Source of the DNA: Candidatus Altiarchaeota archaeon
Lineage (GTDB): Archaea > Altiarchaeota > Altiarchaeia > IMC4 > QMZM01
Assembly (NCBI GenBank): GCA_016931955.1
Contig: JAFGDV010000041.1
Location: 1 to 35,424 of the forward strand
Length of the DNA stretch: 35,424 nt
Reading direction: 5' to 3'
Part shown: positions 1-35,424 of the stretch, one piece after another
How the letters are laid out: every line of letters starts with the position of its first letter
How positions within the stretch are numbered: the first letter of the stretch is position 1
Notes under the pieces: generated by a model
Databases searched by the model: none
What the model was told of the DNA's origin: nothing
Seen by the model: the letters and a program-made list of their open reading frames with translations, nothing else
Translations under genes and position numbers: made by a program

Positions 1-52
1 GACGTTCAACCTCCACAAGCAGACCCACAAACAAACCTGCTTAACTATACGT

Positions 53-89
53 GAATACCGCCGACTTCAGTCGGCGGATATTTATTTCA
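53..89 (+). mobile_element. Probable IS200/IS605-family right-end subterminal hairpin (element body would lie left of the window)
   Basis: CCGCCGACT-TC-AGTCGGCGG at 58-77, preceded by GAAT (53-56). It has the same GACTTYAGTC core as the hairpin at 35363-35382. Exact end is uncertain. Confidence 0.55.
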
Positions 90-146
90 TGTCACCTTTT
101 ACTATAAGTGCGTCTAATTCCCGCAGGGACGCATGCTGCACATCCT

Positions 147-340
147 GGATCTGCGAAGCAGATCCCTTTTTCTTTTGGGGTGATGAGGCCTGCTAGCCTC
201 AACTCAGACAAGATGCATAGCATCTTGCTGATGATAGCACTTTTCTTTATAAGGGCACCTTGTGCCCTTATCAACCCCCTCTCCTCTTACGTTTTCTTTT
301 GGGGTGATAGCACTTTTCTTTTTCTAAAAGAAAAGGGCTA
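147..340 (-). repeat. Hairpin-rich repeat trailer downstream of tRNA-Gly
   Basis: Hairpins at 147-165, 185-200, 204-231, 249-271 and 308-340. Direct repeats of 17 bp at 168-184/292-308 and 232-248/305-321. Two 13-mers are shared with the tRNA-Val trailer. Confidence 0.8.
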
Positions 341-414
341 TGCGGCCGCCGAGATTTGAACTCGGGTCGCAAGCTTGGCAAGCTCGAGTGATAACCAGGC
401 TACACTACAGCCGC
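341..414 (-). tRNA. tRNA-Gly (anticodon GCC), intronless, CCA not encoded
   Basis: Reverse complement GCGGCTGTAGTGTAGCCTGGTTATCACTCGAGCTTGCCAAGCTTGCGACCCGAGTTCAAATCTCGGCGGCCGCA folds as a cloverleaf, with anticodon loop TTGCCAA and T-loop GTTCAAAT. Confidence 0.97.
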
Positions 415-466
415 ATGGGTCTGTGTTGGGTACTTATTATGGATGGAATAGATAAATATTGATAGA

Positions 467-1441
467 ATGTATGCTTTAATCCTAGTACCTTTGGTGTCTT
501 TTATCTTAACTTTTCTGTCTACTCCTTGGATTATTCCGAAGCTGGGGAGGGCGGGGTTGACTGGGCGAGACATGAATAAGAGGGATAGGCCAGAGATTCC
601 TGAGATGGGCGGTTTTGGTATTGTCTTTGGTCTTAGTTCTGGAATCTTGTTGGCGGTTGCATTCGTTACCTTCTTTGACTCTATCTTCTCAGGGTTGGAG
701 TTGAGGTTTATTTTCGCTGCACTTTCCACTATTTTGTTGATGTCTTTGATAGGAATATTCGATGATCTCTTTGCGATGCATCAGGCGGTTAAAGCCACTC
801 TGCCTTTGTTTGCTGCGCTGCCTCTTGTTGCGGTTGAAGCCGGGTCATCCACGATGACGATCCCCTTCATAGGTGGTGTGGATTTTGGTATCTTTTATAT
901 ACTCCTCCTGGTTCCCATGGGGGTTGCAGGCGCATCTAATGTCACTAACATGCTCGCCGGCTTCAATGGATTGGAGGCTGGGATGGGTTTCGTAGCCTGC
1001 GCTTCTCTTAGCTTTATAGCCTTTTCATTGGGTGAGTTTGAGGCCTTGATAATCTTACTCGCAATGTGCGGTTCTTTGTTGGCTTTTTTGTTCTATAACC
1101 GGTATCCTGCAAGGGTTTTTATTGGCGATATGGGGACGTTGTCTATTGGCGCGGTTATAGCATCTGCGGTTATCATAGGCGACTTTGAGTCTCTTGGGAT
1201 CATCCTCATCATACCTTATGCATTTGACTTCTTCATCAAGGTGAGGAATAGGTTTCCGTCAAAGAACTGGTGGGGTGTGTTGGAGAGAGGTAAGTTGACC
1301 TGCAGTGGCAGACCTATAAGCCTCTGCCAGTGGATAATGAAGCTCACCGGCGGCATATCTGAGGAAGGGCTTGTGTTGTTGTTGGTGTTTGTTGAAGCAG
1401 TATTTGGTGTTATCGCGATATGTGTTGTTTTAATGAGATAG
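467..1441 (+). CDS. aglH: UDP-GlcNAc:dolichyl-phosphate GlcNAc-1-phosphotransferase (AglH/GPT-like, polyprenyl-phosphate HexNAc-1-P transferase family)
   Basis: Multi-TM protein with motifs DMNK..PEMGG, GIFDD, NMLAGFNGLE, YPARVFIGD.G. Confidence 0.85.
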   Translation: MYALILVPLVSFILTFLSTPWIIPKLGRAGLTGRDMNKRDRPEIPEMGGFGIVFGLSSGILLAVAFVTFFDSIFSGLELRFIFAALSTILLMSLIGIFDDLFAMHQAVKATLPLFAALPLVAVEAGSSTMTIPFIGGVDFGIFYILLLVPMGVAGASNVTNMLAGFNGLEAGMGFVACASLSFIAFSLGEFEALIILLAMCGSLLAFLFYNRYPARVFIGDMGTLSIGAVIASAVIIGDFESLGIILIIPYAFDFFIKVRNRFPSKNWWGVLERGKLTCSGRPISLCQWIMKLTGGISEEGLVLLLVFVEAVFGVIAICVVLMR

Positions 1442-1442
1442 A

Positions 1443-2753
1443 ATGCATGATGTAGTGATTGTTGGGGCGGGGATCAGTGGTCTATTGTCTGCTCTGGCTT
1501 TGGCGAAGGAGGGAAAAAAGGTTCTTGTTCTGGAAAAGAACGATTACGTTGGCGGAGTCTGCAGGTCCTACAAAGTTGATGGCTATCAGGTTGACACCGG
1601 TCCGCATATGATCACGAGGACTGAATCAGGACCGCTCAGGCAATTAATGGATAACTACTTTGATGTTGTGCCAAATTTCGTCCCTCATGGGGGATACTAT
1701 GTGAGACTTAACGGCAGGGTGAAGCCGTTTCCCTGGAATCTCAGGGGGTGGTTTAACTTTGACCTAATACCCCAGATGGATCGCCTCTATCTGCTAAAGA
1801 CCCTGTTCAGCGTCTCTTACATATTTAATTCTGGCAGCGATATGTCGAAGATGTCTTTGGGTGATCTTGTAGGCGAAAACCTAAGCCCTTCAACGATGAG
1901 ATTCCTTAACTGCCTATCCTATTTCATGACAGGCTCTTCGATGAAGGAGACACCTGTTGCTAGATTCTTGGACGCTGAACACTACAAGAGCCAGTCCAAG
2001 AATCTTTTGGATAAACTCTACAACATACTGATGAAGGAGGGCGCTAAAGACCAGATGTATCCTAAAGGTGGTCTGAATTCTCTGATAAACGCAGTCCTTT
2101 CGTCTTTACCTGAAAAGAGGGTCGAGATCAGGAGGGGTGAGGAGGTTCTGAGGATCGAGGGAGATGAGGTAAAGAATGTTGAAACCTCTGTGGATGAATA
2201 CTCCTGCAATACGGTGGTCTACTCAGGTTTTGCATCGGATCTGCCTCAGGTTTTTGATGGCCTGCCAGAGCAATACATGGGGTCTCTTAAAAAGCTTTAC
2301 AAGGTAGATGCGTTAACTGTTTGGCTTGGTCTGGACAAGAGGTTTTTTGCCAGAAAGGGGTCTGAGATATGGGCTGACTCTGATCCTTATACATGGGTTG
2401 TTCCAACATCCAACTATGATCCTTCGCTTGCGCCGAAGGGGAAACAACTGGCTAGTTTTGCCTCCATGTTGCCGAAGGATTGTGACATCGAGAAGGGGAA
2501 AAGGAAGGCGTTAGAGACAATATTCCATATAATGCCTGAAATAGAGGATCACACCGAGATGAGTCACTTCCAGGTTTTGATTCCTGAGAAGGCCGTGCTA
2601 ACGGTTGATACAGTATTCGCTAACGTGAGAACACCAGTTGCAGGATTGTATCTTGTGGGAACAGACACTGAGAGGAGGAGTATGGGGGTAACTCGGGCAT
2701 CGTATTCCGTATTGAATCTGTTGTCTGCTCTCGGAGAGGATGGAATCCTCTAG
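1443..2753 (+). CDS. FAD-dependent oxidoreductase, phytoene desaturase-like
   Basis: N-terminal GAGISG..LEK..GG.CRS..DTGPH; YPKGG; DPSLAPKGK; C-terminal GLYLVG. Confidence 0.8.
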   Translation: MHDVVIVGAGISGLLSALALAKEGKKVLVLEKNDYVGGVCRSYKVDGYQVDTGPHMITRTESGPLRQLMDNYFDVVPNFVPHGGYYVRLNGRVKPFPWNLRGWFNFDLIPQMDRLYLLKTLFSVSYIFNSGSDMSKMSLGDLVGENLSPSTMRFLNCLSYFMTGSSMKETPVARFLDAEHYKSQSKNLLDKLYNILMKEGAKDQMYPKGGLNSLINAVLSSLPEKRVEIRRGEEVLRIEGDEVKNVETSVDEYSCNTVVYSGFASDLPQVFDGLPEQYMGSLKKLYKVDALTVWLGLDKRFFARKGSEIWADSDPYTWVVPTSNYDPSLAPKGKQLASFASMLPKDCDIEKGKRKALETIFHIMPEIEDHTEMSHFQVLIPEKAVLTVDTVFANVRTPVAGLYLVGTDTERRSMGVTRASYSVLNLLSALGEDGIL

Positions 2754-3752
2754 CTATTGTAGTATATCCAGTATGTCGGAGAAGAGGGAGCTTGCGGTCT
2801 CTATCCTACCTGCGCCGTGACCTATGACCGTTATGTTTTTCGCAACGTCTGTGTTGATCATAACAGCATTGAGGGTGCCTGAAACATTCAGCGGGTGGTT
2901 TACTGGAACCAGCCGCGGCGAGACCTTTAATCCGTTTACGTCCCCGATCAGTTTTACCACCGAATTGTGTTTCTGTGCGAGTTCGATGGCTTCAGCAGTC
3001 ACATCCTCTATGCCTGTCACGTCTATGTCACTGAAGGAGACGTCCATGTCCATCATGGAGTTTGCTAGGATAACGACCTTTGCTCCCGTATCTATGCCTT
3101 CTATGTCATAGCTTGGATCTGCTTCCATGATCCCAAGATTTTTAGCCTCCTTTAATACGGCTTCCATGGAAACGCCCTCATCTGCCATCTTGCTCAGGAC
3201 GTAATTGCTTGTGCCGTTCAATATGCCGTGGATTGATTCTATCTTGTTGATCTGCAGGCAGTGTTTCTTCAGGTTTATTATCGGCAGCACCCCTCCAACG
3301 GTTGCTTCGTATTTCAACTCCACGTGATTGTCTCCCGCGAGTTTCCGCAGTTCTGAGAATTTGACTGCAAGAGGCGCCTTGTTTGATGTAACGACGTGTT
3401 TTCCCTTCTTCAGGGATTCCCTTATGTGGCTGAGCCCGGGTTGCCCGGTTTTTATGTCTGAGGGGGTTAATTCAAGGACGATGTCTGATCCGATCTCTTT
3501 TATGGCTTCAAGGGACTTCATGGTGTTCCAGTCATCGTGTTCGTTCAGTTTTTTTTCCGCCGCCAGCGTGAGCGCCTTCTCCAGGTTAACGCCTTCTTCG
3601 TTTACAACACTGCCGTCTATTTCGCAAACGGCTGAGACCTTCAGGTTTATCCCATAGTTTTTCTCCAGGAATCTTTGTTTCTTCAAAAGGACTTCAGCAA
3701 AGCCTTTACCCACCGCCCCGAAACCGATTATTGTAAGCCTTACGTCTTTCAT
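2754..3752 (-). CDS. hom: Homoserine dehydrogenase
   Basis: GFGAVG; VVTSNK; YEATVGG.LP; GILNGTSNY; EADPSYDIEG.D..AK; GHGAG. Confidence 0.95.
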   Translation of the reverse strand: MKDVRLTIIGFGAVGKGFAEVLLKKQRFLEKNYGINLKVSAVCEIDGSVVNEEGVNLEKALTLAAEKKLNEHDDWNTMKSLEAIKEIGSDIVLELTPSDIKTGQPGLSHIRESLKKGKHVVTSNKAPLAVKFSELRKLAGDNHVELKYEATVGGVLPIINLKKHCLQINKIESIHGILNGTSNYVLSKMADEGVSMEAVLKEAKNLGIMEADPSYDIEGIDTGAKVVILANSMMDMDVSFSDIDVTGIEDVTAEAIELAQKHNSVVKLIGDVNGLKVSPRLVPVNHPLNVSGTLNAVMINTDVAKNITVIGHGAGRIETASSLFSDILDILQ

Positions 3753-3753
3753 C

Positions 3754-4242
3754 TTACAGAGACCTTATCGCGAGGAACTTTTTTTCTTTGCAGATGTCTT
3801 TGATGATGTTATTTAATCTCTCGAGTTTTCCGTTGTCTACGTCGATGTTCATCATCACCGAGGACTTTTCCTCTGGTGTGGGCATTATAACGTCCATGGA
3901 AGAGACCAGACCCAACTTGTTTATCCTGTCGACTGTGTCCTGTATATCTTTGTCGATTACGTGCCCCACAAGTATTATGGAGAGGCTCTTCTTTGAATAA
4001 TATTGTTTACCCTCCACGAGAATCTCAGATAAACGCACCTTGTGTTTTCCCAGGTCTTTCTTTATGAGGTCGAGTGATTCATGATCCCTTATGGTGAAGC
4101 CTATCTCCACAACTACTAGGTCTTTCTCTCCTCTCGAATGCAACACGCTTATGATGTTCCCCCCATGTAGGGAGATGGGCTCCAGCACCCTGAGCAGGCT
4201 TCCAGGAACGTCCTTGAGTTCCAGCCTCATGTCTACCTTCAT
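3754..4242 (-). CDS. ACT-domain protein, archaeal allosteric partner of homoserine dehydrogenase
   Basis: LKDVPGSL..L...GGNIIS ACT start; GHVIDKD..DT; lies 1 nt upstream of hom. Confidence 0.85.
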   Translation of the reverse strand: MKVDMRLELKDVPGSLLRVLEPISLHGGNIISVLHSRGEKDLVVVEIGFTIRDHESLDLIKKDLGKHKVRLSEILVEGKQYYSKKSLSIILVGHVIDKDIQDTVDRINKLGLVSSMDVIMPTPEEKSSVMMNIDVDNGKLERLNNIIKDICKEKKFLAIRSL

Positions 4243-4287
4243 TTTTCAGTTGATATGGATACTATTAGGATTTATTCTTAAAAGAAA

Positions 4288-4764
4288 TCAGCATTCTTCT
4301 GTTCCTTGTTTCTTTTTCAGGTCTATGTGTGATATGATGACTCCGGCATCCCTTAGTATCTGCAAACCTTCTCTGTCTGTGTATTCGCCGCTGACAACAA
4401 CCCTCTTTATGCCTGAGTTAACTATTAGTCTTGCGCAGATCTTGCAGGGGAACGCGTTCAAGTACAGCGTACAGTTCAGGCTGTTTCTGCCTGCCTGGAT
4501 GAGGGCGTTCTGTTCAGCGTGCACCCCGGGGCAGACTTCATGTCCTGTACCGCTTTTTATGTTGTTTTTGTCTTTCACGCACCCCACTTCAAGGCAGTGA
4601 GGCGCACCCCTTACGACGCCGTTGTAGCCTGTCGCGACTATCTCATGTTTTTCGTTGACGATCACTGCCCCAAACTGGTGTCTGATGCATGTCGACCTTA
4701 AAGCGACATCCCGGGCAATCCTCGAGAAATACTCATCCCAGGTCGGTCTTTCGTGTATCTCCAT
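4288..4764 (-). CDS. dCMP deaminase (ComEB-like)
   Basis: RPTWDEYF; RSTC; GYNG; HAEQNA; PCKIC zinc motif. Confidence 0.92.
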   Translation of the reverse strand: MEIHERPTWDEYFSRIARDVALRSTCIRHQFGAVIVNEKHEIVATGYNGVVRGAPHCLEVGCVKDKNNIKSGTGHEVCPGVHAEQNALIQAGRNSLNCTLYLNAFPCKICARLIVNSGIKRVVVSGEYTDREGLQILRDAGVIISHIDLKKKQGTEEC

Positions 4765-4827
4765 TCTCTGCTTTAATTATTTATTTTTTATCTAAAAATT
4801 GGAATAATATGTTGTGGTGAAATTAAA

Positions 4828-5217
4828 ATGGAGAAGAAGATCGGAACCATAAAGGATTTGAAGGAAGGCAAGTACGTGATCATCGACAACGAGCCTTGTA
4901 GGGTCGTAGGTGTCACACATTCTAAGCCCGGGAAGCATGGTGGGGCTAAGGCGAGGCTTGATGCTATTGGCATCTTCGACGGCCAGAAGAGGAACCTGAT
5001 GGGGCCAGTGGACAGCAACGTTGAAATACCGATAATCAACAAAAAGAATGCTCAGGTCTTGAATGTTATTGGGGGCACTGCCCAGCTCATGGATATGACG
5101 ACCTATGAAACCTTTGAGCTGCCTGTGCCTGATGAATTGAAGGGGCAGTTGGCTGAGGGTATTGAGGTGCTCTACATGGAGTCCATGGGGAAGAGGCTTA
5201 TCCTGAGGACCCAGTAA
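4828..5217 (+). CDS. eif5a: Translation factor aIF5A/eIF5A
   Basis: Hypusine motif SKPGKHGGAK; QLMD..TYETFE; GGTGA SD upstream. Confidence 0.96.
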   Translation: MEKKIGTIKDLKEGKYVIIDNEPCRVVGVTHSKPGKHGGAKARLDAIGIFDGQKRNLMGPVDSNVEIPIINKKNAQVLNVIGGTAQLMDMTTYETFELPVPDELKGQLAEGIEVLYMESMGKRLILRTQ

Positions 5218-5220
5218 TGT

Positions 5221-7266
5221 ATGATGGAAAATAAACTCTTCTTGCTTCTTGTTTTGTTTTTGATTGGCTGCTGCTCTGCGAAGACATATTCCCCGTTGGA
5301 ACAGCGGTGGTCTTATCCCCTGAAATCTGATGGGATATATATGATAGACGCTGACAAGGACGGTTTGCTTGAATTGTATGTGGTCTCGTATGAGAAGCGC
5401 AGGAGTTGTATCTATTCCTTCAACTACGAGGGAAAAAACCTTAGGATGGAGTGTTTTTCTGGGTACAGTAAACCCCAGTATCCTCACGCCAGCGAAGAGA
5501 TCACCTTGGTCTACGTTGAGGATATGAACAATGACGCTGTCCTTGATGTATTAGCGGCTTCAAGCATTACGGGCACTAGCGTGAACGTAAAGAAACTCTA
5601 TGTCATAAAGAGGGAGTATGTGCGAGGATTAAACCGATACGAGTATGATCTTAAGTGGGATTTCAATGCGGGGGGCGTTGTAACCGATATCAAAACAGCA
5701 GATGTCAACGGCGATGGCTGGGATGAGATACTGGCGTCTTCTCTGGATGCTAAGGTCTATGTATTCGGTCAGGACAGGGAGCTGAAGTATTCCATCGCAC
5801 TCAGGGGTGGGGTCTGGGGTATTGATGCATCTGACATGGAAGGTGATGGCATGGTTGAGATAGCAGCCGGCTTTGCTTCGGGTATCTCCCTCATCAAAGG
5901 CAGGAGGGTTTTGTGGAACTACAGCACTGGTGAGCGAATATCTGATGTTTTTGTTGGAGACCTTAATGGTGACAACATCTCTGAGATCCTCGCCCTCTCA
6001 GGGGGTCAGATTTACGTCTTGGATATAAATGGGACGCTTCTCTGGAGTAAGCGAATGGAAGACCTCGTTGATTCATGGATCAAGGACGTGGATAATGATG
6101 GCAGAATGGATATCCTTTTGTTGACTGAGGAATCCTTGTATTCGCTTGACGGGGAGGGAGATATACAGTGGAGGTACTCATTCGATGAGCTGTCCCTTGC
6201 TTTGAGCATCGATTTCTACAACAACATATTCGTGGGAACATTAAGTGGAGTACATCACTTCGTGGTCGACCAGGATTTTTTGCTTAATGAGAAAGCAGAA
6301 GAAGCCCATTCTAAAGCATACAGCCTCTACATTGGGGGTAACTATTCTGGGGCGCGTTTTTATGCTTCCATGGCTCAGAGGATGTTTCAGATGGTCGATA
6401 ACACGGAGGGCGTTCTTAGATGTGAGTTCATATTCCTCGTCACCGAGAATTCTTCGGCAGTGGATAAGAGGGAGAAGGCAGAGGAGTATTACGAAAATGC
6501 GGCTGATTTTCTTGCTGTGAACTCCTTCGACGACGCCAGATACTATGCTGAGACTGCCTTGGATATCTTCCTGGGGATTAACGACAAGAACAGCGCCATG
6601 AAATGTAATCTTCTGTTATTGGATATAAATAGGAAAGAAAAGGAGTTGAAGAAGAGCAATGCATTTAGAAACTACAACAGTGCGTTGGATTATCTCTCGC
6701 AGAATATGTTCGATAAGGCCTCACTGCACGCATATGAGGCGTTAAGGCTTTACACTGAACTGAATGATAGCGATGGAATTGCAGATTGCGGGTCTCTGCT
6801 GGATGGGCTAATATTAAAGGAGAAGAGACATAAAGCAGACTCCCTCTATAATCTATCCCTTCAGTCGTTTGATCTGGAAGCCTACGAGAACGCATCGATT
6901 TATGCCGACGAGGCGAAAGAGCTATACCTTGAATTGGGGGAGGAGAAGGCTGCTGCTGGGTGTGATTCTCTGCTCAACCTGTCTGAGAGATACATTGAGA
7001 TAGCTCTATATTACGATTTCGCATTAGAGCAGTATCGTTCTGCTCATATGGAGAACGCCACACTCTACGCAAAAAAAGCGAAGGCCATCTACGAGGAACT
7101 GAATGATTCTAAGGGGGTTGAACGCTGTGTCTTCTTACTATCTCAGATAGAGGAATCAAAGAGGAACGCCTTCTTGGATTACCTGATTCTAGCAGCCCCC
7201 ATCCTGTTTTTCGTAATACTCATAGTCGTGATACACCTTAGGAGAAGAAAACAGGAGTGGAATTAG
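5221..7266 (+). CDS. Membrane-anchored surface protein: FG-GAP/VCBS-like beta-propeller plus TPR-like helical repeats
   Basis: Signal-peptide-like N-terminus; six Dx[DN]xD[GAN]-type loops (DADKDG, DMNNDA, DVNGDG, DMEGDG, DLNGDN, DVDNDG); five helical repeats; C-terminal TM followed by RRRK. Confidence 0.8.
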   Translation: MMENKLFLLLVLFLIGCCSAKTYSPLEQRWSYPLKSDGIYMIDADKDGLLELYVVSYEKRRSCIYSFNYEGKNLRMECFSGYSKPQYPHASEEITLVYVEDMNNDAVLDVLAASSITGTSVNVKKLYVIKREYVRGLNRYEYDLKWDFNAGGVVTDIKTADVNGDGWDEILASSLDAKVYVFGQDRELKYSIALRGGVWGIDASDMEGDGMVEIAAGFASGISLIKGRRVLWNYSTGERISDVFVGDLNGDNISEILALSGGQIYVLDINGTLLWSKRMEDLVDSWIKDVDNDGRMDILLLTEESLYSLDGEGDIQWRYSFDELSLALSIDFYNNIFVGTLSGVHHFVVDQDFLLNEKAEEAHSKAYSLYIGGNYSGARFYASMAQRMFQMVDNTEGVLRCEFIFLVTENSSAVDKREKAEEYYENAADFLAVNSFDDARYYAETALDIFLGINDKNSAMKCNLLLLDINRKEKELKKSNAFRNYNSALDYLSQNMFDKASLHAYEALRLYTELNDSDGIADCGSLLDGLILKEKRHKADSLYNLSLQSFDLEAYENASIYADEAKELYLELGEEKAAAGCDSLLNLSERYIEIALYYDFALEQYRSAHMENATLYAKKAKAIYEELNDSKGVERCVFLLSQIEESKRNAFLDYLILAAPILFFVILIVVIHLRRRKQEWN

Positions 7267-7730
7267 AGCGGGATTCCCAGGTAGTGCAGCATTACTATGA
7301 ATATCACCCCAGGGATTCCAAAGACTGCTGTTATGATCAATGCCAGTATTGTTATCTGGATCCCCACCCCTAAGACGTGGATCAATATTAGGAGCAGCAG
7401 TATCCCCACTATCGTGTTAATCATGAAGTGTTTTCCCATGCCCCACAGTTTTGCTATCACAGCCATTACGGCAAAGAACACAGCGAGGTAGAAGAGCCAG
7501 TAAAGGCTTCTTATCCAGGGGAAAAAACCAGCTATAGGGCCCAGAGGATCGCCGGCAAATGATTCCTCCAAACCCGGGAAAAGACCGAAGACGAACCCCG
7601 CTATAACGTCTACTAGGGACTTCATCGCATTAAAGAAGTCGTCTATTAGCGGCTTCAAAAGATCCTCCCCGGAGGCCGTTGAAATCAACACTATGATAAG
7701 TAGCGATAAAGCCAGTTTCTTGTTTTCCAT
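7263..7730 (-). CDS. Membrane protein with C-terminal BofA-like (pro-sigmaK processing inhibitor) segment
   Basis: INTIVG.LLL....GV.I.I...A.FGIPGV pattern; N-terminal hydrophobic extension. Confidence 0.65.
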   Translation of the reverse strand: MENKKLALSLLIIVLISTASGEDLLKPLIDDFFNAMKSLVDVIAGFVFGLFPGLEESFAGDPLGPIAGFFPWIRSLYWLFYLAVFFAVMAVIAKLWGMGKHFMINTIVGILLLLILIHVLGVGIQITILALIITAVFGIPGVIFIVMLHYLGIPL

Positions 7731-7766
7731 CCTAATCCCAATACTTGTTTTATTGACATAAATACG

Positions 7767-8987
7767 TTATTCTGTGTATATGGTGTTTCTCACAACAGAG
7801 CCCGCTTCAACATATGCTCCAGGGTATATTGATCTCCCAGGCATTATGGACACATTTATCCCCGTCTTTACGTTGTCTCCCATCAGGCAGCCGAATTTCC
7901 TCCTCCCGGAGCCTGTGAGTTTGTTCTTTATCTCCACTCGGACTTCGCCTTCGTCTACTCTGAGGTTTGCTATGTTTGTTCCTGCGCCGAGGTTGCATCT
8001 TTCCCCGATTATGGAGTCCCCTACATAGGATAGATGGCATATGTGTGTCTTCTGCATTATTATCGAGTTCTTTATTTCTACAGCGTTTCCTATTCTTGCG
8101 CCGTCCATTATAGTTGAATGGCGTCTGATGTAGGAGTTCGGCCCTATTATGCAGTTTTCTCCTATATAGCATGGTCCCTCTATGTACGACCCTGACCTGA
8201 TGATGGTGTGTTCTCCTATATATACTGGACCCTTTATTACGGCGAATTTCTCTATCTTAGCATCTCTGTTTGGTTTAAGGTTCATGTCCTCCATGATCTG
8301 TTCGTTGGCTTCAATCAGATCCCATGGTCTTCCTACGTCGATCCATCTTCCCCTGCTCTTGAAGCCGTAGACCTTCCCCTCTTTTATCATGATCTTTATG
8401 GCGTCTGTTATCTCGTACTCCAGGCGCTTGGATTTCTCTATCCCGTCTATTGCATCGAACACACTCTTAGTGAATACATAGATTCCAGCGTTTGCGAGGT
8501 CGCTTTCTGGTTTCTCTGGTTTTTCCTTGATCTCTTCAACCTTTTTCCCTGTCAGCTTCACTATGCCGAACTCTCTTGGATTTTTTACCTTGACCAGGCA
8601 GAGGCTCGCTTCTGCCTTGTTTTTCCCATGGTTTTCCACAAGGTCCCTGATTAACTCTTTTGAAGTGATGAGGTCGCCGTTCATCACAAGGAAGTCGTCT
8701 TTTACCTTATCTCTGACCATGGATATGGCGTGTGCGGTTCCAAGCTGCTCCCTCTGTATGACATACTCTAGCCTCAGTTTTTTGAACCTTTTACCAAAAT
8801 ACTCTTCTATTTTCTCCTTTCGGTAGCCGACTATGAGGTAGGCCTTCTTGAATCCGCTCTCAGCTAAGGCCTCAAGGTCCCATTCCAGTATCGGTTTCCC
8901 GGCTACGGGCAGCATCGGCTTAGGTCTGGTGGAAGTTAATGGCCTTAGCCTTGTCCCCTCCCCGGCGGCGAGTATCACGGCGTCCAT
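7767..8987 (-). CDS. glmU: Archaeal bifunctional sugar-1-phosphate nucleotidyltransferase/acetyltransferase (GlmU-like)
   Basis: LAAGEGTRLRPLT..RPKPM; QLGTAHA; EKP; hexapeptide repeats; HLSYVGDS; GRRKFG..GD.VKTG. Confidence 0.9.
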   Translation of the reverse strand: MDAVILAAGEGTRLRPLTSTRPKPMLPVAGKPILEWDLEALAESGFKKAYLIVGYRKEKIEEYFGKRFKKLRLEYVIQREQLGTAHAISMVRDKVKDDFLVMNGDLITSKELIRDLVENHGKNKAEASLCLVKVKNPREFGIVKLTGKKVEEIKEKPEKPESDLANAGIYVFTKSVFDAIDGIEKSKRLEYEITDAIKIMIKEGKVYGFKSRGRWIDVGRPWDLIEANEQIMEDMNLKPNRDAKIEKFAVIKGPVYIGEHTIIRSGSYIEGPCYIGENCIIGPNSYIRRHSTIMDGARIGNAVEIKNSIIMQKTHICHLSYVGDSIIGERCNLGAGTNIANLRVDEGEVRVEIKNKLTGSGRRKFGCLMGDNVKTGINVSIMPGRSIYPGAYVEAGSVVRNTIYTE

Positions 8988-8988
8988 C

Positions 8989-9216
8989 TTAGGTCGCTTT
9001 TTCGGCTACAACGTAGCCGTCCTCCCATCTTGGGGCTATCTTTTTCATCTTCTCGTCGAAGCCCTTCTTTTTTATCGCCTTCTTATCTTTTCTGGTGACG
9101 TTTTTCAGGTCTACTACGTAGTGGGTTTCCTCTGTCTCAGGTATGTCTTTGAGCATCTCGGAGAACTTCTCTATCAGCTTGATGCCCTGTTCTCGGATCT
9201 TTTCTTCGTCTAACAT
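8989..9216 (-). CDS. gatC: Asp-tRNA(Asn)/Glu-tRNA amidotransferase subunit C, archaeal type
   Basis: 75 aa; ETHYVVDLKNVTRKD and APRWEDGYVVAEK resemble the GatC C-terminus. Confidence 0.75.
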   Translation of the reverse strand: MLDEEKIREQGIKLIEKFSEMLKDIPETEETHYVVDLKNVTRKDKKAIKKKGFDEKMKKIAPRWEDGYVVAEKAT

Positions 9217-9251
9217 CTTCTAAGAAGAGATTGGAATCTGGAGAATAAAAC

Positions 9252-9761
9252 CTATTCGGCGAAGCCTTTAAGCCTTCCGCTTTCTTTCCGAGTTAACTCT
9301 TCGCCTGCGACGGTCTCCCTGTATGTTATGGTGACTTCGACTGAGAAGGGGTCTCCTACTGGTTTGTCTGCGAGGTTGGCTGTGGGGCATGTGAAGTGGA
9401 TTATGTTGCCTGCGTCGACTGAGATGTTTACGCCGGGTCCTCCGCCCATCAATGTGGTGTCTGGGTTGTTTGTGAATACGCAGTCTTCTCGTGCTTCTAC
9501 GTTGGTTATGTGTATTGTGCTGCCTAAGGCGTTGGTGAGTGTCGCATTCAACACCCTTGAGCTGCCTGATATGTATTGTACTGTGGGGTCGAAGCACTTT
9601 ATTTCTTCGAAGTCGTTGCATCGGCTTACTGTCTTGCTCAGGTGGCTGAATATGCCCATCTTCCACAACGCCACTCCCACAACTAAGATGACGAGAACCG
9701 CCCAGCCGTAGGTGGTGAGGTACTCCATCGCACCCTGTCCCTTTCCAGAAGAAAATCTCAT
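9252..9761 (-). CDS. Archaeal type IV pilin (class III signal peptide), second paralog; start reassigned to MRFSSGKG
   Basis: KG|QGAMEYLTTYGWAVLVILVVGVALW. The upstream in-frame extension to 9845 is a translated T-rich terminator tract. Confidence 0.85.
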   Translation of the reverse strand: MRFSSGKGQGAMEYLTTYGWAVLVILVVGVALWKMGIFSHLSKTVSRCNDFEEIKCFDPTVQYISGSSRVLNATLTNALGSTIHITNVEAREDCVFTNNPDTTLMGGGPGVNISVDAGNIIHFTCPTANLADKPVGDPFSVEVTITYRETVAGEELTRKESGRLKGFAE

Positions 9762-9810
9762 AAAAGAAGATAGGAAATAGTAGTATAAAACCATAAGAAA
9801 GAATAAGAGA

Positions 9811-9830
9811 GAAAAGAAAAAGAAAAAAAG
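9811..9830 (-). terminator. Oligo-T archaeal terminator after the first pilin
   Basis: Minus strand reads CTTTTTTTCTTTTTCTTTTC, starting 8 nt after the pilin stop. Confidence 0.6.
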
Positions 9831-9837
9831 ATACAGT

Positions 9838-10371
9838 TTATTCAACCGTACCCGTCATTCTCCCAGAATCCGTGTGCGACAGGGTTGTTCCCGCAACAGA
9901 CTCAGTGTAGGTGATCACTACGTTGATTGTGAACGTGTCACCTGCAGCCTTATCTGTTGTACTGCCAGCAGGGCATGTGAAGTAGACAGTGTCTCCACCA
10001 GCAACACTTAATGATATATCATTTCCTCCAGGTGTTAAAGAGGTTCTCATGAGGGTAGTATCAGTGGTATCAGCTGCACCTGCTAAGTATGTACAGTCTC
10101 CGGTTGAATCAACATCTGTTATGGTTAACGGTGTTCCAGCAGCATTCGTAAATGTCGCGTTTATCACACCAGTTGCTCCTGCACTGTAAAATATGCTTCT
10201 GTCGAATGGTTTCAGGTTTGTGAATCCTGTCGCTCTGTTTACTCCTCCTCCTGCTCCGCCGAATACTCCGAGCTGCCAGAGCACTACGCCGACGATCATG
10301 ACGACGAGGATAGCCCAGCCGTAGGTCATCAGGTACTCCATGGCGCCCTGTCCCTTATTATTCAGTTTCAT
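9838..10371 (-). CDS. Archaeal type IV pilin (class III signal peptide), probable major pilin
   Basis: KG|QGAMEYLMTYGWAILVVMIVGVVLW; Thr/Gly/Ala-rich body; GAGGTGA SD at 10376-10382. Confidence 0.9.
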   Translation of the reverse strand: MKLNNKGQGAMEYLMTYGWAILVVMIVGVVLWQLGVFGGAGGGVNRATGFTNLKPFDRSIFYSAGATGVINATFTNAAGTPLTITDVDSTGDCTYLAGAADTTDTTLMRTSLTPGGNDISLSVAGGDTVYFTCPAGSTTDKAAGDTFTINVVITYTESVAGTTLSHTDSGRMTGTVE

Positions 10372-10440
10372 CTTTTCACCTCAAAACATTTAACATAAAA
10401 TCTGTTTAATATTATCCGTATATGTCATTACGTGTTTCTC

Positions 10441-10456
10441 TTATAAATACTTTTCG
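10441..10456 (-). promoter_or_regulatory. BRE + TATA promoter for the pilin genes
   Basis: Minus strand CGAAAAG-TA-TTTATAA, about 70 nt upstream of the start codon. Confidence 0.75.
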
Positions 10457-10531
10457 GTTAGTTTCTTCAGCCAGAAGCCGGACACAGACAACACCAGCTG
10501 AAATTTATCCCCTGGAACCCATAAGAATAAC

Positions 10532-11263
10532 ATGCACGTCTTGAAGAGGGGGGTTGATAAGTACATAAGCAGCAACATACAACTGAATATAAGCATATTA
10601 TTCCTATCCCTAATATTGTTCATCGTAGCCGCAGCGCTCTTCCTGTCGAATGATCTCCCCGGTTCGACTGTTGGAATAATAATGCTGCCGCTAACCTACG
10701 CCCTTGGGGTATATGCTTATCAGCGACATATTTTATGGGGTAGTGGAGCGGTTGGCGAAGGCGCCGTCGCCAGGGAACTTGAAAAACTCGGGGATTCCTA
10801 TTATCTGATCAACGGGGTTGTGGTACCCCCCAATAGAGGTGACACAGACCATATAATAGTCGGCCCAAACGGTTTATTCGTCGTAGAGTCGAAAAACTAT
10901 GGCGGAGAGGTGGAATGTGACAGCGACTCATGGATCAGGTACAAGACCAGTAGAAGGGGTAAGCGCTATAATATTTCAGTGGGCAGCCCAAGCAGGCAGG
11001 TTAAGAGGAATGCGAAGGTTCTCAAGGATTTTATCCTGAAACATGATGGGGAGATATTCCATAGGAGGACGCCGCATATATGGGTTCAGAGCATACTTGT
11101 TTTCACTAACAAGAATATCAGGTTATCCCTCAAAAACCCAACAGTTGAAGTGCTGAAGATAGGTGAGCTGGCAGATTACATCCAAAACAAAGCATCTGAA
11201 CTAAGCCTGACCGATGGAGAAGCCGAGAAGATCGGCGAAGTAATCCTGAAGCACTCTAAATAG
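10532..11263 (+). CDS. NERD-domain (PD-(D/E)xK-like nuclease) protein with two N-terminal TM helices
   Basis: G..GE..V...L; DTDHIIVG..G.FVVESKN; SPSRQV.RN. Confidence 0.85.
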   Translation: MHVLKRGVDKYISSNIQLNISILFLSLILFIVAAALFLSNDLPGSTVGIIMLPLTYALGVYAYQRHILWGSGAVGEGAVARELEKLGDSYYLINGVVVPPNRGDTDHIIVGPNGLFVVESKNYGGEVECDSDSWIRYKTSRRGKRYNISVGSPSRQVKRNAKVLKDFILKHDGEIFHRRTPHIWVQSILVFTNKNIRLSLKNPTVEVLKIGELADYIQNKASELSLTDGEAEKIGEVILKHSK

Positions 11264-11266
11264 TCT

Positions 11267-12505
11267 CTAAGCTGGTGTCCCCATCATACCGGCAAAGAAG
11301 GAGCTGAGGATGAACCTCAACAAGAGAAAGACTCCTATAGAAAGCAGCAGGGTTATGGGGATGAGGGATATTCCTCGGGTCATCTTACCCGAACGCATGA
11401 TACCTATCAAAAGGGAGCCGAAGAAGCAGCAGACACCCAAGACGATGAGGGCGTATAACACAAACTCTCCTTCGCTGATTGCTAGCGGTTGGATGCTTAC
11501 CATCCCGCCCTGAGCCTGTTCAGAGAGCGCTTCAACGTCTATGTAGGAGAATGTTTTAGTGAATATGCTGATGAACTGAGATGATGCCGCGAATAACAGA
11601 GGAGCTCCGAGAATCAATGAGAATAGGATGAACATGACCTGTGCGGTGGTTTCGCTCTCCATTCTCTTGACGATGTTCTGCTCTGTTCTGATGTCTCTTG
11701 AGATCTCCTGCAATACGGTCGGCAATTCGCCGCCGGACCTCATGCCTTGGATCATCAGCTTCACCGTTCGTTGAAGCTTGTCTGAGTTGACCCTATTGCT
11801 CATGTTTATCAGGGCTGTTTCCAGCGGCGTTCCAGTCAAGGTGTCCCTTGCGACCTTCTGCATCTCATCAGCAAGTGCGCCGAATTCAGGCCGTGCTGCG
11901 ACCCATAGTGCATTGTATGGGGTCATACCGGCGCTCATATTCTGTGCTATCATGGAGAGAAGGTCAGGCAAAACCTTTTCGATGTTTGAAGTGCGTTTGT
12001 CGACTAGGAGATTCAGCATCATGTAGAGGATAATCCATACGAGGATGAACGACGTTAAAGCGGCCCCACCTGATAGCATAATGTCGTCCTCTGTGAAGAT
12101 GAACGTAATCAATCCTACAGCAATAGGGAAAAGTATGCTGTACATGACAGTTATACCCAGGGTCTCTTCAGGGTTTCTTGTAAGGCCGGAGTAGAGGAAC
12201 ATCTCTTCGAGTTTCCCTCTCGTATGGAAGGGGAACAGGGAACCCAATCTGTGGTGCACTGATCTTACGAACTTGATAAAGAATTCCACAAATGGTCCGA
12301 TAAGACCCTTAAAGGTTTCGTGTATCAAGTGAAATACTGAAACAAATAAATTGCCTAAACTGACGAGTGTGTAGGAGAAAACCTTCATTATTGTCCCCAT
12401 CACAGCATAGAAGATGTCTGCCGGGATCTTCATTGGATCCTTCTTTTCCTTCCTGGGGGTATTCAGGGTTCTCAGGCCTTTCTCCATTTTAACATCATCC
12501 GACAT
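11267..12505 (-). CDS. Type IV pilus membrane platform protein (TadC/T2SS-F family)
   Basis: IEK.LPDLL..IA.NM.AGM; PEFG.L; GG.L...L..IS.DIR; multi-TM. Confidence 0.9.
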   Translation of the reverse strand: MSDDVKMEKGLRTLNTPRKEKKDPMKIPADIFYAVMGTIMKVFSYTLVSLGNLFVSVFHLIHETFKGLIGPFVEFFIKFVRSVHHRLGSLFPFHTRGKLEEMFLYSGLTRNPEETLGITVMYSILFPIAVGLITFIFTEDDIMLSGGAALTSFILVWIILYMMLNLLVDKRTSNIEKVLPDLLSMIAQNMSAGMTPYNALWVAARPEFGALADEMQKVARDTLTGTPLETALINMSNRVNSDKLQRTVKLMIQGMRSGGELPTVLQEISRDIRTEQNIVKRMESETTAQVMFILFSLILGAPLLFAASSQFISIFTKTFSYIDVEALSEQAQGGMVSIQPLAISEGEFVLYALIVLGVCCFFGSLLIGIMRSGKMTRGISLIPITLLLSIGVFLLLRFILSSFFAGMMGTPA

Positions 12506-13364
12506 TAGGTCTTTTACTTCTTATAAGTGAAATGAACATTATCTGGAATGCTACAACACCAAATAGCACGCCCCAGAATATGTCCATGTTTATCATTCTA
12601 CTACCAACGAAGCTTGATAGAACAACGAGGAGGGTTACGCCCATCGATGGCGCGACTATTACCATCATCATGTAGATCAGACCCCATAGGGTCAGTTCCT
12701 GTCCATAGACCTTTATCTTGTTCTCTTTCTCCTGTCTTATATCATTTGAGAGCGCTATTAGTGCTATTTTTATGTCTGAACCGGTTTGCATAGCGTTCGC
12801 TATCTGCCATAATGCCCTTCTCATGTATTCTGAGGGGGACAGCATGCCGTAGTTATTCAATACATCCCTCATCGAGCTTCCAGATTCAACCTGCTGGACT
12901 ATCTCGTTCATGAGCTTTGAGCATTCGCCGTAGCCTCCTGCGGCGATGTTAGCGATTGTATTAAATAATGGAACGCCGGCGGTCATCTGGATCTGCATGT
13001 CTTTTAGCATATACTCCAAGTCCTTGTCTATCAGCCGGCTCTCCCTGAGAACCGTCATCTTGGGCATGTAGATGAAATAGAAAAAGGCGAACAATGCCAC
13101 GAAAATGGGCAGCCCTGCCGCCATGTAAGGATTCAACTCAGTATGGGTTAGAAGGAAGGGAGTCGTTGTGAGAAACAAGGTACCTAAGAACGCGGTTATT
13201 GTTACGAAAAGAACGATTGCGAGGTATTGGACAGCACCCATCGTGTACCCTGACCTCTTCAGATTCCACTCTAGATCTGGAAAAATCAATAAGAGTTTCT
13301 TTGCCGGCGAGCTTAAGACCTTCGAGGAATCCTGCAATTTTTCCGAATCAAATGGTGATGTCAT
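12495..13364 (-). CDS. Type IV pilus membrane platform protein (TadB/TadC family)
   Basis: ID.DL.Y.L..M.IQ..AGVPL; YGE; WQI.NA..TG; C-terminal KRP. Confidence 0.88.
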   Translation of the reverse strand: MTSPFDSEKLQDSSKVLSSPAKKLLLIFPDLEWNLKRSGYTMGAVQYLAIVLFVTITAFLGTLFLTTTPFLLTHTELNPYMAAGLPIFVALFAFFYFIYMPKMTVLRESRLIDKDLEYMLKDMQIQMTAGVPLFNTIANIAAGGYGECSKLMNEIVQQVESGSSMRDVLNNYGMLSPSEYMRRALWQIANAMQTGSDIKIALIALSNDIRQEKENKIKVYGQELTLWGLIYMMMVIVAPSMGVTLLVVLSSFVGSRMINMDIFWGVLFGVVAFQIMFISLIRSKRPNVG

Positions 13365-13383
13365 CTTTATCTATTGGTATGGG

Positions 13384-14982
13384 CTAAATATTAATGTCTT
13401 TGTCTCCTTCTACGAGGTCGAGGACCGTGTCTTTGTCTATGTAATACTCCGTCACTATCTTGCCGACGTCGTTTACGTTCTTTATGTCGTGCTCCAACAG
13501 CCACTTGAGTATCCTCTCCTTGCCTGCTAAATCCTCTCTTATCTCGTTGTCGTCCATCCCTGAGAAGAGCTCAAGCTCGTCCTTAACCCTTACGCTCTCA
13601 GATATCTTCTCTGTCTTGTTCGTCTTAGACGTCCACTGGTAGAGGATGTTTACTTTGGGGGTGCTGCCCTCTCCCCTAGTCAGCTCTGCTATCTCAAGGG
13701 TGTGTCTTTTCCCTGTTTTCCTGTTCATGTGTTGCACCACAATCAATGGAAGCGAGCCCATCACGAGTCCGGGGATGTCCATGGGCGGCCCCATGATCCG
13801 GTCGACGACCTCTTGTGCGCGGTTCGCGTGGAATGTTCCATAGACCGAGTGCCCAGTATGCATGGCCTCGAATAGGACCTCAGTCTCCCGTTTCCTTCTG
13901 ACTTCTCCAACAACGATCCTGTCAGGCCTCATCCTGAGTGAGTTCTCAACCAGTTGTAGCATGGATACTTCGCCTTCTCCTCTGGGATTAGGGGGCCTGG
14001 TTGTCAGCGGAACCCAGTGCAGGAACTTGGGCAGGTTCAGTTCTCGTGTATCCTCAAGCGAGATGATCCTCTGGTTTGCCGGCATGAAGGGCATAAGGGC
14101 ATTCAACATGGACGTTTTGCCGGATGCCGTGCCCCCGCTTATCAGCATGCTGAGCTCATATTCGATAGAGAGCCAGAGAAAGGCGGCTGCCTCCGTTGAT
14201 GTCGTGTTTATTGCGGGATCGATCAGGTGTATCATCGTCCAAGGTGTTCTAGAGAACCTTCTGATCGTTATGGTGTTTCCTGAGGTGGATATTGGAAATA
14301 ACGTGGCATTGACTCGGTCACCTGTTGATAGATGGGCATCTAGGAGAGGCTCCAGGTGAGTTATCTCTCTGCCGACCTCCCTTGCTATCCTTGAAGAATA
14401 GTTCATGATCATGTCTTCTGTATCTACCTGGATGTTTGTCTTCAACCAGTTGTGTTTTTTGTGGTACGCCCACACCACGTCTTTACTGCTGTTGATCACG
14501 ATCTCTTCAAGGTAGCCGTCAGCCAGCAGGTATTCTATGTCGCCGATTCCTATCATATCATTCACTATCATCCTGCTGAGCATCGCGATGTCTTCTCCAG
14601 ATGCTTTTTTCAGTACATTGGCTAGTTTTTCCTTGGAGCGTGCGAGGAACCGAGTCTTCAGTTCTAGGAATCTGTCAGGGCTTAGGATGCTCTGTGTTTC
14701 GAACTGTATCTCTCCTACAAGACTCCTTTTTGTTTCATCGAGGAGGGCGGTAGTAACGAAATCGATATCTGGGAGCAATATGTGGTAGTGTGGCACGTAG
14801 TCGCCAACGTCGAGAACCTTCACTTCAACGGTCAGTCCGTCGAGGGATATGTTGTAAGAATCCAGCTCAGTAGCGCGTTCATCTGTGTCATCTCCCTTGG
14901 GTTTGCGTATGTCTGCCGTCTCTGCCTTATTCTCCCCCTCTTTTCCAGCGCCCTCTACTTTTTTCCTGAAGTTGAAATCCAT
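13384..14982 (-). CDS. Type IV pilus assembly ATPase (CpaF/VirB11/ArlI family)
   Basis: Walker A GGTASGKT; EDTREL; LRMRPDRIVVGEVR; His-box TGH...TFHA. Confidence 0.95.
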   Translation of the reverse strand: MDFNFRKKVEGAGKEGENKAETADIRKPKGDDTDERATELDSYNISLDGLTVEVKVLDVGDYVPHYHILLPDIDFVTTALLDETKRSLVGEIQFETQSILSPDRFLELKTRFLARSKEKLANVLKKASGEDIAMLSRMIVNDMIGIGDIEYLLADGYLEEIVINSSKDVVWAYHKKHNWLKTNIQVDTEDMIMNYSSRIAREVGREITHLEPLLDAHLSTGDRVNATLFPISTSGNTITIRRFSRTPWTMIHLIDPAINTTSTEAAAFLWLSIEYELSMLISGGTASGKTSMLNALMPFMPANQRIISLEDTRELNLPKFLHWVPLTTRPPNPRGEGEVSMLQLVENSLRMRPDRIVVGEVRRKRETEVLFEAMHTGHSVYGTFHANRAQEVVDRIMGPPMDIPGLVMGSLPLIVVQHMNRKTGKRHTLEIAELTRGEGSTPKVNILYQWTSKTNKTEKISESVRVKDELELFSGMDDNEIREDLAGKERILKWLLEHDIKNVNDVGKIVTEYYIDKDTVLDLVEGDKDINI

Positions 14983-15062
14983 CCTGGTATTTTGTTATAG
15001 AATTACTAATTTAGTAAATAAATATGTCTTATGCTATAATACAGCCTTGATTTGGTGCAAAG

Positions 15063-15860
15063 ATGAGGAGATTGTCCCTGTTAGTCATGGTATTGGTCTG
15101 TGTGGGTTTTTCGTCCGCCACATACATCTCCATGACACCGAGCATCGATGTTGGGGGAGTGATTGATGGCGATGAAGCGGTCGCTGAACTCACTCTCATC
15201 AATAACGGAGATGAACCAGCATATGACGTGTTCGCTTCCCTTGTGCTTGGTGAGGGTTTGAGTTCAGATGACCTCGCTGTTGGGATATTGTATCCCGGTG
15301 AGCCATACAGTGGAGCGTTCGTAATAAACATCGACGAAAACATCACCCCAGGATCATATTCTATCCCCGTGATAGTGGACTACCGGGACGCTAACGGCCA
15401 TCCCTTCTCAGCCATCTCGTCTTTCTCCCTGAATCTTAAGAAAGCCGTGCTCTCCAAGGTCACCCTCAAGGTCGATGAGTTAACCCTTGCAGGCGCGGGG
15501 GAGAAGAAGCTGATGCTGACGGTGAGGAACCTCGACGATCTGCCTCATAGTATTAATGTAAAACTTTTCCTTCCGCGGGAGCTGTCTTCTGATGTGGATG
15601 AAAGGACACTATTTGTTGTTAAGAAATCCTCCAGCGAGCTTTCTTTTAAATTATCTTCTTTTGACGCTCTACCAGGCAGCAGTTACATCGTATGTGTGGT
15701 AGCATCCTATGAGGGGGATGGCCTCCATTATTCCTCCTACTCCAACGGAGTCGTTCATGTCGTGGAAGAGAAGCCTCTGCCGTCTTGGATTCCGGCAGCG
15801 GTGATAGGCTTTCTCGTTTTATTGATACTATTATTTGTCATCTATCAGTTCAGAAAATGA
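15063..15860 (+). CDS. Secreted, C-terminally anchored protein with Ig-like (CARDB/S-layer-domain type) folds
   Basis: Signal peptide; N.GDEPA..V, LYPGE, PGSY.I.V..DY.D.NG; C-terminal TM. Confidence 0.7.
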   Translation: MRRLSLLVMVLVCVGFSSATYISMTPSIDVGGVIDGDEAVAELTLINNGDEPAYDVFASLVLGEGLSSDDLAVGILYPGEPYSGAFVINIDENITPGSYSIPVIVDYRDANGHPFSAISSFSLNLKKAVLSKVTLKVDELTLAGAGEKKLMLTVRNLDDLPHSINVKLFLPRELSSDVDERTLFVVKKSSSELSFKLSSFDALPGSSYIVCVVASYEGDGLHYSSYSNGVVHVVEEKPLPSWIPAAVIGFLVLLILLFVIYQFRK

Positions 15861-18769
15861 GTTCCAATAAGCCTGACTTGAAGTCTGTCGCGGATTGTGT
15901 CTCGTTGTTGATGGTGTTCGCATTTCTCTTGTTGTTTTTCACGCCCGAACTGATGCTGTCATCTACAACAACCACTGGCGGAGACATGGGCTCCCACTTC
16001 GCTCCAGCCCATTACTTGAAGAACTACCTGCTTCCTCATGGGAAACTTATTGGATGGTATCCTCACTGGATGGCTGGCACGCCCATGTTCCAGTTCTATT
16101 TCGTCCCACCCTATCTTCTAATGTCTGTTCTCTCTTCCATTATGTCTCTTGAGGTCGCCTTCAAGCTAGTCACAGTTCTAGGAATATTTTTGCTGCCCTT
16201 TGCTTCGTATTTCTGCATGCGGGCCATGGGGTTCAGGTTCCCCGCGCCGGCGATAGCAGCAGGCTTCGCAACCCTCCTACTATTCAACGAGACCTATTCG
16301 CAGTGGGGTGGCAACATACCAAGTACTTTGGCAGGCGAATTCTCTTACATATTGAGTTTTTCTCTGACTATTCTTCTTATAGGCACCTTGTATATGGGGA
16401 TCGAGAGGAACAGGTATGTTGTCCCAAATGCTGTCTTATTAGCCTTAGTTGTCCTCACCCACATCTATACTGGCATCTTTATCACTGCCGCAGCGTTATT
16501 CTTTCTTCTCGTGGGCGGGAGATCGAGGAACCTTGCCTACCTATTTAAGGTCTTCTTCTTGGCTGGATTGATCTCAGGCTTCTGGACTATTCCTCTCTTA
16601 GCTAAGATAGGTTTCTCCGCCGCACCTAAGGACGTGTTCTACGGCTTCCCCAGCCTCGACAGGTTCATTAACCCGAAGTTCACGCTCTTCTATTTCTTGG
16701 CTGCGGCGAGCGTAGGTGTTGGCATAAAGAACAAAGACAGACGGATAATGTACCTCCTATGGGCTATTTTCTCTCTGACAGTCCTCATACTCTTCATAAA
16801 ATACGTCAACCTTCTTTACATACGTTTCACGCCGCTGATCTACTTCATCCCGCTCCTGATGGCCGCCGAAACCCTTGGACAGGTTTCAAGGAACCTTAAG
16901 GCTCGGTGGTTGCTTCCATTAATTGTTGTCTTGTTCACGTTGATATGGGTTAACTATGGTGTTTCCGGTGTTATCTCCGAAGTCGGCACCTCTATGGGGT
17001 TCAAGGATGCCGGCTTGTGGTTCACGAAAGCGGATTCGCGCGTCACAGAATTGACTGGTGTTGGTTTCAGCAACTTTGTGAGCACTGGGGTGACCTACAT
17101 CCCCAGCTGGATCAAGTGGAACTATGAAGGCCTTGAGGCGAAGGAAGGCTATGAGACATTCATGGAATTGAACGACTATCTTAGACAGGGCAATCTCTCT
17201 GGTAGGGTTGATTTCGAGTACTCTGACACCTATAATAGATTTGGCACTCCAAGGCTTTTCGAGGTCTCACCTGTTTTCTCTGATAGGAGCGTTATGGAGT
17301 CTCTTCTCTTGGAGTCCTCTCTGACTTTTCCGTTCTTCTACTACATGCAGAGGGAGATGTCTCAGACTGCGTGGTGGCCTGGCTTCCCAATAGAGATGCC
17401 CTCCTTTGATCCGGATTCTGGATTGGAGAGTTTACGGATCTATAATGTGCAGTATTTCGTCGCGGTCTCCGAGAAGACCAAGGAGGTCCTCGACGAGAAA
17501 GAAGGGTTCCGTCTACTCAAGGAGATGGGGGAATTCAGGATCTATGCAGTAAACGAGGACTCACAGTATGTGGAAGTGCCTGAAAGAGAGCCTGTTCTAG
17601 TTGTCACCGATGACTGGAAGACCTTCTGCTATGACTGGTTCTCTTCAGGGCATAGGGATGTCCCGCTCGTGTTCACCCCCTATCCCTCAGAATACGACCT
17701 CAGTAATTTCAGGATCATAGTCTTGGATAAGCCCGTGATCTTGGAGGATGGTGGAAGGCAGATTTTCTATCCTGAGGAGATGGAAGCTGCATTGAATTCT
17801 TCTCCCAGCATTGAAGTCGGCTGCTCTGTGGAGGAGAAACTGACTGAGGAGGAAATTAGGATTAAGACGGACTGCATCGGCAGGCCTTTGTTGGTCAAGG
17901 TCTCGTATTTCCCGAACTGGAGGGTTGAGGGAGCCGAGAAGGTATACATGGCGTCTCCCTCAATTATGCTGATCATTCCGGAAAGAGAGGAGGTGAGGCT
18001 CTACTACGGCGAGACATTGGCAGATCAAGTAGGCAACATATCCTCCATCCTCGGAATCGTTATAGTTTTCTACTGGCTTCTTACAAGAAACAGGCGTTTC
18101 AGAGAAGGCATCCATTTGAGGCTTCTGGGGTTTATGGGCTATGAGCGAGTGAATGGATTCATAGAGGAATCGAAATCGAGGTTCAGGGACTGGATTGAAG
18201 TGGTCATTCTAAGGGCTGAAAAGAACTGGAAGATTCTTCTTCTTGCTGTCGTATTATTGATCATCCTCTCCGGGGCTTTTGTCTACCTCAACGAGAGAAG
18301 AGCCTGTGACGTCTTCTGTAGGTCGAGGGGATTCTCTCATGGAGAGAAGTATCTGAGGAGTGAAGTAATTGACCACTTTGACTTGGGCTTCGCTCACGTA
18401 GGAGACAACAAAAAACATGACCTCATATGCACTGCAGCCTGCGATGAATCAAGGGATGACATGGTCTATGTCTCAGGCGGCTTCGTGGAATTCGACATGT
18501 CCATAGTCCAAGGCGAAGACAATACCCTGATACTTACTATGTGGGATAATGCTAACTGCCGCTCTGGTGACCTATACATAAACGAACGCTTCGCAACAAG
18601 GGTTGTAGGTAATGGTAAATTCAACTGGAAGGACTTTGAGTTCAAGATAGATAAAAAGTATGCGGACTCATCCAAGATAAGGGTGAGGTTGGAGCACGTG
18701 GACAGGGAATGCTATGGCTGGGATGTCTCCGACGCCTACATACGGGTGCCTGACTGCATCTGTTATTAG
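15857..18769 (+). CDS. Large polytopic membrane protein, PTPS-related/YfhO-like, putative GT-C glycosyltransferase; start reassigned to MSSNK
   Basis: GGDMGSH, W.AG.P.FQFY, GG.I.STLAGEFS, KVSYFPNW; ATGA overlap with the upstream stop; Cys-rich C-terminal domain. Confidence 0.75.
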   Translation: MSSNKPDLKSVADCVSLLMVFAFLLLFFTPELMLSSTTTTGGDMGSHFAPAHYLKNYLLPHGKLIGWYPHWMAGTPMFQFYFVPPYLLMSVLSSIMSLEVAFKLVTVLGIFLLPFASYFCMRAMGFRFPAPAIAAGFATLLLFNETYSQWGGNIPSTLAGEFSYILSFSLTILLIGTLYMGIERNRYVVPNAVLLALVVLTHIYTGIFITAAALFFLLVGGRSRNLAYLFKVFFLAGLISGFWTIPLLAKIGFSAAPKDVFYGFPSLDRFINPKFTLFYFLAAASVGVGIKNKDRRIMYLLWAIFSLTVLILFIKYVNLLYIRFTPLIYFIPLLMAAETLGQVSRNLKARWLLPLIVVLFTLIWVNYGVSGVISEVGTSMGFKDAGLWFTKADSRVTELTGVGFSNFVSTGVTYIPSWIKWNYEGLEAKEGYETFMELNDYLRQGNLSGRVDFEYSDTYNRFGTPRLFEVSPVFSDRSVMESLLLESSLTFPFFYYMQREMSQTAWWPGFPIEMPSFDPDSGLESLRIYNVQYFVAVSEKTKEVLDEKEGFRLLKEMGEFRIYAVNEDSQYVEVPEREPVLVVTDDWKTFCYDWFSSGHRDVPLVFTPYPSEYDLSNFRIIVLDKPVILEDGGRQIFYPEEMEAALNSSPSIEVGCSVEEKLTEEEIRIKTDCIGRPLLVKVSYFPNWRVEGAEKVYMASPSIMLIIPEREEVRLYYGETLADQVGNISSILGIVIVFYWLLTRNRRFREGIHLRLLGFMGYERVNGFIEESKSRFRDWIEVVILRAEKNWKILLLAVVLLIILSGAFVYLNERRACDVFCRSRGFSHGEKYLRSEVIDHFDLGFAHVGDNKKHDLICTAACDESRDDMVYVSGGFVEFDMSIVQGEDNTLILTMWDNANCRSGDLYINERFATRVVGNGKFNWKDFEFKIDKKYADSSKIRVRLEHVDRECYGWDVSDAYIRVPDCICY

Positions 18770-18793
18770 CGTGTTCTACAATATACTACCAAG

Positions 18794-19477
18794 ATGATAT
18801 CCATTGTAATGCCGGTGCACAATGAAGAGAAGATTCTGAGAGAAAACCTTGAAAAGTTGGAGGCTTATCTACAGTCTCTTGGAATGGATTTCGAGATAGT
18901 TCTAGTAGAGAACGGGAGTAAGGATAATACTCTCAAGATCGCAGAAGAGATCTCGCATTCTGATACTAGGGTCAGGGTTCTCTCCATCCCTGAAAAAGAC
19001 CTTGGAAAGGCGTTGAAGAAGGGCATACTTGAGGCCTCCGGCGAATACCTCATATGGTATCCCATCGATCTGTCTGTAGGCTTTGAGTACATAGAAAGAT
19101 CTCTCGAAGAGGTAAAAAAGTACGACATCATCGTGGGCTCGAAGGAGCATCCTGACTCAAAGGTTATGCGTTCATTAACCAGAAGGATTCTGTCCCTCTT
19201 CTATAACTCCCTAGCGAATCTGCTCTTCAATCTTGGGATCTCTGATACGCAGTGTGTGAAGACCTTCAGGGCAGAGAAAACAAAGCCACTTGTAGAGAAG
19301 ACAGAAAGCAGCGGCATCATGTGGGAGGTGGAATTACTCTACCTGGTGAAGAAGTCCGGCCTTAGGATGGAGGAGGTTCCAGTCAGTGTCCGCGACACAA
19401 GGAAGGCATCCAAGATAAAGCCAATGGACATGTTTAAGGCTTTTATGGGATTACTCAGGCTGAGGCTTGGTGTGTAG
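18794..19477 (+). CDS. GT2 polyprenol-phosphate glycosyltransferase (DPM1/Alg5-like)
   Basis: SIVMPVHNEE; VENGSKD; DTQC.K.F; EVE; EVPV. Confidence 0.88.
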   Translation: MISIVMPVHNEEKILRENLEKLEAYLQSLGMDFEIVLVENGSKDNTLKIAEEISHSDTRVRVLSIPEKDLGKALKKGILEASGEYLIWYPIDLSVGFEYIERSLEEVKKYDIIVGSKEHPDSKVMRSLTRRILSLFYNSLANLLFNLGISDTQCVKTFRAEKTKPLVEKTESSGIMWEVELLYLVKKSGLRMEEVPVSVRDTRKASKIKPMDMFKAFMGLLRLRLGV

Positions 19478-19609
19478 TGATTAATGCTGCAGTAGACATA
19501 TTTCTCTTCTGCGGATGCGGTTGTTGTTTGTCTGATCAGTCCAATGTGCATGTTCTTTATTTTATTCATCTCCTTGTAATAATTATTATTTCCGCCGTAG
19601 GTGGTTTAA

Positions 19610-22000
19610 ATCCTTGACAAGAGATATGATTCAGGCAGTGTAGAGGGGAAGTGGCAGCGTGTCTGGGAGGAGAAAAGGCTGTACAGTTTTGACCCTGATT
19701 CCAGTAAACCAGTATACTCACTTGACACTCCGCCGCCGTTCACCTCCGGGACACTGCACATGGGGCACATCTTCAACCACGTATGGATCGATCTCGTTGC
19801 TCGCTACAAGAGGATGAGGGGTTTCTCCGTATACCTACCCCAAGGCTTCGACTGCCATGGGCTGCCCACTGAGCTGAGGGTGGAGAAGGAACTTGGAGTG
19901 AAAAAGGAGAACCGAGAAGAATTCATCCAAAAATGCAGGGACTGGACCTCAGATGCCATAGAGCGCATGCGCGGCCAATTTGACAGAATGGGTTACTCAG
20001 CCGACTGGGATCACACCTACAAGACCATGGATGACAGCTACAAGGCCTTGGTGCAGAAGACACTGCTCACGTTCTATGAAAAAGGCCTGCTCTACAGGGA
20101 GAAGCACCCAATACTGTGGTGCCCGAAGTGCGAGACGGCGCTGGCGAAGGCTGAGATAGGGCACATTGAGCGGGAAGGAAGGCTCTACCACATCGACCTC
20201 GATGTTGGAGGACACCGGCTGACCATTGCCACCACACGCCCGGAGATGATGCCGGCATGCGTTGCAGTCTTCGTCCACCCTGGCGATGACAGATACGAGA
20301 AATTCATAGGCAAGAAAGCCAGGCTGCCGATCTACAACAGGGAGGTTCCTATACTAGCTGATGAAGCCGTGGACCCTGAATTCGGTACCGGGGTAGTGTA
20401 TCTCTGCACCTTCGGCGATGACCAGGACATTGCGTGGCAGAAGAAATACAGGCTTCCGGTTATAGAGGCAGTGGACAAGAAGGGCAGGATGACCTCCGTT
20501 GCAGGAAAATACCAGGGTCTTGGCGTTGAAGAAGCCCGGAAGAAGATCTCTGAGGACCTTGTGGAGTCCGGTCACATAAGGAAGATAGATGAGATAAGGC
20601 ATCAGGTCGTCTCGCATACGGAGAGGGGTTCCTGTAAGGCTCCAATCGAATTGATCCCCTTAGAGCAGTGGTTCATCAACGTCAAAGACTTCATCCAGGA
20701 TATAATAGAGACCTCAGAGAAGATGGGTTGGTATCCGGAGTACATGCTTCAGAGGATGGTTGACTGGTGTGAGGCCATGGACTGGGACTGGATCATCTCC
20801 CGTCAGAGGGTGTTCGGCACCCCGATCCCATTCTGGGTATGTTCCTGTGGAGGGATCATTCCCGCGAAGGAGGGGGAATTGCCCATAGATCCCAGAGGAA
20901 AAACGAGGAAATGCCCTAAGTGTGGGAATAAGGCTGTAGGGGAACGGGATGTATGTGACTGCTGGGTTGATTCCTCCATAACCCCCTTGGTGATATCCAA
21001 GTGGGGCGTGGATGAGAAATTCTTCAGCCTAACCTATCCCTCTTCGCTGAGGCCTCAAGGATATGAGATCATTAGGACCTGGGCCTTCTACACCATCTAC
21101 AGGTGCCTGATCTTGACTGAAAAGGGATGCTTTCACGATCTTTTAATCAATGGGATGGTCGCCGGACCAGACGGCAGGAAGATGTCCAAGTCTCTGGGAA
21201 ACGTGATCGAGCCGGATGAGCCTCTTGAGAAGTACTCCGCCGACACCATACGCCAGTGGGCGTCCCTCGGCGCCTTGGGGGCGGATTACCCCTTCAGCTG
21301 GGAGGAGTGCGAGCACTCCCAGAAATTCCTCACAAAGCTGTGGAATATCTCAAGGTTTATTGAATCACACCTCAAGGATTTTAGGGTAGAAAAGCCCGGG
21401 AAACTGGATGAACCTGATAGGTGGATTCTTTCTAGATTGCAGCGGTTGGTTGAGGATTCGACGAAGGATTTCGATCGCTATGTATTCAACATCCCCTTGG
21501 ACCAGATCAGGGGCTTTGTATGGCATGATCTCGCCGACAACTACCTTGAGATGGTGAAGCACCGCCTCTATAAGCCCGAGATCTATGGCGCAGAGTCCAG
21601 GAAAGCAGCACAGTACACCCTGCATCAGACATTGAAGACCGTTTTATCCCTACTAGCCCCTTTCACGCCCCACATATGCGACGAAATATGGTCTCACCTG
21701 ATTGGGGAGGGGTATGCTTCAACCTCAGAGTGGCCTAAGGCGGAGAAGTCCTTGGTCGACGAAGAAGCCGAAAATACTGGTTCACTCCTCGTTGAAGTCG
21801 TGGGCTGGATCAGAAAGTATAAATCGGATATGGGGTTGCCTCTCGGGGCAGAGCTGGAGCGTGTGGAGCTTTCAGTGTCTCCGGAGCTAAGGGATAGGAT
21901 GGAGAAATTGCGCGTGGACATTATGGGTACTGGCAAGATCAAGAGCCTTGATGTCTCTGTTTCTGAAGTGGACTGGATCAGGGTAGTAGTTCACGAATAA
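19610..22000 (+). CDS. valS: Valyl-tRNA synthetase; N-terminus extends to an ATC codon at 19610
   Basis: PPPFTSGTLHMGH (HIGH), GFDCHGLP, DWIISRQR, KMSKS. The frame is open from ATC 19610 (after TAA 19607-19609) and reads (I)LDKRYD...EGKWQ..W. Confidence 0.93.
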   Translation: MLDKRYDSGSVEGKWQRVWEEKRLYSFDPDSSKPVYSLDTPPPFTSGTLHMGHIFNHVWIDLVARYKRMRGFSVYLPQGFDCHGLPTELRVEKELGVKKENREEFIQKCRDWTSDAIERMRGQFDRMGYSADWDHTYKTMDDSYKALVQKTLLTFYEKGLLYREKHPILWCPKCETALAKAEIGHIEREGRLYHIDLDVGGHRLTIATTRPEMMPACVAVFVHPGDDRYEKFIGKKARLPIYNREVPILADEAVDPEFGTGVVYLCTFGDDQDIAWQKKYRLPVIEAVDKKGRMTSVAGKYQGLGVEEARKKISEDLVESGHIRKIDEIRHQVVSHTERGSCKAPIELIPLEQWFINVKDFIQDIIETSEKMGWYPEYMLQRMVDWCEAMDWDWIISRQRVFGTPIPFWVCSCGGIIPAKEGELPIDPRGKTRKCPKCGNKAVGERDVCDCWVDSSITPLVISKWGVDEKFFSLTYPSSLRPQGYEIIRTWAFYTIYRCLILTEKGCFHDLLINGMVAGPDGRKMSKSLGNVIEPDEPLEKYSADTIRQWASLGALGADYPFSWEECEHSQKFLTKLWNISRFIESHLKDFRVEKPGKLDEPDRWILSRLQRLVEDSTKDFDRYVFNIPLDQIRGFVWHDLADNYLEMVKHRLYKPEIYGAESRKAAQYTLHQTLKTVLSLLAPFTPHICDEIWSHLIGEGYASTSEWPKAEKSLVDEEAENTGSLLVEVVGWIRKYKSDMGLPLGAELERVELSVSPELRDRMEKLRVDIMGTGKIKSLDVSVSEVDWIRVVVHE

Positions 22001-22001
22001 A

Positions 22002-22301
22002 ATGGCTGCTAAGAGGTTCAGCAACCAGAGCGGTGAACAGATAATAAAGCACATCAGCAACTTTCTTCAAGAGGACTGCTCCTATGACCTCTTCATCGAT
22101 CCACTAGGAATACGTTTTCTCATAACCGAGTCCACGAGGAAGAGAAAGAAGCCTTCTGTGAAGAGAATGCTGTTGAGGAAGGAGCATCAGAACATGAGTA
22201 AGGGGCTGAGAAAGCTCTCCGGCACAAGGAAGAGAACCAAGCCGAAGATTCGCTCAATCAAGAAGGGGAGGACCGTTTCCCTTAAGGGTAGAACCTACTG
22301 A
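22002..22301 (+). CDS. Small, highly basic hypothetical protein
   Basis: ATG 1 nt after the valS stop; fills the gap up to the hisG stop; K/R-rich C-terminal half. Confidence 0.6.
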   Translation: MAAKRFSNQSGEQIIKHISNFLQEDCSYDLFIDPLGIRFLITESTRKRKKPSVKRMLLRKEHQNMSKGLRKLSGTRKRTKPKIRSIKKGRTVSLKGRTY

Positions 22302-22304
22302 AGG

Positions 22305-23228
22305 CTATTCGATGATCATTCTAGTATCCGCTATTGCTATCGAACCAGCCCCCTCCCTCCTGAGTTCGGGCAGCATGTACTTCAGGTTTTTTTCGTCTAT
22401 GACTATGAAGATGTCGTGTCCTCCATCCCGTAATTCGCTTATCGTCGGGTTCTTAACGTACTTACTGATAACGTCGAGGACTCCCTCAAGGTCCCCATCT
22501 TCGAGGACGTTCATGTAGACGTTGACCTTGCCTTCGCCCTTGAGCGCGCCCTCGAATAACTGCACTATCTCCTCGATCTTCTTTTTCTTTCCCTTGTCTT
22601 TCAGGCTTGCTGTGTTTGCGATAAGCCTTGAAGTGGACTCCATTATTGTGTCAATGATCCTGCACCGGTTTTCTCTCAGCGTCCTCCCAGTCTCCGTTGT
22701 GTCAATGATAAGGTCAGCCTCCGGCGTGGGTGGGATGATCCAAGCCTCAGTCTTCCCTGCGGGCTTCCTGACTATTGCATCCACTCCATGCTTCTTCAAG
22801 TAGTCTGCTGCCATGTAGGGATACTCTGTTGCAACAACAACCTTCCCACCTTCTTTTTTCACCTTATCGGCGTATTCCTTGAAGTCTTCTATGCTCTTAA
22901 CATCTGGCAGGATCTCTTCCGAGATCGCAACGCAGAGACTGGTCTTCCCGAATCTCAGATCCATGAGCTCCGTGACCTTGTCCGCGTTCTCCGAGTATGC
23001 GAGCTGGAATTCCATGATTATGTCTGCTCCAGTGATCGCCATATCTCCTTTACCGAGAGAGAGCGCGAAGGGGAAATCCTGCGGCCTGATCCTCTTCAAG
23101 ACTATGTCGGAGTCGTCTATCTCTGGACTATAGCCCCTCTCCTTCAGGGTTACCTTGAATCCAGCCCTTTCGAAGATTCCAAGAGCCTTATCCTCCAAGT
23201 GCCCGTCTGGGATGTAAAACTTTATCAT
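22305..23228 (-). CDS. hisG: ATP phosphoribosyltransferase (long form); start at MIKFY
   Basis: RPQD.P; ITGAD; VATEYP; GKTE; ADLIIDTTETG.TL.EN; C-terminal PTISEL regulatory domain. Confidence 0.92.
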   Translation of the reverse strand: MIKFYIPDGHLEDKALGIFERAGFKVTLKERGYSPEIDDSDIVLKRIRPQDFPFALSLGKGDMAITGADIIMEFQLAYSENADKVTELMDLRFGKTSLCVAISEEILPDVKSIEDFKEYADKVKKEGGKVVVATEYPYMAADYLKKHGVDAIVRKPAGKTEAWIIPPTPEADLIIDTTETGRTLRENRCRIIDTIMESTSRLIANTASLKDKGKKKKIEEIVQLFEGALKGEGKVNVYMNVLEDGDLEGVLDVISKYVKNPTISELRDGGHDIFIVIDEKNLKYMLPELRREGAGSIAIADTRMIIE

Positions 23229-23246
23229 CTCAATACCCCTTTTTAA

Positions 23247-24668
<1,422 letters not shown>

Positions 24669-24709
24669 TTTATAAACTTATAATTTCAAAGTCTAAATAA
24701 CGCTCCCAT

Positions 24710-24783
24710 GGGCCCATAGTCTAGTTGGTTATGACGTCGCCTTTACGAGGCGAAGATTGCCGGTTCGAATCCGGCTGGGCCCA
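24710..24783 (+). tRNA. tRNA-Val (anticodon TAC), intronless, CCA not encoded
   Basis: Acceptor stem GGGCCCA/TGGGCCC; anticodon arm TCGCC-TTTACGA-GGCGA; T-arm GCCGG-TTCGAAT-CCGGC. Confidence 0.97.
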
Positions 24784-24918
24784 TAGCCTTCAGCCTTTCT
24801 TTTCAGGGAAAAGAAACGCTGGCGAAAGAAAAAGGAATTTGCCTGCGGCAAATTCGCCGATTCTTTTGGTGCAGCTTTTCTTCTTAAGAAAAGGTGCTTC
24901 GCAGTCCGGCTGGGCCCA
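24770..24918 (+). repeat. 121-bp inverted-doublet hairpin element between 14-bp direct repeats of the tRNA-Val 3' end
   Basis: TCCGGCTGGGCCCA at 24770-24783 and 24905-24918; hairpins at 24791-24821, 24835-24855 and 24871-24897. Confidence 0.85.
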
Positions 24919-25199
24919 AACCTATACTGTAGGTTTACGCCAGGGATCTATCTTCGCTCACGCTCGATAGGTCTGACGACTTTCTTTTTCGTGCACGTTT
25001 TTCTTCACGGCTAAAAGCCGTTAAATAATCTCATCAGGCCTAAACTCCTCTTTTAGTAAAATTGACTAAAATAAAAGGGATCTGCCGAAGGCGGATTCAA
25101 AGGAGGGTTGGGTTGATAAGGGAGGGAACGTAGTTCCCACACTTATTGGGTGATTTATTTTTATTTAATCCATTATTTTATCCTAATTTGTGGTGTAAA

Positions 25200-26426
25200 A
25201 TGACTGAAGGTAGTGAGAAACTTGGGGAGGAAAAGAAGGAGGTAGCAGCGGATAAGCAGACGTCTGTTATCTCGTCGAAACCTTTGAATGATATTGTCTT
25301 GGTTGGTTTTGCGTGTTTTGTTTTCGGGTTCCTTGTTGGCGGCATGCTTACTTCGAACTTTTTCGGCGGCGGCTCTGGTGTTACGACAACGCTGCCGGGT
25401 GTGACTACTACTATTCCATCATATTCCAAGTTGAATGTCGTGGTCTTGAACGATAAACGTTGTTCTCAGTGTGTTTCTGGGATGCAGTCTCTTTTAGCTC
25501 AACTTGAGACGCTTTTCCCTGACATGGAGGTGAAGAGCCTGGATTATGGTTCCTCTGAGGGTAAGCAGTTATATAATTCACTCAGCCTGAAGTATCTTCC
25601 AGTGATATTGTTTGATGAGCGTGTGGAGGAAGCCGACAACTATGATACTGTTAGCGGTTATCTTGAGCAGAAGGGCAGTTACCTCTCCCTTAGGATTGGG
25701 GCTGACTTCGACCCTAATGCGGAGATCTGCGATAATGGAGTGGATGATAACGGCGACGGCAAGGTGGACTGCGATGATCCAACCTGTGGCAGTGAGTGGG
25801 TCTGCATGGAGAAGCTGGAGAAGCCCGTCGTTGAACTATTCGTAATGTCGCATTGTCCCTATGGTACGCAGATGGAGAAGGGTATTCTTCCTGTAGTTGA
25901 ATTACTGAAGGACAAGATAGATTTCACGGTAAAGTTCTGCAGTTATGCGATGCACGGTAAAACTGAGCTGGATGAGCAGCTCACTCAGTATTGCATACAG
26001 AAGGACTTCAATGACAAATATCTCTCTTATCTGAGGTGTTTCCTTGAGGCTGGAAAGTCTGCTGAATGCGTCGAATCAACTGGGGTAGATAAGGCAGCGC
26101 TTGCTTCATGCATCTCTGCCGCTGATACAGCATATAAGGTCACGGAGAAATACAACGACAAGAATACTTGGCTGAGCGGTTATTACCCGCTTTTCCCAGT
26201 CTACGACGACGACAACGAAAGGTATGGGATAACCGGTTCTCCGGGTCTGGTGATAAATGGAGTCGTCGCTAGGGCGAACAGGGATCCTGCAAGTCTCTTG
26301 GAGGCAATATGCCTAGGCTTTGAGAATCCGCCAGAAGAATGCAGTCAGACCTTGTCTTCCACCACGCCAAGCGCGGGCTTCGGCTGGGAAGGCAGCGGCT
26401 CAAACACAGACGCAAGCTGCGAATAA
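25200..26426 (+). CDS. Membrane-anchored exported thioredoxin-fold (DsbA/GILT-like) protein with a Cys/Asp-rich linker; start reassigned to MTEGS
   Basis: N-terminal TM; CSQC...YLP; EICDNGVDDNGDGKVDCDDPTC; FVMSHCPYG...GITGSPGLVING. Confidence 0.75.
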   Translation: MTEGSEKLGEEKKEVAADKQTSVISSKPLNDIVLVGFACFVFGFLVGGMLTSNFFGGGSGVTTTLPGVTTTIPSYSKLNVVVLNDKRCSQCVSGMQSLLAQLETLFPDMEVKSLDYGSSEGKQLYNSLSLKYLPVILFDERVEEADNYDTVSGYLEQKGSYLSLRIGADFDPNAEICDNGVDDNGDGKVDCDDPTCGSEWVCMEKLEKPVVELFVMSHCPYGTQMEKGILPVVELLKDKIDFTVKFCSYAMHGKTELDEQLTQYCIQKDFNDKYLSYLRCFLEAGKSAECVESTGVDKAALASCISAADTAYKVTEKYNDKNTWLSGYYPLFPVYDDDNERYGITGSPGLVINGVVARANRDPASLLEAICLGFENPPEECSQTLSSTTPSAGFGWEGSGSNTDASCE

Positions 26427-26455
26427 ACATCAGATGGGAACAGGGGGGTAGTAAA

Positions 26456-28084
26456 TCATCCAGCTTGTCTACCTGAGTAAAGAATCTTTTGGGTTAATCC
26501 TATAAGCCATCTTGGCATATCCATTCGCCTCATAGCCTCGAGCATTATGTCTATGTCTTCATTTTCTAGTGCTTTCAAGAATATCACGGACGTAAAGTAG
26601 ATAACTCCTGTAATACAAAAAAGGCCGCCGATGATGCATAATTTCAGGAATTTTCTGAGGATATCCATCATGACATCGCCGGAGGCGAACACTGGTATGA
26701 ACTCAAGGAGGCCCCCGATGAATGGTTTGATGATAATAAGGGATATGAGTGTTATTAACCCGGCAATCAGTTGTCTGCTAATGTTTTTAGGGATTTTAAT
26801 ATAAGTTGTTCTTCTAATAGAGAAAAACAATAGAGCCATCAAGGTGAATGATGTGAGGGATGTAAAGGCTGCTCCTTCCATTCCGTAGAGGGGGATAAAA
26901 ACAAGGTTCAAAGAGATATTGACTAATGCCCCGAACCCAACCACCTTAAGTGAAAAATCGAGTTTTTTCATTGCTGAGAGAGCATATTGGATGGGGTTAG
27001 AGAAGGAATATATGAACAAACCGATGGTGTATAGTATCAAGGCAAGATATCCCTCTCTGTAGGTGATGCCGTATATTATCGTCAGCACTTCCCTGGAGAA
27101 GACAAGAATCATCAAAAGCACGGGTGTTGTTGATAGGAGCATCCACCGTATGAAGACCGTCGATGCCTTCTCTATCTCTGCTGTGTTTTTTCCCCCCCAG
27201 AATTCCGTGATCATGGGATAGAATATCCCTCCAATAGACGCTGTGAATATGGTTATCAAGCTGCTGAATCCAATGACTACGGAATATATGCCTATTACAT
27301 GGGTGTTTATCTCTGCCGGGAGGTAGTATCCCAGCATTATCCTGTCGAATTGTGAATTTATCACGGCCATCGATGCAAGGGTTACAAGTGTCAGACCGAA
27401 GGGGATCATCTCCTTTAGAATTCCGTAGCCGTCAACTTGCTCATATGACTTAGGCAATCTCTTGTATTCTCTGATCACCCAATACCAGCTCACGATTGCT
27501 GCGAGAGCGAATGAAGCAATAAAGCCCAATGCTATGCTATTGGCCGTTGCACTGATGGCTAATATCAGGAGTATTGTTAGAACGAGTTTTGCAACTCCCT
27601 GGAGACTGCTGACCTGTGATGAGAGTTTTATGAGTTTTCTGCCGTTTAGGAAGTTTAATGAGACCTTGTAGAAGTTGTAGACTATGATGTAAACAGCCAT
27701 GATGTAAAAGACTGATGAAAGTCCAGGTGTTTGGAAGAACTCTGCTAGTTCTCCCGCAGACAAGAAGACGGCTGATGCACAGACAAGGGAGAAGATACCT
27801 CCAGCGATCACTGCTATGTGGACTACTTTTCTCACGTGGTTGAACTGTTTTTTTCCAGCATAGAATGGAACATATCTGCCCACGCCACCAGCCCCAAGCC
27901 CCAAACTGGAGAAAAGAACCACTATGTCTATGATGCTGAGGGCGAGGAAGAAAATGCCTATCTCCACAGTGGAGACGAGCCGCGCAAGTGCTACGTAATA
28001 GAACCAGCCGGCGAACTTGACAACTAATTCCGCTATGAGCCCCCAAGCGGTTCCCTTAGCAAGGGTTTTTGCCGTTGTAGACAT
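26456..28084 (-). CDS. Wzx/AglR-like oligosaccharide flippase (MOP superfamily)
   Basis: Multi-TM; LAR.....G; D..MLG....G.Y; N..LN...IP.YG..GAA. Confidence 0.9.
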   Translation of the reverse strand: MSTTAKTLAKGTAWGLIAELVVKFAGWFYYVALARLVSTVEIGIFFLALSIIDIVVLFSSLGLGAGGVGRYVPFYAGKKQFNHVRKVVHIAVIAGGIFSLVCASAVFLSAGELAEFFQTPGLSSVFYIMAVYIIVYNFYKVSLNFLNGRKLIKLSSQVSSLQGVAKLVLTILLILAISATANSIALGFIASFALAAIVSWYWVIREYKRLPKSYEQVDGYGILKEMIPFGLTLVTLASMAVINSQFDRIMLGYYLPAEINTHVIGIYSVVIGFSSLITIFTASIGGIFYPMITEFWGGKNTAEIEKASTVFIRWMLLSTTPVLLMILVFSREVLTIIYGITYREGYLALILYTIGLFIYSFSNPIQYALSAMKKLDFSLKVVGFGALVNISLNLVFIPLYGMEGAAFTSLTSFTLMALLFFSIRRTTYIKIPKNISRQLIAGLITLISLIIIKPFIGGLLEFIPVFASGDVMMDILRKFLKLCIIGGLFCITGVIYFTSVIFLKALENEDIDIMLEAMRRMDMPRWLIGLTQKILYSGRQAG

Positions 28085-28155
28085 ATAATCTAATAAGGTG
28101 TGTTTGGTAATAAACTCTTCAGCTATTTAACAAGAAATTCGAAATAGGTGATATC

Positions 28156-30084
28156 ATGGTCAAGATAAGGGCAATACCTCGGCGGGAGTTTGATAGGGTT
28201 GAGAAATCCCACCTGAATGAATCGCAAAAACTCAGGCTAATAGCTGACATGTGCAGGTATAATGCATTGAATGCGGTTAAAAAGGCCGGATCAGGTCATC
28301 TTGGGACAAGCTTCAGTGTTATGGACATCCTTGTATACCTCTATTTTTCGAAGATGAACATCCGCAGATTAGGCTTAGAGCATCCTGACAGAGACATATA
28401 TCTGCCATCCAAGGGACATGATGTTCCAGCACAATACGCGGTTCTCTCAGCATTGGGTTTCATACCACCTGAAAAGCTTTTTAAGCTGCGCAAGCTTGGC
28501 GGATTAGATGGGCATCCTGACGTCAGGGTGCAAGGTATAGAGATGAATTCCGGATCACTTGGCATGGGCGTTTCGAAGGCGAAGGGCTTCGCGTGGGCTA
28601 AGTCCAGAGGCGGCAGAGGCGGCAGAGTGTATGTCTTAACCGGAGACGGAGAACTGCAGGAAGGCCAGATCTACGAGGCCCTGCAGACCGCAGTCCACCA
28701 GAGACTTAACAATATACAGGTCATCATTGACCACAACATGGTTCAGTCAGACAAGCCAGTGGATAAGATAATAGACCTTGGAGACCTGAAAAAGAAACTC
28801 GAATCCTTCGGGTTTTACGTTGATGAATGCGATGGACATGACTTTGTAAAAATAAAAGCCGCTTTGGAGCGATGTGATGCGGTTTCGGATAAACCCAAGA
28901 TCCTGATAGCAAACACTGTAAAAGGGAAGGGCGTTTCCTTCATGGAGCACCCACAGGCTTTGAAGGAAGGCTGTGGGACTTATAGATGGCATGCTGGGGC
29001 TCCAGACGATGAATCTTTCGTGAAGGCATCGGAAGAAATACAGTCGAGGCTTAATAGCATGTTTGCATCCGCGAAACTTTCACCTCTGAGAATAGAGCTT
29101 GTTGAGGACTTCCTGAAAAAACCTTCCGGTGTCACCTCTGAGAGGATTGTTGAGGCTTACGGTAAGGCTCTTCTGGATGCAGGCAAACGCAGGAAAGACC
29201 TTGTTGTCTTGGACGCGGATCTTGCATGTGACTGCCAGATCAGGCAGTTTGAGTTAGAGTTTCCCGACCGTTTCATAGAAAACGGCATTGCTGAGCAGGA
29301 CGTGGTCTCCATGGCTGGGGGTCTTGCCCTCAGCGGCTTTCTGCCTGTAGTGAACAGCTTTTCGACTTTCCTGGCTGCCAGAGCCAACGAACAAATCTAC
29401 GCCAACGCGACCGAGAAGACCAAGATAATATATGTCTGCCATCTTGCAGGCCTCATACCTGCGGGTCCGGGCAGATCCCATCAGGGTGTGCGGGATATCT
29501 CCCTCTTCCAGGCGCTGCCGAATATGCTGATTTTTGAGCCCTGTAATTCCGCCGAAGCGAAGATGGTGTTGGATTACTGCGTGGACGTTGCCCAGGAAAG
29601 CTGCATGATCCGTCTGGTTATCTCTCCTTCGCCGCGGTTGATTGAATTATCAAGCGACTATGTTTTTTCCTTTGGCAGAGGCGCTGTCTTGAGGGATGGC
29701 AGGGATGCTGTGATATTCTCCTATGGTCCTGTGATGCTTCATGAGGCATTGACTGCTTCGGAGCTCCTCGAGAAGGAAGACGTTTCCCTTAAAGTAGTCA
29801 ATATGCCTTGGTTGAATCGCATAGACCTTGATTGGTTTACTGGGGTTGTCGATGTTTGTAGTCACATATTTTCGTTGGATAACCATATGGTAAGCGGTGG
29901 CTTGGGTGATTTCCTGCTGGATTCCGCTAACAAGGCAGGCCTTTTAAGGGATAAATGCTTTGTTAAGCTTGGTCTGGAGGACTACCCCGAATGCGGAATG
30001 CCCCAGGAGGTGCTTAGACATCATGGGCTTGATGGCGCAAGCCTGGCTTCAAAGATAAAGGAGATATTACCCAGTAAGTGTTGA
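28156..30084 (+). CDS. Single-chain transketolase/DXS-like ThDP-dependent enzyme
   Basis: SGHLG; SKGH; GHP; GSLGMG; GDGELQEG..DHN; T.KGKG; GIAEQ. Confidence 0.9.
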   Translation: MVKIRAIPRREFDRVEKSHLNESQKLRLIADMCRYNALNAVKKAGSGHLGTSFSVMDILVYLYFSKMNIRRLGLEHPDRDIYLPSKGHDVPAQYAVLSALGFIPPEKLFKLRKLGGLDGHPDVRVQGIEMNSGSLGMGVSKAKGFAWAKSRGGRGGRVYVLTGDGELQEGQIYEALQTAVHQRLNNIQVIIDHNMVQSDKPVDKIIDLGDLKKKLESFGFYVDECDGHDFVKIKAALERCDAVSDKPKILIANTVKGKGVSFMEHPQALKEGCGTYRWHAGAPDDESFVKASEEIQSRLNSMFASAKLSPLRIELVEDFLKKPSGVTSERIVEAYGKALLDAGKRRKDLVVLDADLACDCQIRQFELEFPDRFIENGIAEQDVVSMAGGLALSGFLPVVNSFSTFLAARANEQIYANATEKTKIIYVCHLAGLIPAGPGRSHQGVRDISLFQALPNMLIFEPCNSAEAKMVLDYCVDVAQESCMIRLVISPSPRLIELSSDYVFSFGRGAVLRDGRDAVIFSYGPVMLHEALTASELLEKEDVSLKVVNMPWLNRIDLDWFTGVVDVCSHIFSLDNHMVSGGLGDFLLDSANKAGLLRDKCFVKLGLEDYPECGMPQEVLRHHGLDGASLASKIKEILPSKC

Positions 30085-30090
30085 AGTAAG

Positions 30091-30894
30091 ATGGCTGCGA
30101 AGTTGATGAAGTTGGTGAGGGGGGAAGTGCCGTTTGTTGTTATCCTAGATAAGCTTGGAGTAAACAAATTATTGAATCTATTTGGAATCGAGGTCGTGAG
30201 AAAAGGCTGTATGTATTATAAATACTACTGGGAGAGGGCTTACAAGAAAATTGATCTGAAGAAGATACCTGTTTTTTCAGAAATTGCCGCGCATGTGATT
30301 GCGGATAAAACAACTTACATGGACTATGATCGCCTGTATACTCTCTGGCAGTTTGTCAATTGCATCGATTCAGACGAGCAAGCAATTGTAGAGGTCGGGA
30401 CTTACTGGGGGGGTTCTGCGTGGTTTATCGCCGAATCCCTGTGCAGGGTTGATAGGAAAAACACCTTTTTTGTATTCGACACATTCGAAGGCCATACTGT
30501 AGTCGATGAATCTGTTGACGGTGAGCATAGAGTCAAGGAGGGGTTTTCTGATGTCTCATATGAGAAAGTAAAGTCTTATCTCTCTGTTTTCAGTAACTTA
30601 GTCCTTACAAAAGGGGATTTCTTGAAGACAAGCAACTTACTGGATGACGTGAAATCATTCGCTCTTGTGCATATCGACGTTGATGTCTATCCTGTGACAA
30701 AATATTGCCTGGAATTCTTCAAAGACAGGATGATTACTGGCGGAGTGATTATTGTTGATGACTATGGGTTTACGACTTGCAAGGGCGCTAAAAAAGCAGT
30801 CGACGAATTTATCGGCTTAAGGAAGGACTTTTTTATGTTCCACCTGATGACCGGTCAGGCGGTTTTAGCGAAGCTTGGAAGTGATGTCGATTAG
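30091..30894 (+). CDS. TylF/MycF/NovP-family sugar O-methyltransferase
   Basis: EVGTYWGGS; FDTFEG; HIDVD.Y; GG.IIVDDY. Confidence 0.88.
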   Translation: MAAKLMKLVRGEVPFVVILDKLGVNKLLNLFGIEVVRKGCMYYKYYWERAYKKIDLKKIPVFSEIAAHVIADKTTYMDYDRLYTLWQFVNCIDSDEQAIVEVGTYWGGSAWFIAESLCRVDRKNTFFVFDTFEGHTVVDESVDGEHRVKEGFSDVSYEKVKSYLSVFSNLVLTKGDFLKTSNLLDDVKSFALVHIDVDVYPVTKYCLEFFKDRMITGGVIIVDDYGFTTCKGAKKAVDEFIGLRKDFFMFHLMTGQAVLAKLGSDVD

Positions 30895-30896
30895 AT

Positions 30897-32501
30897 ATGA
30901 AAATATTGTGTTTGATATTGGCTCGTGGAGGATCTGAGAGAGTCCCTAAGAAGAACATAAAAATTTTAGGGGATAAGCCGCTAATTACTTACACTCTAGA
31001 GTGCGCAAAGAAGTCGAAGTACATAGATAGGATAATCGTCTCGACGGATAGTGATGAGATAGCGAGGGTTTCCACAGATTTTGGTGCAGAAGCCCCCTTC
31101 AGGCGGCCGGCGGATATATCCAAGAGCGATTCTACTGAACTGGATGCATTCAAACATGCTCTTTCCTGGCTTAAAGAAAACGAAAGCTATGTTCCAGATA
31201 TCATCGTGAAGCTTTTTCCGACGTCTCCTTTCAGGAAAGCTGAGACCGTAGACAGAGCAATAGAGCTGCTTATGAGCCGCCCGGATGCAGACAGTGTCCG
31301 CTCTGTTCGCCTGTGTACTGAACATCCCCACAAGATGTGGCGGATAGACCAAAATGGTTTCCTTGAATCTTTTGTGCCCTTAGATGAGAAGCTACCTGAG
31401 GCGCACACTCTAGCGTATCATCTCCTACCTGAAGTGTACATACAAAATGCGTCGATTGACGTGACGAAGCCCTCTAATATCTGGAAGAAGAATTCTATCA
31501 CAGGTACAAAGATCCTGCCATTAGTCATGGAAGAATATGAGTCATTAGATATAAACACACCACTTGATTTTGAGTTGGCAGATTACTTAATAAGTCTTTC
31601 TACTACTCCCCTGGAAGCAAGGATTATCGGTGAGGATCTTGAGGAATATGCTCGATATCTTGACTTCTATGTTAACGAATGTATAGTATGTGGTTCCAGT
31701 AAGACATCTAAGTGGGCAGAGTACGGTTCCTTCAAAGCCATCAAATGTGACAGGTGCGGGATGATATGGATTAATCCAATGGTCAACCCTGACGGCGTTG
31801 AAAAATACTATCAAGATTATATAGGGATGCGTTTTGAGGATAAAGATAAGACCTTAAAGAGAAAGGCGCAATACGAGATTGATAAAGACTACATACAACA
31901 GCATATAATGTCCGGTAAGGTTTTGGACGTTGGTTGTTCTGGAGGCTTCTTTCTTGAGACTTTAAGTAACAAATTTGAAAAATATGGTGTGGAGATAGAC
32001 AAAAAGGCGGTCGAATTCGCCAGAGAAAATTACTCCTTTGGTTCAAATGTTCGTGCTGTGCGCCTTGAGGAAGCACCTTTTGAAGACGCAACATTCGATC
32101 TTGTGATTATGCGGGGGGTGATTGAGCATCTACATGACCCTTCTACTGCTATTGCTAAGATCTCTTCTCTGCTAAAAAAAGGCGGTTTTTTCTACGTGGC
32201 TGCAACACCTAATTCCCTTAGCTTCTCAGCTGACTTCTATAGGGAAAAATGGAATCAATTCCACCCAATACGGCATTTATACTATTTCAGTGTGGAGACT
32301 CTTCCTGCTTTGTGCAGTCGATTCGGCCTTAAATTGTTGTCTTATCGTCTCCCTTACCTTGAGACGCCGTATTGTTCTGTTGAGGACGATATTAAGCGGG
32401 TGGAAAAGGACATTAGGCTAAAGTCCATTGGACAGGTGGATAAGATAGGTCGCAGTCAGGCTTTTTGGGAGAACATGATGAATATTGTCTTCGTAAAGTA
32501 G
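30897..32501 (+). CDS. Fusion: acylneuraminate (CMP-ulosonate) cytidylyltransferase + Zn-ribbon + class I SAM methyltransferase
   Basis: ARGGS.RVP.KN, VSTD, PTSPFR, QNASI, DI.T..D; CIVC/CDRC; LDVGCSGG, VIEHL.DP, HLYYFS. Confidence 0.88.
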   Translation: MKILCLILARGGSERVPKKNIKILGDKPLITYTLECAKKSKYIDRIIVSTDSDEIARVSTDFGAEAPFRRPADISKSDSTELDAFKHALSWLKENESYVPDIIVKLFPTSPFRKAETVDRAIELLMSRPDADSVRSVRLCTEHPHKMWRIDQNGFLESFVPLDEKLPEAHTLAYHLLPEVYIQNASIDVTKPSNIWKKNSITGTKILPLVMEEYESLDINTPLDFELADYLISLSTTPLEARIIGEDLEEYARYLDFYVNECIVCGSSKTSKWAEYGSFKAIKCDRCGMIWINPMVNPDGVEKYYQDYIGMRFEDKDKTLKRKAQYEIDKDYIQQHIMSGKVLDVGCSGGFFLETLSNKFEKYGVEIDKKAVEFARENYSFGSNVRAVRLEEAPFEDATFDLVIMRGVIEHLHDPSTAIAKISSLLKKGGFFYVAATPNSLSFSADFYREKWNQFHPIRHLYYFSVETLPALCSRFGLKLLSYRLPYLETPYCSVEDDIKRVEKDIRLKSIGQVDKIGRSQAFWENMMNIVFVK

Positions 32502-32549
32502 TTTTTAAAATTAAATCATAGTCTTTTTATTTGTAAAGGCAAAAACAAG

Positions 32550-33872
32550 ATGAGAAAACTCATAGTCGTATCGTCTGATCTTTATGTTAGGAATTTCATT
32601 GATACTGGCGCGTTTTCTGCGATAGAAGACGAAGACACCTATTATCTAGCGTCGGAACATGTTAAGCACGTGTCAGAACTAAGAAGCAAAAAAAATTTCC
32701 TAGGTTTGGTAAAAGAGCCTGGATGGCGGCTGTTCTTGAATAACCAATTGCTTTTATTGCTGACTTTTTTGAACAAATCAAAATCTTCTTCTTTCAGGCT
32801 GAGAATCCGTCGTTTTCACCCGTTTATTCTGTTAGTATATAATGTACTAGGCTCAAGGTTCTTTGGAAAACCTGCTTTGTGGGTTTTGATGAAGGCGTTG
32901 GGTACGAACAGAGAACTAAGCAGGATAGTTAAGGAGCTGAAGCCGGATATTGTTCTGATACCCTCATCTGCTACTGACTCACTGGGAACTGATGCGACTA
33001 TTGTCTGCAAAAAAATCGGCATACCATGTGTGCATCTTATCAATGGATGGGATAATCTTTCGAGCAAGATAGTCTATCCTGTAAACCCTGATTACCTGTG
33101 CGTCTGGGGCCCTCAGAGCGTTGAACACGCTGAAAGGATACATGGCATAAGACCGGAAAAAGTCTTCCCCATCGGGGTGCCGACGTTCGACCACTATTTC
33201 AGGTTGAGGGATAGGGAACTAGAATCCCCCCACCCATTTAAGTACGCATTATTTGCTGGTTGTTGCGTCGCATTTGATGAGATCTCAGCACTTCAAATCC
33301 TAGAGCGAGCGATAGAGAGATCAGGGATCAAGGGTTTTAAGGTAGTCTATCGACCCCATCCCTGGCGGCATCGAAGGTCTTGCTTTGATGAATTCAGGCA
33401 AGAAAACTTCAAGCATGTCATCTTAGACGAGCAGATAAAGGAAAGCTACCTTAGATCCAATGCATACGTTAGTCCAGCGGATTTTCTGCCATCGCTCGAC
33501 TACTACCCCGCACTGCTAAAAAATGCGGAGTTTGTCATATGCCCCCTCTCCACCATGACTCTTGAGTCCGCGATATTTGAGAAACCAACCCTGATCATCG
33601 CATACGATGATGGGATTCATGTGACAAGCCCACACAATCTATTCAACTACGAGCACTTCAGGGGTATAGAAAAGCTGGATGGAATGTCTCTGTGCAAGAC
33701 AAAAGAAGCATTCGAAACACTGTTTCTCTCCATGTGCAAGGACTACGTGGGATCGAATCCGCCCAAGACAAGGATAAGGGAGCAGATAAAATACTACATA
33801 TACTATGATGACTCGTCTTATGCTGAAAGGCTTAAGAAAGTCGTCGACTCCTTACCCATTAGTCGTCCTTGA
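32550..33872 (+). CDS. Putative GT-B/CDP-glycerol-transferase-like glycosyltransferase (possible CMP-ulosonate transferase)
   Basis: WDNLSSK, CVWG, G.P.FD, YRPHP, ST..LE....KP; position downstream of the CMP-sugar synthetase. Confidence 0.6.
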   Translation: MRKLIVVSSDLYVRNFIDTGAFSAIEDEDTYYLASEHVKHVSELRSKKNFLGLVKEPGWRLFLNNQLLLLLTFLNKSKSSSFRLRIRRFHPFILLVYNVLGSRFFGKPALWVLMKALGTNRELSRIVKELKPDIVLIPSSATDSLGTDATIVCKKIGIPCVHLINGWDNLSSKIVYPVNPDYLCVWGPQSVEHAERIHGIRPEKVFPIGVPTFDHYFRLRDRELESPHPFKYALFAGCCVAFDEISALQILERAIERSGIKGFKVVYRPHPWRHRRSCFDEFRQENFKHVILDEQIKESYLRSNAYVSPADFLPSLDYYPALLKNAEFVICPLSTMTLESAIFEKPTLIIAYDDGIHVTSPHNLFNYEHFRGIEKLDGMSLCKTKEAFETLFLSMCKDYVGSNPPKTRIREQIKYYIYYDDSSYAERLKKVVDSLPISRP

Positions 33873-35343
33873 ACTGAGAGTTCTGGCTGATATTGCTGTA
33901 GTCTAAGTATATGGTCTTCCATTCGCTGAAGACATCCATTGCCTGTGTTCCAGGTTCCCTCATTCCGTTGCCAGAATCCTTCAAGCCGCCGAAGGGCATA
34001 TGCACTTCAGAGCCGAAAGTGGGGGCGTTGATGTAGCAAACGCCAGCCTGTATAACATCCAAAGCATTCAATGCGTCATCTATCCTGTTAGTGAAGACGG
34101 AGGCAGTCAAGCCATATGGTGAGTCATTGAGCAGTTTCACTGCTTCAGTCAATGACCTGACTTTGAAGACCGCAAGCACGGGCCCGAAGATCTCCTCCTG
34201 CGCAAGCCTGGACTTTACATCGACTTCTGTGAAGATGGTGGGCTCGAGGAAGTTACCTTTTGTGTATAAGCCGTCAGCTAGGATTTTTCCGCCGTAGACT
34301 AGCTTAGAGCCTTCAGCTACTGCTTCGTCGATATACTTTTTTATGTTTTTCAGCTGTCTTTCGTTGATTATCGGGCAAATCTTTGTTTCCGGATCAGTTC
34401 CCGGGCCGATCTTCATCTTTTTTGTCTTCTCGATCAGTTTATCCATGAACTGAAAATAGACTTTTTCATGAGCAAAGACTCTGCTGGTTGAAGCGCATCT
34501 CTGGCCTGCGGTGGAGAAGGCGCCGGAAGCCACAGCTTGGGCTGCGACTTCAAGGTCTGCGTCGTCCATTACTATGAGGCCGTTTTTGCCTCCAAGCTCG
34601 AGGGAGCACTTTTTAAGCCTTCTACCGCATTCCTCTGAGATGGCTTTACCCACTTTGCTCGAGCCGGTGAACGAGATGAGGTCTACGTCGTCGTTTACCA
34701 CAAGCGCTTCGCCGGTCTCCGGGCCTAGTCCGTAGACTATGTTCACAACGCCGTCTGGGAAACCAGCCTCCTTTATGATCTCGCCGAGCAGGTGCGCTGT
34801 AAGCGGTGTATCCTCTGAGGGCTTCACTATCGTTGTATTACCACAGATCAGTGCGGGGAAAAGCTTCCAGGTTACTATGGCCATGGGAGCGTTCCATGCA
34901 GTTATTAAGCCGCATACTCCAACAGGCGTTCTCTTTGTTAAAGCCCACCTCTTATCCAGTTCCGAGAAAGTGGTTTGACCGTAAAGCCTTCTGCCTTCCC
35001 CGGCCATGAAGTAGGCAACGTCGGCGCTCGACTGGATGTCTCCAACCGCTTCTGGCATGGTCTTCCCCATCTCCCTTACGATCACCTTAGCCAGCTCTTC
35101 TTTCCGCTCGATGAGTAATCTTCCGGCTTCAAAGATCAGGCGGCCTCTTTTCGGTGGAGTCGTCTTCGACCACCCGGGAAAAGCCTTCTTAGCAGCTTTC
35201 ACTGCAAGGTCGATGTCTTTTTTTCCCGACTTAGGGAACAACCCAATGATGTCTGTTCTATCGGCCGGATTTATGTTCTCGAAGTATTCATCTGTTGAGG
35301 GTTTTATCAGTTTTCCGCCTATGAGATTGCAGTATTTTTCCAT
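33859..35343 (-). CDS. NAD(P)-dependent aldehyde dehydrogenase
   Basis: ITAWN.P; KPSE; FTGS; LELGGKN; GQRCAS; EEIFGP; PFGG.K.SG. Confidence 0.95.
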   Translation of the reverse strand: MEKYCNLIGGKLIKPSTDEYFENINPADRTDIIGLFPKSGKKDIDLAVKAAKKAFPGWSKTTPPKRGRLIFEAGRLLIERKEELAKVIVREMGKTMPEAVGDIQSSADVAYFMAGEGRRLYGQTTFSELDKRWALTKRTPVGVCGLITAWNAPMAIVTWKLFPALICGNTTIVKPSEDTPLTAHLLGEIIKEAGFPDGVVNIVYGLGPETGEALVVNDDVDLISFTGSSKVGKAISEECGRRLKKCSLELGGKNGLIVMDDADLEVAAQAVASGAFSTAGQRCASTSRVFAHEKVYFQFMDKLIEKTKKMKIGPGTDPETKICPIINERQLKNIKKYIDEAVAEGSKLVYGGKILADGLYTKGNFLEPTIFTEVDVKSRLAQEEIFGPVLAVFKVRSLTEAVKLLNDSPYGLTASVFTNRIDDALNALDVIQAGVCYINAPTFGSEVHMPFGGLKDSGNGMREPGTQAMDVFSEWKTIYLDYSNISQNSQFKDD

Positions 35344-35346
35344 TAC

Positions 35347-35424
35347 AATTTTCGCAAGGGTACCGTGGACTTTAGTCCACGGAGGAATTGCGAACTATGT
35401 TAGTGTTCGCTTGTCTTGCGTGTA
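35347..35424 (+). mobile_element. Probable IS200/IS605-family left end (element continues beyond the window)
   Basis: TTCGCAA-GGGTA-CCGTGGACT-TT-AGTCCACGG-AGGAA-TTGCGAA (35351-35394), preceded by TTAC at 35343-35346; same core as 58-77. Confidence 0.6.

Follow-up and report, generated by a model that had tools for sequence, protein, structure and literature searches.

On balance we lean towards reading the 121 nt at 24784-24904, directly behind the tRNA-Val(UAC) gene, as the youngest insertion of a non-coding, non-autonomous miniature element, a mosaic of hairpins of the MITE or REP/BIME kind that would be mobilised in trans and would duplicate its target. The window, by which we mean the whole stretch of DNA analysed (35,424 nt), is contig C14 of an Altiarchaeota genome (G000; 1.55 Mb in 46 contigs, 92% complete). 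An earlier note on this DNA had proposed a non-coding, non-autonomous insert, and this is borne out by a direct repeat derived from the target and by a multi-copy family, of which the Val(UAC) copy is a young and clean example.

Structure of the insert at tRNA-Val(UAC)

The ARAGORN and Rfam calls place the edges of the tRNA-Val(UAC) gene at 24709/24710 and 24783/24784 on the + strand, and the gene is intact (Table 1). The 14-mer TCCGGCTGGGCCCA is found at 24770-24783 and again at 24905-24918, with a start-to-start distance of 135 nt. Even with 2 mismatches allowed, the window holds no match beyond these two exact copies (0.20 expected; two or more in 0 of 100 shuffles). This agrees with the earlier note that the last 14 nt of the tRNA are repeated 135 bp on. 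Read against the tRNA, the repeat consists of T60 (the last base of the T-loop), the 3' strand of the T-stem, the 3' strand of the acceptor stem and the discriminator base. The neighbours of the gene are ordinary by Pfam (NUDIX, GAPDH and HisG). Of the ORFs of the window, seven were scanned with Pfam. They were assigned to these three families, to a flippase-like protein and a family 4 glycosyltransferase, and two had no significant family, one of them with only a sub-threshold thioredoxin-like match; for these seven ORFs, the statement that the window holds no mobilising enzyme is correct.

The arms of the first hairpin of the insert (24791-24804/24808-24821) are 14 nt long and 93% complementary, those of the second (24835-24843/24847-24855) are 9 nt long and perfect, and those of the third (24871-24882/24886-24897) are 12 nt long and 92% complementary. 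Folded as DNA, the 121 nt reach -31.5 kcal/mol, as against -17.5 +/- 2.8 kcal/mol for 200 shuffles (z = -5.07). The description of the insert as an inverted doublet stands in so far as units A and B are inverted relatives, while their likeness is only moderate (unit A against the reverse complement of unit B gave a local alignment score of 28, which was reached by 1 of 1000 mononucleotide shuffles). Partial copies of the 135-bp interval are present on other G000 contigs; the best partial match is between the first 73 nt of the insert and G000:C24:27273-27346 (91% identity), a stretch that follows a tRNA-Gly(UCC) end copy. The H2 type of hairpin has 28 regex matches in G000, and its arm variants change on both sides (TCG/CGA, CTG/CAG, TTG/CAA). 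The B type of right end is also found at the tRNA-Arg(UCG), Met and Phe copies and behind tRNA-Arg(UCU) of G031, a genome of another family, where the B module is near-identical to that of G000. The older mosaic beyond the second repeat copy contains a B-like fragment (24981-25006), an H2-like hairpin (25077-25098) and an H3-like hairpin (25111-25146).

Rfam 15 covariance models gave only tRNA matches at gathering score in the window. Five H3-bearing loci gave, apart from tRNAs, only two weak matches. Both (E 0.8 and 0.99) fell far short of gathering score; the one lay at another place in its locus, the other on the strand opposite a tRNA. Several readings of single modules were dropped: a K-turn or L7Ae site, since the 3' strand as read off the sequence has no GA; a C/D-box sRNA in the S module, with boxes poorly placed on the same kind of reading; and H3 as a promoter, since its spacing to the tRNA start changes with loop length. 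The word TTGAT, a target word of the ISDra2 type, occurs inside H3, and this reading was likewise dropped, as no Y1 transposase was found in G000.

Table 1. Features of the tRNA-Val(UAC) insert, its module family and other loci referred to in the text. Positions are those of the window unless a contig is given.
Feature	Position	Strand	Remarks
tRNA-Val(UAC), intact	24709..24784	+	ARAGORN; Rfam RF00005, 72.6 bits
Direct repeat, copy 1	24770..24783	+	tRNA positions 60-73, within the working gene
Inserted element, 121 nt	24784..24904	+	unit A, central hairpin H2, unit B
Unit A hairpin	24791..24821	+	T-rich arm, 3-nt loop, A-rich arm; starts after left-end word TAGCC
A-rich linker GCGAAAGAAAAAG	24822..24834	+	present in other copies too
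Central perfect hairpin H2	24835..24855	+	GAATTTGCC/GGCAAATTC
T-rich linker	24856..24870	+	mirrors the A-rich linker
Unit B hairpin	24871..24897	+	inverted relative of unit A
T-loop-like word TTCGCAG	24898..24904	+	abuts second repeat copy
Direct repeat, copy 2	24905..24918	+	orphan copy of tRNA positions 60-73
Older mosaic of modules of this family	24919..25146	+	sequence reading; matches to other loci
tRNA-Gly(GCC), second tRNA of the window	340..415	-	module mosaic follows at 104-340
Nested insert, 56 nt	249..304	-	A-rich word and H3 hairpin inside another module
Module H1 (unit A)			T-rich/A-rich hairpin following the word TAGCC
Module, A-rich linker			
Module H2			GAATTC-type hairpin; arms vary on both sides together
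Module S			twin hairpin
Module B			'B' hairpin
Module H3			hairpin framed by GGTTGATAAGGG and CCCTTAT
Integrated element, 9.6 kb, at tRNA-Cys (locus L010)	G000:C38:51125-60750		bounded by a 14-15-nt repeat of positions 60-73, 9612 nt apart

Copies of tRNA ends and modules across the genome

The 420-nt regions downstream of the G000 tRNAs, read one by one, show a mosaic of modules of at least five or six recurring types. Identical or near-identical modules sit behind different tRNAs, each with a repeat specific to its own tRNA. Under a strict rule that asks for an exact 11-mer from the tRNA end within the 1.4-kb flank of that same tRNA, 9 of the 21 G000 tRNAs have their own 3' or 5' end copied beside modules, and 14 of the 21 do so by reading; when the flanks were swapped between loci as a control (200 derangements), the mean was 0.23 and the maximum 2. 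The earlier note had said that its proposal would fall if the genome held no other such case. That objection fails, since the element belongs to a multi-copy family.

Downstream copies that start from position 60 were found at Pro (2), Val(UAC), Met (2), Arg(UCG), Gln, Gly(UCC) and Phe, and the tRNA-Cys 3' end is copied 9612 nt away. It can be seen that the 3' junction is fixed in the T-loop: the copy always begins at position 60 or slightly earlier within the loop, and a hairpin (B or H3) and a T-loop-like word stand ahead of it. At Val and Pro the copy stops with the discriminator; at Arg and Gly it runs on for a few nucleotides as far as the TAGCC of the next element, and spacers specific to the locus (ctaa at Arg, taaa at Gly) are duplicated together with the core. 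Left junctions are fuzzy, with 0-12 filler nt ahead of the first hairpin. Upstream duplications of the 5' end were seen at Ile, Glu, Phe, Arg(GCG), Asn, Ser, Gly(UCC) and one further tRNA; their first nucleotide is at about position 1 and their last between 7 and 33 (mostly 15-16), with an H1-like hairpin behind them. The commonest duplication lengths are 14 nt on the 3' side and 15 nt on the 5' side. The arrays are ordered, the youngest element lying nearest the gene, and in the Pro and Met arrays the proximal copies are perfect and the distal ones mismatched. None of the tRNA-end copies read in G000 is followed by CCA.

The second tRNA of the window also has a kindred unit, as the earlier note had noticed: a T-rich/A-rich hairpin of this kind comes after tRNA-Gly(GCC). 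In the mosaic there, the nested 56-nt insert is flanked by a duplication of 17 nt (305-321 and 232-248) within another module. Duplications of 13-17 nt also bracket modules away from tRNA ends, and one of these is about 14 nt of the start of a protein gene. In addition, the 13-mer AGTTAGGCACTAC is duplicated around hairpin modules at four places. This word is intergenic, occurs at 18 places in G000 and often stands immediately before ATG (for example C37:22487/22593, C28:26209/26343 and C23:102092/102193).

Two further observations were made in AT-rich or tRNA-linked DNA. The canonical intron of tRNA-Asn at G000:C31:19172-19318 contains an H1-like hairpin and an A-rich linker of the same family. 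Clusters of short repeats of the TTGATAT/GATATC type lie in AT-rich spacers by tRNA-Val(GAC) (G000:C18 downstream, C23:91.9k, and locus L032 of G002), in two genera.

Tyrosine integrase and the search for a mobilising enzyme

In G000 no match was found for Cas1, Y1_Tnp, RVT_1, TnpB (the zinc-ribbon family) or DDE_Tnp_1, at a completeness of 92%. RAYT or Y1-HUH proteins (PF01797) gave 0 matches, and no partner IS of the kind that serves a MITE was found among the three transposase families searched (DDE_Tnp_1, TnpB, Y1). Such absences are weak evidence, since all the genomes are incomplete MAGs. The only tyrosine integrase of G000 (PF00589) lies inside the 9.6-kb element at tRNA-Cys, which encodes this integrase (403 aa), a DUF3987-like protein of 951 aa and an ORF of 219 aa, whose histone-fold match is sub-threshold (25.8 bits, with a cut-off of 26.4); an ordinary hairpin trailer follows its far repeat.

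The insert might be an integrase-type mini-element, either CIME-like or left over from a deletion, with the 14 bp as its att core. Either a tyrosine recombinase acting in trans would recombine a small attP circle with the T-loop region of the tRNA, or a larger element would have been mostly deleted. Several observations favour this: the 9.6-kb element, with its PF00589 and DUF3987 proteins, is bounded by the same positions 60-73; the locus-specific spacers at Arg and Gly are repeated along with the core; and right ends with a T-loop-like word and a core-adjacent hairpin resemble those of the 9.6-kb element. For integrases the classic pattern is a repeat that extends from the T-loop to the 3' end of a tRNA, as reportedly described by Williams in 2002. 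However, at least 10 tRNAs with differing cores are targeted, together with 5' ends and non-tRNA sites, and near-identical modules bear different cores. The mini-elements and the 9.6-kb element have ends that do not match, no larger element with mini-element ends was seen, and there is thus no sign of the decayed scar that the earlier note had offered as an alternative. That note had also taken the 14-bp repeat as the mark of integrase (att) insertion, a claim that is not supported in that form, since similar repeats are found at all these sites, among them a protein-gene start, the 13-mer intergenic motif and the interior of another module.

The distribution of the enzyme was examined in relatives as well. 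Strong homologues of the C38 integrase are present in 12 of 40 relatives and were not found in G002, G011, G007 and G034; G010 and G024, with 21 and 7 H3 hairpins respectively, have weak matches only. The genomes that are rich in H3 and gave no strong homologue are G010, G024, G034, G002 and G007. Judged by homology, the one tyrosine integrase family of G000 does not track element load in the relatives. The earlier note had suggested co-occurrence with Y1-HUH or tyrosine-recombinase genes as a check; Y1 gave no match in G000. Taken together, these results make an integrase origin unlikely.

The insert and its kin in relatives

By the strict rule, 16 of 38 tRNAs in five related genomes (derangement mean 1.55) and 9 of 37 in five others (derangement mean 0.94) have end copies in their own flanks. 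The H3 pattern has 77 occurrences in 17 of 41 related genomes, and the reversed pattern 0. Among 19 tRNA-Val(UAC) loci from relatives, 16 were evaluable, as two lacked the scripted end motif and one had 16 nt downstream. Two of the 16, in G011 (+112) and G004 (+183), bear different inserts with the same 14-nt repeat; both genomes belong to other genera, and the remaining 14 loci have no such copy. In G024, of another family, the locus also has the repeat, with an ARAGORN tRNA label that is unreliable there. The relatives thus differ in what is inserted at this gene. In G002 a 5' copy (positions 1-15) stands behind the native promoter region, the homologue of about 24660-24708 in the window, and the working gene is found a further 204 nt away.

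The tRNA-Val(GAC) of G010 (locus L059) shows a perfect 83-nt duplication around a single H1 and A-rich module, made up of 62 nt upstream (including a TATA-like word) and tRNA positions 1-21. Because the duplication takes in upstream DNA, the process acts on DNA, which argues against an RNA route.

The downstream flank of the tRNA-Val(UAC) element is shared with none of the relatives examined, and a 24-nt exact stretch of the second repeat with its flank had 0 matches in metagenome contigs. Empty-site alleles and circle junctions, which the earlier note had suggested looking for, were not found for the Val copy in the fragmented Logan contigs of the probable source metagenome. The single unexpected joint in these contigs (24784 to 25101) lies on a contig with 8 differences from the tRNA, and for this reason it probably represents another tRNA-Val locus. 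Two RNA runs of the same study contain almost none of the element words.

The H3 hairpin beyond the order

In species genomes the H3 pattern was found at no fewer than 120 loci. About 100 chance matches are expected in 596 Gb by arithmetic, so that single H3 matches are unsafe. About 50 of the 80 H3 loci that were read are archaeal by record titles (DPANN, Methanosarcinales/ANME, Nitrosotalea and Altiarchaeota), and among the matches listed a tRNA lies within 600 nt in 20 of the approximately 50 archaeal loci, as against 2 of about 29 bacterial ones. At L089 (Methanosarcinales) and L155 (Nanoarchaeia) the hairpin stands between a tRNA and a copy of the 3' end of that tRNA. The 34 ORFs beside H3 at 20 archaeal and bacterial loci comprise 21 of housekeeping families and 13 of no family, with no transposase or integrase among them. 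In viral contigs the H3 pattern has 19 matches, mostly one phage coding sequence, and a 25-nt stretch of the B-like fragment (24981-25005) has 0.

In DPANN loci the antisense form of the hairpin is located inside the T-loop. When 50 nt were removed in silico, ARAGORN changed from no call to tRNA-Val for L082 and L157. These are the 2 of 7 DPANN cases that were cleanly restored; two were called only with an extra long intron, and three were uncalled. When L157 and L082 are folded, a 5-bp helix beside a 3-nt bulge arises from pairing of the palindromic T-loop word with its downstream copy. In these two genes an H3-related hairpin interrupts the T-loop in the manner of an intron.

In an Iainarchaeum MAG (L093), a tRNA anticodon-loop insert consists of an inverted pair of H3 hairpins, antisense and then sense, with a centre of 29 nt; from its sequence, it would be a MITE-like doublet in intron position. 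Clostridia MAGs (L085, L087, L095, L098-L100, L114, L118, L145, L153) carry a dispersed repeat that has the same hairpin words and, after them, a further hairpin, also conserved. The repeat sits between housekeeping genes and may be either a chance look-alike or a related element. Families with the same words in Clostridiales, Atribacteria, Anaerolineales and Saprospiraceae may be chance finds of the pattern.

Mode of insertion and remaining alternatives

Under the reading that we favour, a staggered cut would be made by an enzyme acting in trans. This enzyme would join the right end of the element between positions 59 and 60, where the T-loop ends on its 3' side, and the left end would be joined on the other strand just beyond the discriminator base. 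Gap repair would then copy the intervening 14 bp, so that the tRNA would remain whole and an orphan 14-nt copy would be left behind the element. Since new elements would enter beside the gene, older elements and decaying tRNA-end copies would be displaced outward. The T-rich/A-rich hairpins might afterwards act as terminators. The main problems of this reading are the variable duplication lengths and the fuzzy left junctions. The length is unfixed (13-17 nt, 18-25 nt and up to 83 nt), which is unusual for a transposase of fixed stagger, and a plain target duplication does not explain the T-loop-like words at the right ends.

In another view there is no dedicated element. Template switching, break-induced replication or gene conversion would copy dispersed host repeats, for example terminators, into tRNA loci that had broken or stalled, with conserved tRNA blocks (the T-loop, the 5' end) and resident modules providing homology. 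The variable lengths and the fact that no enzyme was found in G000 fit such a process. Duplications also often end at conserved tRNA blocks (the T-loop, position 1) or at the edge or in the interior of a resident module, as at Met (36 nt into H1), at Arg and Gly (through TAGCC) and in G010, where 83 nt run from the resident A-rich module to position 21. On the other hand, the Val(UAC) copy stops exactly at the discriminator, where no resident module could offer homology, the duplications of 13-17 nt at unrelated sites resemble regular target duplication, and the same hairpin adjoins tRNAs in several phyla. It seems improbable that copying of this kind accounts for the family.

We consider it very unlikely that the inserts are miniature derivatives of casposons. 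In that case the T-loop would serve as the leader for a Cas1-family casposase, whose integration would duplicate 14-15 bp of target. The lengths of mostly 14 nt (3') and 15 nt (5') and the youngest insert nearest the gene agree with this idea. Against it, Cas1 (PF01867), present in 10 of 41 genomes, was not found in the element-bearing G000, G001, G002, G011 and G024, and lengths up to 33-83 nt do not fit. Moreover, in A. boonei (PMC5137440) the duplication overlaps the tRNA by 5 bp only, which is a different register.

It is hardly credible that a spliced T-loop insert came first and that an unbroken gene copy was restored later, the old 3' exon being the orphan repeat: the same hairpin family in DPANN T-loops with the restored tRNA-Val calls at L082 and L157, the 5-bp helix beside its 3-nt bulge, 5' copies that begin at about mature position 1 and the H1-like module in the tRNA-Asn intron speak for it, but no reverse transcriptase was found in G000, no copy is followed by CCA, the G010 duplication includes upstream, untranscribed-looking DNA, and clean restoration was obtained in only 2 of 7 DPANN cases.

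Comparison with known systems

MITEs and the REP, BIME and REPIN sequences are small non-autonomous repeats of bacteria, and SM1-4 of Sulfolobus are MITEs. The G000 element resembles them in being short, non-coding, multi-copy, hairpin-forming and intergenic, with a direct repeat of its target on either side. Its modules form mosaics as in BIMEs and an inverted doublet as in REPINs, although many family members are not doublets. The label REPIN-like is apt in part for the outer units, which are inverted relatives of moderate likeness, and fails for the enzyme, as no RAYT/Y1-HUH gene was found in G000, and for the architecture, which is a mosaic and not a fixed doublet. The element further differs from MITEs and REPINs in that no IS partner with shared terminal inverted repeats was found in G000 among the DDE_Tnp_1, TnpB and Y1 families, and in its long, variable duplications (13-25 nt and more), and from REP, BIME and REPIN sequences in its junction at tRNA loops and its archaeal host.

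With the att sites of tyrosine integrases and with CIMEs it shares a repeat from the T-loop to the tRNA 3' end, tandem arrays and a restored gene. It is unlike them in using many tRNAs, 5' ends and non-tRNA sites and in consisting of gene-less inserts of 45-170 nt; one att site per family with a cognate integrase was not found for the G000 element. Tiny mobile palindromic hairpins, non-coding and in or near RNA genes, are also known as the double-hairpin elements and GC clusters of fungal mitochondria. These differ in being organellar and unrelated in sequence, and they are not known to duplicate tRNA ends.

According to PMC5137440, the casposase of A. boonei makes a target duplication of 14-15 bp beside a tRNA T-loop, and tandem insertion next to the gene was predicted. 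The 14-nt repeat here is of similar length and likewise beside a T-loop. No Cas1 was found in most element-bearing genomes, the register differs from that in A. boonei, and other duplications of the family vary in length. For the bulge-helix-bulge (BHB) introns of Thermoproteales, PMC4090602 speaks of 'intron transposition' on the basis of related short sequences at loops of different tRNA genes (citing Fujishima 2010). The likeness to these introns lies in the same hairpin interrupting DPANN T-loops, where splicing is predicted; unlike a BHB intron, the element in the window has a complete tRNA-Val upstream that needs no splicing.

A search of the literature on casposon derivatives, Altiarchaeota repeats, archaeal tRNA MITEs and intron transposition returned no description of such an element, although supplements might list such repeats, and the word TTGATAAGGG gave unrelated primer matches only. 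This agrees with the earlier note, which knew of no description.

Significance for tRNA genes

In G000, tRNAs and repeat arrays stand at many contig ends (C3, C8, C22, C24, C30, C44, C45, C46, and 1-415 of the window). As so many tRNAs lie there and only 21 were called, it is probably the element repeats that interrupt the assembly. Inserts ring most of the tRNA genes in G000, and the contig breaks at them help to account for the few tRNAs assembled.

The Val insert belongs to a large, apparently undescribed family of tiny tRNA-gene inserts in many archaea, which leave the genes unbroken. A wider reading, to which we give only tentative credence, is that of a pan-archaeal class of mobile DNA that homes to tRNA loops by means of an enzyme outside the known transposase families. 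If this were true, the position of the second junction would decide between a harmless duplication of the tRNA end and an interrupted gene. In the interrupted case the palindromic T-loop repeat would form a splice-site helix like a bulge-helix-bulge. There would then be a DNA-level route to non-canonical tRNA introns, and perhaps to split tRNAs.

The origin of archaeal tRNA introns is called open in PMC4090602 and in a 2026 Asgard preprint (10.64898/2026.10.13.758758). The family shows how DNA can be inserted harmlessly into essential genes without a recognisable enzyme, and the DPANN T-loop hairpins offer a concrete candidate for the way in which archaeal tRNA introns arrive.
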